From an uncultured bacterium (lineage in GTDB: Bacteria > Fidelibacterota > Marinisomatia > Marinisomatales > UBA1611): DNA of 64,000 nt. The DNA is taken from NCBI GenBank assembly GCA_965660855.1, contig CBFIBM010000005.1, positions 1,466 through 65,465 on the forward strand, read 5' to 3'. Within the stretch, counting starts at the first letter, position 1. The number at the start of each line of letters is the position of its first letter. Positions 1 to 64,000 of this stretch are shown here, one piece after another. The position numbers were made by a program, and so were the translations under genes. The notes under the pieces are model-generated. The model did not search any database. It had not been told where the DNA came from and worked only from the letters and a program-made list of their open reading frames with translations.

Positions 1-1529
1 AATGCAGGTATTGCTGCTTCATAAATTTGAGCTTGTTTATTTAAATCAAAAGTAAGAGTCGCTAAAGTATCAAAATTGAAAGGCCTTAAAATTAAAGTTA
101 ATGGTAATTCTTTAAAAATATCTATAAAAACTAAAATAAATGAAATTAAAATTGATTTTTGAATAAGGGGTAAATTTAATTTAAATAATGTTGAAATTGG
201 GGGATTGCCCATGTTTCTTGAAGCCTCGTTGATATCTGAGCATTTTTTTTCGAAGTTTGAATCAATTGGCTGCCAAGCAACTGCTAAAAACCTGACAATA
301 TATGCAATCAATAGTGATAAAATTGTTCCTGTCATTAAGATATCTGTTATTTGATTAAATCTTGAGAAGATAAGAAGCATACCCATAGCTATTATTGCAC
401 CAGGCATAGAATAACCAAGAATAGCAAATTTATTAAAAAATTTAACAATATGACTTTGAAAATATTTTGTAGAAAATAGAAGAAATATTGATAGAATAAC
501 AATTATGGGACTTGTAATCAATGCCAAGAAAATACTGTTAACAATTATTTTAAATAGATCAAAATCTAAAAAATCTGGTGATGCTGAAATTGACCATATA
601 ATAAGTCTACTAACTGGAATGATAAAACCAAATAAGAATGGAATTGAACATAAAAAAATTAATAATTTTTTTTGATAAGAATTTAAGTTTATATACCTAT
701 GAGTCATTATAGAATCATTTTTTTGATCGAACTTTGCGTTCCCACGACTTTTTTTCTCAAGAAATAAAAAAATAAAAATAAAAAATAAGAGATAGCTCGA
801 TAGTTTTAAAGCACTATCAAAGTCATTCATACCTAACCAACTTCTAAATATCCCAACAGTAAATGTTGGAATACCAAAATATTCTACAGCACCATAGTCA
901 TTTACAGTCTCCATTACAACCAAACTCAGGCCTGCAATTATAGCAGGACGTGATAAAGGTAAAATTACTTTCCAGAAAGCATCTAATGGTGAATATCCCA
1001 AAGTATTGGCAGCTTCGATTAATTTATTACCTTGAGATAAAAATGAAGCACGAGTAGAAAGGTATACATATGGGAAGAGTACAGATGTCAAAATAAGAAT
1101 TATACATATATATACTAAAATATCATTAGTCAAATTCATAGCTTGAAAGCCTAAATATTCTCTAATTAAAATCATTAATGGATTAAAAAATTCTAAAATA
1201 TCATAATAGCTGTAAGCAGCTATATAAGTAGGAATAGTGAGTGGTAGAATAAGCGCCCATTCAAAAAATTTTCTACCTGGGAATCTACAAAATGATACAA
1301 AAAATGCGCACAGAACTCCTATAATAACTGAAAAAAAAGAGGTACCAAAAACAAGAATTGCGGTTGAAAATACATATTTACCCAGAACAGTACTCCTTAA
1401 ATGATTCCAATTTTCAGAATAATTGTCAAATTGGAACCCAATTGCTGCTATTGGTACTATAATAAAAAAACATATTATTATAGAGGTAAAGGTCCAAATA
1501 TTTAATTTGAAATAGAATTCACTCTTCAT
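1..1529 (-). CDS. fbpB: Fe3+ ABC transporter permease (FbpB/FutB), 3' end runs off the window
   Basis: Not in the ORF track. Manual translation from ATG at 1529 gives MKSEFYFKLNIWTF...WNHLRSTVLGKY..., with KELPLTLILRPFNFDTLAT near the window edge. Lies directly downstream of fbpA. Confidence 0.9.
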   Translation of the reverse strand, partial: MKSEFYFKLNIWTFTSIIICFFIIVPIAAIGFQFDNYSENWNHLRSTVLGKYVFSTAILVFGTSFFSVIIGVLCAFFVSFCRFPGRKFFEWALILPLTIPTYIAAYSYYDILEFFNPLMILIREYLGFQAMNLTNDILVYICIILILTSVLFPYVYLSTRASFLSQGNKLIEAANTLGYSPLDAFWKVILPLSRPAIIAGLSLVVMETVNDYGAVEYFGIPTFTVGIFRSWLGMNDFDSALKLSSYLLFFIFIFLFLEKKSRGNAKFDQKNDSIMTHRYINLNSYQKKLLIFLCSIPFLFGFIIPVSRLIIWSISASPDFLDFDLFKIIVNSIFLALITSPIIVILSIFLLFSTKYFQSHIVKFFNKFAILGYSMPGAIIAMGMLLIFSRFNQITDILMTGTILSLLIAYIVRFLAVAWQPIDSNFEKKCSDINEASRNMGNPPISTLFKLNLPLIQKSILISFILVFIDIFKELPLTLILRPFNFDTLATLTFDLNKQAQIYEAAIPA

Positions 1530-1571
1530 GTAGTGAAATAATTGATTTTTTATCATCATTCTATTCTTTAT

Positions 1572-2582
1572 TTATTCCCAACCTGCCTCATCAAATATTT
1601 TAACTGCTTTTGAATTATATTCACCAAGTTTTGAAAGATTTAATGTGTCAGATTTAAATTTTCCCCAAGATTTTAAAATAGGTGAATTACTATTTTCTAT
1701 TTTTATTGGATATTCATAATTAGCAGTTGAAAAAACTTCTTGGGAAGTTGGATTTGTAAGAAACTCTAAAAATTGAATAGCCTCTTTGATATTTTTCGAA
1801 CTAGCTGTTACTCCGGCACCACTAACATTAATATGAGAACCTCTTCCATTCTGATTTGGGAAAAATACACCTAATTTTTTAACTACATCTTGGTCTTTTT
1901 TACTAGGAGAGTTTGCCATTACACCTAAATAATATGTATTCATTATTGCGATATCAGCTAAACCCGATGCGACAGCTCTTGCTTGATCTCTATCGCTTCC
2001 TCTGGGAGATCTTGCCATATTTTCGCGAACACCCTTTGCCCATTTTAAGGCATTTTTTTCTCCATTAGCTGCAATGATTGATGCAAGAAGTGATTGATTG
2101 TAAATATTATTAGAAGACCTAACTACAATACGTCCCTTCCATTTTTTTGACGTTAAATCTTCATAAGTAGAAAGTTCAGAAGGTTTAACCTTCTCTTTAG
2201 AGTATATTATTGCTCTATTTCTAACTGTTAAACCAAACCAATAATTTTCATCATCCTTCATTGGTTTGGGTACTTGTTTTTCTAAAAGTAATGATGAAAT
2301 TGGTTGTAGTAGGTTTAAATCTTTTGCTCGTGCCAAACGACCAGCATCTACAGTTAATAATACATCTGCTGGTGATTTATTCCCTTCATTTATTAGCCTT
2401 TGGATTAGTTGATCTGCGCTTCCTTTAATAACATTAATTTCAATTCCAGTTTTTTCCGTAAAAGCTTTAAATAATAACTTATCTGAGCTGTAATGTCTAT
2501 GTGTGTAAAGGTTTATTTCTCCATATAGAAAAGATATAATTAAAAAAAGAAAACTAATTTTTAAATTTATATTACAAACCAT
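1572..2582 (-). CDS. fbpA: Fe3+ ABC transporter substrate-binding protein (FutA/FbpA)
   Basis: Motifs YTHRHY, SPADVLLTVDAGRL, NIYNQSL, MNTYY and HINVSG are typical of FutA. ATG at 2582 has a GAGGG RBS at 2587-2591. Confidence 0.92.
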   Translation of the reverse strand: MVCNINLKISFLFLIISFLYGEINLYTHRHYSSDKLLFKAFTEKTGIEINVIKGSADQLIQRLINEGNKSPADVLLTVDAGRLARAKDLNLLQPISSLLLEKQVPKPMKDDENYWFGLTVRNRAIIYSKEKVKPSELSTYEDLTSKKWKGRIVVRSSNNIYNQSLLASIIAANGEKNALKWAKGVRENMARSPRGSDRDQARAVASGLADIAIMNTYYLGVMANSPSKKDQDVVKKLGVFFPNQNGRGSHINVSGAGVTASSKNIKEAIQFLEFLTNPTSQEVFSTANYEYPIKIENSNSPILKSWGKFKSDTLNLSKLGEYNSKAVKIFDEAGWE

Positions 2583-2617
2583 CAAACCCTCGATTATGTT
2601 TTGAATAAAAACTAATT

Positions 2618-2636
2618 AATAATAAATCTCATTATC
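2618..2636 (-). promoter_or_regulatory. Putative Fur box upstream of fbpA
   Basis: Minus strand GATAATGAGATTTATTATT matches the classical GATAATGATAATCATTATC at 15/19 positions, about 35 nt upstream of an iron-uptake gene. The AT-rich background weakens the match. Confidence 0.5.
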
Positions 2637-2775
2637 AATTTATTTAATTATCTCTATTTATTAAAACTAATAAAATACTTTTTTAACATATAAGAAATAC
2701 TAAATTATTTCTTACTATTTTTCCCAGCCCGTATTGTAATAAGACAATCATATTACTTTTATAATATAAAAACAA

Positions 2776-2799
2776 AAAGCCTCGATTAATCGAGGCTTT
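2776..2799 (-). terminator. Intrinsic terminator after the tRNA-Cys/tRNA-Leu pair
   Basis: Perfect palindrome AAAGCCTCGATTAATCGAGGCTTT followed by T-rich sequence on the minus strand. A second hairpin (AAAAAGAG...CTCTTTTT) lies at about 2817-2840. Confidence 0.7.
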
Positions 2800-2849
2800 C
2801 TTGCACTTTAAAGGTAAAAAAGAGGGGTAGTACTCTTTTTCTATTCAAG

Positions 2850-2933
2850 TACCCGGGGCCGGACTCGAACCGGCACGTCCTTACGGACAATGGATTTTAA
2901 GTCCATAGTGTCTACCAATTCCACCACCCGGGC
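2850..2933 (-). tRNA. tRNA-Leu(TAA)
   Basis: GCCCGGGTGGTGGAATTGGTAGAC...ATGGA-CT-TAA-AA-TCCAT, long variable arm, GGTTCGAGTCC. CCA not encoded. Confidence 0.96.
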
Positions 2934-2942
2934 TAACATCTG

Positions 2943-3016
2943 AGGCGTCGGCCGGATTCGAACCGGCGAATGACAGTTTTGCAAACTGGTCCCTTAAACC
3001 ACTTGGGTACGACGCC
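2943..3016 (-). tRNA. tRNA-Cys(GCA)
   Basis: GGCGTCGTACCCAAGTGGT...CAGT-TT-GCA-AA-ACTG...GGTTCGAATCC...GACGCCT, U discriminator. CCA not encoded. Confidence 0.95.
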
Positions 3017-3109
3017 ATAAAACTGAAAAAAGTAGTATCTAAATTTATAACAGGTTTGGCGTTGAACAATTCCGTTTTTTTTAAAACTTTTATAATCATA
3101 AATTCATTA

Positions 3110-3340
3110 ATGGATATCGACAGATTGAATTTATATGAACGTTTAAGAGACTTCCGAGTACCAAATACAGTTTTAGATAATATTTTTTCTGAGAATAATG
3201 ATGTTAAAATTTTAGAAGAAGCTTTTCAGTCATTACTCGATGATAATTATACTAAAGATGAAGCAGCTGGAAAAATTGCTAATATTATTTTTAAAGACCT
3301 CGATATAGATCCAGATTATTTAAATGAAGTTGAAAAATAG
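3110..3340 (+). CDS. Small acidic hypothetical protein
   Basis: ORF from ATG 3110 (MDIDRLNLYERLRDFRVP...). Helical, protein-like composition. No family recognised. Confidence 0.7.
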   Translation: MDIDRLNLYERLRDFRVPNTVLDNIFSENNDVKILEEAFQSLLDDNYTKDEAAGKIANIIFKDLDIDPDYLNEVEK

Positions 3341-3702
3341 TTTTCTCTAACATTCATCTTTTCTTTCTTTTCAATAAAATATTCAAATTCCTCACCACTT
3401 AAAGCAACTTTTCTTAAGCTATCTATTTTTGGTATATGCCTAATTGCTGCATGATATCCAGATAGGCCAATATCTAGACTATCCATAATTAAATTGGAAA
3501 AATAAATTGCTTTTTGCCTTGAGTATCCTTCTCTTAAATCCAACCATAATTTTGGGCTATCTTCCATTTTACTTTCAACTAAAATTAAATGATTATCAAC
3601 AAATCGTGTTAAAATATCAGGGGATTTGCACTCTGCAAAATTCAATGATAAAACAACAAGAAAAAGTGAATTAAAAAATATTTGATAAATAGGATTAAAC
3701 AT
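3316..3702 (-). CDS. Hypothetical exported protein
   Basis: 128-aa ORF with a hydrophobic N-terminus, starting 1 nt after the oppF stop. Confidence 0.65.
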   Translation of the reverse strand: MFNPIYQIFFNSLFLVVLSLNFAECKSPDILTRFVDNHLILVESKMEDSPKLWLDLREGYSRQKAIYFSNLIMDSLDIGLSGYHAAIRHIPKIDSLRKVALSGEEFEYFIEKKEKMNVRENYFSTSFK

Positions 3703-3703
3703 A

Positions 3704-4579
3704 TTACGCTTTTGAAGATTGTCTTACTTTTTTTCTTTCATCTCTTCCTTCAGGGTTTGGTTTAGGAATAGCTCTTAGCAGCTCTTTAGTATACTCGTGT
3801 TTTGGATTATTAAAAATAGAATCAGTTTTATTAATTTCTACCAATTCTCCAGAATACATCACTCCTACCCTATCAGAAATATGCTTTACCACAGATAAAT
3901 CATGTGCAATAAATATAATTGATAAATTTAGCTCTTCTTGAAGATCCATCATTAAATTAATTATTTGTGCTTGAATTGAAACATCTAATGCAGATACCGA
4001 TTCATCAGCAATTATTATCTCTGGATCAGTAGCAAGAGCACGTGCAATTGCAATTCTTTGTCTTTGTCCTCCAGAAAATTCATGAGGATATCTATTTGAT
4101 TGTTCTTGCGATAAACCTACTTTATTAAGTAACCATTTAATTTTTTCTAATTTTTTGTTTTTTGTAAGATCATCATTTATATCAAGTGGTTCTTTAATGA
4201 TATCTTTGACTAACATCCTTGGATTTAACGAGGAATATGGATCTTGAAAAATCATCTGAATGTGCCTTCTAAACGGCTTAATTTTTTTTCTGGATAAATT
4301 CAATAAATCAATTTGATTTGAATCAATTGAGAGATGAACTTCTCCTGTAATCTCTACTTCAGGAGCGGTAAGTCTTAATACATTTAATATTGCGTTACCT
4401 AGTGTTGATTTTCCTGACCCAGATTCTCCTACAATTCCTAAGGTCTCTCCTTTAATAAGATTAAAGCTAACATTTTTAACTGCATGAACAGCTCCAGCTC
4501 TTCTTTGTAAAATTCCACTATAAAAAGGAAAATCTACAAAGAGATTTCGTACTTCAAGGATTGATTCTTTTTTAGACAT
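3704..4579 (-). CDS. oppF: Oligopeptide ABC transporter ATP-binding protein (OppF-like)
   Basis: Walker A GESGSGKS, QMIFQDPYSSLNP, FSGGQRQR, ADESVSALDVSIQAQ. Confidence 0.9.
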   Translation of the reverse strand: MSKKESILEVRNLFVDFPFYSGILQRRAGAVHAVKNVSFNLIKGETLGIVGESGSGKSTLGNAILNVLRLTAPEVEITGEVHLSIDSNQIDLLNLSRKKIKPFRRHIQMIFQDPYSSLNPRMLVKDIIKEPLDINDDLTKNKKLEKIKWLLNKVGLSQEQSNRYPHEFSGGQRQRIAIARALATDPEIIIADESVSALDVSIQAQIINLMMDLQEELNLSIIFIAHDLSVVKHISDRVGVMYSGELVEINKTDSIFNNPKHEYTKELLRAIPKPNPEGRDERKKVRQSSKA

Positions 4580-5564
4580 TATCGATAAGTTTTTGATTAA
4601 TTCTTACAAAATGATCTTTTTCAACCTCAATCAAGTCTGGCTCAATCTTTGTTCCTCCACAAGCACATTCATGAGCATCAAACCTTGAACATAATTTACA
4701 TTTGTCTCCGAGGTCTAAAATAGATGGAACCATTCCCTTTAAAGTTTTTAATCTTTTAGAAGAATTATCCATTTTTGGAATGGAATCCATTAATGCTTTT
4801 GTATATGGATGAATTGGGTTTTTAAATAATTCATGCACCGAAGCAACCTCATGAATTACTCCACCATACATAACGATAACCCTATCGCAAGTTTCAGCAA
4901 TTACAGCAAGGTCGTGTGTAATTAGAAGTATGGCTGCATCTTTTCGTTTCTCTTTTAACTCCATCATAAGGTCTAAAATTTGAGCTTGAATTGTAACATC
5001 CAATGCTGTAGTTGGTTCATCTGCAATAAGAAGTGAAGGATTACATTGAAGTGACATTGCAATCATAATTCTCTGACGCATTCCACCTGAAAATTGATGA
5101 GGATAATTATAAATTCGTCTCTCTGCCTCAGGAATACCAACACTTTTCAACATTTTAATGCTTTTTATAGTGGCCTCATCGGGATTAAGTCCTTTATGCT
5201 TAATTAAAATTTCATTCATTTGTGTTTGAATTTTAAGGACTGGGTTAAGGGAAGTCATTGGTTCTTGAAAGATCATTGATATATGCTTTCCTCTATATTT
5301 GCTCATCTCTTCATAACTTAGATCAAGTAAATTTTTCCCATTGTAAATTACCTCCCCACCGACAATTTTTCCTGGTGGGTTAGGTATTAATCTATTTATA
5401 GATAATGATGTAACTGATTTTCCAGAACCTGATTCACCAACTATACCTAAAACTTCATTTTTATATATATCAAATGACACATTATTAACTGCCTTGACAG
5501 TACCTGATTCTGTATAAAAATGTGTTTGAAGATTTTTTATTTGGAATAGTTTATTTTGACTCAT
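4572..5564 (-). CDS. oppD: Oligopeptide ABC transporter ATP-binding protein (OppD-like)
   Basis: GESGSGKS, FSGGMRQR, ADEPTTALDVTIQAQ, HPYT and a Cys-rich C-terminus. Confidence 0.9.
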   Translation of the reverse strand: MSQNKLFQIKNLQTHFYTESGTVKAVNNVSFDIYKNEVLGIVGESGSGKSVTSLSINRLIPNPPGKIVGGEVIYNGKNLLDLSYEEMSKYRGKHISMIFQEPMTSLNPVLKIQTQMNEILIKHKGLNPDEATIKSIKMLKSVGIPEAERRIYNYPHQFSGGMRQRIMIAMSLQCNPSLLIADEPTTALDVTIQAQILDLMMELKEKRKDAAILLITHDLAVIAETCDRVIVMYGGVIHEVASVHELFKNPIHPYTKALMDSIPKMDNSSKRLKTLKGMVPSILDLGDKCKLCSRFDAHECACGGTKIEPDLIEVEKDHFVRINQKLIDNV

Positions 5565-6610
5565 TTCAACCTCGAATAAACTTTTGGATCAAAAGCTTCA
5601 CGAACACCTTCACCTATAAAAACAATAGATAATAAAGTTAAAAATTGAGCGGATACTGGAGAAAATACCATCCACCACTTTGTAATATTCTGTAACCCAA
5701 CATCAAGCATTTGTCCCCATGATGGTGTTGGTGGTGCTAAACCAAATCCTAAATAATCTAGACCTACTAAAGCGGATATTCCTGCAACAACTGAAAATGG
5801 AAAATATGTTATAATTGGAACTAAAGAGTTTGGTAAAATATGTTTAAACATTACCTTAAAATCTGATTGCCCCATACTTAGAGCCGCTGCAACATAATCT
5901 TTTGATTTTTCCCTATAAAATTCAGCACGCATTAAGTAGGTCATACTAATCCAATTAACAAGAGTATAAATTCCAATTAATAAGAAAAAAGAGGGTTTTA
6001 AAATTGATGAAATTATAATAATTACAAAGAGCATAGGTAGGCTTGACCAAATTTCTATTAACCTTTGAAAAAATAAATCAAACTTTCCACCATAATATCC
6101 CATACAACCGCCTATAAGAATTCCAAAAATATAATTTAAGACAGTCAATAGAAGTGCAAAAGAGATTGAAATGTTAAAAGCGTAACATAGCCTAGAAAAA
6201 ACATCTCTTCCCGTATTATCTGTGCCCAACCAATGTTTCAGAGATGGTGGTTCATACATCTTGTTTCCATCTGAAGTTATATCTTCATATGGGGAATAAG
6301 GATAGGGTGGCAATATAAGCCAATTTTCTGAATCAGTGCTCTTAAAATTCTCTTTTAAGGATCTATATTTTGCTTCACCAGGTACATTTTGCCCAAAGGT
6401 TTCTCCAGGGATATATCCCATTAAGATAGGAAAATAATATTGATCATTGTATTTAACAATCAACGCTTTATTATTAATTATAATAGGAAGAAGAAATGAT
6501 AAAATGTAAAAAAAAGATAAGATAATTAATGAGTAATAACCTCTTTTTAACGATTTAAATTTTTGCCACCTTCTTTGAAAAATAGATTTGTTTTTGATTT
6601 TTTTATTCAT
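5561..6610 (-). CDS. oppC: Peptide ABC transporter permease (YejE/OppC-like)
   Basis: HWLGTDNTGRD, KHILPNSL, LDYLGFGLAPPTPSWG, GEGVREAFDP. Confidence 0.88.
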   Translation of the reverse strand: MNKKIKNKSIFQRRWQKFKSLKRGYYSLIILSFFYILSFLLPIIINNKALIVKYNDQYYFPILMGYIPGETFGQNVPGEAKYRSLKENFKSTDSENWLILPPYPYSPYEDITSDGNKMYEPPSLKHWLGTDNTGRDVFSRLCYAFNISISFALLLTVLNYIFGILIGGCMGYYGGKFDLFFQRLIEIWSSLPMLFVIIIISSILKPSFFLLIGIYTLVNWISMTYLMRAEFYREKSKDYVAAALSMGQSDFKVMFKHILPNSLVPIITYFPFSVVAGISALVGLDYLGFGLAPPTPSWGQMLDVGLQNITKWWMVFSPVSAQFLTLLSIVFIGEGVREAFDPKVYSRLK

Positions 6611-6611
6611 T

Positions 6612-7901
6612 TTATTTAAATCTTATTCTAGGATCCACTATTGCTAATGCTAGATCTGATATAATATTTCCAATTAGTCTAATTATAACAACAATAACTA
6701 AAAATCCAAGTGTAATTGGGTAATCTCTTGACAATATAGCTTCATATGCCAATCTCCCAAAACCATCAATATTAAACATTCTTTCAATAAAATATGATCC
6801 AGCAATGACAACTCCTAAAATATGACCAATTCCAGAAGCAATTGGAATGAGACTATTTCGTATAGCATGTAGCCAAATTACTCTTTTTTCACTAAGTCCT
6901 TTTGCAAATGCTGTACGAATGTAATCTTGGCTTAAGTTCTCCATGAGACTATTTTTCATTAAAACAGTCATAGTAGCAAAGCTACCTATAGTCCATGCTA
7001 TGACTGGTAGAATCATATGATGAACTTGATCAATAAATTTTTGAATTGGAGTTAATGTTTCCCAGATTTCAGATGGACTTCTAAAACCGCCTAACGGAAA
7101 AATATCAAAAAAACTACCACCTCCAAATAAAACTAATAGAACACCACCAAGTGCCCATCCAGGTATTGAATATGCAACAAAAATAGCAACGCTTGATCCA
7201 AAATCAAATGCTGAACCATGATTAAGAGCTTTCTTTATTCCTAACGGAATACAAATTAGGTATGAAATAAGAATTCCAGTTAAACCATATAATAATGAAA
7301 TCTTAAATCTTGGTCGCATTACTTCAGTAACGGGCTGTAAATAGGTATATGATTTTCCTAGGTTACCTGTTAAGATACCCGAAAATTCTTTTTGAAATAT
7401 TACAGAACTCAAATTGCCATTTGTTTCAACTTTTTCAATTTTAGCATGCCATGGGGACTTTATTTTTTTATCTTTTTCAAAAACTTTGAGCTCGTTACCA
7501 TTGATTACATTGACATCTACTTTCCAAATTTGACCATCTTTCTTTCCCACTCTTTTCTCATAAAAGATTTCATCATAAGGAATGATAAAATCTCTATGTT
7601 TTATTTCTCTGGGCCAAATACCTAGCCAAATGAGATATCTTTGATATATAGGTTTATCAAAACCATAAAACCTTTCTAATTCTTTCATCGCTTCAGGTGG
7701 CAAAGACATACCCTCATTTGTCATGGAGGAGGATGCTCCCCCTCCTCCCTCTGAGCCCATTGCTCCACCCATTTGCATTTGAAGCATTATTTGTTCTATC
7801 GGACCTCCAGGAGCCATTTGTAAAATAATGAAAACTAAAATAGTTGATCCCAAAAATGTTGGAATCATCAACAGGATTCTTCTCAGAAAGTAAGTGGCCA
7901 A
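6612..7901 (-). CDS. oppB: Peptide ABC transporter permease (YejB/OppB-like)
   Basis: APGGPIEQ, YGFDKP, QDYIRTAFAKGL, IVDPRIRF. TTG start. Confidence 0.88.
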   Translation of the reverse strand: MATYFLRRILLMIPTFLGSTILVFIILQMAPGGPIEQIMLQMQMGGAMGSEGGGGASSSMTNEGMSLPPEAMKELERFYGFDKPIYQRYLIWLGIWPREIKHRDFIIPYDEIFYEKRVGKKDGQIWKVDVNVINGNELKVFEKDKKIKSPWHAKIEKVETNGNLSSVIFQKEFSGILTGNLGKSYTYLQPVTEVMRPRFKISLLYGLTGILISYLICIPLGIKKALNHGSAFDFGSSVAIFVAYSIPGWALGGVLLVLFGGGSFFDIFPLGGFRSPSEIWETLTPIQKFIDQVHHMILPVIAWTIGSFATMTVLMKNSLMENLSQDYIRTAFAKGLSEKRVIWLHAIRNSLIPIASGIGHILGVVIAGSYFIERMFNIDGFGRLAYEAILSRDYPITLGFLVIVVIIRLIGNIISDLALAIVDPRIRFK

Positions 7902-7909
7902 AATACTAT

Positions 7910-9832
7910 TTAATTTTTGTTATTATTCAATAAATATTGTGGCCAATATTTCATATCAATTGGAACTATTGGTAATTTTTTATCATTAGCCATGGCATCA
8001 TTTAATTGTTTTACTTTTTCATCATCAACCCACCAGTAATAAATAGCGTCCCAGTATTCTCCTACGTATCTGGATAACATCCATTCAGGATAACCAAATT
8101 TATCCCACCACATCATCCGTGAATAGTTCCTTGCAATACTAAAAGCTATTGGATGCTCTTCTCCAAAAATGCCATCAATTTCTTGAATAATTTCAATTCT
8201 TCTTTTTTGATCAAAACAGATATCATATTCATCCAATAATTCATCAACTCTTTCATTTTTAAAACCCCAAACATTGTTATTGTCATTTTGATCTGCTAAA
8301 TCTGAACGTAATGACGATTCTGGATTAGGAAAAACCAAGCCAGAATATGCTAACATACAGACATTGAAATTACGAGCATTTACATTTTTTATGGTTGTAT
8401 TGTAATCCATAAATTTTATTTGCATGTCTATTCCATATTCTTTCAACATTTGCTGTACTGGAGTGACCATGTAAGCACTGGTTTTTTGAATTGGAATCTC
8501 AAAAGAAAGAATTTTATTGGTTTCTTCTTGAACTAACCATCCATCACTATTTCTAGATGTATAACCTGCTTCTCTAAGCAATTTGATCGCTTCTTGAGGA
8601 TTATATTCAAAAGAATTATTATTTAAATTTTCATAAACAGTTCCTGAGTAGAGAGAGTTCATCATGCTATATTCATTATAATACATTTCTCTATTCATTT
8701 TTTCTCTATCATACAAATAACAAAAAGCATATCTCACTCTTTTATCATCAAATGGCCATTCTCTCATATTAAAAAAGTAGCCAGATGTTCCAGCAGGTTT
8801 TTCTGAAAAGATTCTTTGCTTTTTCATCCAACCCTTTTGTGTAGCTTCAAAATCAGTCTCTTCAATCCACCTTCTAGATCTATTGACATTGAATAAATCT
8901 TGCTCCCCTTTTTTAAATTTTTCATATTGGAGAGCATCATTGTCTTTAACAGCTGAAACTTTAATTTTATCAAAATTAAATTTGTACTTATTAAAAGGAC
9001 TATTAACAGCCCAATAGTCTTTTCTTCTATCAAAAGTATATGATTCTTGATTTTTAATTTTTTCCTCTTTTATAATATATGGTCCTGTTCCTGGAATAAC
9101 TGAAAAAGCATATTCTTCCAAGAAAGCAGTTCCATCAAGATCTTTTAGAATATGATTTGGATGCAGAGCCATTGTGGCAAAGTATAAGAAGTTCCTCCAA
9201 CTGATTGAATTTGCACGAACTGAGACTATATATTTTGATTCAGCAATAGGCCTTTCAAACTTGCCATATGTTATTTGCTCTGATGGCGATAATATAGTTT
9301 CATCCATTCTCAAATCCCAGGTTGCAATTACATCCTTCGCAGTGACTGGTTTACCATCCCACCATCTAGCATCTGGATTTATTCTAAATTTAAAAAGCAT
9401 TTTATCCTCAGAAACAAACCAATGTGAGGCAAGACTTGGAATAAAATCCAATGTCGTAGGATGTTGTGATAATAAGCCTTCATAACATAACGCACTTATG
9501 GTTCTAGAGTTCAAAACTTGACTAGAATTTTGGCCAATAATCCTCATAGTTCTCGGGAACAATGAATGAATATAATTCAAGGTTCCCCCTTTCTTAGCTT
9601 TTGGATCACCAAAGAATGTTGCGTCAATTTCTTCTGACCATTCATAAGTCACATATCCCAGTTTTTCAGAAATACTTTCAAAGCCATACCCACCATCTTC
9701 TGGAGATGTGTTTAAATCTTTCTCATATGAAAATGTTTCTGAATTTTTTACCACTTTGTTTTTGCTGTCGTTTCCTCCACAATTAAAGAAGAAGAAAACT
9801 GTAATGGTTATTAGTATAATACGTTTATTCAT
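7910..9832 (-). CDS. oppA: Peptide ABC transporter substrate-binding lipoprotein (family 5, YejA-like)
   Basis: Lipobox-like FFNC, GDPKAKKGG, ARWWDGKPVTAKDV, PGTGPY, PFDDKRVR. Confidence 0.88.
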   Translation of the reverse strand: MNKRIILITITVFFFFNCGGNDSKNKVVKNSETFSYEKDLNTSPEDGGYGFESISEKLGYVTYEWSEEIDATFFGDPKAKKGGTLNYIHSLFPRTMRIIGQNSSQVLNSRTISALCYEGLLSQHPTTLDFIPSLASHWFVSEDKMLFKFRINPDARWWDGKPVTAKDVIATWDLRMDETILSPSEQITYGKFERPIAESKYIVSVRANSISWRNFLYFATMALHPNHILKDLDGTAFLEEYAFSVIPGTGPYIIKEEKIKNQESYTFDRRKDYWAVNSPFNKYKFNFDKIKVSAVKDNDALQYEKFKKGEQDLFNVNRSRRWIEETDFEATQKGWMKKQRIFSEKPAGTSGYFFNMREWPFDDKRVRYAFCYLYDREKMNREMYYNEYSMMNSLYSGTVYENLNNNSFEYNPQEAIKLLREAGYTSRNSDGWLVQEETNKILSFEIPIQKTSAYMVTPVQQMLKEYGIDMQIKFMDYNTTIKNVNARNFNVCMLAYSGLVFPNPESSLRSDLADQNDNNNVWGFKNERVDELLDEYDICFDQKRRIEIIQEIDGIFGEEHPIAFSIARNYSRMMWWDKFGYPEWMLSRYVGEYWDAIYYWWVDDEKVKQLNDAMANDKKLPIVPIDMKYWPQYLLNNNKN

Positions 9833-9924
9833 GTTTTCCCGAAAAGGTTTATTGATTTTGAAATTAAAGGTTGAAACTTAGTAAACACGAGAATAAAAAA
9901 TAGACGAAAAATTACATTCATTGC

Positions 9925-10269
9925 TTAATTAGGCTTTGTTGCTAAAACTTGGCCCATAAAATAATATGCAAATGAAACAAAAACACACATTGCATGGGTT
10001 GATGTCCATGATTGCATTTTTTTTGCTTTCTCATAATCTCTTTGCCAATCATTATAAATTAATCTTTGAATTTTTTCTTTCTCTCCTAAATTTTCGCATT
10101 CTTTTACTAATTTCTTATATCTTTTTATGTCTACTAATGGTATTGCTTTTATTCCTTTTTCTTCTGCTAAAATGATTAATGGATCATTGCATGGTAAAGG
10201 TAAACTTTGACTACATAGTTGATTAAAAATGAAAGATAAGATATAAATACTTAAAAAATACTTTTTCAT
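9925..10269 (-). CDS. Hypothetical protein with signal peptide and C-terminal hydrophobic segment
   Basis: 114-aa ORF with ATGA overlap to the upstream gene. Confidence 0.6.
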   Translation of the reverse strand: MKKYFLSIYILSFIFNQLCSQSLPLPCNDPLIILAEEKGIKAIPLVDIKRYKKLVKECENLGEKEKIQRLIYNDWQRDYEKAKKMQSWTSTHAMCVFVSFAYYFMGQVLATKPN

Positions 10270-10988
10270 CTAATTCCATATATAAACTTTACTGAAAAGA
10301 TAGGAAGATCATCAATTTTCATTTCTGGTCCATTTACTTTTTGACGTTGAACTCTCCAGCTTTTTTTATTGTAAAAATTATTCATAAATCCACCCTTTAT
10401 ATCAACTGCCATCCTTGAAGAAATATAATATCTAAATCCTAGCATACTTGAATATCCAAACCAATCATTTAACATTACATCCGTTGCACCCATGTCATTC
10501 AACTGTGTACTGTCACCTCCAAAACTAGTTATTATATAGTCCCAATCTTCTTCTTTATCCCCGGGGGTTGTGTCTATTTCAATTCTTCCTCTCCCCCAGA
10601 TTGGTGATAATGTGAAATTTAATTCAATTTTAGGACGCCATCTGAAATACGTTTCTACAGGAAACATTCTATACTTAATAGATCTTGAATAAGCTGCTTC
10701 AGAATTAACAAGTAATACATTTTTACCTATTTCAAAAGATGTAAATGAATTATATCCAATTCGAGCATTGTTAAAAAATTCATAATAGATTCCCCAGTTA
10801 AGCATAAGGTTTCTATTAATTATTGTTTTTGTTGGAAACTGAACAGATTCATTCTCATCAAATCCAGTTAATAAGGGTTCATAAAACCCCATTCCAAAAT
10901 CAACACTTAGCTTTGGCTGTGCATTTAATAAAGGACTAAATAATAGTAAATATAAAATGAATACTTGAATTTGACTCTTAATAATCAC
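10266..10988 (-). CDS. Putative small outer-membrane beta-barrel protein
   Basis: Signal peptide, alternating aromatic/Gly strands (GFRYYISSRMAVDIKGGF) and terminal FSVKFIYGIR. Confidence 0.55.
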   Translation of the reverse strand: MIIKSQIQVFILYLLLFSPLLNAQPKLSVDFGMGFYEPLLTGFDENESVQFPTKTIINRNLMLNWGIYYEFFNNARIGYNSFTSFEIGKNVLLVNSEAAYSRSIKYRMFPVETYFRWRPKIELNFTLSPIWGRGRIEIDTTPGDKEEDWDYIITSFGGDSTQLNDMGATDVMLNDWFGYSSMLGFRYYISSRMAVDIKGGFMNNFYNKKSWRVQRQKVNGPEMKIDDLPIFSVKFIYGIR

Positions 10989-11005
10989 GTGGTAATTTAA
11001 GACGT

Positions 11006-11821
11006 ATGAAACTAAACTGGTGCATAATCCTTCTATCTTTTTCTTTTCTACACAGTAGTAACAGAGATCAAGATGTAAACCATATGTTTGTCAATTATAA
11101 TGGCTTAACAAATGAATGCTTTATTGATTCTATTGATAAAGAATATTTGTTTTATATTGCTAAAGATTCAGTCGACACAGATTCAATATCTTTAAATGAT
11201 GTTTACTATGCTTATAATGATTTTCAAAGAATATTTTTTTTTAGTTGGAGCTTTGAAGAAAATTTAAGAAGAATACAAAATACAACTGGAATTGTATATT
11301 TAGTAAATGGTGATTCAATAAATTACATTGATATAAAGTTTAACAAAGATATGATTAATCCTGAAGTTTTTATAAAAACTGGCATTAAATCATCAAAATA
11401 TATTTCTTTGTTTTCAATAGAAAAAATTAAAACTGACTTCTCAGTACTTAATTATTCTGTAAAAAGAGGATTCTATTATTCATACTACCCATTTTTAATA
11501 TTAACTACATTAGATTTATTTGTAAACTGGGATTCAAAAAGAAGAATTACTCCTCAAATTTGGGATAACTATAATGATTTATTTCCAAGTATCGCTACAA
11601 TTGGGCTGCAAAAAACTGGTGTAAGTTATGAATCATTTACAGCGCTAATACCTGCTTCTGTTCTTTTATCAATGATTTATGATTATATAAAAGATAAAAA
11701 TATTTTTTATTTCACTCCCAAATACACTCAAAAGAAGTTTAAAAGAAATATGAAAATATTTTCATTCAAACAAATATTGGATAATAAACTAAAAAAATTA
11801 ATATTTAGGTTTAGAAAATAA
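11006..11821 (+). CDS. Hypothetical exported/membrane protein
   Basis: 271-aa ORF with a signal-like N-terminus and hydrophobic segments near the C-terminus. Confidence 0.6.
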   Translation: MKLNWCIILLSFSFLHSSNRDQDVNHMFVNYNGLTNECFIDSIDKEYLFYIAKDSVDTDSISLNDVYYAYNDFQRIFFFSWSFEENLRRIQNTTGIVYLVNGDSINYIDIKFNKDMINPEVFIKTGIKSSKYISLFSIEKIKTDFSVLNYSVKRGFYYSYYPFLILTTLDLFVNWDSKRRITPQIWDNYNDLFPSIATIGLQKTGVSYESFTALIPASVLLSMIYDYIKDKNIFYFTPKYTQKKFKRNMKIFSFKQILDNKLKKLIFRFRK

Positions 11822-11878
11822 TAGTAATGATCTGACGATCAATCTAAAAAAAATTTAAAATTTTCGTATATTTCAATT

Positions 11879-13771
11879 ATGTTTAAGCCCAAGAATATTT
11901 TTTTAATTGTATTTACGATTATTATTTTATCAATTTTTTCTTGTACGGAAGACCCTTATGAAATTCCTGAACCTGATACTACACCACCTCAAGCTCTTGT
12001 GATTTTTCCCATTGATGGTGAACCTGTATCAGGAATTGTTACCGTTCAAGCACGCGCAAATGATAATGAAGGTATTGAAGAAGTTTTATTTTACATAAAT
12101 CAAGAATACGTTGGGAAAGATACTACAACCAAAAATGATATTGCAACTTTTGATTGGGATACCAACCTATATGAGCAAAACAATGAAGGTGAAAATCCTA
12201 CAAGAAAATATGCAGATGATAATTTTCATTTTATTTCAGTTATAGCACGTGACATTAGTGATAATGAATATTCTTCAGTCCCAATTCGTAGTTTTGTAGA
12301 TAATATAGACAGCGAACCTCCAAGTGCTTTTTTTCTTACGCCTTTCTCTGGGCAGTATCTAACTGGTATAGCTAGTATTACTGTAGTCGCTACTGATAAT
12401 GTTGGAATACAATATGTAAGCTTTTTTGTCAATAATGTTCTCCAAGGTTATATTCTTCCTGAAGAAAATTCATCATCTTTTGAATATTCATGGAATACCA
12501 CTCTTGTCCAAAGCGGAGATTATTATTCAATTTATGCAAATGTGCGAGACAATAATAATAATAATACAATCATTCCTCCAATCAGTGTGTATGTAGATAA
12601 TGGAACTCAAATAGACATAACACCTCCCAACGGAGCGATAGTTAGTCCTCCAGCAGGGATAAGTGTTAGTGGGGATGTTCAAATTATTATAAGTGCTACG
12701 GATAATAGAGCTATGGGAGAGGTTTTTTTATCTATTAATAATGAACTTATAGATATCATAGAAAACGAACCCTATTCATATATATGGAATACAAATAATG
12801 AAGAAGAGGATTCAGATCATATAATAAGTGTTATCCTAAGTGATCTGGCAGGTAATGAAACGCCTCTTAACCCAATATCAGTTACGGTAGATAATAATCC
12901 AAGTAGTGATATTAGTCCCCCAGATATTATTATTATGGAGCCAGTAGCTGGTCAAAATGTATCTGGGATTGTACCCATTAAAGTTAGCGCTGAAGACGAT
13001 TCAGGAATTAGTCATATAGAATACTTCATAAATGGAATTCTTGTTCATACAGATACTCTTTCACCATTTAGCTATGATTGGATTACAAATGATTACACCG
13101 ATGATCAAGAGCATATCATATATGTTATTGCTTATGATATTGAAGGTAATTTCTCCCATCATCAACCAATTGCGGTATTCGTTGATAACAATGATGATAT
13201 ACAACCATATGGTCAAATTCAGAATCCTATACCAGGGCAAATTGTAAATGGTGTAATTACAATACAAATGTCTGCTGAAGATAATGTAGCAATTAACAAT
13301 ATTGAATTATCCATTAATGGTAATATTGTGGATAGTTTATTTTCAAGTCCATTTTCCTATTTATGGAATACTGAGCTAGAGAATGAAGACGAGTATAGCG
13401 TTATAAGTGCAATAATAAGAGATAATTCTGAAAACCAATTTTCTGTTCCACCAATAAGTGTATTTGTGAATAATGAAATTGATGATCTTAGTCCACCAAC
13501 AGGTTCTATTTCAAATCCAGTTTCAGGTCAAATTGTTAATGGCGTTGTTAGCTTTACAATTCTAGCACAAGATGATGTTAGTATAGATGAAGTTTTATTT
13601 TTTATCGATGGTATTCAAGTCTACAGCGATAATTCCGAACCTTATATTTATCAATGGGATACAACTATTCTATCAGATAGTTCACAACATACTCTATCTG
13701 CAACGGTTAAAGACAATGCTAGTAATAGTATTTTATTGCAACCAATTATAGTTACAGTAGAAAACGAATGA
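11879..13771 (+). CDS. Lipoprotein with six bacterial Ig-like (Big_7-type) repeats
   Basis: Lipobox IFSC. Six ~95-aa units of the form DxxPP..P..G....G...I...A.DN.....V.F.ING........P..Y.W.T. Confidence 0.85.
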   Translation: MFKPKNIFLIVFTIIILSIFSCTEDPYEIPEPDTTPPQALVIFPIDGEPVSGIVTVQARANDNEGIEEVLFYINQEYVGKDTTTKNDIATFDWDTNLYEQNNEGENPTRKYADDNFHFISVIARDISDNEYSSVPIRSFVDNIDSEPPSAFFLTPFSGQYLTGIASITVVATDNVGIQYVSFFVNNVLQGYILPEENSSSFEYSWNTTLVQSGDYYSIYANVRDNNNNNTIIPPISVYVDNGTQIDITPPNGAIVSPPAGISVSGDVQIIISATDNRAMGEVFLSINNELIDIIENEPYSYIWNTNNEEEDSDHIISVILSDLAGNETPLNPISVTVDNNPSSDISPPDIIIMEPVAGQNVSGIVPIKVSAEDDSGISHIEYFINGILVHTDTLSPFSYDWITNDYTDDQEHIIYVIAYDIEGNFSHHQPIAVFVDNNDDIQPYGQIQNPIPGQIVNGVITIQMSAEDNVAINNIELSINGNIVDSLFSSPFSYLWNTELENEDEYSVISAIIRDNSENQFSVPPISVFVNNEIDDLSPPTGSISNPVSGQIVNGVVSFTILAQDDVSIDEVLFFIDGIQVYSDNSEPYIYQWDTTILSDSSQHTLSATVKDNASNSILLQPIIVTVENE

Positions 13772-16332
13772 TGAAAAAAATTATTTTTATATACTTTTTC
13801 TTTTTTATTAATTGCGAAGGTCCAATTTTTGATGTTCCAAATGATAAGGATACAATACCACCAACATTAACAATCACTTACCCAGCTGATAAGTCAATAG
13901 TATCAGACACCGTGTTAATTACTGCATATGCTTTTGATAATGTTGAATTGGACACAGTGCAAATATTTTTAAATGATTCCGTTATCCACTCTAGTAAAGA
14001 GCCTCCTTTTTCATATCAATGGATTACAAATGATTATCAAGAAGACGTATCTCATACAATCCGTGCAAAAGCCATTGACTTGCAAGGGAATATCAACTTT
14101 ACAAACACCATTAGTGTTACTGTAGATAACGTAGATAATTCTCCTCCTACTGGTGCTATTATTTTCCCATTTACTGGACAAACTTTAAATGGTGAAGTTA
14201 CAATCGTGATTGAAGCCTCGGATAATGAGGAGGTTGCATCATTGATACTTTATATAGACGGAAATGTTGTACAAACTTTTACAGATCAACCTTACAGATT
14301 TACATGGAATACTACTGGCTTAGTTGATGATATTGTTTACACAATTCATGCACATGTCATTGATAATAATTCCAACCAAATTACTTTGGGTCCGATTAAT
14401 GTTCTAATTGATAATGAAGAACCCACAGATAATATTCCCCCTACTGGTACTATCACAAATCCTGCATCAGCAGCATCTGTTTCAGGTAATGTAAATATTG
14501 ATATCAATGCATTTGATAATACCGCAGTCAAATATGTAGATATAATTATTGATGGATCATTAGTCGATACTGATTCTATTCCTCCATATAGCTATAATTG
14601 GAATACTTTAAATGAGATTGAAGACGTTCACCATGTTATAAATGTAAACATAACTGATTTATCAGGTAATACAACCACACTTTTCCCAGTAAGTGTTTTT
14701 GTAAATAATTCCATTGATCCTGATAATACTCCACCAACAATCATTATTACTGAACCAGCTGCTAATCAAACTGTAAATGGTACAGTTAATATAAAAACAC
14801 TCGTTTTTGATAATATTGGTATTAGCCGAGTTGAATTTTACCAAAATTATGATATAGTACATACTGCCTCATCAAACCCGTATGAATATAGTTGGAATAC
14901 CTCTGTTCATAGTGATGAAAGCCAACATATATGGTATGTCAAAGCTTTTGATACAAGTGAAAATTCTTCACAATCTCAACCACTTGCAGTTACTATAGAT
15001 AATATAGATAATATTCCACCCTCAGGATATATATCCTTTCCATATGCAGGTCAAAGTGTAAGTGGAGAGATAGAAATACAATTATCTACAAATGATAATA
15101 TAGCTGTAACAGAAGCTAAATTTTTTATAAATGGTAATTTAGTTTTTACAGATAACATTGAACCATTTTCGTATTCATGGAATACCTTATTGGAAGAAGA
15201 AAATAGTGAAACTGTTATTTTTTCATCTATATCTGATAACGCAAATAATATTGTCGATTTAAATCCTATTGTTGTTTTTGTTGACAATGATGATATTATT
15301 GAAGATGATAATATTTATCCATTTGCCAGTATAATATCTCCAATATCAAGCCAAATAGTATCAGATACAGTACTTATTTCTGGATTTGCAACAGATAATG
15401 TTGGAATTGAAGAGATAAAATACTTTATAAATGGTAATTTATTTGAAACCTTAATTGATACACCTTACGCAACTAAGTGGAATACTTATTCATACCCAAA
15501 TAATTCTAATCATACTATAACAATGATTGCAAATGACCCTGCAGGAAATGAGTACATCTCCCAACCGGTATATGTTATTGTTCAGAATGAATATGAATCC
15601 ATAGTATCTGACATATATCTTGAAAGTAGCATTGATACCTTTAAATTAAATTGGGATGCTCCTTTCGGTGCTGAAAGATACAAAATATATCGCGATGGAA
15701 CTTTTATAGAGGAAGTGACCGAACAGTTTTTAGTCCACTCAACACCTGGCGGTGTTGAACATTGCTTCGAAATATCTGCAGTTAATTCTGTTAATATTGA
15801 AGGTGAAAAATCTGAACAGATTTGTGGTGTTGCAATACTTAATTCTCCCTCATCTTTTAATGTCAATTTAAATTATGAAGATATAGAATTAAACTGGTCT
15901 TCAGTTACTAACGCATCAGGATATCAATTAAGAAGAAATGATTTAATTATTTGGACTGGTAATAACTTAAACTATACTGATAATAATATAAATTTTGATA
16001 CTATATATAGCTACACTATCAATGCATTTGATTTTCAAGATACAGCTGGTGCTTTATCAAATATAATTTCAGTTTTAACAGTACCTGAAATATTACCTCC
16101 AATATTAGCATCGTCAATTACTGGAACATCTGCTACATTAAACTGGACATCAATTGAAACTGCTCAGACTTACAGAATTTATAAAGATGATTCTTTCTTA
16201 ACTGAAACTGATGCTTTGACATATGAAATTGATATATTACCTGGTATCCAATCATGCTTTAAAATTACATCCATAAATACATTAGGAGCTGAGAGTATTT
16301 TTTCAAATGAAGAATGCCAAACAGGATCTTAA
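13768..16332 (+). CDS. Lipoprotein with six Ig-like repeats and three C-terminal FN3-like domains
   Basis: Lipobox FINC and six DxxPP units as in the upstream gene, then three LNW....A..Y.IYR/K units. ATGA overlap with the upstream gene. Confidence 0.85.
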   Translation: MMKKIIFIYFFFFINCEGPIFDVPNDKDTIPPTLTITYPADKSIVSDTVLITAYAFDNVELDTVQIFLNDSVIHSSKEPPFSYQWITNDYQEDVSHTIRAKAIDLQGNINFTNTISVTVDNVDNSPPTGAIIFPFTGQTLNGEVTIVIEASDNEEVASLILYIDGNVVQTFTDQPYRFTWNTTGLVDDIVYTIHAHVIDNNSNQITLGPINVLIDNEEPTDNIPPTGTITNPASAASVSGNVNIDINAFDNTAVKYVDIIIDGSLVDTDSIPPYSYNWNTLNEIEDVHHVINVNITDLSGNTTTLFPVSVFVNNSIDPDNTPPTIIITEPAANQTVNGTVNIKTLVFDNIGISRVEFYQNYDIVHTASSNPYEYSWNTSVHSDESQHIWYVKAFDTSENSSQSQPLAVTIDNIDNIPPSGYISFPYAGQSVSGEIEIQLSTNDNIAVTEAKFFINGNLVFTDNIEPFSYSWNTLLEEENSETVIFSSISDNANNIVDLNPIVVFVDNDDIIEDDNIYPFASIISPISSQIVSDTVLISGFATDNVGIEEIKYFINGNLFETLIDTPYATKWNTYSYPNNSNHTITMIANDPAGNEYISQPVYVIVQNEYESIVSDIYLESSIDTFKLNWDAPFGAERYKIYRDGTFIEEVTEQFLVHSTPGGVEHCFEISAVNSVNIEGEKSEQICGVAILNSPSSFNVNLNYEDIELNWSSVTNASGYQLRRNDLIIWTGNNLNYTDNNINFDTIYSYTINAFDFQDTAGALSNIISVLTVPEILPPILASSITGTSATLNWTSIETAQTYRIYKDDSFLTETDALTYEIDILPGIQSCFKITSINTLGAESIFSNEECQTGS

Positions 16333-17078
16333 GGAAATAAATCAACTCCATCACAACCTTTTAAAGAATGATATAAATCAATATCATCAAACTGTTCTGA
16401 ATTAAATATTATTTTCCCTTCCTCAGGATTTTCTAAGTTAATAAAATAATATTCAGGTGCAATAGTATTTGAAAAAACAATAGTATCATAATTTGAACTA
16501 TCTGAAGACATTTCTAAAGTCATTATAGTTAAATACATCCAACCATTCGAACTCCAAGTTAATGTATCAATTTGAATAGAGGGAAAGTCCATCAGCTTTA
16601 GAGTATCATTCAAAAATCCGCCGTAATAATCTAATTGCAATGTCTCTTGGGTTTGATTTGTTTTTGGATCTAAACATAATTTTATAGAGTCATAATCAGA
16701 TAAAGCCCAGTAACCACCAGGTTTAAAGCAATTTATGTATATAGAATCAGAGAATTCTCCAATATTTGTTGAATGATCTTTCGCTCTAATTTTATATCCA
16801 AAATTTTCCATCCAAATAATTGATGTATCTTCATAAAATGTATTTGATACAGGTACTAAATCAAGTGAGTCAAAAGTGAATCCATTATCGGAAGATTTAA
16901 AAATATGATATTCTTTTATATCGTTATTTAATGGTGAATTCCATAAAATACGTATTCGAGGATTGGACTCTGACATAGTGAAGTACCCTCGGATATTTGT
17001 AGGTTCATCGGGTGCCTCTTCATCTAGATCACAACTTATAAAAAAGATGCAAACTATAAATGATATAAGTTTTCTCAT
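16329..17078 (-). CDS. Lipoprotein with N-terminal FN3-like domain
   Basis: Likely start is ATG 17078 (MRKLISFIVCIFFISCD). Motifs ILWNSP..DIKEYHIFKS and YKIRAKD...G.FS. The longer ORF-track start overlaps tRNA-Gly. Confidence 0.75.
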   Translation of the reverse strand: MRKLISFIVCIFFISCDLDEEAPDEPTNIRGYFTMSESNPRIRILWNSPLNNDIKEYHIFKSSDNGFTFDSLDLVPVSNTFYEDTSIIWMENFGYKIRAKDHSTNIGEFSDSIYINCFKPGGYWALSDYDSIKLCLDPKTNQTQETLQLDYYGGFLNDTLKLMDFPSIQIDTLTWSSNGWMYLTIMTLEMSSDSSNYDTIVFSNTIAPEYYFINLENPEEGKIIFNSEQFDDIDLYHSLKGCDGVDLFP

Positions 17079-17103
17079 TAAGAACTTTACTAAATTTAGA
17101 TGG

Positions 17104-17134
17104 AAAAAAAAAAGCCTCATATTTGAGGCTTTTT
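17104..17134 (-). terminator. Intrinsic terminator after tRNA-Gly
   Basis: AAAGCCTC-ATATTT-GAGGCTTT hairpin followed by a long T run on the minus strand. Confidence 0.75.
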
Positions 17135-17135
17135 G

Positions 17136-17208
17136 AGCGAGAGACGAGATTCGAACTCGCGACCCCCACCTTGGCAAGGTGATGCTCTACCAGCTGAGCT
17201 ACTCTCGC
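17136..17208 (-). tRNA. tRNA-Gly(GCC)
   Basis: GCGAGAGTAGCTCAGCTGGTAGAGCATCACCTT-GCC-AAGGTG...GAGTTCGAATCTCGTCTCTCGCT. CCA not encoded. Confidence 0.96.
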
Positions 17209-17251
17209 AATTGAGTTAATAAGTTGTTTAAAATTTATGACCTCATCACAA

Positions 17252-17698
17252 TTAAGACAATGTTGTTTTTGGGTAAAATTCAAAAATTCTTTTTTTGTTG
17301 ATAAATATAGTATAAGAAAATATAAGTAATGTGAAATTTTCTATTAATTTTTGAACACCGACCATTTCTCCTTCCTTTAAACCACAGCCACACTCTATAT
17401 TAAATCCTCTAATCATCGCTTGAAAAACTAAAAAATTAAACATGATTAAAAGCACTCCAGTGGTTAGAACTGAACCATCTATCATGATCCCTAATATTAA
17501 GCTGGTTCCAATAAAAAGTTCTATCCACGGCAATATGATAGCTACAAAATTTTCAAGACCAAAAGGAATAAAATGATAGTTTGAAATATCCCTTGCAAAT
17601 TGCTGAGGATTTAATAATTTATCATAACTAGCAACTATAAATACTAACCCTAATACTATACGCATGAAGAGAATTATATATGGATGTACCTTATTCAT
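17252..17698 (-). CDS. MauE/DoxX family redox-associated membrane protein
   Basis: RIVLGLVFIVASYDK, PQQF...I.NY, LPWIELFIG and the RGFNIECGCG motif. ATG 17698 overlaps the rhodanese stop. Confidence 0.85.
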   Translation of the reverse strand: MNKVHPYIILFMRIVLGLVFIVASYDKLLNPQQFARDISNYHFIPFGLENFVAIILPWIELFIGTSLILGIMIDGSVLTTGVLLIMFNFLVFQAMIRGFNIECGCGLKEGEMVGVQKLIENFTLLIFSYTIFINKKRIFEFYPKTTLS

Positions 17699-18173
17699 AT
17701 TTTTGAATTTCATAACCTGAATCCGTCCATGATTTCCAACCTCCGCTAAAAACAAGAATATTTGTGAAACCTAAATCTTGGAGTTCAAATGCTAAATCCT
17801 CACTAGAACCACAATCATCATCACTACAATAGACAACAAAAGCAGAATCAAGACCTATAACACTGTCAATTTTAGAGCTTAATATCTCAATATCGTCATT
17901 AAAAATAGCTCCAGGAATTATTCCATCAGAAAGATATTCTTCTGCTCGCGCATCCACAAATAGAGTTTTTTTTGAGTACAAATCTAGAGCTAGTTTAATA
18001 TCAATTTTACGAATATTTGCTAATTGATTAATAGACTTTAAATAATCTGAGGAAGTTATTTCCTCAATCGATTTCGCAACAAGCGGTAAACTATTCTGAT
18101 TTATAAAATTTACTCCTAGTCCTAAAAATGAAGGTACGATAATAAGGTAAATAAATTGAAGCCTAAAATTCAT
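17691..18173 (-). CDS. Membrane-anchored rhodanese-like protein
   Basis: N-terminal TM helix. Motifs FVDARAEEY...IIPGA, VVYCSDDDCGSS and LGFTNILVFSGGWKSW. Confidence 0.88.
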   Translation of the reverse strand: MNFRLQFIYLIIVPSFLGLGVNFINQNSLPLVAKSIEEITSSDYLKSINQLANIRKIDIKLALDLYSKKTLFVDARAEEYLSDGIIPGAIFNDDIEILSSKIDSVIGLDSAFVVYCSDDDCGSSEDLAFELQDLGFTNILVFSGGWKSWTDSGYEIQKYE

Positions 18174-18190
18174 TTAGAATTGCTTTTCAA

Positions 18191-19384
18191 TTAGTGATTA
18201 TGCCCGTCATGACTAGAATGATCGAGTGGTGATTTTTTTGCTTTACTATTTTTTTTATTTTTACTCTTGGGGTTTAAAATATCGCAAGTAGAAACTGCTG
18301 AATTAACAAACTTAAGCATAGCCGGATCTTCTCCTATTTTTTGATTTAATGCTATAGTTTTATACCTTAGTTTATTAACTGCTTTTTCTATTAATTCTTT
18401 TGAGACAATTTCATCTTCTTTATATCCATCAATCAACTTTAAAACATTTGATTGGTCAGCATATATTTGTTCAAGAGTCTTATTGGGATTCTTTTTCTGT
18501 AAACGCTCAAATCTTTTCTTTATCTGATTTATTTTTTTCTCTTCTGCTGTAATATCTACAAAGTTTTCATTCTTGTCTTTAATTGTTAAATCTGCAGTGA
18601 TTAAGTACTTACCCTGCTTACCACAAGAATAAACTAATGGCCCATCTGATGCTTGAGAGTTGCTGGAGCGAGTCATATTTGTACTTCCACTGGCAATAAT
18701 AAAGTCTGCGTTAGGAAAGTTTTCATTTAAGCTTGATTGTTCACTCCTAGTACAATTAGCAAGGAGAACAGTAACATCAACATCTTTAGATAAAGTATTT
18801 ATAAAATTATTACCAGCATCAATATAATTATCGGCTATCATAGTTGTGGATGTGTCAGGTAAATTACTTGTGACTCCAATAACCCCAATTTTCAAACCAT
18901 CCCTTTTAAAAATTTTATAAGGTTGAAATAATAAATCTTTTGATTTTGCATTTCTTAAATTTGCAGAGATAAATGGTATTTCTGTATTTTGAGTTATATC
19001 TTCTAAAAAATTTAATCCATTCAACACTTCATAATGTCCAACATTGATAATATTACAACCAATTTTTTCATATCCATTGATAATGGATTTTGCTCTATGA
19101 ATTTCAGATTTTAAATTTTTATCATTTAATTTTGAGGTACTAAAAAAGATATCACCTGCATCCAAAATTAAAGGATCAATTCCACTCGCTTTCATTTCAT
19201 TAATTTTTACAAGTCTTCTTGACAGACCGCCAAGAGGATTTTTCTTTCAACCACAAGGATCTAATTGACCATGCACACTACCTGATAGAATCATTGTAAA
19301 AGACCCTGCCGATGTTTCAGAGCAAGACCAAAATATTAAACAACATAGAATATAAATTACTGTGCCTTGTATTTTCCGTTTCAT
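18191..19384 (-). CDS. UshA-like (5'-nucleotidase N-domain fold) selenoprotein, lipoprotein; Sec at codon 46 (C-G-U motif)
   Basis: ATG 19384 is in frame with the 334-aa ORF: MKRKIQGTVIYILCCLIFWSC...SGSVHGQLDPCG-TGA(19247-19249)-KKNPLGGLSRR...DAGD. It is the only in-frame stop, and a SECIS-like hairpin follows. Total 397 aa. Confidence 0.9.
19217..19235 (-). promoter_or_regulatory. Bacterial SECIS element of the UshA-like gene
   Basis: UCUUGGC-GGUCU-GUCAAGA, a 7-bp stem starting 11 nt after the UGA. The apical GGUCU resembles the E. coli fdhF SECIS loop and spacing. Confidence 0.85.
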
Positions 19385-19387
19385 TTT

Positions 19388-19714
19388 TTAACCACCACTT
19401 AATTTTACGTTATAACCCTTTTTAATTAATTCTTTTTGTATAAACTCTCTTTTATTTCCTTGAATTAAAATTTCGTTATTTTTAATAGCTCCTCCAACTC
19501 CACATTTTTTCTTTAGTTCTTTTGATAGAGTGGTAATATTTTTCTTTGACTCTGATAAGCCTTTAATTACGGTTACAACCTTTCCACCACCTCTTCGATC
19601 TAAGTGCAAACGTAAATGCTGCTGATTTGGGTTAATATTTTTATACAATCCAGTATCATCATCTATTTTTTTTATAGAGGTGTCTGTTGAGTAAACAATA
19701 TTGGTCTTATTCAT
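19388..19714 (-). CDS. yciH: SUI1/eIF1-family translation factor YciH
   Basis: IVYSTD, RRGGGKVVTVIKGL, LKKKCGVGG and EILIQG...KLSGG. Confidence 0.92.
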   Translation of the reverse strand: MNKTNIVYSTDTSIKKIDDDTGLYKNINPNQQHLRLHLDRRGGGKVVTVIKGLSESKKNITTLSKELKKKCGVGGAIKNNEILIQGNKREFIQKELIKKGYNVKLSGG

Positions 19715-19819
19715 CTTAAAAAATATTAAATTAAATCTATTGTTTAATAATTATCACATTTGATATTAATCAAAAATACTAACTTTTATAATTAAAACGA
19801 TAAATTATTGTTCAAAATA

Positions 19820-21172
19820 ATGAAAAAAATAACAACTCAATTAACCAAACATTTTCTTATACTTTTTTTCTTCAATTTTGTTCCATTTGCTCAAGGTGAT
19901 AGTGAAATCAAATTTGACTTACAAAACTTAGAATTATATTTTTCTAACTTAAATACAACTTGGAATTCAAATCAGGAGAATGATTATAGTTATACCGTAA
20001 CAATGAAAGACTACAAATTTAGTTTTTCAGAAATTAATATTAAAAATAATTATAATTCAGATAATCTCTTATCAGATATTAAGATAATTGGGCCAATAAT
20101 CGATATTAATAAATTTGAATTTAAAGCAAAAATTTTTTCCGAAAATTGGATCACAAAAGAAAAAATTAAAAGATATAGAATTCGTCAAAATATTCCGAGG
20201 CTGGCTATAAAAAAAATTGAAGAAGCTTCAAAACTTTTTAAAATCGATAATAAAATATATCCAAACAATATTAATCAATTAGATATTGAAAATTATTTAG
20301 AATTCGATAAATACCCTTTCAACGAATACGGATGGAAATATAAAATTGATTTACCAAATATTATTACAGCAAAACCAACAAACTTAAATATTGCACCTAA
20401 TTCCGATATTATCATTTATAATTTCCAAGAAGACAAATTTCAAAATAATCCAAAATTAGATTCCTTGATAAATATACCTAATGTCGAATGGAATTATTTG
20501 TTTTCAGTTCAAAAAGTTGTGCAAAACATTTTATCATCTATTCTTCTGTCATTTTCACCTGATGGAAAAAACTTTACTGTAGAAATAATTAATGGTCAGT
20601 TTAAAATGGAGAGCCTAAAGTTCTCTGCTGTTCCCAATAATAGATTTGAAGATTTAATAAATCTCAAAATACCGTCAATCAAATTTGAAATTAATGATTT
20701 TTTCTTCAATGGCACTCTTGGAGATATCCCAGAAATAAATAGTCTAAAAAGTAATTTTAAAGTAAGAAATTTTGATTTAAAACTTCCGGAGGGGTTAATT
20801 GAAGAACCGGAGATAGAAAAATTAATGAAAACATTAGGTATATGGAATAACTCAATTAAAATAAGATTATTTGAAATTGATATCAGTATGATTAATGAGC
20901 TTACGGGATCTGCAATTATTAAAATTTATACACCTTTTTTAAAAATTGATGTAAATGTAAATATGATTGTCAAACAAAATGGAACATTTCAACCGAAGAT
21001 TATGCTTAGTAACTCAACAATAAAAATAAACCCAATAGCACTCGGTGTCAGAAAATATATTAGAAAATGGGAAAAAGAGAACAATAAAACATTAAAAAGA
21101 CAGGGTTCAATTATTACTCTCAATTTGAGTGGTGATATTTCCAATCTATTTATTCATGGATTAAATAATTAG
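19820..21172 (+). CDS. Hypothetical exported beta-rich protein with internal pilin-like segment
   Basis: Signal peptide. Internal AIKKIEEASKLFKIDNKIYPNNINQL resembles GspG/pilin globular domains. Start codon uncertain (19808 TTG or 19820 ATG). Confidence 0.6.
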   Translation: MKKITTQLTKHFLILFFFNFVPFAQGDSEIKFDLQNLELYFSNLNTTWNSNQENDYSYTVTMKDYKFSFSEINIKNNYNSDNLLSDIKIIGPIIDINKFEFKAKIFSENWITKEKIKRYRIRQNIPRLAIKKIEEASKLFKIDNKIYPNNINQLDIENYLEFDKYPFNEYGWKYKIDLPNIITAKPTNLNIAPNSDIIIYNFQEDKFQNNPKLDSLINIPNVEWNYLFSVQKVVQNILSSILLSFSPDGKNFTVEIINGQFKMESLKFSAVPNNRFEDLINLKIPSIKFEINDFFFNGTLGDIPEINSLKSNFKVRNFDLKLPEGLIEEPEIEKLMKTLGIWNNSIKIRLFEIDISMINELTGSAIIKIYTPFLKIDVNVNMIVKQNGTFQPKIMLSNSTIKINPIALGVRKYIRKWEKENNKTLKRQGSIITLNLSGDISNLFIHGLNN

Positions 21173-21182
21173 TTCTTACTAA

Positions 21183-21809
21183 TTAAACAATTTTTCTACC
21201 ATGGTATTCCCTCCCATTCAGAAACTTATGAAGGTTATCAAAATTATTTTTGTTAACTGATCCTGCGACAATTATTTTAAATTTCCCCTCAAAATCCTGT
21301 ATAATTTTTTTTAACGTCTTTTTACCATCCTCCGCAGTTGCAGCTCCTCCTGATGTTAAAATACTTTTAATATTTTTAAAATTAGATAGCTTTTCAATTT
21401 CGTTTTTTATATTGTTCGTTAAATCAATTGCCTTATGAAAAGTTATAAGCATCGGCGAAGCCGCATCACTAATAATTTTCATTAATTTAAGATTAATACA
21501 ATTATCTTCATCTAATGCTCCGAACACAATTTCAGAGACACCTACTTTTTTAATCTTTTGAATATCCATTAACATTCTATCAATTTCTTCAGTTGAATAG
21601 TTGAAGCTTCCTCCTCGACAACGAATCATCACCTTGGTCGGAATTGAGATTTTATTCAAACACTCTTCTATTTGAAAAATATTAGGAGTGAGACCACCAA
21701 TATCTAATCTACTGCATAATTCAATTCTATTAGCATTTAAGTGCTCCATTTTCAGTGCATCTTGAAATGTTTCAACGCAAGCTTCCTTTATAATTTGATT
21801 TTTACTCAT
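21183..21809 (-). CDS. cutC: CutC family protein (copper homeostasis protein CutC)
   Basis: EACVE, RIELCSRLDIGGLTP, VMIRCRGGSF, TFHKAID, ILTSGG, EYHG. Confidence 0.93.
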   Translation of the reverse strand: MSKNQIIKEACVETFQDALKMEHLNANRIELCSRLDIGGLTPNIFQIEECLNKISIPTKVMIRCRGGSFNYSTEEIDRMLMDIQKIKKVGVSEIVFGALDEDNCINLKLMKIISDAASPMLITFHKAIDLTNNIKNEIEKLSNFKNIKSILTSGGAATAEDGKKTLKKIIQDFEGKFKIIVAGSVNKNNFDNLHKFLNGREYHGRKIV

Positions 21810-21846
21810 TTATTAGATTTGGTAATAAATTTCATTAATAAATTAT

Positions 21847-23109
21847 TTAAAATTTATTCTTTATTTTTCTATAGTAGTCTTTTATCAGGAAAAAATAAAA
21901 TATAACTCCTATGAAATATAGTAATGCTGTAATAAGAAAAATCTTGTAATAACTAAAATTTAATATTCTTAACCATTCAAATATTTTAGCACTAAAAAAC
22001 CATGAGATACTCCATAAGCTTGAACTTAGTGCACTTATTAATTCTTGATTTTTTTGTCCCACATAATTCATCATTAACTCATTTGATGCAGGATGCGCCA
22101 TATGCATAAGTGGCTGACGTAACACGTACGCTATAATTGCAACAAATAATGCAAATTCATGATCTGCATAAACTTCAGTTAGTGCCATTAAAACCAAGCA
22201 TATGATTGCAAAACTTTGAACTATAACGATACTTACCCAATAACCGTACTTTTTCCGTAAAGATGGGACTAATAATGAAAATAAAAAAACCAATATTGCT
22301 GTAAAACTACCCATTATACTGAACTGACTTGCTGTAAGGTTAAATACCGAATTAAAAAATAAATTAACAAATGGAATTGTTAAACCTGCTCCTATTGAAA
22401 TTAATATCAATGGTGAAATAGCTCTAAGAATTAAATTCCAATCATAATTTTTATGAATATTAAAAGTTTTAATTTGTTCAATATCTCTGATATTATTTTC
22501 ATTAATTTGGATTGAAAAATATAGACCTCCCAATCCCAAAAATGTTATGAATAAAAGAATGATTCGTTCGTCAAGATAAAATATTGTATCATAAATTATT
22601 AAATGATCAATCCAATTAATCCCACTTATTATCATACCTGAGAAAATAGTTGATAAACTCCATGTCGCTGCAATTAAAGAAAGAGCCTCAGTTGTATTTT
22701 GTGGATCTGTATTTCTCATGATAAAAGGTAATGAACAAACTCTCATCACCATCATACTTACTCCCCACATTAGAAAAGAAAACTTTATTATATGATTTAT
22801 ATCATAATGAATAGATTGAATAATAAAAACACTCGTGATTGGTACCATTAAAGAAGAAAAAATAAAAAATGGTTTTAATTTTTTTCCTCTAATATAAATT
22901 CCAAGTGGTAATGCAAAAATCAAAGCGCTAATAAATCTTAATGAATTAAATGAGGCAATTTCGGGGTCAGAAAATCCTTTTTTCCTCAAAAATATATTCA
23001 GAATTAGAATAAAAGCCACGTGTATTAAGCTCAAGCTAAATTCTAAAAAAAATAATAAATGTATATTTTTTGGTAGTACAATATAACTCTTAATGATTCT
23101 AACTATCAT
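21847..23109 (-). CDS. MFS transporter
   Basis: 420 aa with about 12 hydrophobic segments. GAGLTIPFVNLFF motif. Confidence 0.8.
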   Translation of the reverse strand: MIVRIIKSYIVLPKNIHLLFFLEFSLSLIHVAFILILNIFLRKKGFSDPEIASFNSLRFISALIFALPLGIYIRGKKLKPFFIFSSLMVPITSVFIIQSIHYDINHIIKFSFLMWGVSMMVMRVCSLPFIMRNTDPQNTTEALSLIAATWSLSTIFSGMIISGINWIDHLIIYDTIFYLDERIILLFITFLGLGGLYFSIQINENNIRDIEQIKTFNIHKNYDWNLILRAISPLILISIGAGLTIPFVNLFFNSVFNLTASQFSIMGSFTAILVFLFSLLVPSLRKKYGYWVSIVIVQSFAIICLVLMALTEVYADHEFALFVAIIAYVLRQPLMHMAHPASNELMMNYVGQKNQELISALSSSLWSISWFFSAKIFEWLRILNFSYYKIFLITALLYFIGVIFYFFLIKDYYRKIKNKF

Positions 23110-23126
23110 TCAAAGAGTAATATTGA

Positions 23127-23384
23127 TTAGATAACTGACAGCAAGAAATTTTTCAAAAAGCCAAGTATTATAAATGCAACCATTGGAGAAAAATCAACCC
23201 CACCCATTTGAGAAGGAATTACTTCTCTAATTGGCTCTAATACCACATCTGTTATGTGAAAAAGTATTTTTGTAAATCCGTTATACGAATTATATGAAAT
23301 CCAACTTAGAATTACACGAATCATTATTAAAATCTGTAAAAAATTGAAAAGATTATTTATTATTATATACATTAAAAAACTCAT
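23127..23384 (-). CDS. yggT: YggT family membrane protein
   Basis: IRVILSWI...ITDVVLEPIR..IP...GVDFSPMVA. Confidence 0.9.
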   Translation of the reverse strand: MSFLMYIIINNLFNFLQILIMIRVILSWISYNSYNGFTKILFHITDVVLEPIREVIPSQMGGVDFSPMVAFIILGFLKNFLLSVI

Positions 23385-23394
23385 TATTTTAAAA

Positions 23395-24696
23395 TTAAGT
23401 ACCTGTGTTTTTTAATTTATTTTTTATTATTATTATCGGTTCTGGATTCATGTTTTTTAGAAGCACTACTGGTGATAAACAAACAAACATCATAAGAACA
23501 TAAATATTTCCAGTTGAAAAATTTTCTGTTAAAGGGCCAATCAACTTACTTCCAATAACAACTGATAAATTTGAAATAGCCATATATGATGTAAACATAG
23601 TTGCTGATGCTTTTGACCATGATAGTGCCATGGTCAAAGAAAACATGGCTACAGTGCCTATTGCAATTAGGCAAGGAAATACGATGAGATAAGATAATTG
23701 AATCCAATATGGTATTTCATTATAAAATATTATTGAATATCCGAATAATCCTGATAAAACAGAAAAGCTACCCCACCCTAAAAAAAATATTTTCCTTCTT
23801 CCAAATTTATCTGCAAGAACTCCACCCAAAATAGCACCTAAGAACTCTAAAAGTGCTCCAGCTCCTCCAGATATTTGCGAATAGGTATCTGGTTCCCAAT
23901 TCAAATTATTATTATAAAAAACAGGTAAAACTCCACTATTAACACCTTGATTTATTGCAGATAGTAAAATAAAAATTGCTGTATAAAAAGCAGGCTTCAT
24001 TTTAAATGCCTTAAATAGTTCTATTATAATAATTAAAGGATTTTGAATATTAGATTTAAATTTCATATCAATATTATCATGGCTCCAAGGGAATCTCTTT
24101 TCATGTGGTCTTTCTTTAATTAATAATGGAACAAGCATAATTAAGGCCATCAAAGTTGCCTGTGATAGAATTGTTATAGTTAAGCCATATGAGTTAAGAA
24201 CCGTAGCCATTACCCCAGCACCAAAGCCAGTTCCAATCACCTTCGAACCCCACATGCTGCCATTAACTCTGCCTTGCTCCTCTGGCTCTAAAATATCAAC
24301 AGCCAGCGCATCACAACTAACATCTTGTAAAGATGCAAAGCAATTATGTAAAAAAAACATCCAACCCAATAAATATAAGTTATTTAATAAGTCTCCAATA
24401 AAACACATAATCAAAAGTGTAATCAGCATACCACTTTGAGCAAATATTATCCAAGGACGTCTGTTACCCATATAGCGATATCCAAAAGAATCAATTAAAG
24501 GTCCCCAAAATAATTTAAAAGTCCATGGCAAATAGGCCATTGCGGTGAGTTGACCTGATTCTACCATTGTGAGCCCTTCAGAAGCTAGATATGAGATTAA
24601 GGCTGTTAACATAAATCCCCATGGGAATCCTTGGGCAAAATAAAGTATACAGAGTGTAAATATTCTGAGTTTTTTATTTGTGGTTAAAGTATACAT
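23395..24696 (-). CDS. AmpG-like MFS transporter
   Basis: LYFAQGFPWG, LPWTFKLFWGPLID, RRPWI, SLQDVSCDALAV. Confidence 0.85.
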   Translation of the reverse strand: MYTLTTNKKLRIFTLCILYFAQGFPWGFMLTALISYLASEGLTMVESGQLTAMAYLPWTFKLFWGPLIDSFGYRYMGNRRPWIIFAQSGMLITLLIMCFIGDLLNNLYLLGWMFFLHNCFASLQDVSCDALAVDILEPEEQGRVNGSMWGSKVIGTGFGAGVMATVLNSYGLTITILSQATLMALIMLVPLLIKERPHEKRFPWSHDNIDMKFKSNIQNPLIIIIELFKAFKMKPAFYTAIFILLSAINQGVNSGVLPVFYNNNLNWEPDTYSQISGGAGALLEFLGAILGGVLADKFGRRKIFFLGWGSFSVLSGLFGYSIIFYNEIPYWIQLSYLIVFPCLIAIGTVAMFSLTMALSWSKASATMFTSYMAISNLSVVIGSKLIGPLTENFSTGNIYVLMMFVCLSPVVLLKNMNPEPIIIIKNKLKNTGT

Positions 24697-24717
24697 CTTC
24701 TTTTTTATGATGTATAC

Positions 24718-25800
24718 TTAAATCGTTATCGATTTATTTTTGATTATATTTATCTCTTCCAATGAAGCAAATTTATTATCCCACTGAGCTAATTTTGGCT
24801 CCATAACTTTAAAAAATTTCTTAGGCATAAATATTGCTAAATATAACATCGATAAATATCCATAAGGTAACATCGGTGTATTTTTATTGTAAGGCTCTAA
24901 CTCCCAATATTTTAAATTTGCTTTCTCATGATGAGAAGAATGTCTTGTTACATTAAATAAATATAAACTGCTAATTTTACTATTTGAATTCCATGAATGT
25001 TTTCTTTCAACAGCCTTTCCCTTTTCTCTAACTAAGCCATAATGCTCGATGAAGTTTATAACTTCTAAAAATGATTTTGCTATAAAAGAGCAGACTAAGA
25101 ATATTACCAAACTGTATATATCTCCAATTAAATAAGTTGATATACAGAATGAAACACTAAGTAAATATCCTTGAAGGATTTTATTGTGATAATTAAAGAT
25201 GCCTTGGTTATGTTTCTTTAAATTATTTAATTGAAATCTCCAAGCATCTATATGCTCAGATATTATTGCTTTTAAAACAAACTTATAGATATTATCACCG
25301 CGACGAGCAGTTGCGGGATCATTTTTAAATCCCACATTTTTATGATGTCCCTGAACATGTTCAATTGCAAAAGTACAATCCCATGATAATGCGAGTAATA
25401 GGTTTCCAATAAGCTGGTCAAATTTTTCTTTTTTTCGGTGGATTAATTCATGGCCAGGTACGGTGCCCATTATACCAATAAATAGACTTAAAATCATTAT
25501 AAGAGATATATGATCTAAAATAGGATATAAATTATTTTGTGCTTTATAACTAAATAGATATACCACATTTAAAGTAAATAAATATAATAAGATAAGGTTA
25601 ATATATATTGGGAGATTTAAGAAAAAAGGATAGTTAAAATTAAAAAGTTTTGAATCTTTCTGAAAAAAGTGATCTCCTAAAATAATAAATAAAGAAAAAC
25701 CAATAAAAAAAAATGTGGGATATAAACTGCCCTGATTAATAAAAAAAAACCCAAATAAAAGAGTAATTGGGGAAATATAATATTGTAAGTATTTTATCAT
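24718..25800 (-). CDS. alkB: Alkane 1-monooxygenase (AlkB family membrane di-iron enzyme)
   Basis: All four His boxes are present: HELIH, EHVQGHH, NFIEHYG, RHSSHH. Also DPATARRG, HSWNS and PMLPYGY. Confidence 0.9.
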   Translation of the reverse strand: MIKYLQYYISPITLLFGFFFINQGSLYPTFFFIGFSLFIILGDHFFQKDSKLFNFNYPFFLNLPIYINLILLYLFTLNVVYLFSYKAQNNLYPILDHISLIMILSLFIGIMGTVPGHELIHRKKEKFDQLIGNLLLALSWDCTFAIEHVQGHHKNVGFKNDPATARRGDNIYKFVLKAIISEHIDAWRFQLNNLKKHNQGIFNYHNKILQGYLLSVSFCISTYLIGDIYSLVIFLVCSFIAKSFLEVINFIEHYGLVREKGKAVERKHSWNSNSKISSLYLFNVTRHSSHHEKANLKYWELEPYNKNTPMLPYGYLSMLYLAIFMPKKFFKVMEPKLAQWDNKFASLEEINIIKNKSITI

Positions 25801-25867
25801 TTTTCTATTGATTATCTAATATCCAAATATAAACAGTTTTATTAGTATTTTTATTAAACTTTATCAT

Positions 25868-26752
25868 TCAATTTATACTTATAATGAATGCACCTAAAAT
25901 AGATAATATAACTCCAGTCCATTTTTTTACTGATATTGGCTCTTTTAAAAAAAAATAAGCAAATAAAATTATTAATATCGTCGATAATTGGTTGTAAATG
26001 GCTGCTCTATCTGCTAGTGTATATTTAAAACCAGCTAACCAAAGTATAACAGATAAATAAGTACCCATAAAGGACCCTATAATTATGTACTTATTTTTAA
26101 ATCCCTCTACAATATTTGTGAATAAATCCTTGTTTTTTGATCTATATTTTAAAAAGATAATAGTAAATAATAAACCAATACTAAATCGATAAAGTGCAAC
26201 AAAAATAATTGAATTTTCTAGCATAATTGGCTTAACTAATAAAATAGAAAATGCTGTGAACATTTGTGCAAAAATTCCAAATGTGATTCCAAATATTATT
26301 GTTTTTTTATTATTCGTTTTTGGTAATTCAAATGAACTAACAATTATTCCAAAAATAACTAATAATCCACCAATGTAACTTTTAAAAGAAATTGAATCGC
26401 TAAACATAAGAAATGAAAATAAAAATATCGATGGGGAATATATAGTTGCTATAATTGCAGAGAAACCAGATCCGAGCTTTTTTAAAGAACTTAAAAACAT
26501 TAAATCTGCGATACCCACACCTATTAAGCCACTTATAAGTAATAAAATAATTTCTAAATTTGAGAATTGAGGAACCGGTATTTTGAGAAAAATTATAGTA
26601 AAAATAAAACCAATAACTCCAATTAAATTTTTTATCAAACTCATTTGAAGACTTCCCATATTTTTTGATGAAATGTCAAATAAAATAACAGCAATTGACC
26701 AACAAACTGCAGTGAGTAATGCATAAAAGTCGCCCATGTTAAAATTAATCAA
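25868..26752 (-). CDS. DMT/EamA family transporter
   Basis: Ten TM segments in two EamA repeats. Likely start is ATG at about 26737. Confidence 0.85.
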   Translation of the reverse strand: MINFNMGDFYALLTAVCWSIAVILFDISSKNMGSLQMSLIKNLIGVIGFIFTIIFLKIPVPQFSNLEIILLLISGLIGVGIADLMFLSSLKKLGSGFSAIIATIYSPSIFLFSFLMFSDSISFKSYIGGLLVIFGIIVSSFELPKTNNKKTIIFGITFGIFAQMFTAFSILLVKPIMLENSIIFVALYRFSIGLLFTIIFLKYRSKNKDLFTNIVEGFKNKYIIIGSFMGTYLSVILWLAGFKYTLADRAAIYNQLSTILIILFAYFFLKEPISVKKWTGVILSILGAFIISIN

Positions 26753-27845
26753 TTATAAAATCCTTCCACAGCTTAAGGTAATTAATAAAAACGTCTCCAA
26801 GATCTTTTTTTCTTAGATAATCGGAAGAAAACGGTCCTCTATATGGATTATAATATGGATCTTTCATTTTAATAGGTATGTCAGGATATGGGATTGCTGC
26901 TTTTCCAATTCCAAAAAATGATGCACCCTGATTAAGAATATTTATAGCATCATTTGTAGACCAAATATTACCAGTGCTGATGATAGGGGGTAAATTTTTA
27001 ATTGATTTTGTAAACCACTCAGTTAAAGTATACTCTTTATCTATATACTTATTTGAAGTAGAATAAATATCCCAGCATGAAATGTGAATGAAATCTAAAT
27101 CATACCTTCTTAAGTTTTTAATGAAAGCTAACATCTCAATTAGATCAATACCCATTTCTTTGATTTCAGGTGATATTCTAATTCCAATGATAAAACTTTT
27201 AGGCACTACCAATTTAATTGCTTTGATAATCTCTATAATTATTTTAGATCTAGCTTCAATTGATCCTCCCCACTCATCCTTTCTCCTATTTGTTTTAGAT
27301 CCTAAAAATTGACATAATAAATATCCATGTGCACAATGCAACTCGATACCATCAAAACCAGATTTAACTGCCCGTACTGAGGCTTGTGAAAAGTCTTGAA
27401 TTATTTTTTTTATATCAAGTATGGATGCTGATTGAGAATAACCATCATTTGAATATTCAGTTTTATTAATGCTTGCAGATAACGGTTTCTGACCGGTTAA
27501 TATTTGAGGAGCACGTTGTCCTCCATGAAATAATTGAGCAAAAATTAAACTACCATAACCTTTTATTTGAAAATTCAGATTTTTTAAACCATCAATATTT
27601 TTATCACTAAAAAGGCCAATTTCCCCATCCCAACCTTGCCCCGATTTAGAAACGTGAATTGCTGCAGTTGTAATTATTCCAAAACCGCCCTTTGCTCTTC
27701 TAATTAACCATTTTAATTCAGTACTAGAAATATTTCCATTCTTAAAACTTTGTTTATTTGTCATTGCGGCAAGAACCGATCTATTTTTTACTTTATGACC
27801 AGTTCTTTCAAATATAAATGAGGATGTTGGATATTTATTCTTCAA
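26745..27845 (-). CDS. NADH:flavin oxidoreductase (Old Yellow Enzyme family)
   Basis: RAKGGFG, QLFHGG, GFDGIELHCAHGYLLCQFL, NRRKDEWGGS, GIRISP. Confidence 0.92.
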   Translation of the reverse strand: MKNKYPTSSFIFERTGHKVKNRSVLAAMTNKQSFKNGNISSTELKWLIRRAKGGFGIITTAAIHVSKSGQGWDGEIGLFSDKNIDGLKNLNFQIKGYGSLIFAQLFHGGQRAPQILTGQKPLSASINKTEYSNDGYSQSASILDIKKIIQDFSQASVRAVKSGFDGIELHCAHGYLLCQFLGSKTNRRKDEWGGSIEARSKIIIEIIKAIKLVVPKSFIIGIRISPEIKEMGIDLIEMLAFIKNLRRYDLDFIHISCWDIYSTSNKYIDKEYTLTEWFTKSIKNLPPIISTGNIWSTNDAINILNQGASFFGIGKAAIPYPDIPIKMKDPYYNPYRGPFSSDYLRKKDLGDVFINYLKLWKDFIID

Positions 27846-27858
27846 TCTTAAACTTAAC

Positions 27859-28359
27859 TTATTTTTTTGTATAATGATTTAAAACTAAATAGCTTACCTT
27901 TTTTTCAATTTTTTCTAACTTTTCTCTACCAACTTCTAAAAAATTAAATCTTTTATGAAAATTGATTGACCTTCTATTCAAAGGTTTTACATTTACTTCA
28001 CATGTTAAACGGTTGGTTATATTTTTTGAAAAAAATATAAGATCATTATATAATGCACTGCCAATACCTTTTCCATGGTTATTCTCTTCAACTATTATTC
28101 TATCTATATAAATGAATGAATTATATCTATTATTAAACCAATTATAATTATCACTATTATAATTTAGACTGGGATTCAAAGCTATTATAAATCCAATAAT
28201 CCTGTAATTACATTTCACTACTTTAAAATAAACAGAATTATCAAAAAACCAACTTAACTGCTCATAGGAAAGACTGCTTACCATTGGAATGTATTTTTGA
28301 TTTAACTCAAAAATACAATTTAAATCTCGCTGATTTACATCAAGTATTCTATATTTCAT
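27859..28359 (-). CDS. GNAT family acetyltransferase
   Basis: YNSDNYNWF, YIDRIIV, HGKGIGSALY, CEVNVKPLN..S..FH. Confidence 0.88.
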   Translation of the reverse strand: MKYRILDVNQRDLNCIFELNQKYIPMVSSLSYEQLSWFFDNSVYFKVVKCNYRIIGFIIALNPSLNYNSDNYNWFNNRYNSFIYIDRIIVEENNHGKGIGSALYNDLIFFSKNITNRLTCEVNVKPLNRRSINFHKRFNFLEVGREKLEKIEKKVSYLVLNHYTKK

Positions 28360-28417
28360 AATATTTATCTATTATTTGAATAATAATTCATGATTATCAA
28401 TTGATTTATTTTTAATT

Positions 28418-29542
28418 ATGAACAAATTTAAGAGGAGAAAATACAATCTAATAATTCTAAGTTTTATAATTATTATTTCATTTAGCATCTATGTAATAGA
28501 ATTTGTGAATCATATGAAAAGTAAAAATTTAAATCTTAATTATAATGCTCATATTTTTTATTACAATTGGTATGGTAATCCAAAATTTGATAAATCTTTT
28601 AGGCATTGGAATCATGATATCTTACCTCATTGGACTGATAATAGTTGGAATAATTTGCCATCCTACGATGGATATGAAACAATTGGTTCTAATTTTTATC
28701 CTAAACTTGGTACATATAGTAGTAATGACCCTGATATTATTAAAAAGCATATGGAAATGATATCTGAAGCGGGCGTTGGCACGGTATCAGTTTCTTGGTG
28801 GGGCCAAAATACTTTTGAAGATAATAATATACAGATTATCATGGATATAGCAGATAATTTTAATATTAAAATAACCTTTCATATAGAACCATTTGTCAAT
28901 AGAACTGCTTCATCCACAATAGATGCTATTAAGTATATAATTGATAAATATGGCAATCATAATGCTTTTTACAGTTATGAGGAAAAACCTTTATTTTATA
29001 TTTATGATTCTTATTTAATACCAAAAAAAGATTGGGGTAATTTCCTAAACGATAATGGAGAAAATTCAATTAGGAAAACACATTATAACTCTTTCTTTAT
29101 TGGACTATGGGTTGAGGAGAGAGATAGTATTTTTTTTAATGAAAGTGGCTTTGATGGATTTTATACCTATTTTGCTAGTGATGGTTTCACATTTGGATCT
29201 ACATCAGAAAATTGGGGATACCTATCAACTTGGGCAAATGAGAACAGTAAGATTTTTATTCCATGTATTGGACCTGGATACAACGATGAAAGAGTAAGGC
29301 CTTGGAATAAAAAAAATTTTAAAGATAGAGAAAGTGGACTTTATTATGATAGATTATTCAAAACTGCATTATTTTCTAAACCAAAAATAATAGGTATAAC
29401 TTCATTCAATGAATGGCATGAGGGTACTCAGGTTGAACCAGCAATACCAAAAGAAACGAAAAACTTTATTTTTGATGACTATGGAAATATGGAGCCTGAA
29501 TACTATTTAAAAAGAACTAAATTTTGGTTAGAGAAGTATTAA
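28418..29542 (+). CDS. Glycoside hydrolase family 99 (endo-alpha-mannosidase/mannanase-like)
   Basis: HIFYYNWYGNP, GSNFYPKLGTYSSND, FDGFYTYFASDGF, GPGYNDERVRPWN, ITSFNEWHEGTQVE. Confidence 0.92.
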   Translation: MNKFKRRKYNLIILSFIIIISFSIYVIEFVNHMKSKNLNLNYNAHIFYYNWYGNPKFDKSFRHWNHDILPHWTDNSWNNLPSYDGYETIGSNFYPKLGTYSSNDPDIIKKHMEMISEAGVGTVSVSWWGQNTFEDNNIQIIMDIADNFNIKITFHIEPFVNRTASSTIDAIKYIIDKYGNHNAFYSYEEKPLFYIYDSYLIPKKDWGNFLNDNGENSIRKTHYNSFFIGLWVEERDSIFFNESGFDGFYTYFASDGFTFGSTSENWGYLSTWANENSKIFIPCIGPGYNDERVRPWNKKNFKDRESGLYYDRLFKTALFSKPKIIGITSFNEWHEGTQVEPAIPKETKNFIFDDYGNMEPEYYLKRTKFWLEKY

Positions 29543-29967
29543 TAGGACTTATTTTGAGCAGATCTTTGATTTTTCATATTTTCTAAATGAATTAAGGTTC
29601 CATTTTCATAATATAATTGATAATATTTCTCACCTGACTGATTAAATTCTTCCCAAAGTCCGTCTTTAATTGAGTCTTTATAATAGCCTACAGATTTTTT
29701 TTCTCCATTATTCCATCTTCTAGTCCATTTCCCAATTTTACCATTATTCACGTATTCTCCTACAAATTTTTCAATGGTATAATTTCTATCGCTTTTAAAT
29801 TTTCTAAAGATTAATCCCTCTATTTCTTTTTTTTGAAATTTTTTGAAGAATTGATCATTTATTTCTATTAAATCGTTGATGTAAAATTTTTGATTATTTT
29901 TTGTAGATACATTAGAGATAATTAATAAAATGAATATTATGTAATTCTTTTTAAACTTAAAAAGCAT
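29539..29967 (-). CDS. Exported MORN-variant repeat protein
   Basis: GKWTRRWNNGEKKSVGYYKDSIKDGLWEEFNQSG repeats and a signal-like N-terminus. Confidence 0.7.
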   Translation of the reverse strand: MLFKFKKNYIIFILLIISNVSTKNNQKFYINDLIEINDQFFKKFQKKEIEGLIFRKFKSDRNYTIEKFVGEYVNNGKIGKWTRRWNNGEKKSVGYYKDSIKDGLWEEFNQSGEKYYQLYYENGTLIHLENMKNQRSAQNKSY

Positions 29968-30055
29968 ATTTAAATATAATTAAATGGACAAAGATTAATT
30001 AAATATTTTTTAAATTTTATTTTGTAAATTTCAAAAATAACTATATTTATTGCCT

Positions 30056-31117
30056 ATGAAAATTAACAATTATGTTGGATGGGAAGAATGGGTGAGCCTA
30101 CCTGAACTAAACCTCCCTGCTCTCCTTGCTAAAACAGATACTGGTGCTGAAACTTGTGCTCTTCATGCTTTTAATATTCAAACATTTGGTAAAGTAAAAT
30201 GGTTAGATTTGGTATTAATCCAATTAATACTGATGATAGATTTTCTGTATTTTGCTCTGCAAAGATTATTGATCAAAGAAATGTAACATCATCAAATGGT
30301 ATCTCTGAACTTAGGTACGTTATTGAAACTGAAATAAAAATTGGCGAAGTTAAGAAAAAAAATCCTATTACATTAACTAACAGAGAAAATATGAAGTATA
30401 AGATGATCATAGGAAGAAGTGCTCTAGACGGATTTCAAATTTCAGCTGATAAGAGTTTTTTACAAAATACTCTTAACTATGAATTATATAAAAAAGCTAA
30501 AAACGATACCTATAGAAGATCTTTAAGAATTGGAATACTTAGTCTTGAACCAAATAATTATTCAAACAGAAAAATAATTGAAGCTGCAGAAATTAATGGT
30601 CATTATTGTGAAATTTTAGACACTAAAAGATGTTACCTAAATATAGAATCTGATAGTCCGGAGGTTCATTATGATGGTAAAGTTTTGCCTCACTATGATG
30701 TCATAATTCCAAGAATCGGTCCTTCTATTACAAAATATGGAATGGCAGTTGTGAGACAATTTGAGGCGATGGGAACCTTTTGTTTAAATTCTTCAGCATC
30801 TATTGGAACTTCTAGAGATAAGTTAGCTGCTCATCAAGCGCTCGCTATTAATAGAATTCCCATGCCTGATACAGCATTTGCTAATTCACCTCGTGATACT
30901 GAAAATATTATTGATCTTACAACTGGGGCACCATTAGTTGTTAAATTACTTGAAAGTTCTCAAGGCAAAGGGGTTGCATTGGCAGAAACAAAAAAAGCAG
31001 CATCTAGTGTTATAAGTGCTTTTCAAAAATTAAATGCTCCTTTTATCATTCAAGAATTTATTAAAGATGCTAACGGATCTAATCTAAGATTATTTGTAAT
31101 TGGTGGAAATTGTAAAA
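30056..31117 (+). pseudogene. rimK: Frameshifted and 3'-truncated RimB-like aspartyl-protease domain::RimK ATP-grasp ligase fusion
   Basis: VGWEEW.SLP.L...AKTDTGA..CALHA, then a frame change at about 30191-30199. This is followed by TLTNRENMKYKMIIGR, DVIIPRIG, SRDKL, PLVVKLLESSQGKGV and QEFIK. Similarity stops at LRLFVIGG, where the sequence runs into the antisense of tRNA-Ala. Confidence 0.8.
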
Positions 31118-31193
31118 TGGTGGAGCTGAACGGGATCGAACCGATGACCTCTTCAATGCCATTGAAGCGCTCTCCCAACTGAGCTACAGCCCC
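31118..31193 (-). tRNA. tRNA-Ala(GGC)
   Basis: GGGGCTGTAGCTCAGTTGGGAGAGCGCTTCAAT-GGC-ATTGAAG...GGTTCGATCCCGTTCAGCTCCACCA. G3-U70 pair; CCA encoded. Confidence 0.96.
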
Positions 31194-31210
31194 AAAACAG
31201 AATTTAAATT

Positions 31211-32359
31211 TTATTTAGGCCCATCAGGATTACCTGACTCAGCAATCTTCCTAGACGCTAAGTTCAATGGAGCTTTAACTAAGTCATCGACTGAAATCAT
31301 TGCGAATAATGAACCTGTTATGGGATGAATAGCAACTAAATCTAAATATTCATACTCATTTGCAATATCTACCAATTTTAATTCAGCATTATTTTGATGA
31401 GTAAAACCAAATTGCCCTTTATAATTTATTTTGTGCCATTCATCCTCATCTTGAATATGCTCAAAAATATCCCCTTTATTAGCAATACCTATAATTGATC
31501 CATTTGGCCGACTTCTGATGTGAGCTTTTTTAGCAGATATAAAGATATCATACTTTGGTTTTAATTGTTTTATCCCCTTAATTTTAATTGATTTAAAATT
31601 TTCTTTAAAAGATCTTGCTTCTTCTCTAGGAACAGAAATTTGGTATTGGACGTTATGTAATGCTACGGGGAATGTTTCTTTTTCAGGATTATATCTTCCA
31701 ATATCATTTGGAGTGAATTCGAGATTCGATGCAGATTCAGTCATTAAGCTTTGAATTAACTCAACTTTTTTCAACTCTTTATCTTTGGCGATTTTTATTC
31801 TTTGAGCATTTCTAATTTCCATTTTTTGTGAAGTCATAAGAACTATTTCTTTCATGAGTTTTACTTGCTCAGTAACTCTTAATTTGTACTCCTTAGCAGT
31901 TTCAAATTCATCATGAGGCATAAAAAGAGAGGGCTTAGTTTCATTCGCAATCTCATAAACTGTTTTTACTCTAATAGAATTACTATAACCATCTCTGCTA
32001 GTTGACATATCTGAAAATAATTCAGTATCAATAATTGGTTTGTTATCAGTTAAGGACATTTTTTTGTCTGAATTAGAAAGTTTTTCTTGTACAACATTTG
32101 AATTAGCAGATATGTTCTCTTTATTATTACCAGAATTAGAAAAATAATTAGACTCTAATTTATCTAGGTCAATATCTTTCCAATTTTTCAGTTTATTACT
32201 ATTAACATGAGATTTATTAGTTTTTACTGATTTATTGGACGAATTATGTATGTTATTTTTTTTATTTTTAACTGTTGAAGATGATTGAGGTTTTGTCGAA
32301 CCGCAAGCATTAATTAAAAATGTAATTATAATTGAAAAAAGAATTTGTGAGTATTTCAT
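31211..32359 (-). CDS. Lipoprotein with an SH3-like domain
   Basis: Lipobox INAC and a low-complexity linker. AHIRSRPNGSIIG...GD.F......WHKINYKGQFGF resembles bacterial SH3. Confidence 0.7.
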   Translation of the reverse strand: MKYSQILFSIIITFLINACGSTKPQSSSTVKNKKNNIHNSSNKSVKTNKSHVNSNKLKNWKDIDLDKLESNYFSNSGNNKENISANSNVVQEKLSNSDKKMSLTDNKPIIDTELFSDMSTSRDGYSNSIRVKTVYEIANETKPSLFMPHDEFETAKEYKLRVTEQVKLMKEIVLMTSQKMEIRNAQRIKIAKDKELKKVELIQSLMTESASNLEFTPNDIGRYNPEKETFPVALHNVQYQISVPREEARSFKENFKSIKIKGIKQLKPKYDIFISAKKAHIRSRPNGSIIGIANKGDIFEHIQDEDEWHKINYKGQFGFTHQNNAELKLVDIANEYEYLDLVAIHPITGSLFAMISVDDLVKAPLNLASRKIAESGNPDGPK

Positions 32360-32377
32360 TTTTATTTCTCTAACTTA

Positions 32378-33337
32378 TTATAAATCTTTAACACATCTAA
32401 AACCAAAATTTGTGTCCCTATAATCTGGTTTTAACTTATATCTTCTACTTACATTACAAAACACATCATTACTAAACCATGAACCACCTCTTACAACTCT
32501 CTCGGTTCCATAATCTGGACCAGGTGGATTAATGTTATTTGCTATTTGAAAATAATCATCATGGTACCAATCTGAGCACCATTCCCATACATTACCACTC
32601 ATATCGTAGATTCCAAGTTCGTTTGGTTTTTTTTTACCAACTGGTTGCTTACTATCAGTGTTAGCTAAGAACCATGCAACTTCATCTAATTTATTTGACC
32701 CCGAATACAAATTTTTACCATTAAAATAAATCCCTCCTCTAGCTGCAAATTCCCATTCAGCTTCAGTTGGTAACCTTTTACCTACTTTTTTTGCATAATC
32801 CATAGCATCATACCAAGAAACATTCTCTACGGGACATTCCATACAGCCTGAATAATCCGATGCAAACTTACCCATGACATGTCGATATTCCCTTTGCGTT
32901 ACTTCAGTCTTATCTATCAAATAGCTATCTAGAGTGACTGTATGTTCTGATTTCTCATTTTTTTTCGCATTTATATTAACGCGCTTAAATTGACCTCCAT
33001 CTACATAAGCCATTCCCTCAGGAACAGTTACAATTCTAAAATTTAAAATTTTTCCAACAATAAAATCTTTGTCAATTAAAAGCCAATTTATTTCGTTATT
33101 TTTCCCAGGTAAAACTTTCATCCCAAGATCACCTTCTGCGTCTTTAATAAACGTATATGATTGTCCACCATCAATTGAATATGTCAATGCTACTTGATCA
33201 CCTCGAAATAGCTCTCCAACCATATCATATTTAATAGTTATACTTAGGCCATCTTGGTATGCCTTAACATTCTTGTAAGTCTGAGCGGATATGATATTGC
33301 ACAGAAAGTATATGTAGGTAAAAGTTTTTATTCTCAT
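32378..33337 (-). CDS. Exported FGE-sulfatase (SUMF1/EgtB/PvdO) fold protein
   Basis: KTEVTQ, PVENVSWYDA, RLPTEAEWEFAARGG, PNELGIYDMSGNVWEWCSD, RGGSW, GFRCV. Confidence 0.9.
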   Translation of the reverse strand: MRIKTFTYIYFLCNIISAQTYKNVKAYQDGLSITIKYDMVGELFRGDQVALTYSIDGGQSYTFIKDAEGDLGMKVLPGKNNEINWLLIDKDFIVGKILNFRIVTVPEGMAYVDGGQFKRVNINAKKNEKSEHTVTLDSYLIDKTEVTQREYRHVMGKFASDYSGCMECPVENVSWYDAMDYAKKVGKRLPTEAEWEFAARGGIYFNGKNLYSGSNKLDEVAWFLANTDSKQPVGKKKPNELGIYDMSGNVWEWCSDWYHDDYFQIANNINPPGPDYGTERVVRGGSWFSNDVFCNVSRRYKLKPDYRDTNFGFRCVKDL

Positions 33338-33459
33338 TTTATGTATTATTTATTGTTTTTATTAACATGTAAAGATAATAAAAATAATTAATAAAATAAA
33401 TTAAAAATACTTAAAATTTTACAATGTTTATAAATCTATATATTTAATAATATATGAAT

Positions 33460-35610
33460 TTAAAGATTTCTATTAAAAAATCTAATCATCTTAGTATATA
33501 AATCTTTTCTCGCTCCTCCGCCATAAATTCCATGGTTTCTTCCTGGGTATTCATGCCAAACAACATCTTTTCCATTTCGCAATGCCTTGTCAACAAAATG
33601 TGTTGTATGTTGAGCATGGACATTATCGTCATTTGAACCATGCATTATCAATAATTTTCCTTTCATTCGATGTAACCAAGATAATGTATTAGTTGAATCG
33701 TAACCATTGTTATTTTCAGTTATAAGTCCCATTGACCTCTCAGTGTATGCTGTATCATACAATTTAAAGTCTGTGCAAGGTGCAATTGCTACTCCGGCTT
33801 TAAAATAATTACCATTTTTTGTTAACATCAAACATGTAAAGTATCCACCCCCACTCCATCCCCAAGCACCAATCCGATTACTATCAATATATTTTTTTTT
33901 AGTCAGAAATTCGATTCCTGCAATTTGATCTTTTGCTAAATACTTTGCCATATCTCCATAACTGTAATTTTTAAATTTTTCACCTCTTCCACTCATACCT
34001 CTTGTATCCATTGAAAATACAATATATCCTTGCTGTGCTAAAAATTGATCCCAAATTTTCCCCCATTTGTTCCAGACTATCTGAGTTCCAGGCATTCCAT
34101 AACCATGCATTATAACAGGATATTTTTTATTAATATCAAAATTTGGTGGTAAAATAAGAGTTCCATCAAGTGTAACATCTTTATCTGAACTAGGAAAATG
34201 AACAATTTCTGGTAGGGACCACTCATAATTGAGATATTGCGAAATATCAGTTTCTTTTATGACCCTTACAACTTTTCCTGTTTTTAGTTCTTTTAAGATA
34301 ATTTTTGGAGGAACTGATAAGCTTGAAAAATAATCAATAAAATATTTTTTATCATTTGTAACTTCAATTCTATGAACGCCACTTTCATTTGAAAGGAGTT
34401 TCATTTCTGTGCCATCATACCTTATTGAATATAAATTCAGCTCAAATGTTGATTTATTATTTGCTGTAAAATAAATTTTTTGATCTTTCTCATCAATAAA
34501 TTTTATTTTTGAGACTTCCCAATTCCCTTTAGTAACTGCCCATTTTTTTGAACCTGAATGTTTTGATAACCATATATGTTTGAATCCTGATTGTTCCGAA
34601 ATCCATAATATTTTGCCATCCTTCAAAAAATAAATTTCACCATCGTTATCTAACCATCCCTGATCATCATTTTCAGTTAATATTTTCTTAGATTTTCCAG
34701 TATTTTTGTCAGCTACAAATAAATCCCAGCGATTTTGTTTCCTATTCATTTTTAAAAAGCTTATTTTTTTATTATCAACCCACTCCATCCAAGGTAAATA
34801 ATTATCGTCAGTTACTGCCTCTGGTATCCACTTTTTCCCAGCCCCTTTCACTCTTACTACCCCTATACGCAGTGAAGGATTTACCTGACCAACCTTTGGA
34901 TATCTAATTTTTTTTACTTTTGGATAAAAACCTAATTCATCTACAATTGAGAACTCTGGGACTTGAGACTCATCCTCTTCCCAGAAAGCAATTGCTTCAC
35001 TGTCAGGAGACCATCGATAACCATCATAACCTGTTAACTCTTCTTCATATAGCCATCCGAAGTGTCCATTAGTCACTGTTTCAGAGCCACTATTTGTCAA
35101 TTGCTTTTCTCTATTCCTATGGATATCAAAGTAATAGAGGTTATTATCATCTCTTATATATGCTATTTTGTTTCCATCAGGTGAAAATTTTACGTTTCTT
35201 AAATTGGAATTATTTAAAGTTAGTGGATTCAATATTTGTAAGGTTCTATCATAGTAATAATAGGTCCCTTTTGATGAATATCTCCATATTTGTTTTGAAT
35301 CTGTTTCTATTATTATTCGCTTACCGTTTGAAGAAAAAATCAGATTATTTACATAAAGATCATCCCCTTTAAAATTAAATGCTAAACTATCTAAAAATAA
35401 AGTTGTATCACCTGATAATAAATTGACTTTAAACCAAGACCTCCAATTATCTCCTTTTCCTCTAAAAATATAAGAGCTTTCATCAGGGTAATTTATTTTC
35501 CAACCAATTGAAGCCACATCAAATGGTGAATCAAGCACAGCTTGATCTTTAGTGAGCCAAATAGCTAATAATGTTTTTGTCAATAATATTTTGTAAAAGA
35601 ATAAGCGCAT
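33460..35610 (-). CDS. Dipeptidyl peptidase IV (S9B)
   Basis: GWLYEEE, WSPDS, nucleophile motif GWSGGG, YDTAYTER, HGSNDDNVH, NHGI. Confidence 0.93.
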   Translation of the reverse strand: MRLFFYKILLTKTLLAIWLTKDQAVLDSPFDVASIGWKINYPDESSYIFRGKGDNWRSWFKVNLLSGDTTLFLDSLAFNFKGDDLYVNNLIFSSNGKRIIIETDSKQIWRYSSKGTYYYYDRTLQILNPLTLNNSNLRNVKFSPDGNKIAYIRDDNNLYYFDIHRNREKQLTNSGSETVTNGHFGWLYEEELTGYDGYRWSPDSEAIAFWEEDESQVPEFSIVDELGFYPKVKKIRYPKVGQVNPSLRIGVVRVKGAGKKWIPEAVTDDNYLPWMEWVDNKKISFLKMNRKQNRWDLFVADKNTGKSKKILTENDDQGWLDNDGEIYFLKDGKILWISEQSGFKHIWLSKHSGSKKWAVTKGNWEVSKIKFIDEKDQKIYFTANNKSTFELNLYSIRYDGTEMKLLSNESGVHRIEVTNDKKYFIDYFSSLSVPPKIILKELKTGKVVRVIKETDISQYLNYEWSLPEIVHFPSSDKDVTLDGTLILPPNFDINKKYPVIMHGYGMPGTQIVWNKWGKIWDQFLAQQGYIVFSMDTRGMSGRGEKFKNYSYGDMAKYLAKDQIAGIEFLTKKKYIDSNRIGAWGWSGGGYFTCLMLTKNGNYFKAGVAIAPCTDFKLYDTAYTERSMGLITENNNGYDSTNTLSWLHRMKGKLLIMHGSNDDNVHAQHTTHFVDKALRNGKDVVWHEYPGRNHGIYGGGARKDLYTKMIRFFNRNL

Positions 35611-35612
35611 AA

Positions 35613-36281
35613 TTATATGTTTTGTTTTATTTTTTTTAGAAGACTTACCATCATTTCAAATGTTAATTTTCTTGTGTTTACATTTCGTGGACTTGGATGA
35701 TAAGAACCAATCAAAATCAATCCATTTGGTAATAAATATTTCGCACCATGTCCAAACTTATAATCTCTCATTTTTATTGAATGATTTTTTCTTACAAATT
35801 TCAAACATGAATCAAATCCAATTTTACCTAAGGCTAAAACAATCTTTAGATTTGTCATCATTTTAAATTCCTTGGATAAAAAAGGCTCGCAGTTTTCTTT
35901 TTCACTTGATGATGGTTTATCTCCTGGAGGAACACATTTAACGGCAGCAGTAATATAACCGCTTAATTGTAACCCGTCATTTCTGTGATCTGAATTAGAT
36001 TGATTAGAAAGTCCAACATGATGTAAACATTTAAATAAGAAATCTGCTGATTTATCTCCTGTAAAAACTCTACCAGTTCTATTACCTCCATGAGCAGCAG
36101 GAGCTAAACCTAAAATCATAATTTTCTTATTTACATCCCCATATCCAGGCACTGGCTTCCCCCAATAATCCCAATCTTGGTATGATTTTCTTTTTTCAAA
36201 TGCTATCTTTTCTCTAAATTCAACTAGTCGACTACATTTTCTACAATTAATTATTTGTTTTTCTAATTTATCTATTGTCAT
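35613..36281 (-). CDS. Uracil-DNA glycosylase family 5 (UdgB-like, 4Fe-4S)
   Basis: CRKCSRL, GLAPAAHGGNRTGRVFTGDKS, KCVPP, YHPSPRN. Confidence 0.92.
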   Translation of the reverse strand: MTIDKLEKQIINCRKCSRLVEFREKIAFEKRKSYQDWDYWGKPVPGYGDVNKKIMILGLAPAAHGGNRTGRVFTGDKSADFLFKCLHHVGLSNQSNSDHRNDGLQLSGYITAAVKCVPPGDKPSSSEKENCEPFLSKEFKMMTNLKIVLALGKIGFDSCLKFVRKNHSIKMRDYKFGHGAKYLLPNGLILIGSYHPSPRNVNTRKLTFEMMVSLLKKIKQNI

Positions 36282-36461
36282 GTGTTCTTAAAACTTATCA
36301 ACGACCTATTATTTACTAATAAAAATAAGAATAAATTAGATCCAATTCGATTATATTTTATTCTTGCTCATTGTTTCATGAAAAACGTAGATATAAATTA
36401 TTAGGCTGTATTAGTATTAAAATGATAATTTTAAAATCAATTTAAATTTCGAGGCTTTTTT

Positions 36462-38294
36462 ATGGCTTTAATGACTTCAATGAGAGAAAAAATGCATGTT
36501 GTGCTCTGGGCACTTTTGTTTATGTTCCTTTTAAGTATGACAATAGGAGGTCTTGTTGGTGGAGCAAATATTCTTGATCAACTTATCGGTAGAGTTAATC
36601 CTCAAACTACCATTGCACAAATAAATGAAATAAATATTTCTCCAGACAGATTTAATAGTTTAGTTAACCAGCAAGTTGAAAGTGCGAGAAGCTCTGGAAG
36701 ACCTATAAACGATTTTGTCCTTCAAAGAGCTAGAAAGACTGCTTGGGATAACCTGATACAAGATGTTTTAGTTTCACAAGAAGTAAAAAGACTAAATATT
36801 TCGGCAACCAATGAAGAAGTTATATATCACCTAAGAAATAATCCGCCTCCTTTTTTACAACAAAATCCAAACTTTCAAACAGATAATAAATTTGATATTA
36901 CAAAATATAGACAAGCATTGGCAAATCCTCAAGGTGATGAATGGGCTCCAATTGAATCATTCATGCGTGAGACATATATCCCAAATTTTAAACTTCAAAA
37001 AATGGTAGATGAAAGTATCATTATAACAAATTCAGAAATAAAAAACGAGTTTTTAAAACGTAATATCAAATATACTGTTTCTTCAATACATGTTACATCC
37101 GCAAAAGTTCAAAAAGATGTTCTAGAACCATCTGATGATGATATTGATAATAAATATAGTGAATTAAAGGAAGATTTCAAGCATGATGAATTAAGATCAA
37201 TAAATTATGTATCTTGGGCAAAACAGCCATCAAAGCAAGATTCTTTGAATACAAAAAACTTAGCAAATGAATTATATGCTAGGGCAAAATCAGGTGAAGA
37301 TTTTTCTTCTCTAGCAAATGAATATTCAATGGATCCAGGTAATCTAGGTACAAAAGGAGGAGATTTAGGCTGGTTTAAGAAAGGTCAAATGGTTAAAGAA
37401 TTTGAGGAAGCAGCATTTAGTTCAAAGAAAAATAATATAATTAAACCAATAATTTCCAATTTTGGAGTTCATGTAATCTATGTTAAAGATTTCAGGGTCA
37501 ATAAAACTGATGAAAAAGAGGTTTCAGCATCGCATATCCTATTAAAGATTGAACCTAGTTCAACAACCTTATCGAACTTAAAAAGAGATGCAACTCTTTT
37601 TAGCTATGATGCTCAAGATAATGGTTTTGATAAAACATTATCTGAATACAACTATAAAGCCGAAATTGTTGATAATTTAAATATTGAAGATTATTCTTTA
37701 AAAGGAATTGGTGGCCTACGATCAGCAGTAAGTTTTGCATTTAACAATAAAATTGGAGATATTTCAGATATTATTGAAAATGATGATTATTTTGTAATAT
37801 GTCAATTAAAGTCAATCACGCCTCCAGGCTATAAATTAATAGATGATGTAAGAGATAATTTAATTAAGAATATAAAACAAGATAGATTAAAACAATTAAC
37901 CTTAGATAATGCCAATGATATTTTAATAGATATAACAGGTACAAATTTAACTCTAGATAAAATGCTTACACCTGAAAAAGGAATAGAACTAATTAAAGAA
38001 GATATAAAAACCTTATCCGAAGGTTTCACCTCTATTGGTAAAAATGATAGAATAACCGGTGCAGTTCTAAATGGAAAAATCGGTGATCTAATCGGTCCTC
38101 TCGAGACTCGAAATGGGCATGCAATTATACAAATTAATGATATATCTACTTTTGATTCTACAGAATTCGAAGTTCAATTAGAATTAATTAGAGGGTCAAT
38201 ATTTAATAAAAAACAAAACAACTATTTTCAAGCATGGTTAAATGATCTGAAAGAAAGTGCGAAAATAATTGATAATAGAAGGTATTATTTTTAA
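36462..38294 (+). CDS. ppiD: PpiD/SurA-like membrane-anchored parvulin PPIase
   Basis: N-terminal TM, SurA_N-like region, GEDFSSLANEYSMDPG...GGDLGWF..GQMVKEFEEAAF. Confidence 0.85.
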   Translation: MALMTSMREKMHVVLWALLFMFLLSMTIGGLVGGANILDQLIGRVNPQTTIAQINEINISPDRFNSLVNQQVESARSSGRPINDFVLQRARKTAWDNLIQDVLVSQEVKRLNISATNEEVIYHLRNNPPPFLQQNPNFQTDNKFDITKYRQALANPQGDEWAPIESFMRETYIPNFKLQKMVDESIIITNSEIKNEFLKRNIKYTVSSIHVTSAKVQKDVLEPSDDDIDNKYSELKEDFKHDELRSINYVSWAKQPSKQDSLNTKNLANELYARAKSGEDFSSLANEYSMDPGNLGTKGGDLGWFKKGQMVKEFEEAAFSSKKNNIIKPIISNFGVHVIYVKDFRVNKTDEKEVSASHILLKIEPSSTTLSNLKRDATLFSYDAQDNGFDKTLSEYNYKAEIVDNLNIEDYSLKGIGGLRSAVSFAFNNKIGDISDIIENDDYFVICQLKSITPPGYKLIDDVRDNLIKNIKQDRLKQLTLDNANDILIDITGTNLTLDKMLTPEKGIELIKEDIKTLSEGFTSIGKNDRITGAVLNGKIGDLIGPLETRNGHAIIQINDISTFDSTEFEVQLELIRGSIFNKKQNNYFQAWLNDLKESAKIIDNRRYYF

Positions 38295-38332
38295 TTCAAT
38301 GCTTATTGTTTACCCATTTTGGTTAAAATTAT

Positions 38333-39931
38333 ATGCCTACTCTCAAATCTAAAACCGATATTAATTCAGAAGAATACCAAAAGAACTATAGGCATAATAA
38401 GTCCTTAGCCAATGAACTAAAAATATTAGAAGAAAAAATAAAAAAAATGGGTCCAAAGAAATATGTTGAAAAACATATTGAAAAAGGAAAAATTACAGCT
38501 CGAGATAGGATTAATTTATTGAAAGATGAGAATACAAGATTTCTTGAATTCTCATGCTTGGGTGGTTATAAATTATATGATGATTACATACCTGCAGCAG
38601 GAATCATCACTGGTCTCATATACATTCATCAAAGATTATGTATTGTCATAGCAAATGACGCGACTGTAAAAGGCGGTACATATTATCCAATTACAGTAAA
38701 AAAACACCTTAGAGCGCAAGAAATTGCTTTCGAAAACAAACTACCTTGTATTTATCTAGTCGATAGTGGCGGTGCATTTCTTCCTAAACAAGATGAGGTA
38801 TTTCCTGATAAAAATCATTTTGGAAGAATTTTCTATAATCAAGCTAGGATGAGCTCAAATGGTATTCCACAACTTTCTGCAGTTATGGGCTCATGCACCG
38901 CAGGGGGAGCTTATGTTCCTGCAATGAGTGACGAATGTATTATTGTAAATAAAACAGGTACAATTTTTTTAGGCGGGCCTCCATTAGTTAAAGCTGCAAT
39001 TGGTGAAATTACAACAGCAGAGGAATTAGGCGGTGCAAAACTACATACTAAGATTAGTGGAGTAGCTGATCATTTTGCAAAAGATGATTCTCATGCAATA
39101 AAAATATTACGTGGAATAATAGACCATTTTCCAGAACACAATATTATTGAAAATAATACATATAAAAGACCATTACACGATATAAATGAAATTTATGGTA
39201 TTTTATCTAGAACATTTCAAAAGCCATTTGATGTTCATGAAATAATTTCTCGTATCGTTGATGAATCAAATTTTGAAGAATTTAAAAAAGAATATGGAAA
39301 AACTTTAGTTACTGGATTTGCAAAAATAGGTGGATTCCCAATTGGAATTGTTGCGAATAATGGAGTCTTGATTAGTCAAACTTCTTTGAAAGGGGCTCAT
39401 TTTATTGAGATTTGTTCCCAGCGAAAAATCCCCTTATTATTTCTTCAAAACATAACCGGCTTTATGGTTGGAAAAAATGCAGAGTCAAATGGTATCGCAA
39501 AAGATGGAGCAAAAATGGTGCAGGCTGTTGCGACAGCTAGTGTTCCTAAACTAACTGTAATAATTGGTGGTAGTTTTGGAGCTGGAAATTACGCAATGTG
39601 TGGAAGAGCATATCAACCAAGATTTTTATGGATGTGGCCAAATGCCAGAATATCAGTAATGGGTGGAAATCAGGCAGCTCATGTTATGGCTACTATAAAA
39701 GAAGATCAACTGTCAAAAAAGAATCAAACAATTTCAAATGAAGAGATTGAAGGCCTCAAGAAACCAATTATTGATAAATATGAAAAAGAGGGGAGTCCAT
39801 ACTACTCCAGTTCTCGTTTGTGGGATGATGGTATTATAAATCCCATCGATACTAGAGATATTCTTATAATGGCCTTAAAAGTTATACAAAATACAAATTC
39901 TTTAAATAAAGCTCCAGTATTTCGAATGTAA
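38333..39931 (+). CDS. 3-methylcrotonyl-CoA carboxylase beta (carboxyltransferase) subunit
   Basis: [54 protein letters not shown]. Confidence 0.9.
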
Positions 39932-39934
39932 GTC

Positions 39935-40819
39935 ATGTCTATATACATTACTAGGGACAAATTAATATTCCAAATATTGCTACTTATTGGAATGTTAACC
40001 TGGGGACTATCATGGACTAATGGTAAAGTTTTAGGCAATTATGATAATGTTAATGTCATAATTTCTTGGAGATTCTTTTTTGCATTTATAGCATTTTTGC
40101 CTTTTCTTATTTCGAGTGAACACCCATTAATTCCACCTAAAAAAAGTATTCCATTTATATTATTAAATTCAATTTTTATTATATCTTATAATTTATTCTA
40201 TTTTTCAGGTACCAAAATTGGTTATGCATCGACTGGAGGTATTTTGGTTACTACATTGAATCCAATTCTAACTGCAATTTTTACAAGGATAATATTTAAA
40301 ACTTATATAAAAAATACAGATTTAATTGGTTTAGGTATAGGCCTCGTTGGGAGTTGTATTTTAATTAAAATATGGTCACTCGATATAGATTTAATGCTAA
40401 AAACAGGTAATCTATTTTTCATATTTGCTTCTTTTTCTTGGGTTTGTGTTACAATAATTACGGCATTCTCGAAAGATTATATACACTTCATACCTTATAC
40501 CTTTTGGAGCTTTTTTTCTGGATTTATATTTTCACTACTATTTTCTATTGATGAAGATTTATTTATTATTTACAGTTTTGATTATATTTTTTGGATTAAC
40601 TTTATATTAATTTCTGTAGGAGCTATGGCATTTGGTCAAGGTATTTATTTCAAAGCAACATCAACTTTAGGGCCTAAAAAGGCGAGTTCTTATATATTAA
40701 TTGTACCAATAGCTGCTGCTTTTTTTGCAATCTTAATTTTAGGAGAATCTATTGATATCTTTGTAATCTGTGGAGGGATTTTAAGCATTGTTGCGGTATT
40801 CATTTTAAATAATTATTAA
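39935..40819 (+). CDS. DMT/EamA family transporter
   Basis: Ten TM segments. TWGLSW, WRFF, LGE motifs. Confidence 0.85.
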   Translation: MSIYITRDKLIFQILLLIGMLTWGLSWTNGKVLGNYDNVNVIISWRFFFAFIAFLPFLISSEHPLIPPKKSIPFILLNSIFIISYNLFYFSGTKIGYASTGGILVTTLNPILTAIFTRIIFKTYIKNTDLIGLGIGLVGSCILIKIWSLDIDLMLKTGNLFFIFASFSWVCVTIITAFSKDYIHFIPYTFWSFFSGFIFSLLFSIDEDLFIIYSFDYIFWINFILISVGAMAFGQGIYFKATSTLGPKKASSYILIVPIAAAFFAILILGESIDIFVICGGILSIVAVFILNNY

Positions 40820-40829
40820 ACAGTATTAT

Positions 40830-41861
40830 TTATATCTCTTTTTTAATTTTTTCTAACTGTTTTAAATAGTATTTATCATCTGGTTTAAATTTTATACATT
40901 TTTTTATTTCATTAAGTGCCAGATTATACTTTTTAAGCTTATATAAAATCTCAGCTTTTGTATCTATAAACATATATTTTTGTTTTTCATCTTCCACTTT
41001 TAAAATAGCATAATTTATTTTTTCTAATGCTATATCTAATTTTATTTCTAGTTCACTCATCCTCCAAGAGAAACTATTTAACATACGTAATGAAACATTA
41101 TCATCATATTCAATTAACTTTAAAAAAATATCAGCTTCAAGCTTTTCTAATCCTCCCTTCTTACGAATAAAATACATAGCCTCTGAAAGAGCTGTTTGAA
41201 TATTAGGACTTTCTGGATTTTCATCAACATATGTCAAAAGAAGATTATAATCTTGATTTTCTCTAGCATCATATAAATAGGAAAAAAATTCTGCAATACC
41301 GGATGAATCAACGTTTTCAACTAAAATAGCATCAATCATTTGTTTTGCAGATATAAAATCACCTTTTTCTTCATATTTTCTAGCTAATGTGAACATGGTA
41401 TTAAAGCTACGTGGATCTAATTGAAACTTATTTAGTAAAGATTTTATAGTATTCTTTCCTCCTTTAATTCGCTTGAGTTGTTTTAAAAAATCAGGTGCTT
41501 TTTTGTAACCAACAATCCTATCTATTTCTGTTCCTTTATTATTTGTTATTACAACAGTAGGATAACCACGTATATTGTATCGCTTTGCGATTTCAGGACC
41601 ATTCCCGCTCTCTGCATCAACCTTAATACTAATTAGATTATTGAAAGCATATTTTATTACATTATTATCACCAAATGTATCGGCATCCAGCCGGTCACAC
41701 CAAGTTCACCAATCAGTCTCAAAGTCAATTAAAATTAATTTATCTGTTTCGATATTAAAGATTTGATTCAGATCTTCGTAAGGATACCAAGGATATTCAA
41801 TTTTTTTACTACAATTACTAATTAAAAAAAAAGTAAAAAAGGAAAGAATAATCTTATTCAT
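40830..41861 (-). CDS. Thioredoxin-fold selenoprotein (W-U-T-W-C), lipoprotein with C-terminal TPR-like domain; Sec at codon 52
   Basis: ATG 41861 overlaps the thioesterase stop. MNKIILSFFTFFLISNC...LILIDFETDW-TGA(41706-41708)-TWCDRLDADTF...KVDAE...YNIRGYPTVV...EIDRIVGY continues in frame into the 188-aa TPR ORF. Total 343 aa. Confidence 0.9.
41675..41700 (-). promoter_or_regulatory. Bacterial SECIS-like element of the thioredoxin-TPR gene
   Basis: GUGUG-AC-CGGC-UGGAU-GCCG-A-UACAU. The GC stem starts 12 nt after UGA and the apical loop 16 nt after, with G at loop position 2. Confidence 0.75.
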
Positions 41862-42267
41862 TATTAAAATGTGAATTTATTTTATTCAAAACTAATTTAG
41901 GTGCTCTAGTTGGTTTGCCATTTTTTTTCATAAATGCATGCCAGGTATACCCTTTTACAATTATCTCATTTGTACTATTTACTTTAATGATATAATTGAT
42001 CTTTAATTTAGAAACTGGGATTTCATTGATTTGCGATATTATAACTAATTTATCTTCAAACTTAGCACTTGAAATATATTCACAATGTGCAAGAATCACC
42101 GGTAATGTTATTCCACTCTCTTCAATATCTGTGACTGTTAAACCTTTATTTTTTAACAGTTCCGTTCTTGCTTGTTCAAAAAATTCAAAATATCTAGAAT
42201 AATAAACAATACCCATTTGATCAATATCTTTGTAATAAACCCTACAATAAAAATGATGTTCAATCAT
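41854..42267 (-). CDS. YbgC/FadM family acyl-CoA thioesterase
   Basis: RVYYKDIDQMGIVYYSRYFEFFEQARTE hot-dog fold motif. Confidence 0.9.
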   Translation of the reverse strand: MIEHHFYCRVYYKDIDQMGIVYYSRYFEFFEQARTELLKNKGLTVTDIEESGITLPVILAHCEYISSAKFEDKLVIISQINEIPVSKLKINYIIKVNSTNEIIVKGYTWHAFMKKNGKPTRAPKLVLNKINSHFNNE

Positions 42268-43214
42268 TATACTTCTTCAAAAAATCCTAGTTTATCGTAT
42301 TTAGAAATACGATTTTGAAGAAAATCACTTTTATCTAGATTAGATAATTGTTCTAACTCTTCTATCAAAACTCTTTTTAAGGAATCACAGGATGCTTTAA
42401 AATCACGATGAGCTCCACCATTTGGTTCCTCTATAATCCTATCACATATTCCAAGCTCTAGGAGATCTTCAGGTGTAGGTTTTAGAGCTTCTGCTGCATC
42501 CTCAGCACGTTTTGCATCTCTAAAAAGGATAGAGGCACAACCTTCTGGGCTGATAACTGAGTACCATGTATTTTCCATCATCAACATTCTATCGCAAATA
42601 CCTATTCCTAACGCACCTCCACTAGCACCTTCACCAATTACAACTGAAATAATTGGTACTTCAATACCTGACATTTCAATTAAATTATTCGCAATTGCCT
42701 CTCCTTGCCCTCTTTCTTCAGCTCCTAAACCAGGATAAGCTCCAATTGTATCTAGAAAGGATATAATAGGCAGATTAAATTTTTCCGCAATTTTCATGAT
42801 TCTTATTGCCTTCCGGTACCCTTCTGGACGCATCATTCCAAAGTTCCTATACAAATTTTCCTTAGTATTACGTCCCTTCTGCTGCCCAATCCAGGCAATT
42901 TTTTGCCCACTAAAATGCCCAATACCAGCTATGACAGCAGGGTCATCCCTGAAATGTCTATCTCCATGTAATTCAATAAAGTCGCTTGAAAATATATCAA
43001 TATAATCTTTTGAATATGGACGATTTGGATGTCTTGCTAGTTGAACTCTTTGCCATCTTGATAATTTAGAATATATATTTTTAATCAAATCGGTTCTTTT
43101 ATTATATAGTTGATTTAAAATATTCTGATCAGGATTTTGAAGACTCTCCATCTCAAGAATTTCTATATCAATCTGTTCAAATGGTTTTTCAAATTCTAAA
43201 TAATATTTTGACAT
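42267..43214 (-). CDS. accA: Acetyl-CoA carboxylase carboxyltransferase alpha subunit
   Basis: YLEFEKP, QLARHPNRP, ELHGDR, PEGYRKA, GAEERGQGEAIA, YSVISPEGCASIL. Confidence 0.97.
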   Translation of the reverse strand: MSKYYLEFEKPFEQIDIEILEMESLQNPDQNILNQLYNKRTDLIKNIYSKLSRWQRVQLARHPNRPYSKDYIDIFSSDFIELHGDRHFRDDPAVIAGIGHFSGQKIAWIGQQKGRNTKENLYRNFGMMRPEGYRKAIRIMKIAEKFNLPIISFLDTIGAYPGLGAEERGQGEAIANNLIEMSGIEVPIISVVIGEGASGGALGIGICDRMLMMENTWYSVISPEGCASILFRDAKRAEDAAEALKPTPEDLLELGICDRIIEEPNGGAHRDFKASCDSLKRVLIEELEQLSNLDKSDFLQNRISKYDKLGFFEEV

Positions 43215-43217
43215 AAT

Positions 43218-44267
43218 TTATTTATAGTTCTTATCAAGTTTAATAAAAGCCAAAGCACCTATCACAATGGTAAATATAAAAATAATATTAGCATTTAAGA
43301 TTGATAAATTTAGACATAAATAACCAATCATGCTCATCACAAGTGAAATACCATGAATAATTAAAACAGAATGATTTATTGGAATATTAAAATTAGATAA
43401 ACGATGAAAAGTATGATCTCTAGAGGCCTTATAAATTTTCTTTTTTCTTTTAATTCTTGATAGAACAACTAAAACTAAATCAAAAAGTGGCATATAGAAT
43501 ATTAATATGGGTAAAAACCAAGATGAAGATTGAAAACCTTTAGATGGGTTATATATTATTGCTATAGCAGCTAATATAAACCCCAGGGTCTGAGCACCAG
43601 AATCTCCTAAAAATAATTTTGCAGGATGCGAATTGAAAAAATATATTCCAATACATATCCCAAGTAAAATTGAACAAAATAAAAATAATTCAACTTGTCC
43701 TGTGGTTAAAGAAATTATAAAAAAAAATAAAGTAGATACCCCACTTAATCCAATAGTTAATCCGTCAATACTATCAATGAAATTAAATGCATTTGTTATG
43801 GCTAATAACCAGAATATCGTAAAACTAATATTTAATAGATTTGCTATATCAGGTCCTAATGAAAAAAAGAATTCAGGAGAATTAAATAAATTTACTTGCA
43901 CCCCATTATAAATTAATATAATTGACCCAAGAGCCTGACCAAGTAACTTTTGTAAAGGCTTTAAATGGAAATAGTCGTCCAAAATACCCAATCCAGCTAT
44001 TAAAGAACTAGAGAGTATAATAGCAAAAATATTTGTATTTGACCATAAACCAGTAAATACCATCAAAATTAAAATAGTGTCGAAGAGCACTAATCCACCT
44101 GTTATGGGTGTTGGTTTATTATGTTTTTTATGGTCAGCTGTTTTGGGGTCATCCATAAGCTTAATTTTTGGTGCAATAATTAAACTTATCCAACATAAAA
44201 TTGTAGATATCAAAATACTACAAAAGAGCATAAAAATACCACTATCAAAGTATTCAATATTTTGCAT
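43218..44267 (-). CDS. WecA/MraY-family undecaprenyl-phosphate sugar-1-phosphate transferase
   Basis: LGILDD, NAFNFIDSIDGL, PAKLFLGDSG, DHTFHRL. Confidence 0.9.
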   Translation of the reverse strand: MQNIEYFDSGIFMLFCSILISTILCWISLIIAPKIKLMDDPKTADHKKHNKPTPITGGLVLFDTILILMVFTGLWSNTNIFAIILSSSLIAGLGILDDYFHLKPLQKLLGQALGSIILIYNGVQVNLFNSPEFFFSLGPDIANLLNISFTIFWLLAITNAFNFIDSIDGLTIGLSGVSTLFFFIISLTTGQVELFLFCSILLGICIGIYFFNSHPAKLFLGDSGAQTLGFILAAIAIIYNPSKGFQSSSWFLPILIFYMPLFDLVLVVLSRIKRKKKIYKASRDHTFHRLSNFNIPINHSVLIIHGISLVMSMIGYLCLNLSILNANIIFIFTIVIGALAFIKLDKNYK

Positions 44268-45134
44268 CTAAGATTTTATTAAAAACAGTATCTGAGAAAA
44301 AATTAATTTTACTAACATTATTATTTTATAAAAGATATTAAAAAATATAGAATAATTCCTTTGAAAATGTTTTTTATAATACAAATAATAAGATTTGTGC
44401 CATTCGAAAATAGCTTTCATTGGTACAGAATTTGATCCTCCAACTCCTCCTTTATGAATAATTTGGACACCAGGAAAATATAATACTTTCCAACCTTTAT
44501 TTATTGCCCTCAGGCAATAGTCAGAATCCTCTTGATAAGCAAAATATCTTTCATCAAAATATCCAATATCATTTATTACTATTTTCTTAATTACCATGCA
44601 ACTTCCAGAAACTCCATAAACTTCATTTTCTTTATTTTCATCTAAATGATTTAATTGATAGCCCGTAAAAATTTTATTATCTGGAAAAAGTTTAGATAAA
44701 CCAAAAAAGTATGATAAGACAGCTTGAGGTTTTGCAAGCCCTCTCCTGCATGATTTTTGAAAAGTACCATCTTCGTTAATAACTTTAGGGCCAATAATTC
44801 CAATGTTTTTATTATTTTTTAACGCATTAACTAATTTAGCAATCGATTCTTTTTGAAGAATTGTATCTGGATTTAAAACTACTAAATAATCACCTTTAGC
44901 TTGAACAAGTCCTTTATTTATGGCTTTAGTATAGCCTTCATTCTTCTTATTTTGAATAATTTGATAATCTCTAAAAAGAGTTTTTACCATCAATTGAGAA
45001 TTATCTGATGAATTATTATCTACTATTATAACCTCATAGGTTAGATCCTTAATAGATCCAGGGATAGACTTTAAACAATTAAAAAGAACATCTCTAGCAT
45101 TTAGATTGACAATACAAAAAGAAATATTAATCAA
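44268..45134 (-). CDS. GT2 glycosyltransferase (WbbL-like)
   Basis: VDNNSSD, LNPDT, VSGSCM, FDERYFAYQEDSDYC. Confidence 0.9.
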   Translation of the reverse strand: MINISFCIVNLNARDVLFNCLKSIPGSIKDLTYEVIIVDNNSSDNSQLMVKTLFRDYQIIQNKKNEGYTKAINKGLVQAKGDYLVVLNPDTILQKESIAKLVNALKNNKNIGIIGPKVINEDGTFQKSCRRGLAKPQAVLSYFFGLSKLFPDNKIFTGYQLNHLDENKENEVYGVSGSCMVIKKIVINDIGYFDERYFAYQEDSDYCLRAINKGWKVLYFPGVQIIHKGGVGGSNSVPMKAIFEWHKSYYLYYKKHFQRNYSIFFNIFYKIIMLVKLIFSQILFLIKS

Positions 45135-45137
45135 ACT

Positions 45138-45851
45138 TTAAAACCATTTAAAAAATTTTAAAACTCTTAATCTCCATACAACCCATATTGCTTCAAACAT
45201 TATAGATTTAGACATTTTTGATTCACCGATTGTTCTATCAACAAATATAATTGGACATTCTTTTATTTTTGCATCCAAAATCCAAGCTCTGAAATTCATC
45301 TCTATTTGAAATGAATATCCTTGTGATTTGATAGTATCTAGATCTATTTTTTTTAGCAGATTAATTCTCCAAGCCTTAAAGCCTCCTGTTCCATCTTTTA
45401 TTGGCATACCTGTAATTAACCTAGAATACAAATTTGCGCAATAGCTCAAGAGTAATCTTCTTATAGGCCAATTCACAACACTTACACCTTGAATATATCT
45501 ACTGCCAATAACCAATTCACTCTTTCTTAAACCAGATAAAAGTTCTGGTATCTCCCTTGGATCATGAGAAAGATCTGCATCCATTTGAATGACAGTATTG
45601 TAATTTTTATTAATTGCCCATTTAAAACCAAAAATATAGGCTGTTCCTAAACCTGATTTTGACGGGCGTACTTCAAGATATAAGTTTTTATATTTTTTTT
45701 GAAGTTCTTGGATTTTTTTTGAAGTTCCGTCAGGAGAATTATCATCAATAACTAAGATATCAGACTCTTTTGAATTTAAAAATATTTGTTCTATCAATGA
45801 TTCAATATTCTTTTTTTCATTATAAGTAGGAGTTATAATAAGGTTCTTCAT
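45138..45851 (-). CDS. Polyprenol monophosphomannose synthase (DPM1-like GT2)
   Basis: PTYNE, DDNSPDGT, GLGTAY, QMDADLSHDP, GYSFQIEM, FVDRTIGESKMS. Confidence 0.9.
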   Translation of the reverse strand: MKNLIITPTYNEKKNIESLIEQIFLNSKESDILVIDDNSPDGTSKKIQELQKKYKNLYLEVRPSKSGLGTAYIFGFKWAINKNYNTVIQMDADLSHDPREIPELLSGLRKSELVIGSRYIQGVSVVNWPIRRLLLSYCANLYSRLITGMPIKDGTGGFKAWRINLLKKIDLDTIKSQGYSFQIEMNFRAWILDAKIKECPIIFVDRTIGESKMSKSIMFEAIWVVWRLRVLKFFKWF

Positions 45852-46711
45852 TTTATACTCTTTAAGAAAATTTGGTCCAGGCAGTTATCAACTGATGGAG
45901 CTTTTATTTTTAATAAAGTTTCTAAATTTTCTTTTTTAAGTCCTCCTTTCAAAGGTCTTGGTGCAATTTGACCTAATTCTTTTGTAGATATTTTCTTTAT
46001 TAAAGAACTATCTAGATTGAATTTTTTGGCAATTTTCAATGAAAATTCATATCTACTTAAATAACTATCATCACCCCAGTGAAATAAACCATGAATATTA
46101 TTTGTGATACACAAATTTATTACTTTCGCAATAGACATTGTCCAAGTTGGATTATTGTACTGATCATCAACAATATTAATTTGTTTTCCACTTTTTAAAT
46201 TTTCAATTATCCAATTTAAAAAGTTAAACTTATTGTTTGGAAAGGCATCATATAGAACATTCACTCTTAAAACTAAATTCTCTTCCCTTTTTAGTATTAT
46301 CTTTTCTGATTCTAATTTTGTTTTTCCATAAATAGAAATCGGATTTACTTTATCTTCCTCAAAATATGGTCCATTTAAACCATCGAAAACATAATCCGTA
46401 GATAAATGTATTATTTTTCCATCGAATGAATCATAAATATTCTTTACACCATTAGTATTCACCTCTGCTGCTAAATTAGAATTTGACTCACAAAAATCTA
46501 CATTTGTTAATGCGGCTAAATTGATAATTAGATCAGGCTTTATATAATTTACAAGACTTTTGACTTGAACTTTATCTAAAATATTTAAATGTAAACCTTT
46601 TTTATTTTTTGGAATATTAATACCTGTATTAAAAATATCATGATTTATATTAAGAATTTGATATAATGAAACTCCTAATTGGCCATAAGCTCCTGTGATT
46701 AATATACGCAT
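45848..46711 (-). CDS. rfbD: dTDP-4-dehydrorhamnose reductase family SDR
   Basis: ITGAYGQLG, AALTNVDFCE, HLSTDYVFDG, YGKTK, DDQYNNPT. Confidence 0.88.
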   Translation of the reverse strand: MRILITGAYGQLGVSLYQILNINHDIFNTGINIPKNKKGLHLNILDKVQVKSLVNYIKPDLIINLAALTNVDFCESNSNLAAEVNTNGVKNIYDSFDGKIIHLSTDYVFDGLNGPYFEEDKVNPISIYGKTKLESEKIILKREENLVLRVNVLYDAFPNNKFNFLNWIIENLKSGKQINIVDDQYNNPTWTMSIAKVINLCITNNIHGLFHWGDDSYLSRYEFSLKIAKKFNLDSSLIKKISTKELGQIAPRPLKGGLKKENLETLLKIKAPSVDNCLDQIFLKSIK

Positions 46712-47736
46712 TATAAGTTTGTAGAAAATGTTTTAATCATTAAATCTAATTTCCTCATATAAATGGATTTGTTATTTCCCGGGTGATGTATCAAATAATT
46801 GATATAATAAGTTTTATTACTAACTTTATCGTAAAATAAATAAGAACAAAAGGGACCACCTTTGGCATCTACTTTATTAATTGTCTCCCAAACTCCTTTT
46901 GCTCGCCATGCAATTGAGCCATTAAAAGGCATCTCATCAAGACTAAACTTATAGTTATTGAATCGAATATTTTTATAAAATTTTTCTGGCCAATCCCATA
47001 TATATTGTCCTACATCTAAAGAATTCAATTCTGAAACTATATCACCATTAGAATAACTAATACCAATCCATTGAAAAGGCATCTCTTTTCCAATCCATAC
47101 AAAGTTTGAATCTTTATTACTTTTAATTTTAATCCATCCCCAAGGAATTTTCATTTTCCAACCAAAATTGGTTTGTAAAGTATCCTCAAGATTTATGTTC
47201 CTATTTTCATGAGCTAAATAATACTTTTGCCTTAAGTTAAAATGCTCATTAAATATTCTTCTAAATGTATTTCTTTTTATTTTTATGTCTTTAAAAAGAG
47301 ATGTTTCTGTATTTGCATTAATAACCATAAATAATTGTTTATTAGAATAAACATCTTTAGATAAGATTACAGGATTATTTTTTAGTGTACTATTATACTG
47401 TTTTTCTGGTAAAATTTTTTTTAATAATTTTCTCCCAGGATTAGCTAAATCCTGATTAACTGCAGCAACTATAATTTTAGATTGAGTTTTTAGATTATCA
47501 TAAGTTTCAGGCGATGAAAATTTAAAATGGTAAAATGGTTCTGGTTCTGGGCAAAAAAGAGTATCATTAAAAATTTGATTTAAGTACTGGTTTACTATTT
47601 TCCTATCTATATCCGAACATATTACTCTTATTTCATTATCAGCGCCCAAAGCATCTCTTTTTATATTACAACTGTAAATAATTATGAAGAATAGGAAGTT
47701 TAGTTTTAGTTTTAGTTTTAGTTTTTTTTTATTCAT
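46711..47736 (-). CDS. DUF4837-like lipoprotein
   Basis: Likely start is ATG 47736. Lipobox IYSC. PEPEP and KGVWE...GGPF.SY...PG.NK..Y.R.L motifs resemble the FCB-group DUF4837 family (from memory). Confidence 0.7.
   Translation of the reverse strand: MNKKKLKLKLKLNFLFFIIIYSCNIKRDALGADNEIRVICSDIDRKIVNQYLNQIFNDTLFCPEPEPFYHFKFSSPETYDNLKTQSKIIVAAVNQDLANPGRKLLKKILPEKQYNSTLKNNPVILSKDVYSNKQLFMVINANTETSLFKDIKIKRNTFRRIFNEHFNLRQKYYLAHENRNINLEDTLQTNFGWKMKIPWGWIKIKSNKDSNFVWIGKEMPFQWIGISYSNGDIVSELNSLDVGQYIWDWPEKFYKNIRFNNYKFSLDEMPFNGSIAWRAKGVWETINKVDAKGGPFCSYLFYDKVSNKTYYINYLIHHPGNNKSIYMRKLDLMIKTFSTNL
47701..47724. repeat. (TAGTTT)x4 hexamer tandem repeat
   Basis: Four exact copies encoding KLKLKLKL in the signal-peptide n-region, next to a T homopolymer. 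Confidence 0.85.
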
Positions 47737-47758
47737 AACTGAGTAAAATATAATGGGA

Positions 47759-49087
47759 TTAAAATATTGACACCAATTTAAAATGGACCTTCCCATCTGT
47801 AGGGTTAAAGTTGCTTAGTGCATATTCAGCTTCAATTAAATATTTATTTGTGATCTGATAAAAACCAAATCCATATCCAACTTTCAATTTCTCTACACTA
47901 TATAGACTATTTGATGAATAATCTGTGAAAAATTTTATCTGAGAGGCATTATTTATATTGTAACCTAATTCTAAACAAAAAATATTATATTGCTCTGAAA
48001 AAAATTGATTCTCATCGTATCCTCTTAGGGACTTTACCCCACCATAACTTTTATACCTACTTTTTGGTGTTTCTCCTTTTAAAGCAATAATTCCTTCAGA
48101 TTTATATTTAAAATTAATTAAAATATTATTTTTAAATATTTTATATAAAAAGTATTCGTTTTTAAAATCAAAATAAGAAGTACTATTCTGAACTCCTACA
48201 TTTATTTCATTTGAAAAAAGCGACCCATTAGTAGCTAAGAACCTTTTATTTCTATTATCTTTAGTGGTCTTTAATAAAAATGCTTGGAATGTATTCTTTT
48301 TATAATCATTCTGTTTTCCTTCATATGTAGGAGTTGTTGATCCAATTACATAACCTAATTCTAAATTATTAATTATTGGAAAAAATGATTTTAAAGAATA
48401 TTCTTTTTTTTCATTTATGTACATACCATTAATAGTTTCAAAATTATATTTCCAATGAATACCTGTATTGTAACCAAATGGATGTGGGAATAAAATATCA
48501 AAATTTAATTTTTGAGATAATGAATCTATTTTTTTCCAATTAATTATAAATATCTCAGCTTGCTTTAAATAATTTTCAAGTTGCAGATTAAATTCTCCAT
48601 TCAAATTCCAACTTTTTGAATTTTTATTTATTCCAAAAATAGCGGAGGCAGAGTTTGTAAATCTAGAAAAGAGATCTATCTCTAATGCAATCTTGTTTTT
48701 ATTAAAAATTAACAAATTAGTATTTGGTGGATTATCTACAAAATAATATTTAGAGACCATTCTTCTTCCAATATCCTCAAAATTTGTATTTAAATGTTTT
48801 TTTTGGTAATTGAGAAGAATCTGATTATTTATTAATTCTGTCATTATATCATCATTTTTTAAAAAGACTGAATCAATCATCTTTTCTTCTGTTTTTTTTT
48901 TATACACAACGGTTTTAGGACTTAAAATAATTGAATCTATTTGATAATAGATATCAAAACCATTCTCAGTATCTAAATAAAAATTTAAAGTATCAGATAT
49001 TAATTCTTTATCAAAAGATGATATCTCTATCTTACTGTCCTGACAAATTAATAGGTTGAAAAATACTAAATAACTAAAAATACGCAC
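47759..49087 (-). CDS. Omp85/BamA-TamA-like outer membrane barrel protein
   Basis: YGGVKSLRGYDENQF (Omp85 loop-6 RGY motif), GYGFG and terminal Phe. Likely GTG start at 49087. Confidence 0.7.
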   Translation of the reverse strand: MRIFSYLVFFNLLICQDSKIEISSFDKELISDTLNFYLDTENGFDIYYQIDSIILSPKTVVYKKKTEEKMIDSVFLKNDDIMTELINNQILLNYQKKHLNTNFEDIGRRMVSKYYFVDNPPNTNLLIFNKNKIALEIDLFSRFTNSASAIFGINKNSKSWNLNGEFNLQLENYLKQAEIFIINWKKIDSLSQKLNFDILFPHPFGYNTGIHWKYNFETINGMYINEKKEYSLKSFFPIINNLELGYVIGSTTPTYEGKQNDYKKNTFQAFLLKTTKDNRNKRFLATNGSLFSNEINVGVQNSTSYFDFKNEYFLYKIFKNNILINFKYKSEGIIALKGETPKSRYKSYGGVKSLRGYDENQFFSEQYNIFCLELGYNINNASQIKFFTDYSSNSLYSVEKLKVGYGFGFYQITNKYLIEAEYALSNFNPTDGKVHFKLVSIF

Positions 49088-52000
49088 GAAGCTCGCCTTT
49101 AAAATTAAAAGAGTTATTATATCTATTATCATCCACGCCATTAATTGAAATAATGGAGGAAAAAGATTTAGTTATAAAATATTGAAATCTTGATTGAATA
49201 AATAAACTTTTTCCTAGGCCATAACCATTCGATGCCTCTGGAGGGATATAATTCAAATTATTATTTTCATTTACATATATCAGTTTAATTTGATTATCAA
49301 AGCTACCTCTTTTTATAAAAAAATATTTGCTTCTAATTGCAACCCCTCTTGAAATAGTTTCAAATTTTATATTTTGAAATTTGCCCTCATCAAAACCACC
49401 AAATATGCTTACATTAAAATCCATATATTTTTTATACCTATATTGCCATTCTAATTCATTCCACAAACTAGAAACTTTTCTTACAGGTTTATTTAAAAAA
49501 TCTGCTTCATAAGATTGCTTTTTAATTGAAAATTCATTTTCAATTAATACCGCTTTTTGAACTTTTTTATTAAATGTAATTCCATAAACTGTTTTATTTC
49601 TTAATTCATTTCCTCTTGGGTCTAAACCAGACATTGTACAATCACTATTAATCCAAAATCTATAATTATTTTTAGAATTAAATATTAATTCAGATCTGAA
49701 CTGAAAGTTTGCGAAAAGGATATCTTCGTTTTGAATACTCACCTTATAAAATTCAAATAATTGATTATAATTTCCTAAAAGATCTTGTCTCGTATTTATA
49801 TGAAAAATAATGTTTGAAAATTTATTAAACCATGGCAGGTTATATCTTACATCCTGTGTTCCTTGAAATTTTGTATTCTTCTTTTTTTCTCCAGTATAAA
49901 TATTATAAGAAATATAATCACCATTCGGATCAAGTATATACATATTAAAATTATTATCATATCTATACTCGCCGAGTCCAACACCTACTGAATCATATAT
50001 AGTGGCAAGTTCCTCACTTTGGGATATTTCTTTTCTACCTTGAATACTTAAACTTAATCCTTTTTCATAATTCCCATATGCAATTTTATAATCAGCAAGT
50101 GAATAGTTTAAATTATCTTGTCCTATTACTTTATTTAATGATGTTTTTATTCTTTTTTTGAATAATAATTTATTATCCCAACCACTATTTGACTTATAGT
50201 TATAATTGATAGTTGATACAATATCTCCAGTTTTTTTTTCGAATTTATCGTTAATATATTCTTCATTAATACGATTTTCAATGCCAGAATTAATACTCCA
50301 TTTAGAGGACGTTTTTTTAACTCCAACTGCAATTTTATTAAATCTTTTAAAAGAGCTCTCTTCTTCATTAAGAAAATTAATATAAGGAGTTATTCTTTGA
50401 TTATTAACTTGAAATTGAGTGTTTAACCTATGAAATTGATTACTAGTTGAGTTTTTTACTTTTATAAAATTGAAAAAAGAGCCTTTTAATAAATTATAAT
50501 TAATTTCAGAATTTAATTTTGTCCTTTTAAGAAATATAGCTTTATGTTTTAAAGTTGCAAATTCTAAAACAGAATTGCCGATAGAAAAATTATTTATTGA
50601 TGATTTGATTGATCTTTCTTTAATACTTTGATTTATCGCACTATCTAAATTCCAAAACCTAGAACGCTGAATTTGATTTTCTCTTGATATTGGTGAATAG
50701 TCATCTCCAAGAATATTTTCAATATATTCTAATTTAAATCTATTATCTAAAACTTTAATTGAATCAATCCTAGCATGAAAATTATAAGCTCGACCAATTT
50801 TATAAGAATTAGCATCCTCTAAATTGTTATTAACTTTTGTCCCTTTTAATTGCCAACCTATATTAAAATATTTATTAATAGAATAATTTGTATTTACATA
50901 TCCAAATTGTTTCTTTTTTGGAAATCTAAAAATATCATAAGGACTATAATAATCATTTCCTTTGATTTGATTGTCTGGATGCAAATAGGTGTAATATATT
51001 TGACCATCCTGTGATATTTCTCTTTTATATTCACCATTTGAATCATAATTAAAAACAACTGTATATCTTTCTAAATCATTATAATTCTTTAATGGATCAA
51101 AAATAAATATTGAATCTAAAAAAATATATTTACCATTTTCATCAAGTTCAAAAGTCTCAATTTTTAATTCATTTAAATTTTCACTAATTAAGCTTTCATT
51201 AAAATTATTAGGAATTATATCTTTATTATAAATATCAGATTCCTCATATAAACCAAATGATATTTCACCAGATCCAAACTTCTTATTTTTCACGCTTCCA
51301 CCAATAAAACTTTTTTCATATTTGAAGTCAGAATATTCAAATTCAACATATATCCTTGAATCATCGTGAATTAAATTTTTTGGTGTAAAAAAAACTCTTC
51401 CCATTGAATAATCTATCGTATAATCATAATTTTCTCCCCTAATTAATTTTTTACCATCAATCCATATTTTCTCTGTACCTGATAAAATAATAATATCTTT
51501 ACTACCATTGAGACTTATCAATTGATATGGCCCCTGATCTCCATCTCTTCCATAAAGTTCTAAAGATCTGAAAATACCTTTGGATCCAGAATAAACGGAA
51601 GAAATAGTTATATCATTCACATCAAAAGAACTCTGTAATCCTACAAGTTTTTTTTGAATATTAATTGATTCTAGAGAATCCTTAAAATAAATATCACCAG
51701 CATTTAAATTAAAATTAGGGTGATTAATATTTAAAAATACCCTATCTAATTCATCTAAGTCTTTGGTTGTCCCCTCAGGTTGTATTGAGATATCCTGATC
51801 AGATATTACACCACTAATCTTAATATCATCTCCTAATGTTCCATTGATTTGCATTTGAATACCTCCGGACAGATTTGAACCTCCATAAGGAGACATATTT
51901 ATATTTCGAAAAAATGAACCTGATGAATAAAAATTATTTGTGTTATAAAAATATACTTTTTTATCTGTTATATTATTTTTATTAAGTTTAGAGGTATCAC

Positions 52001-52337
52001 TTAAAGAAGGTAAACTTTTCCACCTTGGCCCTATTAAGTTAGGAATAATTCCTTTTAAATATTGATATTCTACAGTTACAATTTTTTTATCAATAGTGTC
52101 TGGAATTGTTATAAAAAGCTTAGATTTAGAAAAGTTGAAATTTTTAATTTCCACTTTTTTTTCTTTTATTCTTACATCTATTGTAGATTCAATTATAAAT
52201 GATTTCGATAAATTTAAGACAGATAGCGTATCATTCAATATGAAGGTATCAATTGCTAGAGTACTTGTAGTTTGAGAAAATATTTTATAACAAACTAAAA
52301 TAAATAAATTAATATATAAACATTTTCTAATAAACAT
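49074..52337 (-). CDS. Large (1087 aa) outer-membrane protein with SprA-like internal motif
   Basis: Signal peptide, IQPEGTT, GDQGPYQL...GTEKIWIDGKKLIRGENYDYTIDYSMGRVFF, beta-rich C-terminus ending GELRAYF. Confidence 0.7.
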   Translation of the reverse strand: MFIRKCLYINLFILVCYKIFSQTTSTLAIDTFILNDTLSVLNLSKSFIIESTIDVRIKEKKVEIKNFNFSKSKLFITIPDTIDKKIVTVEYQYLKGIIPNLIGPRWKSLPSLSDTSKLNKNNITDKKVYFYNTNNFYSSGSFFRNINMSPYGGSNLSGGIQMQINGTLGDDIKISGVISDQDISIQPEGTTKDLDELDRVFLNINHPNFNLNAGDIYFKDSLESINIQKKLVGLQSSFDVNDITISSVYSGSKGIFRSLELYGRDGDQGPYQLISLNGSKDIIILSGTEKIWIDGKKLIRGENYDYTIDYSMGRVFFTPKNLIHDDSRIYVEFEYSDFKYEKSFIGGSVKNKKFGSGEISFGLYEESDIYNKDIIPNNFNESLISENLNELKIETFELDENGKYIFLDSIFIFDPLKNYNDLERYTVVFNYDSNGEYKREISQDGQIYYTYLHPDNQIKGNDYYSPYDIFRFPKKKQFGYVNTNYSINKYFNIGWQLKGTKVNNNLEDANSYKIGRAYNFHARIDSIKVLDNRFKLEYIENILGDDYSPISRENQIQRSRFWNLDSAINQSIKERSIKSSINNFSIGNSVLEFATLKHKAIFLKRTKLNSEINYNLLKGSFFNFIKVKNSTSNQFHRLNTQFQVNNQRITPYINFLNEEESSFKRFNKIAVGVKKTSSKWSINSGIENRINEEYINDKFEKKTGDIVSTINYNYKSNSGWDNKLLFKKRIKTSLNKVIGQDNLNYSLADYKIAYGNYEKGLSLSIQGRKEISQSEELATIYDSVGVGLGEYRYDNNFNMYILDPNGDYISYNIYTGEKKKNTKFQGTQDVRYNLPWFNKFSNIIFHINTRQDLLGNYNQLFEFYKVSIQNEDILFANFQFRSELIFNSKNNYRFWINSDCTMSGLDPRGNELRNKTVYGITFNKKVQKAVLIENEFSIKKQSYEADFLNKPVRKVSSLWNELEWQYRYKKYMDFNVSIFGGFDEGKFQNIKFETISRGVAIRSKYFFIKRGSFDNQIKLIYVNENNNLNYIPPEASNGYGLGKSLFIQSRFQYFITKSFSSIISINGVDDNRYNNSFNFKGELRAYF

Positions 52338-53160
52338 CCATAAACAATATATGGTCTTTAGTTAAAACAGCTAAAGATTGGTTAATATTTTTTATATCTA
52401 TAATTGTATTATAACCAAGATCAATATAATATTTAGTTTTATCACCAAGTTTGAAAGCATTACCATGATTATTAAAAATTAGCCAATCAGAACTGTATGA
52501 AATTAAATATTTACTATCAATTAACTGATTTGAGTATGTATTTTTTTTCATACCATTTTGATTAAAAATAGTTAGTTTCCCATCACAACTTAATATTCCT
52601 ATATCACCATTCTCATTTATATTTAAGTCATTTAAACAAAGATTAGTACCAAATTCTTTAAAAAAGTTAATAAATAAGCTTTCATCCAGAGAACCATTTG
52701 AAAATAAAAATAGTCCATTAAATGATTTTGAATACATAATTATATCACCCCACGGAAAAACAGCGGCTTTATTGGGATATATATTTTTTTCTAATTTGAT
52801 AGATTGAATATGATTGAGATTAAAATCTAAGTGTATAAGTGTATTTTCTAACCTATCTAGAACTTTAACCCCATCATGAAAACTATCCATCCAAATATAA
52901 TCTCCATATATAAATTCGTTATTTACCAACCCACCAGAAAACTTAATTTTATTTTGCTCACTGATTTCAATTATTATTCTTTTAGATTTATCTAATATTA
53001 AAATTCCATTAGCGAAAGATCCTGTAAAACTACTTGCTTTAAAATCATATTTTTTAACAGTTTTTGGGATAAGCTTCGATTCAATAATCTTAATTTTTTT
53101 CTCAGAAAATATTAAATTATTGAAAAGGATAAATAAGTATATGAATCTATGTTTTATCAG
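52327..53160 (-). CDS. Hypothetical exported protein, possibly beta-propeller-like, with non-canonical start
   Basis: The frame is open for 77 codons upstream of the ORF-track TTG, up to CTG 53160/ATA 53157 behind a GAGGA RBS, and this adds a signal-like N-terminus. Confidence 0.6.
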   Translation of the reverse strand: MIKHRFIYLFILFNNLIFSEKKIKIIESKLIPKTVKKYDFKASSFTGSFANGILILDKSKRIIIEISEQNKIKFSGGLVNNEFIYGDYIWMDSFHDGVKVLDRLENTLIHLDFNLNHIQSIKLEKNIYPNKAAVFPWGDIIMYSKSFNGLFLFSNGSLDESLFINFFKEFGTNLCLNDLNINENGDIGILSCDGKLTIFNQNGMKKNTYSNQLIDSKYLISYSSDWLIFNNHGNAFKLGDKTKYYIDLGYNTIIDIKNINQSLAVLTKDHILFMDVY

Positions 53161-53998
53161 ATTCCTCTAATTTTATCGGTTGAATAATAAAATATATTCC
53201 AATTAAAACCATTAAAGCGGATAAAATTTGTGCACCAGAGAATAGATCAAATAAATATTTCTCATTTGTTCTCAAAAATTCAATGATAAATCTTTCAGAG
53301 CCTGCTAAAATCAAATATGTGAAAAATAAAGATCCTTGATGCTTTATTTTTGTTCTACTTTTCCATAAAAATATAAAAATAAGGGTACAAATAAAAGTTT
53401 CATATATTTGTGTTGGATGAACGGATAATAAACCTGGTGAAAAATTAGAAAGATCAATCCAAGGGTACCTATACTCAAAAACGTCATATGTCGTCGGCGG
53501 GAGTCCATTTGGAAAGGAAATACCCCATGGTAAATTTGTTGGAATACCGTAATCATCTCCTACTAGAAAACATCCAATTCGCCCTATTGCATAACCTAAA
53601 ATAATTAAAGGTGCTAAAATATCAGCAAACAGTAACCATGGTAAATTATATTTATTAAGTATCATAGATACTGCGATCACTGCTCCAATAAGGCCACCAA
53701 TAAAAACTAATCCAGCTCCACTAAAAATCATTCCAAAAGGATCTGAAGATGATAACAAGTCGTCTAAGTTCTCTAAGATATAGTAAGTCTTTGCACCCAA
53801 GATTCCTCCCAAAGCAGACCAAAAAATAATATCTGATGCTAATTTCTCTTTATAGCCAAATCTTTTAAAGTCATAATTCAAAAGGAAATAACAAGTATAA
53901 AAAGCAACTACTAGCATTAATCCAAAAGAATAAATTGCCAATTTAAATTTAAAGCCTAAAATATTTACTATTCCAAAATCAAAAATTATAGGATACAT
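53147..53998 (-). CDS. lgt: Prolipoprotein diacylglyceryl transferase
   Basis: MYPII, GLVFIGG, AIGRIGCFLVGDDYG, HPTQIYE, RFIIEFLR. Confidence 0.93.
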   Translation of the reverse strand: MYPIIFDFGIVNILGFKFKLAIYSFGLMLVVAFYTCYFLLNYDFKRFGYKEKLASDIIFWSALGGILGAKTYYILENLDDLLSSSDPFGMIFSGAGLVFIGGLIGAVIAVSMILNKYNLPWLLFADILAPLIILGYAIGRIGCFLVGDDYGIPTNLPWGISFPNGLPPTTYDVFEYRYPWIDLSNFSPGLLSVHPTQIYETFICTLIFIFLWKSRTKIKHQGSLFFTYLILAGSERFIIEFLRTNEKYLFDLFSGAQILSALMVLIGIYFIIQPIKLEESDKT

Positions 53999-54074
53999 CT
54001 TATTATAAATTCCTCACATAAAGCTTTTAACTGAAGGCTTTAAATTACATTATCTGTAATTATATCAAAAATAA

Positions 54075-54794
54075 TCATTCCGTAGTTATTTTTGTTAATA
54101 TTATCAAATCATAAATTGAATGAGACCATGCTGTTATACCAAACCCTCTTAATAAATATAAAATACCTAAAAATACACCTGCCAAAAATCTCACCATAAA
54201 TATTTTGAATGAAAAAAAATCTCCAAATTCACCAATAAAATGGAACGCAGAAAAAATACCTGCAGAGATAATGATTGCTATGATACTTACATTATTTTTA
54301 CTCCATTTAAAAATCATGGTTAAAATTGAAGACATAATAAAAACCAAAACAACACGAAAAAGAAATTCTTCATATATACCCGCACCAATTGCAAGTGTAA
54401 TTTGCTGTATTAAAAGCTCACCATTTGGGTTCATTAACAAAATATTCATGTTGGACATTAGAACAAATAAAACATATGACCAAAAAAAGCTTTCCAAGGT
54501 CATTATAAAAAAATAATTACCAACAATTACTGATTCTTTCCATTTCTTTTTTTGAAGAATAAAAGAAATTATAAAAACTATAAAAAAAAGACCACCCAAC
54601 CAGTATAATCCAATTATCCCAAACCTAGATAAGGCTTGACGCATCAGAGCATCTGCACCATTTCTAATGACAGCCAAGTCATCTTGAGATGTGAAAAGAA
54701 TACCTATTTCATAAAATACAAAATACGGTAGGGTAAAAAGAAAGCTGTATAATGGTGTTTTTGAAAATTTCCAATAATTTATTAATTGAATCAA
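54075..54794 (-). CDS. CPBP (CAAX/Rce1-like) intramembrane glutamic endopeptidase
   Basis: AGIYEEFLFR, FSAFH and HSIYD motifs. TTG start overlaps the lepA stop. Confidence 0.85.
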   Translation of the reverse strand: MIQLINYWKFSKTPLYSFLFTLPYFVFYEIGILFTSQDDLAVIRNGADALMRQALSRFGIIGLYWLGGLFFIVFIISFILQKKKWKESVIVGNYFFIMTLESFFWSYVLFVLMSNMNILLMNPNGELLIQQITLAIGAGIYEEFLFRVVLVFIMSSILTMIFKWSKNNVSIIAIIISAGIFSAFHFIGEFGDFFSFKIFMVRFLAGVFLGILYLLRGFGITAWSHSIYDLIILTKITTE

Positions 54795-56593
54795 TCGTTT
54801 TGTACCTGTAAAACAGCTAATAATGCTTCTTGAGGAACTTCTACTTTCCCTATCATTTTCATCCTTTTTTTACCTTTCTTTTGTTTCTCCCATAATTTTC
54901 TTTTTCTTGAAATATCTCCACCGTAACATTTTGCAGTAACATTTTTCTTAAGCGCTTTAACTGTTGATCTTGCTATAATTCGTCTATTAAGAGAAGCTTG
55001 AATCGCAACTTCAAACATTTGCCGTGGAATTAACTCTTTAAGTTTACTACATAAAGCAACGCCTCTATGATATGCATCATCTGAGTGGCAGATAATTGAT
55101 AAAGCATCTACAGGTTCATCATGAATTAAAATATCTAATTTTTGAAGACTGGCTTCCTTAAATTTTTTGAATTCATAATCAAATGAGGCATAACCACTTG
55201 ATAAGGATTTTAACCTATCATAAAAATCAAAAATGATTTCACCTAAAGGTAAATCATAGTGCACTGAAGCTTTTTCTGGAGACAAGTAGTTAGTGGTTTT
55301 GTAAATACCTCTTTTCTTTTGACACAAAGTCATTACACCTCCAAGATATTCTTTTGGAGTTATTATCTCAGCTCGCACAATTGGCTCTAAAATATTCTCT
55401 ATTGCACCAGAACCAGGCATTTTAGCTGGTGTATCAACACTTATAGTTTCTCCACTGCGTGTGTTGATTTTATAGACAACATTTGGAGTTGTTGTAACAA
55501 GATCTAAATTGAATTCACGTTCCAATCTTTCTTGAATAATCTCCATATGAAGAAGGCCTAAAAACCCACATCGAAACCCAAAACCAAGAGCCTCACTTGT
55601 TTCTGGAGTAAAATCCAATGAGGCATCATTTAATTTAAGCTTTTCGAGCGCCCGGCGTAATTGATCATAATCGTCTGAATCTGCTGGATATAATCCTGAG
55701 AAAACCATAGCTTTAATTTTTTTGTATCCAGGCAATCTTTCCTTAGCTTCATTTTTCTTTGTTGTTATGGTATCACCTGGTTCGATGTGACTCATGTCTC
55801 TAATACTTGCTACAATATAGCCAACCTCTCCAGATTTGAGTTCATTAGTTTTTACTTTATCAAGAATAAAATGCCCCGTCTCGATTATTTCATATTCTCT
55901 ATCATGTGAAAAAAACTTTATAGACATCCCAGGTTTCAATATACCATCAAAGATTCTTACATAAGGTATGGCTCCTTTATAATTATCATACATAGAATCA
56001 AAGATTAATGCCCTCGTTTTATTTTTTGAATTATCTGGAGGTGGTTTAATTCTATTTATAATAGAATCAAAAATTTCCTTTATACCTATTCCACTTTTTG
56101 CACTAGCTTGAATTATTTCTGATTCATCACACCCAATGAGCTCAACAATTTGATTTTGAACCTCTTCAACCATTGCTGATTTTAAATCAACTTTGTTAAT
56201 TATAGGTATTACTGTTAAGTTATTCTCAATAGCCAAATAAGTATTAGAGACAGTTTGTGCTTCTACTCCTTGTGCTGCATCAACCAATAAAAGTACGCCT
56301 TCACAAGCTGCAAGGGACCTTGAAACTTCATAACTAAAATCAACATGACCAGGTGTATCAATTAAATTCAAGACATAAATATCACCATCTGAATGTTTAT
56401 ATTCCATTCTTATTGGATGACTTTTGATGGTTATACCGCGCTCTCTTTCAAGATCCATACTATCTAACACTTGATTTTTCATTTCTTTTTGAGTTAAAGT
56501 ATTTGTCTCTTCTAACAATCTATCTGCTAATGTTGATTTTCCATGGTCAATATGTGCAATAATGCAAAAATTTCTAATATTTTTAGTATTCAT
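54791..56593 (-). CDS. lepA: Elongation factor 4
   Basis: IRNFCIIAHIDHGKSTLADR, GFRCGFLGLLH, AKCYGGDISRKRKL. Confidence 0.98.
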   Translation of the reverse strand: MNTKNIRNFCIIAHIDHGKSTLADRLLEETNTLTQKEMKNQVLDSMDLERERGITIKSHPIRMEYKHSDGDIYVLNLIDTPGHVDFSYEVSRSLAACEGVLLLVDAAQGVEAQTVSNTYLAIENNLTVIPIINKVDLKSAMVEEVQNQIVELIGCDESEIIQASAKSGIGIKEIFDSIINRIKPPPDNSKNKTRALIFDSMYDNYKGAIPYVRIFDGILKPGMSIKFFSHDREYEIIETGHFILDKVKTNELKSGEVGYIVASIRDMSHIEPGDTITTKKNEAKERLPGYKKIKAMVFSGLYPADSDDYDQLRRALEKLKLNDASLDFTPETSEALGFGFRCGFLGLLHMEIIQERLEREFNLDLVTTTPNVVYKINTRSGETISVDTPAKMPGSGAIENILEPIVRAEIITPKEYLGGVMTLCQKKRGIYKTTNYLSPEKASVHYDLPLGEIIFDFYDRLKSLSSGYASFDYEFKKFKEASLQKLDILIHDEPVDALSIICHSDDAYHRGVALCSKLKELIPRQMFEVAIQASLNRRIIARSTVKALKKNVTAKCYGGDISRKRKLWEKQKKGKKRMKMIGKVEVPQEALLAVLQVQND

Positions 56594-56637
56594 CTAATCT
56601 AATTTGTGTTTTCCAAATATAAGAAGTCAGATAATAG

Positions 56638-57078
56638 TTATTTACTATAAACACTATTATATCTTTGTTGAGATCTTAGTAATCTAGAATTTGCTTTTTT
56701 CTTATCACCATCTTGGTGAAGGGAAACAATTCTTAGTGCTTCCATAATAGGAATATTTGTGTTATCTGAATTAGTGTAAAAAGCATCTAAATGCATCGAG
56801 ATAATTTGAATATTATACCCTACTTCCTCTGAAAGATATTCATTTATTATATCATAGTATCTTTCAATATAATAGGGCTCAACCCAATTATCATTATGCA
56901 TATACTGTTTTTTTACTTCCGATTTGTGATGTGCTTTTAACTTTGAGATTGCTCCAAATGCACCATTAATAAATGCTATTTTTTCATTTTCATTATAGCT
57001 TGACCAAAATTGTGCAGGAGATTTATCTTTTGAAAACAAGCTAGACATAAAAAAAATTATTACATATTTAAAAAACAT
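56638..57078 (-). CDS. Hypothetical exported protein
   Basis: 146-aa ORF with a signal-like N-terminus, located between nadE and lepA. Confidence 0.65.
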   Translation of the reverse strand: MFFKYVIIFFMSSLFSKDKSPAQFWSSYNENEKIAFINGAFGAISKLKAHHKSEVKKQYMHNDNWVEPYYIERYYDIINEYLSEEVGYNIQIISMHLDAFYTNSDNTNIPIMEALRIVSLHQDGDKKKANSRLLRSQQRYNSVYSK

Positions 57079-57084
57079 ATTTTT

Positions 57085-58695
57085 CTATCCTTTGAAATGA
57101 TTTACGATAGGTATCCTTCTACCTAAGCCAAATGCTTTTTTGGATATTTTAAATCCAATGGGCGATTGCCTTCTTTTGAATTCCATAGACTTGATTCTAT
57201 TGTAAATAAACGTTACCAAATCTTTATCAAATCCATCTTCTATTAATTCTTTCGGAGATTTATGTTTTTCTATAAGTTCATCTACCATAGGACTTACTAT
57301 ATTATAATCAAAAGGATCTACTTGATTATACGCTAATTCTGCGGATGGTGGCTTGTTAATTATATTCTCAGGAATAAGATCTGGATAATTTTGATTAATC
57401 CATTTTGCTAATTTATAGACTTGCATTTTACTCAAATCAGAAATTACTGATAAACCTCCACTCATATCACCATAAAGGGTACAATAACCTAATGCCAATT
57501 CAGTTTTATTTCCTGTAGATAATAATAACCAGTTAAATTTATTTGATAATGCCATCAAAATATTGCCCCTTACTCTAGCCTGAATATTTTCCTCAGTTAC
57601 ATCAATCTTAGTACCAATAAAGTGAGGCTTAAGGCTACTTCCAATAACATTAACTACATCATTAATTTTTATAACTCTATGATCTACATTTAAATTTTTT
57701 GATAATTTAATTGCATCATCTAAACTGTGCTTAGATGAGTATTTTGATGGCAGAGAGATAGTATGTACTTTTGATGATGAAAGAGCTTCGGATGCTATGC
57801 ATGCTACAACAGCACTGTCTATTCCACCAGAAAGCCCTAATACAGCTTCATTATGACCTGTTTTTTTAAAATAATCTCTTATCCCTAAACTCAATGCTTT
57901 AAAAAACTGTTCTTCTTCAGGTTCGCTTATAAATTGAGTTTTTTTCTGTTTTCCTTTAAAATCAACGAGGATTATGTCCTCTTTGAATGATTTACCATTT
58001 GCTACTAATTCAGAATTTTGATTAAACGCTAATGAAGAACCATCAAAAATTAATTCATCCTGACCTCCAACCATATTACAGTAAATAAAAGGTTTATTAA
58101 ATTTGTCAACTTTTTGTTTAATTAAATTAATTCTTTCATTTATTTTATTTTTACTAAATGGAGACGACGAAATATTAATAAATAAGTCAGCTCCAGAGTT
58201 ATGTTGTACCTCAGTAACTTTATAGTCGTAGTCAGTATCCCATAAATCTTCGCAAATTTGAAGTCCTATTTTTATTATTTTATTTTCGATTGGTATTTTT
58301 ACTATTTCATTATTTACTCCTTTGTTGAAATACCTAGTTTCATCAAATACATCATATGAAGGTAATAGAGTTTTATCATAAATACTTTGAACTGAACCAT
58401 TGTAACAGACTGCAGCTGAATTATACAAATCACCATTATCACCAAGTCTTACAAACCCAAAAATTATTGGAGTTGTTGATTTTCTACTAATTTTTTCAGC
58501 ACATTCAATATTAAATTTTACAAAATCGTTATCAAACAAAAGATCTTGAGGAGGATAACCTGTAATTGATAGCTCTGGAAATACAATGATATTAGGATTT
58601 AAGTCTAATAAGCTAAAGTAATTATGTAATATTTTATCAGTATTTTCTTTACAGCCTCCAACCAGTGAATTAATCTGACATATAGCAATTTTCAT
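57085..58695 (-). CDS. nadE: Glutamine-dependent NAD+ synthetase
   Basis: Nitrilase domain (FPELSITGYPP, ICEDLW) plus LGLSGGIDS, ENIQARVRG, TGNKTE, PPSAEL. Confidence 0.96.
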   Translation of the reverse strand: MKIAICQINSLVGGCKENTDKILHNYFSLLDLNPNIIVFPELSITGYPPQDLLFDNDFVKFNIECAEKISRKSTTPIIFGFVRLGDNGDLYNSAAVCYNGSVQSIYDKTLLPSYDVFDETRYFNKGVNNEIVKIPIENKIIKIGLQICEDLWDTDYDYKVTEVQHNSGADLFINISSSPFSKNKINERINLIKQKVDKFNKPFIYCNMVGGQDELIFDGSSLAFNQNSELVANGKSFKEDIILVDFKGKQKKTQFISEPEEEQFFKALSLGIRDYFKKTGHNEAVLGLSGGIDSAVVACIASEALSSSKVHTISLPSKYSSKHSLDDAIKLSKNLNVDHRVIKINDVVNVIGSSLKPHFIGTKIDVTEENIQARVRGNILMALSNKFNWLLLSTGNKTELALGYCTLYGDMSGGLSVISDLSKMQVYKLAKWINQNYPDLIPENIINKPPSAELAYNQVDPFDYNIVSPMVDELIEKHKSPKELIEDGFDKDLVTFIYNRIKSMEFKRRQSPIGFKISKKAFGLGRRIPIVNHFKG

Positions 58696-58717
58696 TAATT
58701 TATTTCCATAAAATATA

Positions 58718-60013
58718 TTATGGCTCTAGCCGGCTCATAGTTCGAGGGAATGGAATAGTTTCTCTAATATGTTTTGTTCCACAAATCCAAGCGACGGTAC
58801 GCTCCAAACCTAAGCCAAAACCAGAGTGAGGAACAGAGCCATATTTTCTTAAATCTAAGTACCATTTAAATGGCTCAAGTGGTAAATCATGATGTCTAAT
58901 TCTTTTAGTAAGAATTTCAATATTATCTTCTCGCTGACCACCACCTATAATTTCACCATATCCTTCCGGTGCTATCATATCAACACCAAGAGCTAAATTC
59001 TTATTTATTTCATCTCTTTTCATATAAAATGCTTTTATATCCGCAGGCCAACTGTGGATAAGAATTGGTTTTTCGAATTGCTTACTTAGAATTGTTTCAT
59101 CAGAAGCACCAAAATCATTTCCATGCTCAAATTCAGAACCATTATCATGAAGAATTTTAACAGCTTCATCATAAGTTAATCTAGGGAAAGGACCTTTAAT
59201 ATTTTGTAGCTTCGTAATATCTCTTTCTAGCGTATCTAGTTCTTTATATGAAGTAGTTAAAACTTGGCTAACTATGTATGCTACCAATTTTTCAGCCCAC
59301 TTCATGTTTTCATCAAGATCAACGAAAGCCATTTCAGGTTCAACCATCCAAAACTCTGTAAGGTGTCTTCTCGTTTTAGATTTTTCAGCACGAAATGTTG
59401 GTCCAAAACAATAAGTTTTTCCAAAGGCAGTAGCACCAGCTTCTTGGTATAATTGTCCACTTTGTGTTAAATAAGCAGAACGTTCAAAGTAATCAACTTC
59501 AAACAAAGTTGTTGTTCCCTCAACTGCATTTGCTGTAAATATTGGAGAATCAATTAAAGTAAAATCATTTGAATCAAAAAAGTCTCTTATTGCTTTTACT
59601 ACTTGATGTCTAATCCTCATTATTGCATTTTGCCTTTTTGACCTTAACCAGAGATGCCTATTTGACATTAAAAAATCAGCACCATGTTCTTTTGGTGAAA
59701 TTGGAAATTCCTCAGTAACATGGTTAACGATAATAATCTCTTTAATAGCAAGTTCGAACCCTCCTATAGACCTTGGTTCTTTTTTTACAATTCCATTTAA
59801 AATAACAGAATCTTCTTGATTTAATTTTTGTTCTAGTTGGAAAGCTTCATCACTTGCTTCTCCTTTTACCACTACACCTTGAAGCAAACCAGTACCATCA
59901 CGGAGAATAATAAACCAAATTTTTCCAATACTTCGAGTGTTGTAGACCCAACCTCTTAATTCTACTTCTTTTCCATCATAGTCTGATAAGTCTTTAATTT
60001 TTACTGTATTCAT
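58718..60013 (-). CDS. asnS: Asparagine--tRNA ligase
   Basis: RHLWLRS, YLTQSGQLY, FRAEKSKTRRHLTEFWM, EIIGGGQRE, PHSGFGLGLER. Confidence 0.95.
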   Translation of the reverse strand: MNTVKIKDLSDYDGKEVELRGWVYNTRSIGKIWFIILRDGTGLLQGVVVKGEASDEAFQLEQKLNQEDSVILNGIVKKEPRSIGGFELAIKEIIIVNHVTEEFPISPKEHGADFLMSNRHLWLRSKRQNAIMRIRHQVVKAIRDFFDSNDFTLIDSPIFTANAVEGTTTLFEVDYFERSAYLTQSGQLYQEAGATAFGKTYCFGPTFRAEKSKTRRHLTEFWMVEPEMAFVDLDENMKWAEKLVAYIVSQVLTTSYKELDTLERDITKLQNIKGPFPRLTYDEAVKILHDNGSEFEHGNDFGASDETILSKQFEKPILIHSWPADIKAFYMKRDEINKNLALGVDMIAPEGYGEIIGGGQREDNIEILTKRIRHHDLPLEPFKWYLDLRKYGSVPHSGFGLGLERTVAWICGTKHIRETIPFPRTMSRLEP

Positions 60014-60029
60014 TTTTTTAATAATTCCT

Positions 60030-60581
60030 TTACCATGTTGTCATTATATCATTCAGTATATCTTCAGAAATTTTGCTCATGGCAACTCTTGTTGCAAATG
60101 CTCTTGGCTCACCAAATTCATCGTCATCTTGGTCATCAATTTTTCCATCAAAATCATTATCAATTCCATCTGTACCTATGTCACCAGAAATACCATAAGC
60201 TCCATAACCAGAATAATTTGATTCAAGTATATTTTTATCATTTTTTAAGTCATACCATTCAATCTGTACATCTATTTTGTATCTGTATTCTGATATAGAT
60301 TCTTCTTTATTAAAGGTGTAAGGTCCATTTGAAATACTTTTTATCTTACCTTTTAATATCGAATTGCAATTTTGATCATTTTCAATTCTTAAAACACCTG
60401 ATTCATTGAACTCTTCTATAATAAAGTCAGTGATATTTTCAGCTAAATCAAATTCTGATGTTTGGTTTTCAAATAACGGTATATGAATAGATTTGATATG
60501 AGTTGGTATTGATCCTGATAATGAATAGTATGAGCAAGATAAAGATACAAATATAAAATTCATGTAAACTAAAAATTTCAT
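60030..60581 (-). CDS. lptE: LptE-family lipoprotein with acidic insertion
   Basis: Lipobox SLSC, YSLSGSIP.HIKSI.IPLFENQT, ends in TTW as in FCB-type LptE. Confidence 0.75.
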   Translation of the reverse strand: MKFLVYMNFIFVSLSCSYYSLSGSIPTHIKSIHIPLFENQTSEFDLAENITDFIIEEFNESGVLRIENDQNCNSILKGKIKSISNGPYTFNKEESISEYRYKIDVQIEWYDLKNDKNILESNYSGYGAYGISGDIGTDGIDNDFDGKIDDQDDDEFGEPRAFATRVAMSKISEDILNDIMTTW

Positions 60582-60583
60582 TT

Positions 60584-61792
60584 TTACTTCTTTTTATTAA
60601 TCTTTGGTTCCAAGCCAAACTCTTCTATTTTTCTATATAAAGTTCTTTCACTCATTCCTAAGGATCGTGCTGTTTTCCTTCTATTATTATTGAAAAAACT
60701 TAAAGTTCTAGTTATTGCTTCTTTTTCAAGATCTTTAATTGAAATATCTCCAATAGCATCATCTCTTATAAGCTTAAAACCCTCCTCTATTATTTCCATA
60801 GATTTCTGAGGTAATTCAATACTTTTATCAATTGATTCTATTTTATTAGGAACATTCGTATTAACTGAGCCTGACATTATTAATTTCTGAATTATTTCAG
60901 TATCCTGTTTTAAAAGAAATAATTGCCTGAGCATTAAATCAATCTCGGCTTTATTCGTGTCATTATCTACAACTATTGGTAATTCATTATTTACCTGGGG
61001 TTTTGAATAAATATCATTCATGGACTTATTCACCATATCTGATGTAATCCTTTCACCTTTCTCAATGACAAGTATTTTTTCCACAAAGTGTTTCAATTCT
61101 CTAATATTACCTGGCCAATCATATTGCTTCATTGTTCTTATTGCATCAGGCACAAATCCCCTATACCGAATATCATTTGATCGTGTAAATTCAAGTGCAA
61201 ACCTTTCAACAAACAATCCTAAGTCCTCAAGTCTATTTCGAAGTGCTGGAAGGTGTATATTTACGGTATTCAACCTGTAATAAAGATCTTCTCTAAATTG
61301 TTTTTTTTCAACCAAAGCTTTTAAATTTTTATTAGTTGCCGCTATAATACGAACATCTGTTTTCCTAGTTTTTGCTTCTCCTACTCTCATAAACTCGCCA
61401 CTCTCTAGAACTCTAAGTAATTTGACTTGAGTCTCTAAAGGAGTTTCACCAATTTCATCAAGAAAAATAGTTCCTAAATCTGCTTCTTCAAAATAGCCTT
61501 TCCTGTCAACATTAGCTCCTGTGAAAGAACCTTTCTTATGCCCAAATAATTCAGATTCGATGATTCCCTCAGGTATAGCTCCACAGTTTACAATTACAAG
61601 AGATGAATTTGATCTTTTACTATTTTTATGTACAGCTTTTGCTATTACTTCTTTCCCTGTGCCTGACTCTCCTGTAATTAAAACAGATATATCAACATTT
61701 GATATTTGGCTAATCATTTCAAGAACTTGCTTAATACCATTTGAATTTCCAACTATCCCAGAGCGCTTTTGGAGTATATGTATATAATTCAT
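60584..61792 (-). CDS. Sigma54-dependent Fis-family activator without N-terminal sensor domain
   Basis: GESGTGKE, ESELFGHKKGSFTGA, FLDEIGE, FREDLYYRL, WPGNIREL and a C-terminal HTH. Confidence 0.93.
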   Translation of the reverse strand: MNYIHILQKRSGIVGNSNGIKQVLEMISQISNVDISVLITGESGTGKEVIAKAVHKNSKRSNSSLVIVNCGAIPEGIIESELFGHKKGSFTGANVDRKGYFEEADLGTIFLDEIGETPLETQVKLLRVLESGEFMRVGEAKTRKTDVRIIAATNKNLKALVEKKQFREDLYYRLNTVNIHLPALRNRLEDLGLFVERFALEFTRSNDIRYRGFVPDAIRTMKQYDWPGNIRELKHFVEKILVIEKGERITSDMVNKSMNDIYSKPQVNNELPIVVDNDTNKAEIDLMLRQLFLLKQDTEIIQKLIMSGSVNTNVPNKIESIDKSIELPQKSMEIIEEGFKLIRDDAIGDISIKDLEKEAITRTLSFFNNNRRKTARSLGMSERTLYRKIEEFGLEPKINKKK

Positions 61793-61857
61793 GAAATTAT
61801 TCCAAAATTAAATTTATAAAACTCAAAAAAATATTTCTCAAGATTGTAACTGTAAAC

Positions 61858-63867
61858 CTATTTTTTATCAATTGCTGTGTGTAATTCTTTTTCAATTTTC
61901 TTTATTTCATCTCGAATATTTGCAGCTTTTTCAAATTTTAAGTTCTCTGCAGCATTGTGCATCGCTTTTTTTAATTCAATTAATATATTTTCTTTATCTT
62001 CAATTAGCATATCTTTTAAATTATACTCAAAAATTGATTCATCGGTATTAACATCATTTGATCCAGCAACAGATGTTGAATCAAGAATTTCATCTAAAGA
62101 TTTATATACAGTTTTTGGAATAATATTATTTTGTAAATTAAAATCCTGCTGAATTTTTCTTCTCTTGTTAGTTGTTTTTACTAAATGATTAATAGCATCT
62201 GTTTTTTTATCTGCATATAGAATAACAAGACCTTCTAAATTTCTTGCAGCTCTTCCAGCTGTTTGCAACAAAGAACTTTTCGACCTTAGAAACCCTTCTT
62301 TATCTGCATCCAAAACAGCAACTAAACTCACCTCTGGTAAATCCAAGCCTTCTCGAAGTAAATTAATTCCCACCAAAACATCAAATTCTCCTAACCTCAA
62401 ATCTCTTAAAATTTGCACCCTCTCAACAGTGCCAATATCTGAATGTAAATATTTTACTTTTATATTAAGACCTGATAAATATTCTGTTAAATCCTCAGAC
62501 ATCTTTTTCGTTAATGTGGTAATAAGAATACGCTCTTTTCGTTTTACCCTATATCTAATTTCGCCAACTAAATCGTCAATTTGCCCTAATGATGGACGGA
62601 TATCCACCTTTGGATCAAGTAAGCCTGTTGGCCTTATAATTTGTTCGACGATTACTCCTTTAGAAAACTCTAATTCTCTATCTGATGGTGTAGCTGATGT
62701 GAAAATAACTTGATTCTGAGAGTCATGGAACTCATTATATTTTAGTGGCCTATTATCTAATGCACTTGGTAATCTAAACCCATGTTCAACTAAAGTTGTT
62801 TTTCTTGCCCTATCACCATTATACATGCCTTGTATTTGAGGTAATGTAACATGAGATTCATCCAAAATAGTTAAGAAGTCATCTGGGAAAAAGTCGATCA
62901 ATGTATTTGGCTTTTCACCTTCTTTTCTTCCAGCAAATAAACGCGAATAATTTTCTATTCCAGAACAATAACCCAGCTCTATCATCATCTCAATATCAAA
63001 ATATGTTCTCTGCTCCAATCTTTGAGCCTCTAAAAGTTTATTATGCTCTCTTAAAAACTTTAATCTATCATTAAGTTCTACTTTAATTTTCTCTATAACT
63101 GCTAAAGTTGTTTCCTTATCTGTTACAAAATGTTTGGCAGGGAAGATTACGATTTTTTCAAGTTTTTCTTTTTCTTCTCCAGTTATTGGATCAAAACGAG
63201 ATACGTATTCAACCTCATTTCCGAACAACTCAATTCTTATGCATAAATCTTCATATGCCGGGAATATATCTATAACATCTCCTCTTACTCTGATATTTCC
63301 TCTTTCAAGAACCTTATCATTCCTTGAATAATGGATATTTACAAGGCTCAAAATAAATGATCTTCTATTAAGGTTTTGACCCTTAGAAATTTTCACTGTC
63401 CCTTTTTTGTATTCTTCAGGAGAACCTATACCATAGATACAAGAGACTGAGCTTACAACAATCACATCATTTCGAGCCATTAAAGAGCTGGTTGCTTTAA
63501 GCCTCAACTTATCAATTTCTTCATTAACAGAGGAATCTTTTTCTATGAAAGTATCCGTTACAGGTAGATAGGCTTCTGGTTGGTAGTAATCATAATAAGA
63601 AATAAAAAATTCTACAGCATTGTTTGGAAATAATTGCTTGAATTCACCATATAATTGAGCAGCAAGTGTTTTATTATGAGACATTATGAGGGTGGGCTTT
63701 TGAACTTGCTCAATGACATTTGCCATTGTAAAAGTTTTTCCAGAACCTGTAACACCCATTAAAGTTTGATATTTTTCATTGTTGTTAATACCTAATACCA
63801 ATTCATTAATTGCTGCTGGTTGGTCTCCTTCAGGGTTAAAGCTTGAGGTGATTTTTAAGTCTGCCAT
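61858..63867 (-). CDS. uvrB: Excinuclease ABC subunit B
   Basis: GVTGSGKT, SYYDYYQPEAY, DESH, GFRLPSALDNRPL and a C-terminal UVR domain. Confidence 0.98.
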   Translation of the reverse strand: MADLKITSSFNPEGDQPAAINELVLGINNNEKYQTLMGVTGSGKTFTMANVIEQVQKPTLIMSHNKTLAAQLYGEFKQLFPNNAVEFFISYYDYYQPEAYLPVTDTFIEKDSSVNEEIDKLRLKATSSLMARNDVIVVSSVSCIYGIGSPEEYKKGTVKISKGQNLNRRSFILSLVNIHYSRNDKVLERGNIRVRGDVIDIFPAYEDLCIRIELFGNEVEYVSRFDPITGEEKEKLEKIVIFPAKHFVTDKETTLAVIEKIKVELNDRLKFLREHNKLLEAQRLEQRTYFDIEMMIELGYCSGIENYSRLFAGRKEGEKPNTLIDFFPDDFLTILDESHVTLPQIQGMYNGDRARKTTLVEHGFRLPSALDNRPLKYNEFHDSQNQVIFTSATPSDRELEFSKGVIVEQIIRPTGLLDPKVDIRPSLGQIDDLVGEIRYRVKRKERILITTLTKKMSEDLTEYLSGLNIKVKYLHSDIGTVERVQILRDLRLGEFDVLVGINLLREGLDLPEVSLVAVLDADKEGFLRSKSSLLQTAGRAARNLEGLVILYADKKTDAINHLVKTTNKRRKIQQDFNLQNNIIPKTVYKSLDEILDSTSVAGSNDVNTDESIFEYNLKDMLIEDKENILIELKKAMHNAAENLKFEKAANIRDEIKKIEKELHTAIDKK

Positions 63868-63925
63868 AATGTCTAAAATTACATGTATTCAGTTTCAGAA
63901 TCCAGTTAGATAGTGATATAAAATA

Positions 63926-64000
63926 TTATACATTAGTAGTTTTTTTTGACAGATTAATTATTTCAGAACAGAGACTAATCGGGATACCTGTTTTTTGATG
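63926..64000 (-). CDS. C-terminal fragment of an upstream gene (possibly HhH tail, e.g. UvrC)
   Basis: HQKTGIPISLCSEIINLSKKTTNV-stop. Only 24 codons are visible. Confidence 0.3.
   Translation of the reverse strand, partial: HQKTGIPISLCSEIINLSKKTTNV

Follow-up and report, generated by a model that had tools for sequence, protein, structure and literature searches.

A selenoprotein gene beside a rhodanese–MauE gene pair in Marinimicrobia suggests a variant of the extracytoplasmic disulfide relay

In the window analysed here, a 64,000-nucleotide stretch of DNA from an uncultured marine bacterium of the Marinimicrobia, a gene for an UshA-like selenoprotein lies beside genes for MauE and for a partner of MauE, a rhodanese-fold protein with two cysteines. 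This arrangement suggests an undescribed variant of the extracytoplasmic disulfide relay. We propose that MauE is the oxidase at the base of a periplasmic thiol/selenol-disulfide relay encoded by the three genes 3' of yciH, a reading that we regard as evenly balanced between right and wrong. A preliminary description of this DNA is supported in part: its periplasm-facing unit of three genes stood, whereas the inclusion of yciH and the transfer of sulfane sulfur or selenium did not.

The four genes for yciH/SUI1, the UshA-like protein, the rhodanese and MauE are co-oriented on the minus strand. When the sequence was read directly, the spacings agreed with those described before, namely 3 nt between yciH and the UshA-like gene, 17 nt between the latter and the rhodanese gene, and an overlap of 8 nt between the rhodanese and MauE genes. 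The motifs C-G-U, C-x4-C and C-G-C were likewise all found at the places claimed, and the tRNA-Gly and the terminator reported 3' of the four-gene run were recovered by ARAGORN and as a hairpin with a T-run, respectively. An alternative in-frame ATG of MauE at 17713 would extend the overlap with the rhodanese gene from 8 to 23 nt. The features of the locus are the following.

19388..19714, minus strand: yciH/SUI1-family translation factor, 108 aa (Pfam SUI1, 67.5 bits)
18191..19384, minus strand: UshA-like selenoprotein, 397 aa (translation with TGA read-through)
19247..19249, minus strand: in-frame TGA read as selenocysteine (Sec), residue 46, motif DPCG-U (conservation, Sec machinery)
19217..19235, minus strand: SECIS-like hairpin (7-bp stem, GGUCU loop)
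17691..18173, minus strand: putatively membrane-anchored rhodanese-fold protein, 160 aa (Pfam Rhodanese, 44.3 bits)
17252..17698, minus strand: MauE, 148 aa from the ATG at 17698 (Pfam MauE, 86.5 bits)
17135..17208, minus strand: tRNA-Gly(GCC), 43 nt 3' of MauE (ARAGORN; Rfam tRNA, 67.7 bits)
17109..17134, minus strand: terminator-like hairpin and T-run abutting the 3' end of the tRNA-Gly (hairpin read)

The yciH gene is found upstream of the trio in 30 of 32 close loci. Across families, 16 of 40 sampled genomes keep it (adjacent in 14, ~1.4 kb off in two), and it is absent next to the trio in the remaining 24. Because of this absence, we judged yciH to be a bystander outside the module and did not uphold its earlier assignment to the unit. 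Its product scored 85.8 bits with TIGR01158 (YciH), for which the cut-off is 111.65, and all NCBIfam YciH models stayed below their cut-offs. Contigs of four RNA libraries span all three gene junctions; as these are contigs and may stem from DNA carry-over, we take them as weak evidence of expression.

The TGA at 19247-19249 is a genuine Sec codon, because it is conserved, is followed by a covarying hairpin, and occurs in a genome carrying tRNA-Sec, selA, selB and selD. It lies in frame at the identical site in all 31 related loci that extend over the N-terminus, and both the motif HGQLDPCG-TGA-KKNPLGGLSRR and the frame are preserved through it in every one of them. '1 TGA' was reported for nearly all matches listed among the 263 genomes with the selenoprotein, and a TGC (Cys) codon occupies the Sec site in family f3. 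The 5' arm of the hairpin begins 11 nt past the TGA, and the GGUCU loop is invariant. Of the cells in the hairpin alignment, 87% form pairs, a share that falls to 24-50% on sliding the partner, and covariation at synonymous positions is seen for one pair (GC 17, AU 10, GU 2, UA 1, unpaired 0). No SECIS family of Rfam matched the hairpin. The genome scored 63.3 bits for tRNA-Sec (ARAGORN call SeC(tca)), 303 bits for selB, 389 bits for selD and 494 bits for selA. If the TGA were instead a true stop, the locus would be a pseudogene or would consist of a leader ORF of 45 aa and a distinct protein of 334 aa. Gene callers indeed split the ORF, database entries mostly begin past the TGA, and the hairpin region, folded as a single sequence, is no more stable than shuffles (z -0.08). 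Nevertheless, the motif and frame conserved through the TGA, the Cys codon replacing it in family f3, the covariation and the full Sec machinery make this reading extremely improbable. No base differences were listed at the TGA site in the four RNA-library runs with contigs covering it. The selD gene of this genome itself contains one TGA.

The UshA-like protein starts with a signal peptide ending in ...FWSC, a lipobox-like sequence of which the Cys is conserved. Its C-terminal part is helical and carries a His-rich tail (HDGHNH), ending at residue 397. The N-domain is predicted to adopt the 5'-nucleotidase, calcineurin-like fold: the AF2 model (pLDDT 90.3) matched CD73/UshA in Foldseek with an E-value of about 4e-20 and a probability of 1.0, and profile comparison with UshA gave an E-value of 2.3e-18. 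In catalytic 5'-nucleotidases, the dimetal ligands and the catalytic His lie in the motifs D-x-H, G-D and G-N-H-E and in two more His motifs. The alignment of 47 UshA-like sequences contains zero invariant His, the G-N-H-E of UshA aligns with a variable 'G-e-k-d', and Pfam Metallophos did not match the window protein. The fold thus appears to be without conserved metal ligands, its ancestral metal site lost. C44-G45-U46, located in the loop that follows the first strand, is invariant in the same alignment, and tails of the HxGHxH type occur in 17 of the 47 sequences and are missing in 30. A C-terminal Cys seen in many sequences was rejected as an artefact, since a TGA stop at the end had been translated as Sec; 17 rows of the alignment bear this spurious last letter.

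The same protein is related to the CxU selenoprotein catalogued as 'UshA-like' (NF041198), but is short and without the cytochrome part. It has the PCG[U/C] motif and, after it, the PxGGLxR[KR] that typify NF041198, matches profile positions 3-394 of 519 with 210.6 bits (cut-off 275, not reached), and shows neither CxxCH nor a cytochrome domain. The selenoprotein is present in 263 of the 301 Marinimicrobia genomes searched.

The rhodanese-fold protein reached the cut-off of Pfam PF00581 (44.3 against 22.2 bits) and has one hydrophobic helix at its N-terminus. Its YCSDDDC motif holds Cys116 and Cys121 (codons 17828-17811), the former aligned with the canonical catalytic Cys (YC) of solved rhodaneses. 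Both cysteines are invariant in all 57 distinct rhodanese sequences, and they are the only fixed residues of a loop that is acidic here (SDDD) and reads ENRG, DGAE or SGED elsewhere. Such a loop fits a dithiol/disulfide function better than it fits the anion-binding loop of a sulfurtransferase, and may therefore argue against sulfurtransferase activity. The protein scored 43.3 bits with NF041203 (rhodanese-related (seleno)protein, LYCAU type), below the cut-off of 115, and its motif is C-x4-C rather than C-x-U. The partner of MauE in this locus has a rhodanese fold and not the thioredoxin fold with CxxC of the DsbA/MauD class; it may act like DsbA without belonging to that family. The matches listed by a homologue search were close relatives, and the named ones among them were all Marinimicrobia.

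MauE exceeded the gathering cut-off of Pfam PF07291 (86.5 against 27 bits). Four hydrophobic helices can be placed by eye in its sequence, and the IECGCG motif with Cys103 and Cys105 (codons 17392-17384) falls in the loop that joins helix 3 to helix 4. All 54 sequences compared have the two cysteines, and C103-G104-C105, Lys27 and Glu60 are shared by every one of 44 aligned sequences. The UshA-like protein, the rhodanese and MauE are all predicted to be membrane-tethered. CXC-type MauE proteins of Caldithrix and Desulfatibacillum, the two for which this has been shown, substitute for DsbB in E. coli and use quinone, and their conserved features are the CXC, a helix-1 Lys and a helix-2 Glu (preprint 10.64898/2026.03.05.709764). 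By its residues, the window MauE matches these enzymes and may share their ability to replace DsbB, and the MauE-coupled membrane thiol/selenol relay envisaged in the preliminary description fits such a replacement. The window MauE is the sole MauE match in this 84%-complete genome, in which no DsbB, VKOR, DSBA or Thioredoxin_4 match was found.

The rhodanese and MauE genes adjoin in every locus holding either of them, and this pair is the conserved core of the module. In two distant families (loci L158 and L159), the overlapping pair occurs without the selenoprotein gene. One genome (G222) encodes rhodanese and MauE as a single ORF of 360 aa with an extra helix between the two domains, which fits a topology with the rhodanese outside and the N-terminus of MauE inside. 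A search for MauE fusions gave no support for MauE–rhodanese fusions being common; a longer MauE fusion of 323 aa was discarded as a further case since its N-terminal part is of low complexity and not a rhodanese. For MauE and the rhodanese, complex prediction gave 0.18 and 0.13 where the mark is 0.32, values that speak neither for nor against binding. Our literature searches found no paper pairing MauE with a rhodanese and, for DoxX, SseA and rhodanese, none on such a pair. We know of no rhodanese-fold disulfide carrier on record as a partner of DsbB, VKOR or MauE. The DoxX-SseA-SodA complex of M. tuberculosis and the DoxDA thiosulfate:quinone oxidoreductase offer analogies.

The selenoprotein gene adjoins the pair in 28 of 32 close loci. 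This figure carries little weight by itself, because the flanking genes are also syntenic among close relatives. The same linkage was found in 30 of 40 sampled genomes, representing 21 families, and in two gene orders: ushA-rhod-mauE in families f2 and f4-f16, and rhod-mauE-ushA, with gaps of 14 nt or less, in families f17, f18 and f20. On the other side, neither rhodanese nor MauE was found beside the selenoprotein gene in families f3, f21, f24, f28 and f30 and in one of the two f12 genomes. None of seven second copies of the selenoprotein gene is adjacent to the pair, 5 kb of flanking sequence in one close relative (L021) contains no pair, and in family f22 all six genomes encode the selenoprotein and none of the six encodes MauE. 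In more distant Marinimicrobia the pair and the selenoprotein gene sit apart, and in the wider cytochrome-fused family, for which metagenomes were scanned with a query alignment of eight sequences, rhodanese or MauE lies beside none of 61 loci. The adjacency pointed out in the preliminary description thus extends beyond close relatives but ends at a class-level clade. Its view of the last three genes as a periplasm-facing unit, each with a Cys/Sec pair, was borne out by the invariance of all three pairs, by the survival of the trio through a change of gene order across families, and by the rhodanese–MauE fusion in one genome.

From the observed gene structure, Sec decoding, folds, Cys/Sec invariance, clustering in two orders and single fusion, we infer the rhodanese to be a carrier, the selenoprotein to be its client, and the direction in which electrons flow. 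The C-G-C of MauE would face the periplasm, where a disulfide would be made in a DsbB-like manner with electrons passing to quinone. The rhodanese, with its one-helix anchor and C-x4-C, would be the dedicated periplasmic partner of MauE and fill the slot taken in known systems by the thioredoxin-fold DsbA or MauD. The UshA-like lipoprotein would then be the client or the terminal enzyme of the relay, and oxidation of its C-G-U would yield a selenenylsulfide. Cycling of the lipoprotein against a substrate may follow, the electrons exiting via the rhodanese and then MauE. It is attractive to speculate further, albeit with more doubt than belief, that the rhodanese C-x4-C is a new, non-thioredoxin periplasmic disulfide carrier working with MauE, and that in one large marine clade the pair is dedicated to making or recycling the Cys-Sec selenenylsulfide of the UshA-like protein. 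The latter would be a quinone-linked periplasmic redox enzyme, of which the short form swapped a haem domain for a rhodanese–MauE wire.

The pair could instead serve general oxidative folding as an analogue of DsbA/DsbB, with the selenoprotein being a long-standing neighbour or one of many substrates. The relay chemistry is common to this explanation and to the selenoprotein-dedicated relay, and the difference lies in how dedicated the pair is. If MauE, the only one in a genome where DsbB, VKOR and DsbA were not found, is the sole disulfide generator of the cell, it may well be a general housekeeping enzyme. The pair standing alone in L158 and L159, the second copies and several selenoprotein orthologues without an adjacent pair, and the syntenic flanks of close relatives point in the same direction. 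Within the phylum, 221 of the 301 genomes have MauE and the 263 mentioned above have the selenoprotein, so that their co-occurrence does not discriminate. Nevertheless, the trio stays intact after the selenoprotein gene moved from upstream to downstream of the pair, still with gaps of at most 14 nt, and the adjacency was seen in 30 of the 40 genomes sampled from 21 families. We therefore regard the general-folding explanation as unlikely.

Trafficking of sulfur or selenium appears quite improbable. The rhodanese would carry a persulfide or perselenide, the UshA-like protein would act like SoxB on a Cys/Sec-bound oxyanion, and MauE/DoxX would deliver electrons to quinone like thiosulfate:quinone oxidoreductase, of which the DoxD subunit shares a superfamily with DoxX and MauE. 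Consistent with this, the catalytic Cys of the rhodanese fold is in place, the UshA-like protein weakly matches SoxB (NCBIfam, 50 bits; PDB 4uwq, E 0.00099), and, in the wider family, selD and a TusA-DsrE gene precede two of the 61 loci, and a third is preceded by a DsrE fragment (L063, L065 and L060). However, the dimetal ligands needed by SoxB and UshA are not conserved, the rhodanese loop is acidic and variable apart from its two Cys, and it is a disulfide-forming role that the preprint demonstrated for CXC-type MauE. The sulfane sulfur or selenium transfer proposed earlier thus found no specific support. Alternatively, the C-G-U and the His-rich tail may bind a periplasmic soft metal (Cu, Zn, Ni or Hg), in which case the pair would serve only to set the redox state of the binding residues. 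Soft metals are bound well by Cys/Sec pairs, the metal site ancestral to the fold has given way to other residues, and the HxGHxH-type tails would suit such a role. We consider it very improbable, as most of the aligned sequences lack the tail (30 of 47), the cluster contains no gene for a metal transporter or regulator, and nothing known links MauE or the rhodanese to metal delivery.

If the relay is genuine, it would explain disulfide formation in an abundant marine phylum, here in a genome without detected DsbA, DsbB or VKOR. Its significance rests on comparative genomics. The link to a membrane oxidase would give an orphan UshA-like selenoprotein a testable biochemical setting, the data point to a partner outside the thioredoxin fold for the newly proposed MauE pathway, and the natural fusion in G222 informs the topology of rhodanese and MauE. 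The earlier statement that no characterised pathway has this gene set needs qualification, as the selenoprotein family is already catalogued (PMC2398784; NF041198) and MauE has a demonstrated DsbB-like role.

Among known systems, that centred on MauE (Gonzalez et al., 10.64898/2026.03.05.709764; DsbB-DsbA and MauE-MauD models) shares with the window MauE the four helices, the periplasmic C-G-C between helices 3 and 4, and the conserved Lys of helix 1 and Glu of helix 2. The window genome also resembles the species in which MauE fills a gap, in having neither DsbB nor VKOR detected. On the other hand, the known MauE partners are thought to be of the thioredoxin fold, and rhodanese is not mentioned in the main text of the preprint, whereas the partner here is a rhodanese-fold protein with C-x4-C that is sometimes fused to MauE. 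The CXC is followed by G-L in the window MauE and commonly by F-G in the preprint, and a selenoprotein is attached to the pair here, unlike in the MauE systems of the preprint.

The UshA-like CxU family (NF041198, 'COG0737 UshA-like, CxU') was one of 20 families that in 2008 together accounted for ~95% of the selenoprotein sequences found in ocean metagenomes, and no function is assigned to it in the relevant passages of that survey (GOS selenoproteome, PMC2398784) or of a review (PMC13188914). The family and the window protein have in common the PCG-U and PxGGLxR[KR] motifs, export and a 5'-nucleotidase-type N-domain. The window protein scores below the family cut-off and is without positions 395-519, which in the long forms correspond to a multihaem cytochrome c554-like domain (Cytochrome_C554), a trait that we infer from the profile length and the long members. 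The neighbours of the long forms are Pal-like and TPR genes, or selD and the TusA-DsrE gene, in place of rhodanese and MauE.

Rhodaneses from three other settings can be compared with that of the window. In E. coli, overproduction of PspE, a periplasmic rhodanese with a single Cys, brings disulfide formation back to a dsbA mutant (Chng et al. 2012, as related in PMC5403849). PspE and the window protein are both periplasmic rhodanese-fold proteins, the part of PspE in oxidative folding being shown and that of the window protein proposed. As PspE is portrayed there, it is soluble, works with DsbC and has no link to a membrane oxidase, whereas the window rhodanese has two invariant Cys, a putative anchor in the membrane and a MauE gene coupled to its own. 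TsoB (NF045694), a rhodanese/DsbD fusion-like selenoprotein with UxxxxU outlined in PMC13188914, also couples chalcogen residues four apart to a membrane thiol-redox module, but both of these residues are Sec and its membrane part is of the reducing, DsbD-like kind instead of MauE; the window rhodanese matches it faintly (15 bits, E 0.005). BH2092 of Bacillus halodurans (PDB 3nhv, 3o3w; E 2.5e-12), a solved rhodanese with a short deposited chain of 126-144 aa, shares the Y-C-x4-C loop, which reads YCWGPAC in BH2092 and YCSDDDC in the window.

In the window, four co-oriented genes occupy the minus strand (yciH/SUI1, the UshA-like gene ushA, a rhodanese gene and a MauE gene), followed by a tRNA-Gly gene and a terminator-like hairpin. 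The sequence bears out this layout as the preliminary description had read it, including the spacings of 3 nt between yciH and ushA and 17 nt between ushA and the rhodanese gene, and the 8-nt overlap between the rhodanese and MauE genes.

Features of the locus (window coordinates)
19714-19388, minus strand: yciH/SUI1 (Pfam SUI1, 67.5 bits)
19384-18191, minus strand: UshA-like ORF, open solely with read-through of the TGA at 19249-19247
18191-18232, minus strand: His-rich C-terminal tail of the selenoprotein, DHSSHDGHNH (HxGHxH type)
18173-17691, minus strand: rhodanese gene (Pfam Rhodanese, 44.3 bits)
17698-17252, minus strand: MauE gene (Pfam MauE, 86.5 bits)
17208-17135, minus strand: tRNA-Gly(GCC), 3' of the MauE gene
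17134-17109, minus strand: terminator-like hairpin, 3' of tRNA-Gly(GCC)

An alternative in-frame MauE ATG at 17713 would lengthen the overlap with the rhodanese gene to 23 nt. The three redox motifs reported earlier were likewise found: the second protein has DPCG-U, the rhodanese YCSDDDC and MauE IECGCG. Further downstream, the longest reading of a 282-aa ORF (16329-17177, minus strand) overlaps the tRNA-Gly gene, and its true start is therefore probably the internal MRKLISFIVCIFFISC..., which is lipoprotein-like. An 854-aa protein with many similar repeats is encoded beside it (13768-16332, plus strand), and both are syntenic in close relatives.

Scanning one genome per species yielded 32 related loci, and every record with a named organism was from Marinimicrobia. 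The TGA was found at the identical in-frame site in all 31 loci containing the N-terminus, within the conserved context ...HGQLDPCG-TGA-KKNPLGGLSR[RK]. A hairpin of 7 bp, its GGUCU loop invariant, begins 11 nt past the TGA; among 30 distinct sequences, 87% of cells were paired, against 24-50% with a slid 3' arm, and one pair varies in both arms through synonymous changes (GC 17, AU 10, GU 2, UA 1, unpaired 0). The organism's own genome (2.09 Mb, 81 contigs, 84% complete) encodes tRNA-Sec, selB, selA and selD, and its selD (G000:C19:7427-8353, outside the window) has one in-frame TGA, the product being a Sec-containing SelD. Family f3 of the phylum (genomes of 0.7-1.1 Mb) has a Cys codon at the TGA site, giving D-C-G-C. 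Judged from these sequence data, the TGA encodes selenocysteine. The hairpin has no Rfam match. The rival reading as a true stop might draw on the single-sequence fold of the hairpin region, which was not more stable than shuffles; set against the conserved site and the decoding genes, it is scarcely credible.

The best NCBIfam match of the selenoprotein was NF041198, 'UshA-like (seleno)protein', at 210.6 bits, which is under the 275-bit cut-off and limited to profile positions 3-394 of 519. This family corresponds to the selenoprotein that the Global Ocean Sampling survey lists as 'COG0737 UshA-like, CxU', represented there by 76 sequences and, in the accessible part of that paper, placed among those without a thiol-oxidoreductase-type redox motif (PMC2398784). 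A 2026 review relists the UshA-like selenoprotein and, in the portion available, gives no function (PMC13188914). Among 1.8 billion cluster representatives, 4386 matched at E <= 0.001 and 52 at E <= 1e-30. Longer family members end in a multihaem cytochrome c554-like domain, whereas the window protein has a Lys-rich stretch and the His-rich tail in its place.

An AlphaFold2 model built from 47 sequences (pLDDT 90.3, pTM 0.84) resembles the 5'-nucleotidases CD73 and UshA (E about 4e-20). The alignment holds 16 invariant residues (C44, G45, U46, G52, G53, L54, R56, D75, G77, G109, G123, S140, N142, G170, S232 and N337). Since none is a His and the G-N-H-E of UshA falls opposite variable residues, the catalytic apparatus of the 5'-nucleotidase fold has been lost. 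The order of secondary-structure elements suggests that C-G-U occupies the loop after the first strand, the place of the fold's first metal-binding motif.

A second Sec-containing paralogue (L151-L156; motif DPCG-U-PKKP or -KKKP) occurs in many genomes of the window's family, f1; these copies have a signal peptide without a lipobox Cys and no adjoining rhodanese or MauE gene. The Cys forms of f3 (loci L114-L116 and L161) have neither the TGA nor an adjoining rhodanese-MauE pair, and in one f3 genome (G024) the sole MauE-like match is a DoxX-type protein without CXC, encoded beside a helix-anchored glutaredoxin-like protein.

Among close relatives, the rhodanese gene lies 3' of the selenoprotein gene in 28/32 loci and the MauE gene in 27/32, one contig ending after the rhodanese gene; only one (L021) of the four loci without either gene has enough flank (5 kb) for a real absence. 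This adjacency says little, because the flanking genes are syntenic too. Across the phylum, the selenoprotein was present in 263 of 301 genomes (166/180 high-quality ones), mostly with one TGA, and MauE in 221/301. We then considered the best-matching locus per genome in 40 genomes of 21 families, plus seven second copies. In 30 of these 40 genomes the pair adjoins the selenoprotein gene. The arrangement is ushA-rhod-mauE in f2 and f4-f16; it is rhod-mauE-ushA, with gaps <= 14 nt, in f17, f18 and f20, which belong to a different taxonomic order within the same class. The pair was missing in ten (three in f3, one of two in f12, two each in f21 and f24, one each in f28 and f30), some with short flanks, and beside all seven second copies. 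The proposed conserved adjacency holds for the trio, in two gene orders and over a class-level clade, and fails for yciH, which is adjacent in only 14/40 loci, with two more at about 1.4 kb.

The rhodanese-MauE pair gives the strongest signal: its genes overlap, occur phylum-wide and are fused in one case, and its proteins have invariant Cys pairs. In two distant families, overlapping rhodanese and MauE genes occur away from the selenoprotein gene (L158, L159), the rhodanese being helix-anchored with YC-x4-C. The fused gene (L141:1927-3009, minus strand; genome G222 of f17) lies directly upstream of the selenoprotein gene. Its single 360-aa ORF matches both Pfam domains and runs from a helix-anchored rhodanese (YCSGEDC) through an extra hydrophobic helix to MauE (HCGC). 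The extra helix fits the need to have the rhodanese outside and the MauE N-terminus inside, albeit the fusion, seen in one assembly, may be a sequencing error joining two genes. Alignment places Cys116 of the rhodanese at the catalytic Cys of solved rhodaneses, and both Cys are invariant in 57/57 distinct sequences, with variable residues between them (SDDD, ENRG, DGAE, SGED). The window rhodanese has Y-C-x4-C in common with BH2092 (3nhv), a solved protein whose function is not known. All 44 MauE sequences compared share C-G-C, Lys27 and Glu60.

According to the accessible text of a March 2026 preprint by Gonzalez et al. (10.64898/2026.03.05.709764), MauE of Caldithrix abyssi and of Desulfatibacillum substitutes for DsbB in E. 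coli, the CXC of the periplasmic loop that joins helices 3 and 4 is essential, and a helix-1 Lys and helix-2 Glu are conserved near the predicted quinone site; the partner expected there is a thioredoxin-fold protein, and that text never mentions a rhodanese. The window MauE is the sole MauE match in its own genome, in which DsbB, VKOR, DSBA and Thioredoxin_4 were not found, a result that, at 84% completeness, does not amount to absence.

RNA-library contigs from four libraries (X1-X4), 95-99% identical to the window, span the mauE-rhodanese, rhodanese-ushA and ushA-yciH junctions, and the runs cover 37-46% of words of window 17100-19800 at that identity; all four cover the TGA, with no base differences listed there. 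Because these are assembled contigs with possible DNA carry-over, they are merely compatible with co-transcription. The libraries are labelled 'freshwater metagenome'; Marinimicrobia is known as a marine phylum.

In light of the DsbB replacement described in the preprint, the simplest role for MauE would be that of a DsbB-like enzyme generating disulfides and linked to quinone, with the rhodanese-fold protein as its partner on the periplasmic side. The selenoprotein would then be the client or terminal enzyme of a periplasmic thiol/selenol-disulfide relay, a proposal to which we give about an even chance. Retention of the trio across a class-level clade and through rearrangement argues for a functional link between selenoprotein and pair; the link is not obligatory, since the selenoprotein can also occur on its own. 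That rhodanese and MauE form a general folding pair, with the selenoprotein gene a mere neighbour, suits the pairs encoded elsewhere and sits poorly with the retained trio; we regard it as possible, if doubtful. S/Se trafficking by the trio is in our view unlikely, and metal handling more improbable still. The His-rich tail may bind metal; this type of tail is present in 17/47 aligned family members and missing in the others.

For the wider, cytochrome-fused family, a metagenome scan with the PCG[W/C] pattern gave 61 loci (L050-L110), in two of which (L063:2230-5479 and L065:2129-5554) the long form stands behind selD (AIRS/AIRS_C) and a TusA-DsrE fusion gene; this may reflect a tie to genes for carriers of selenium or sulfur, or plain clustering of Sec-related genes. 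Rhodanese and MauE profiles built from Marinimicrobia had zero matches among the ORFs of the 61 loci, and no Rhodanese, MauE or DoxX was found in a Pfam scan of 229 of the 260 neighbouring ORFs (the other 31 comprising 22 longer than about 700 aa, eight from a near-duplicate locus and one other). As to other contexts in the wider family, a TPR (CpoB/YbgF-like) gene lies directly upstream of the long form in about 20/61 loci. Cytochrome c554-fused PCG[C/U] members recur in the gene order OmpA-family (Pal-like), DUF4398, TPR, UshA-like::cytochrome, tsaD, rsmA (for example L051:1599-7454, L058:1943-7374 and L067:1978-7446), and in L060:3-1855 the long form stands behind a DsrE fragment.

No description of MauE with a rhodanese-fold partner, or of a tie between them and the UshA-like selenoprotein, was found in the searchable literature; each component by itself falls in a known family.

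Follow-up and report, generated by a model that had tools for sequence, protein, structure and literature searches.

A predicted short-form UshA-like selenoprotein encoded beside rhodanese and MauE genes in a marine bacterium of the order Marinisomatales

An UshA-like selenoprotein family with a C-x-U motif was predicted in the ocean selenoproteome (GOS) by Zhang and Gladyshev (2008, PMC2398784). In the accessible passages of that paper, the entry 'COG0737, UshA-like' comprises 76 Sec sequences from 20 samples and 92 Cys homologues, and the supplement reads include ...SGSMHGQLDPCGUKKNPMGGLSRRYVKI.... A curated NCBIfam model, NF041198 (UshA_like_PCGU, 'UshA-like (seleno)protein'), figures in the accessible part of a 2026 review (PMC13188914). 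Meanwhile, a 2016 paper in the ISME Journal mentions SAR406 only in connection with an orphan SelD. A further point of comparison is MauE: according to the accessible part of a preprint by Gonzalez et al. (2026, bioRxiv 10.64898/2026.03.05.709764), this protein stands in for DsbB in E. coli by means of a CXC site in the periplasm, and MauE is paired with thioredoxin-fold partners. In the same accessible part, the terms rhodanese, 'selen' and Marinimicrobia have 0 occurrences each.

The window, that is, the whole stretch of 64,000 nucleotides analyzed here, carries a gene which under genetic code table 11 appears as an ORF of 334 aa (18191..19195, minus strand). A reading of the sequence alone, made earlier and here called the sequence-only reading, had extended this ORF upstream by 63 codons, through a single TGA (19249-19247), to an ATG (19384-19382) lying 3 nt behind the yciH stop. 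The frame is indeed built in this way, with a 3-nt spacer (19387-19385) separating the ATG from the TAA (19390-19388) of the SUI1/YciH-like gene. The read-through product has 397 aa, starts with MKRKIQGTVIYILCCLIFWSC... and reads SGSVHGQLDPCG-U-KKNPLGGLSRR around codon 46, where residues 42-46 form D-P-C-G-U and are followed by K. The F-W-S-C lipoprotein signal claimed for the extension is likewise present in the translated sequence, and W/F-S-C is retained in most Sec-form orthologues. The selenoprotein is probably lipidated at Cys22 and exported as a lipoprotein. The features of the locus are collected in Table 1.

Table 1. Features of the selenoprotein locus, in window coordinates
Feature	Position	Strand	Remarks
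UshA-like selenoprotein CDS, predicted	18191..19384	-	397 codons plus TAA stop, one in-frame TGA
Signal peptide, lipobox-like F-W-S-C, Cys22 as putative lipidated residue	19319..19384	-	From the translated sequence
Cys44-Gly45-Sec46 (TGT GGT TGA; TGA = 19249-19247)	19247..19255	-	C, G and U/C invariant in 40/40 aligned sequences
SECIS hairpin, predicted	19217..19235	-	7 bp, GGUCU loop; conserved core 19233-19229 / 19223-19219
SUI1/YciH-type translation factor, upstream	19388..19714	-	PF01253 SUI1, E 1.4e-18; stop 3 nt before the selenoprotein ATG
Rhodanese-domain protein, downstream gene 1	17691..18173	-	PF00581, E 2.5e-11; 17 nt after the selenoprotein stop
MauE/DoxX membrane protein with C-G-C motif, downstream gene 2	17252..17698	-	PF07291, E 4.6e-24
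tRNA-Gly (17208-17135) and terminator-like hairpin (17134-17109)	17109..17208	-	Consensus matches only

Sequence comparison indicates that the in-frame TGA at codon 46 almost certainly stands for selenocysteine in an exported lipoprotein of this marine bacterium. TGA occupies the same codon in all 30 loci examined from the same family and in all 20 taken from ten further families in the order (50/50). An order-wide search returned matches in 183 of 201 genomes, and every match listed outside genus g26 has the in-frame TGA. In g26, all 10 stop-free loci encode Cys instead, and selA is above cut-off in none of five genomes of this Cys-form genus (95-99% complete). A second Sec/Cys pair was found inside one further genus, with TGA in genome G224 and Cys in G229; a long form (G224:C47) reads CGC at the motif. 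The expectation of either TGA or Cys at this codon in homologues was thus borne out. Sequencing error as the source of the TGA was ruled out because the codon recurs in 50 independent genomes.

The genome also contains the Sec machinery that the sequence-only reading had proposed to look for. The matches to selA (494 bits), selB (303 bits), selD (389 bits) and tRNA-Sec (63 bits) all lie above curated cut-offs, and ARAGORN reports a tRNA-SeC with anticodon TCA. The selD gene of the genome carries an in-frame TGA of its own.

Two other readings of the TGA were weighed. If it were a true stop, the locus would be a pseudogene or would yield only the 334-aa product from Met64, preceded by a 45-codon leader peptide. 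Gene callers treat most homologues in this way, and a Met codon is available at position 64. Nevertheless, the region upstream of the TGA encodes the sole signal peptide as well as the fold's first strand, and its protein sequence is conserved throughout the order, C-G-U being invariant. The 334-aa product would have neither export nor the invariant motif of the family, and the Cys forms are continuous frames. We consider true termination very improbable.

The second reading takes TGA as Trp (table 4 or 25), which would make the protein an ordinary Trp-containing lipoprotein. Homologues with Trp at this position had been named beforehand as an outcome that would speak against selenocysteine, and such proteins do exist in the databases: all 12 homologues spanning the site carry W. 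Genomic DNA of the same clade tells otherwise. Since it reads TGA, never TGG, at 50/50 loci, the W is most likely a gene-calling artefact of reading TGA under table 4. With the Cys forms included, TGG is found at codon 46 in 0 of 60 loci (50 TGA-form and 10 Cys-form), and the alternative residue at the site is Cys. In addition, TGA terminates 7 of the 42 long ORFs in the window, where read-through adds only 0-20 codons before the frame closes, and TGG supplies Trp at 13.7 per 1000 codons. Together with the complete Sec machinery of the genome, these observations leave the Trp reading with a vanishingly small probability.

In E. coli fdhF, the SECIS is a hairpin within the coding sequence that starts 11 nt after the UGA and whose short apical loop contains G and U. 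The window had been credited with a 'textbook' 7-bp hairpin with GGUCU loop at this same distance. The hairpin is there, starting 11 nt 3' of the TGA (strands TCTTGGC at 19235-19229 and GTCAAGA at 19223-19217, loop GGTCT at 19228-19224), but the epithet overstates it: only 5 bp of the stem and the loop are conserved. This core and the loop are invariant, and the two outer stem pairs are unpaired in 29/48 and 11/48 distinct sequences. When a single sequence of 66 nt was folded, the z-score was -0.70 and 43 of 200 shuffles folded at least as well; the hairpin alone is therefore not distinguishable from shuffled sequence, and it is the comparative evidence that makes it real.

We take the hairpin as real because the TGA is conserved in 50/50 loci and the stem covaries. 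Stem pair 24-36 is GC in 27 of the 48 distinct sequences, AU in 13, UA in 4, CG in 2 and GU in 2, and is unpaired in none. The observed covariation score was reached by 0 of 500 shuffles, and 82.9% of cells are paired, as against 23-47% when the partner strand is slid. Moreover, none of the 50 loci shows a change at the synonymous sites of GGCGGTCTG. In the Cys forms, the same sites vary freely, no hairpin is formed and the SECIS signature is absent. An Rfam search of positions 19100-19400 returned no SECIS and no other credible family. We propose that UGA codon 46 would be read as Sec by SelA, SelB, SelD and tRNA-Sec, with insertion directed by this small hairpin (5-bp conserved core, GGUCU loop) placed inside the CDS 11-13 nt after the UGA. 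The conserved TGA, the covarying hairpin and the Sec machinery agree with the decoding put forward in the sequence-only reading. We assign a probability of roughly 0.88 to the main reading as a whole, namely that the product is an exported lipoprotein of 397 residues in which UGA 46 is decoded as Sec via a SECIS, and that it belongs to the 'COG0737 UshA-like, CxU' family.

This selenoprotein family was already predicted in 2008, and the call made for the window is correct and not new; that UshA-like CxU proteins are a reported family agrees with the GOS entry, whose supplement reads, in the accessible part, are near-identical. The read-through protein matches NF041198 with an E-value of 3.6e-62 over profile positions 3-394. 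This model is an equivalog of 519 positions with a curated cut-off of 275 bits, and the window protein scores 210.6 bits (201.2 bits on the genome), below that mark. Among 151 genomes surveyed from the phylum, every short Sec form stays below the cut-off (best 244 bits); it is passed in only one genome, by a 510-aa stop-free long form. The window protein is a short, single-domain form of the family. Because its score falls below the NF041198 cut-off, the short form is mis-annotated in public catalogues, where the marine proteins are either truncated at Met64 or given a Trp that most likely is a spurious product of table-4 calling. The prediction that standard pipelines would truncate the gene proved right: of the best 120 database homologues, 101 cover no more than 87% of the query, and many start at the Met after the TGA. 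The annotation problem is hereby documented for the marine short form.

Pfam assigned the read-through protein to no family at E up to 0.01 and returned only noise at E up to 10. An AlphaFold2 model (mean pLDDT 89.6) displayed the fold of a calcineurin-like N-domain, with Foldseek hits to 5'-nucleotidase metallophosphoesterases at E about 5e-20. VIA-align superposed model residues 25-372 on residues 26-336 of 5'-nucleotidases (Z 31.8, rmsd 2.3 A over 278 residues), and hhalign gave a probability of 98.7% against E. coli UshA. The structural alignment stops at residue 336-361 of 5'-nucleotidases of 515-529 residues, covering the N-domain and linker only, and both Pfam and this alignment show the C-terminal substrate/nucleotide-binding domain of UshA to be absent. 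As modeled, the selenoprotein is the N-terminal domain of the 5'-nucleotidase fold and lacks the domain that binds nucleotides at the C-terminus.

The dimetal ligands and catalytic His-Asp of E. coli UshA, which we take to be D41, H43, D84, N116, H117, D120, H217, H252 and Q254, reportedly go back to Knofel and Strater in 1999. Matched to residue identities in the hhalign alignment, these positions are mostly lost among 40 family sequences: D41 is Asp in 0/40, N116 is Asn in 1/40, H117 is His in 2/40, D120 is Asp in 0/40, and H217 and H252 are each His in 0/40. Two are partly retained, D78 (UshA D84) in 32/40 and H38 (UshA H43) in 24/40, and D75, N114, S140, N142 and S232 are invariant in the 40 sequences. 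By this alignment, the dimetal ligands and catalytic His-Asp of UshA have been replaced family-wide. The claim that the upstream extension restores the first metallophosphoesterase strand thus holds for the fold, while the catalytic motif on that strand is degenerate. The C-G-U motif sits on a 5-residue insertion (P-C-G-U-K) directly after the former first metal motif (motif I) of E. coli UshA, which would place C44 and U46 near the former metal pocket.

The gene neighborhood is conserved. Across the order, the selenoprotein gene is followed by a membrane-anchored two-cysteine rhodanese and then by a C-G-C MauE. The SUI1/YciH gene adjoins the selenoprotein gene in 29/29 same-family loci and 11/18 distant loci, and the rhodanese gene is adjacent in 26/29 and 18/18, respectively. 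The rhodanese protein has a hydrophobic anchor at its N-terminus and carries a Y-C-x4-C-G motif, whose C-x4-C is kept in all 42 sequences reaching it. The C-G-C motif of MauE is present in 43/43 orthologues. Starting from the ATG at 17698, the MauE gene shares 8 nt with the end of the rhodanese gene; the mechanical ORF begins at TTG 17755. The tRNA-Gly and terminator-like hairpin likely mark the end of the transcription unit.

The selenoprotein also occurs without adjacent partners, an observation that counts against a relay. The partners were not adjacent in one same-family genus (L026, 1.5 kb downstream examined), in five short-form loci from more remote members of the phylum (L105-L109) or in the Cys-form lineage. 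A search of that lineage with the window's protein as query detected no MauE in 5/5 genomes, and among six loci examined there was no natural Cys form with the partners still adjacent.

The likeliest function, we infer, is a thiol/selenol relay in the periplasm. In such a relay, the C44/U46 pair would cycle between the selenol/thiol and selenenylsulfide states at the outer face of the inner membrane. Cys44 and Sec46 would exchange with the C-x4-C pair of the rhodanese, and the exchange would reach the quinone-linked DsbB-like oxidase MauE either through the rhodanese or directly. That the selenoprotein is a redox protein and not a phosphoesterase, with C44 and U46 exchanging with rhodanese and MauE, has in our estimation a chance somewhat short of even. 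Only tentatively do we suggest the fuller picture of a phosphoesterase fold turned redox, in which C-G-U is the working end of a MauE-driven relay acting via the anchored rhodanese. Complex prediction for MauE and rhodanese gave scores of 0.28 and 0.19 with two alignment sets, against a mark of 0.32, values that speak neither for nor against a complex. The MauE of the cassette may be the general oxidase of the cell and not a dedicated partner, since no other DsbB-type enzyme turned up in the genome (84% complete; one MauE, no DsbB, no VKOR). A full-text literature search found no link between the UshA-like selenoprotein and a MauE/rhodanese relay, and a search for MauE with rhodanese or DoxX returned nothing relevant.

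A different possibility is that the selenoprotein is still a hydrolase. Cys44, Sec46, D75, D78, N114 and N210 would then form a remodelled metal/nucleophile site that cleaves a sulfur or selenium ester, with the rhodanese as donor or acceptor of the sulfane product. SoxB, which releases sulfate from carrier-bound thiosulfonate, is a clear structural and sequence relative of the window protein (TIGR04486 E 1.4e-13; VIA-align Z 29.3), and the conserved rhodanese neighbor fits such chemistry. A remodelled metal site is conceivable because D78 and H38 are kept in the proportions given above, and the invariant D75, N114, S140, N142 and S232 point the same way. Metal could also be captured by the His-rich C-terminal tails (H-x-G-H-[ND]-H) of the window's family and one distant orthologue; however, Lys-rich tails replace them in most other families. 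Further against a hydrolase, conservation is lost at 5 of the 7 UshA metal ligands listed above and at both catalytic residues, and the adjacent MauE, an experimentally supported disulfide-forming enzyme in the accessible part of the preprint (10.64898/2026.03.05.709764), fits a redox role better. We regard the hydrolase as unlikely.

As a selenoprotein call, the window adds nothing new, the family having been catalogued since 2008 and being covered by a curated NCBIfam model. What this analysis adds is the short single-domain form below the NF041198 cut-off, the loss of the catalytic residues and the rhodanese-MauE cassette. The family-wide loss of catalytic residues and the conserved rhodanese-MauE neighbors turn 'function unknown' into a testable hypothesis, one that concerns redox chemistry of the envelope that depends on selenium, in a phylum ranking among the most abundant uncultured ones of the ocean. 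If the relay reading is true, thiol oxidation in the envelope of SAR406/Marinimicrobia, an abundant marine group, would have a branch that depends on selenium, and a selenoprotein family orphaned since 2008 would receive its first function.

Like the fdhF-type SECIS, the predicted element of the window is an intragenic hairpin that begins 11 nt from the UGA and has a small apical loop containing G and U; it differs in its conserved stem of only 5 bp, in having no conserved bulged U and in matching no Rfam model. E. coli UshA and CD73 share with the window protein the fold of N-domain plus linker helix and a periplasmic or surface location, whereas the window protein has no nucleotide-binding domain at its C-terminus, does not conserve the metal ligands or the catalytic His-Asp, and has the P-C-G-U-K insertion after motif I. 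NF041198 shares the P-C-G-U motif and homology over its positions 3-394, yet the window protein does not extend over the last ~125 model positions and remains below the cut-off. With the GOS UshA-like CxU family there is no difference in kind: the motif and clade are the same, both are marine with in-frame TGA, Cys homologues and UshA/COG0737 homology with C-x-U, and the supplement reads closely resemble the window N-terminus. Function, full-length architecture and gene context are absent from the accessible PMC2398784 passages. Finally, judged by the accessible part of the preprint on the MauE-centred disulfide pathway, the cassette MauE is similar in having a CXC with X = Gly and in lying beside a candidate partner, and it differs in its neighbors, which are a two-cysteine rhodanese and a predicted Sec lipoprotein built on a phosphoesterase fold.

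The UshA-like protein encoded in the window appears, judging from its sequence, to be a real and already catalogued selenoprotein, as the sequence-only reading had proposed. Upstream of the annotated ORF, 63 more codons are open apart from a single TGA, leading to an ATG 3 nt past the TAA of a SUI1/YciH-type gene. The read-through product begins with a hydrophobic leader whose last residues are F-W-S-C, after which it reads SGSVHGQLDPCG-U-KKNPLGGLSRR. On re-examination, the coordinates first given for the ORF, its extension, TGA, ATG, FWSC and hairpin were accurate in every detail. The remark that standard pipelines would truncate this gene also holds, since 101 of the best 120 database matches cover at most 87% of the query. 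The His-rich C-terminal tail, H-S-S-H-D-G-H-N-H, may be metal-binding; its pattern H-x-G-H-[ND]-H is kept in the window's family and is seen again as HDHDHKHNHDHDHK in one distant orthologue (locus L070). Tails in most other families are Lys-rich.

Coordinates of the features discussed in the text
Feature	Position	Strand	Size
ORF under table 11	18191..19195	-	334 aa
Read-through ORF	18191..19384	-	397 aa
Start ATG	19384-19382	-	
In-frame TGA	19249-19247	-	
Hairpin	19235-19217	-	
His-rich tail (residues 389-397)	18191-18220	-	
Rhodanese	17691..18173	-	160 aa
MauE	17252..17698	-	
Thioredoxin-fold ORF	40830-41861	-	
TGA of thioredoxin-fold ORF	41706-41708	-	
selD, window genome (locus L008; TGA at locus position 1531)	G000:C19:7427-8353		

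Computation recovered recoding signals, recoding machinery and an export signal alike. The window genome (2.09 Mb, 81 contigs, 84% complete) was searched for selA, selB, selC and selD, as had been suggested, and all were found above curated cut-offs: selA (494 bits) and selB (303 bits) adjoin each other, and they are accompanied by selD (389 bits) and a tRNA-Sec with anticodon TCA (63 bits). The selD gene carries an in-frame TGA of its own, in G-S-G-U-A-C-K-I-G-P-G; the hairpin after it is weak (predicted -3.7 kcal/mol), in contrast to both window hairpins.

A match to the read-through protein was found in 183 of the 201 genomes searched, all from the same order. Among the matches listed, every one outside g26, a genus of the Marinisomatales, has an in-frame TGA, and the 10 stop-free ones all belong to g26. 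The expectation that homologues would carry TGA or Cys at codon 46 was borne out: C-G is followed by TGA in all 50 Sec-form loci (30/30 from the window's family, 20/20 from ten other families), and Cys is found in 10 g26 loci (D-C-G-C-P-K) and in genome G229. The latter represents a second Sec/Cys switch, within another genus of the phylum (E-P-C-G-TGA-K-T in genome G224 versus E-P-C-G-C-K-T in G229). None of five near-complete g26 genomes has selA above the cut-off. Members of g26 form a small-genome lineage (0.7-1.1 Mb; loci L048-L057 and L095) in whose Cys form the signal peptide lacks the lipobox Cys. Meanwhile, many genomes of the order among the matches listed encode a second short-form (single-domain) paralogue, about 40-45% identical and with one in-frame TGA (for instance G123:C206, G126:C48, G117:C37 and G007:C27); one UshA-like copy was found in the window genome.

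Trp or Arg in homologues had been named as evidence against Sec, and on its face the first of these occurs: 12 of 16 aligned database homologues reach the site, and all 12 have Trp (P0006, P0016-P0019, P0056, P0057, P0064, P0069, P0071, P0085 and P0116, full-length proteins from public metagenome catalogues). The objection appears to fail in the DNA, where TGG stands at the site in 0 of 60 loci. The Trp-bearing proteins derive from short metagenome contigs, and P0018 is almost the same sequence as the translated locus L035, in which the codon is TGA. TGA functions as a stop within the window, terminating 7 of 42 long ORFs with read-through adding only 0-20 codons, and Trp is encoded by TGG (13.7 per 1000 codons). 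From these observations we infer that metagenome gene callers used table 4 and so rendered a TGA as Trp; short AT-rich contigs likely prompted the switch. Such entries would be a systematic artefact and could mislead comparisons of Sec, Cys and Trp.

The hairpin TCTTGGC-GGTCT-GTCAAGA starts 11 nt after the TGA, and we take it to resemble the fdhF SECIS. Taken singly, it gave a folding z of -0.70, with 43 of 200 shuffles folding equally well, and no Rfam family matched the region. The 50 Sec-form loci were aligned over 66 nt surrounding the TGA, and base pairs were counted in the 48 distinct sequences among them. No variation occurs in the T-G-A, in the stretch G-G-C-G-G-T-C-T-G or in parts of the 3' arm, even at synonymous sites of Gly-Gly-Leu. 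The inner five pairs form in 47-48 of the 48 sequences. Pair 24-36, which joins the third base of a Leu/Met/Ile/Ala codon to that of a Ser/Pro codon, is never unpaired (GC 27, AU 13, UA 4, CG 2, GU 2). No shuffle of 500 matched the covariation score, and sliding the partner by 1-3 columns lowered the paired cells from 82.9% to 23-47%. At the same place the Cys forms, which serve as a control, read GGAGGATTG, GGTGGATTG, GGAGGGCTA and others, without a hairpin. The alignment thus argues for an RNA-level constraint accompanying the TGA. The 7-bp hairpin with GGUCU loop described earlier is present in the window, but its outer two pairs fail to form in 29 and 11 of the 48 sequences, so the conserved element is a 5-bp stem with that loop.

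A Pfam search returned no family for the UshA-like protein. An AlphaFold2 model built from a 40-sequence alignment, with Sec modelled as Cys, reached a mean pLDDT of 89.6 and a pTM of 0.84. Its best structural matches are 5'-nucleotidases (Foldseek E about 5e-20; VIA-align Z 31.8, rmsd 2.3 A over 278 residues), and SoxB is also among them (VIA-align Z 29.3). The active-site residues of E. coli UshA (NC_000913.3; profile alignment probability 98.7%), reportedly assigned their roles by Knofel and Strater in 1999, agree in identity with the aligned sequence at those numbers.

UshA active-site residues, their counterparts in the window protein and conservation in the 40-sequence alignment (35 Sec and 5 Cys forms)
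UshA	Window	UshA residue kept
D41	S36	Asp 0/40
H43	H38	His 24/40
D84	D78	Asp 32/40
N116	H117	Asn 1/40
H117	Y118	His 2/40
D120	L121	Asp 0/40
H217	N210	His 0/40
H252	S234	His 0/40
Q254	N236	Gln 5/40

Because these residues are mostly replaced family-wide, the protein appears to keep the fold of a 5'-nucleotidase without its canonical catalytic machinery and with an added Cys-x-Sec loop by the old metal pocket. P-C-G-U-K is a five-residue insertion relative to UshA, directly after the first motif, and the invariant positions are C44, G45, U/C46, G52, G53, R56, D75, N114, G116, S140, N142 and S232. The main rival to a redox function, a SoxB-type remodelled hydrolase with Cys and Sec in a new metal or nucleophile site, matches the SoxB similarity and seems unlikely to us.

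The fold and the loss of catalytic residues go with neighbours that are conserved and that each have a paired Cys/Sec motif. A rhodanese-domain protein (PF00581) with a hydrophobic N-terminus starts 17 nt after the UshA-like gene and is overlapped by 8 nt by the gene of a MauE/DoxX membrane protein (PF07291), downstream of which lie a tRNA-Gly and a terminator-like hairpin. Within the window's family 26 of 29 loci keep this order; the other three come from a single genus, and contig ends cut two of them. It is also kept in 18/18 loci from ten other families. It was not found in the Cys-form locus L095, in five distant short-form loci or in the long-form locus examined. The rhodanese Y-C-x4-C is present in 42/42 sequences reaching the motif and the MauE C-G-C in 43/43 orthologues. 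The active-site loop of the window's rhodanese, Y-C-S-D-D-D-C-G, is unusually acidic, and among NCBIfam models the protein fits NF041203 best ('rhodanese_LYCAU, rhodanese-related (seleno)protein'; 43 bits, below the cut-off of 115). The K-K-R that follows the last helix would, by the positive-inside rule, place the C-G-C loop on the periplasmic side. According to the available part of a preprint (bioRxiv 10.64898/2026.03.05.709764), MauE from two other phyla substitutes for DsbB in E. coli, requires a CXC motif (X usually Gly) that is predicted to be periplasmic, and probably uses quinone; that part makes no mention of rhodanese, selenium or Marinimicrobia. One MauE and neither DsbB nor VKOR were found in the 84%-complete window genome, so MauE may be the organism's only membrane disulfide-forming enzyme.

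We propose, with a probability of about 0.4, that C44 and U46 form a reversible selenenylsulfide, which would undergo exchange with both the rhodanese and MauE, the oxidase, on the outside of the inner membrane. Against a dedicated relay, several lineages have the UshA-like protein without adjoining partners, and MauE may be the cell's general oxidase. In g26 neither rhodanese nor MauE adjoins the gene, and a search with the window's MauE found none in five genomes; it seems that Sec and the partners were lost together. Elsewhere in the window, an ORF with a LISNC lipoprotein-like leader and a thioredoxin-fold domain (PF13098, E 1.3e-12) has W-U-T-W-C at an in-frame TGA, with 56 open codons upstream, 291 downstream and a hairpin of -12.3 kcal/mol after the TGA. 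It is a probable second selenoprotein, and this exported UxxC thioredoxin could be a MauE client.

The family's existence is on record, which leaves its function as the testable question. The protein matches NF041198 ('UshA_like_PCGU, UshA-like (seleno)protein'; E 3.6e-62), but it covers only positions 3-394 of 519, and its 210.6 bits fall short of the cut-off of 275. Matches occur in 140 of 151 genomes of the phylum; among these the short Sec forms all stay below the cut-off (244 bits at most), and only a 510-aa stop-free long form passes. Compared with 5'-nucleotidases, it shares the N-terminal domain and linker helix and lacks their C-terminal nucleotide-binding domain, because the structural alignment (model residues 25-372 on residues 26-336, or up to 361) spans only the former two. 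The host is probably one of the Marinimicrobia (SAR406): a database homologue 54% identical to the window protein is given that name by its source. The earlier statement that UshA-like CxU selenoproteins are a reported family is confirmed by a 2008 Global Ocean Sampling analysis (PMC2398784), whose table entry 'COG0737, UshA-like, CxU' counts 76 selenoprotein sequences (20 samples) and 92 Cys homologues, and by reviews from 2022 and 2026 (PMC13188914, under NF041198). Supplement reads of the 2008 analysis, such as ...SGSMHGQLDPCGUKKNPMGGLSRRYVKI..., fall into one clade with the window protein.
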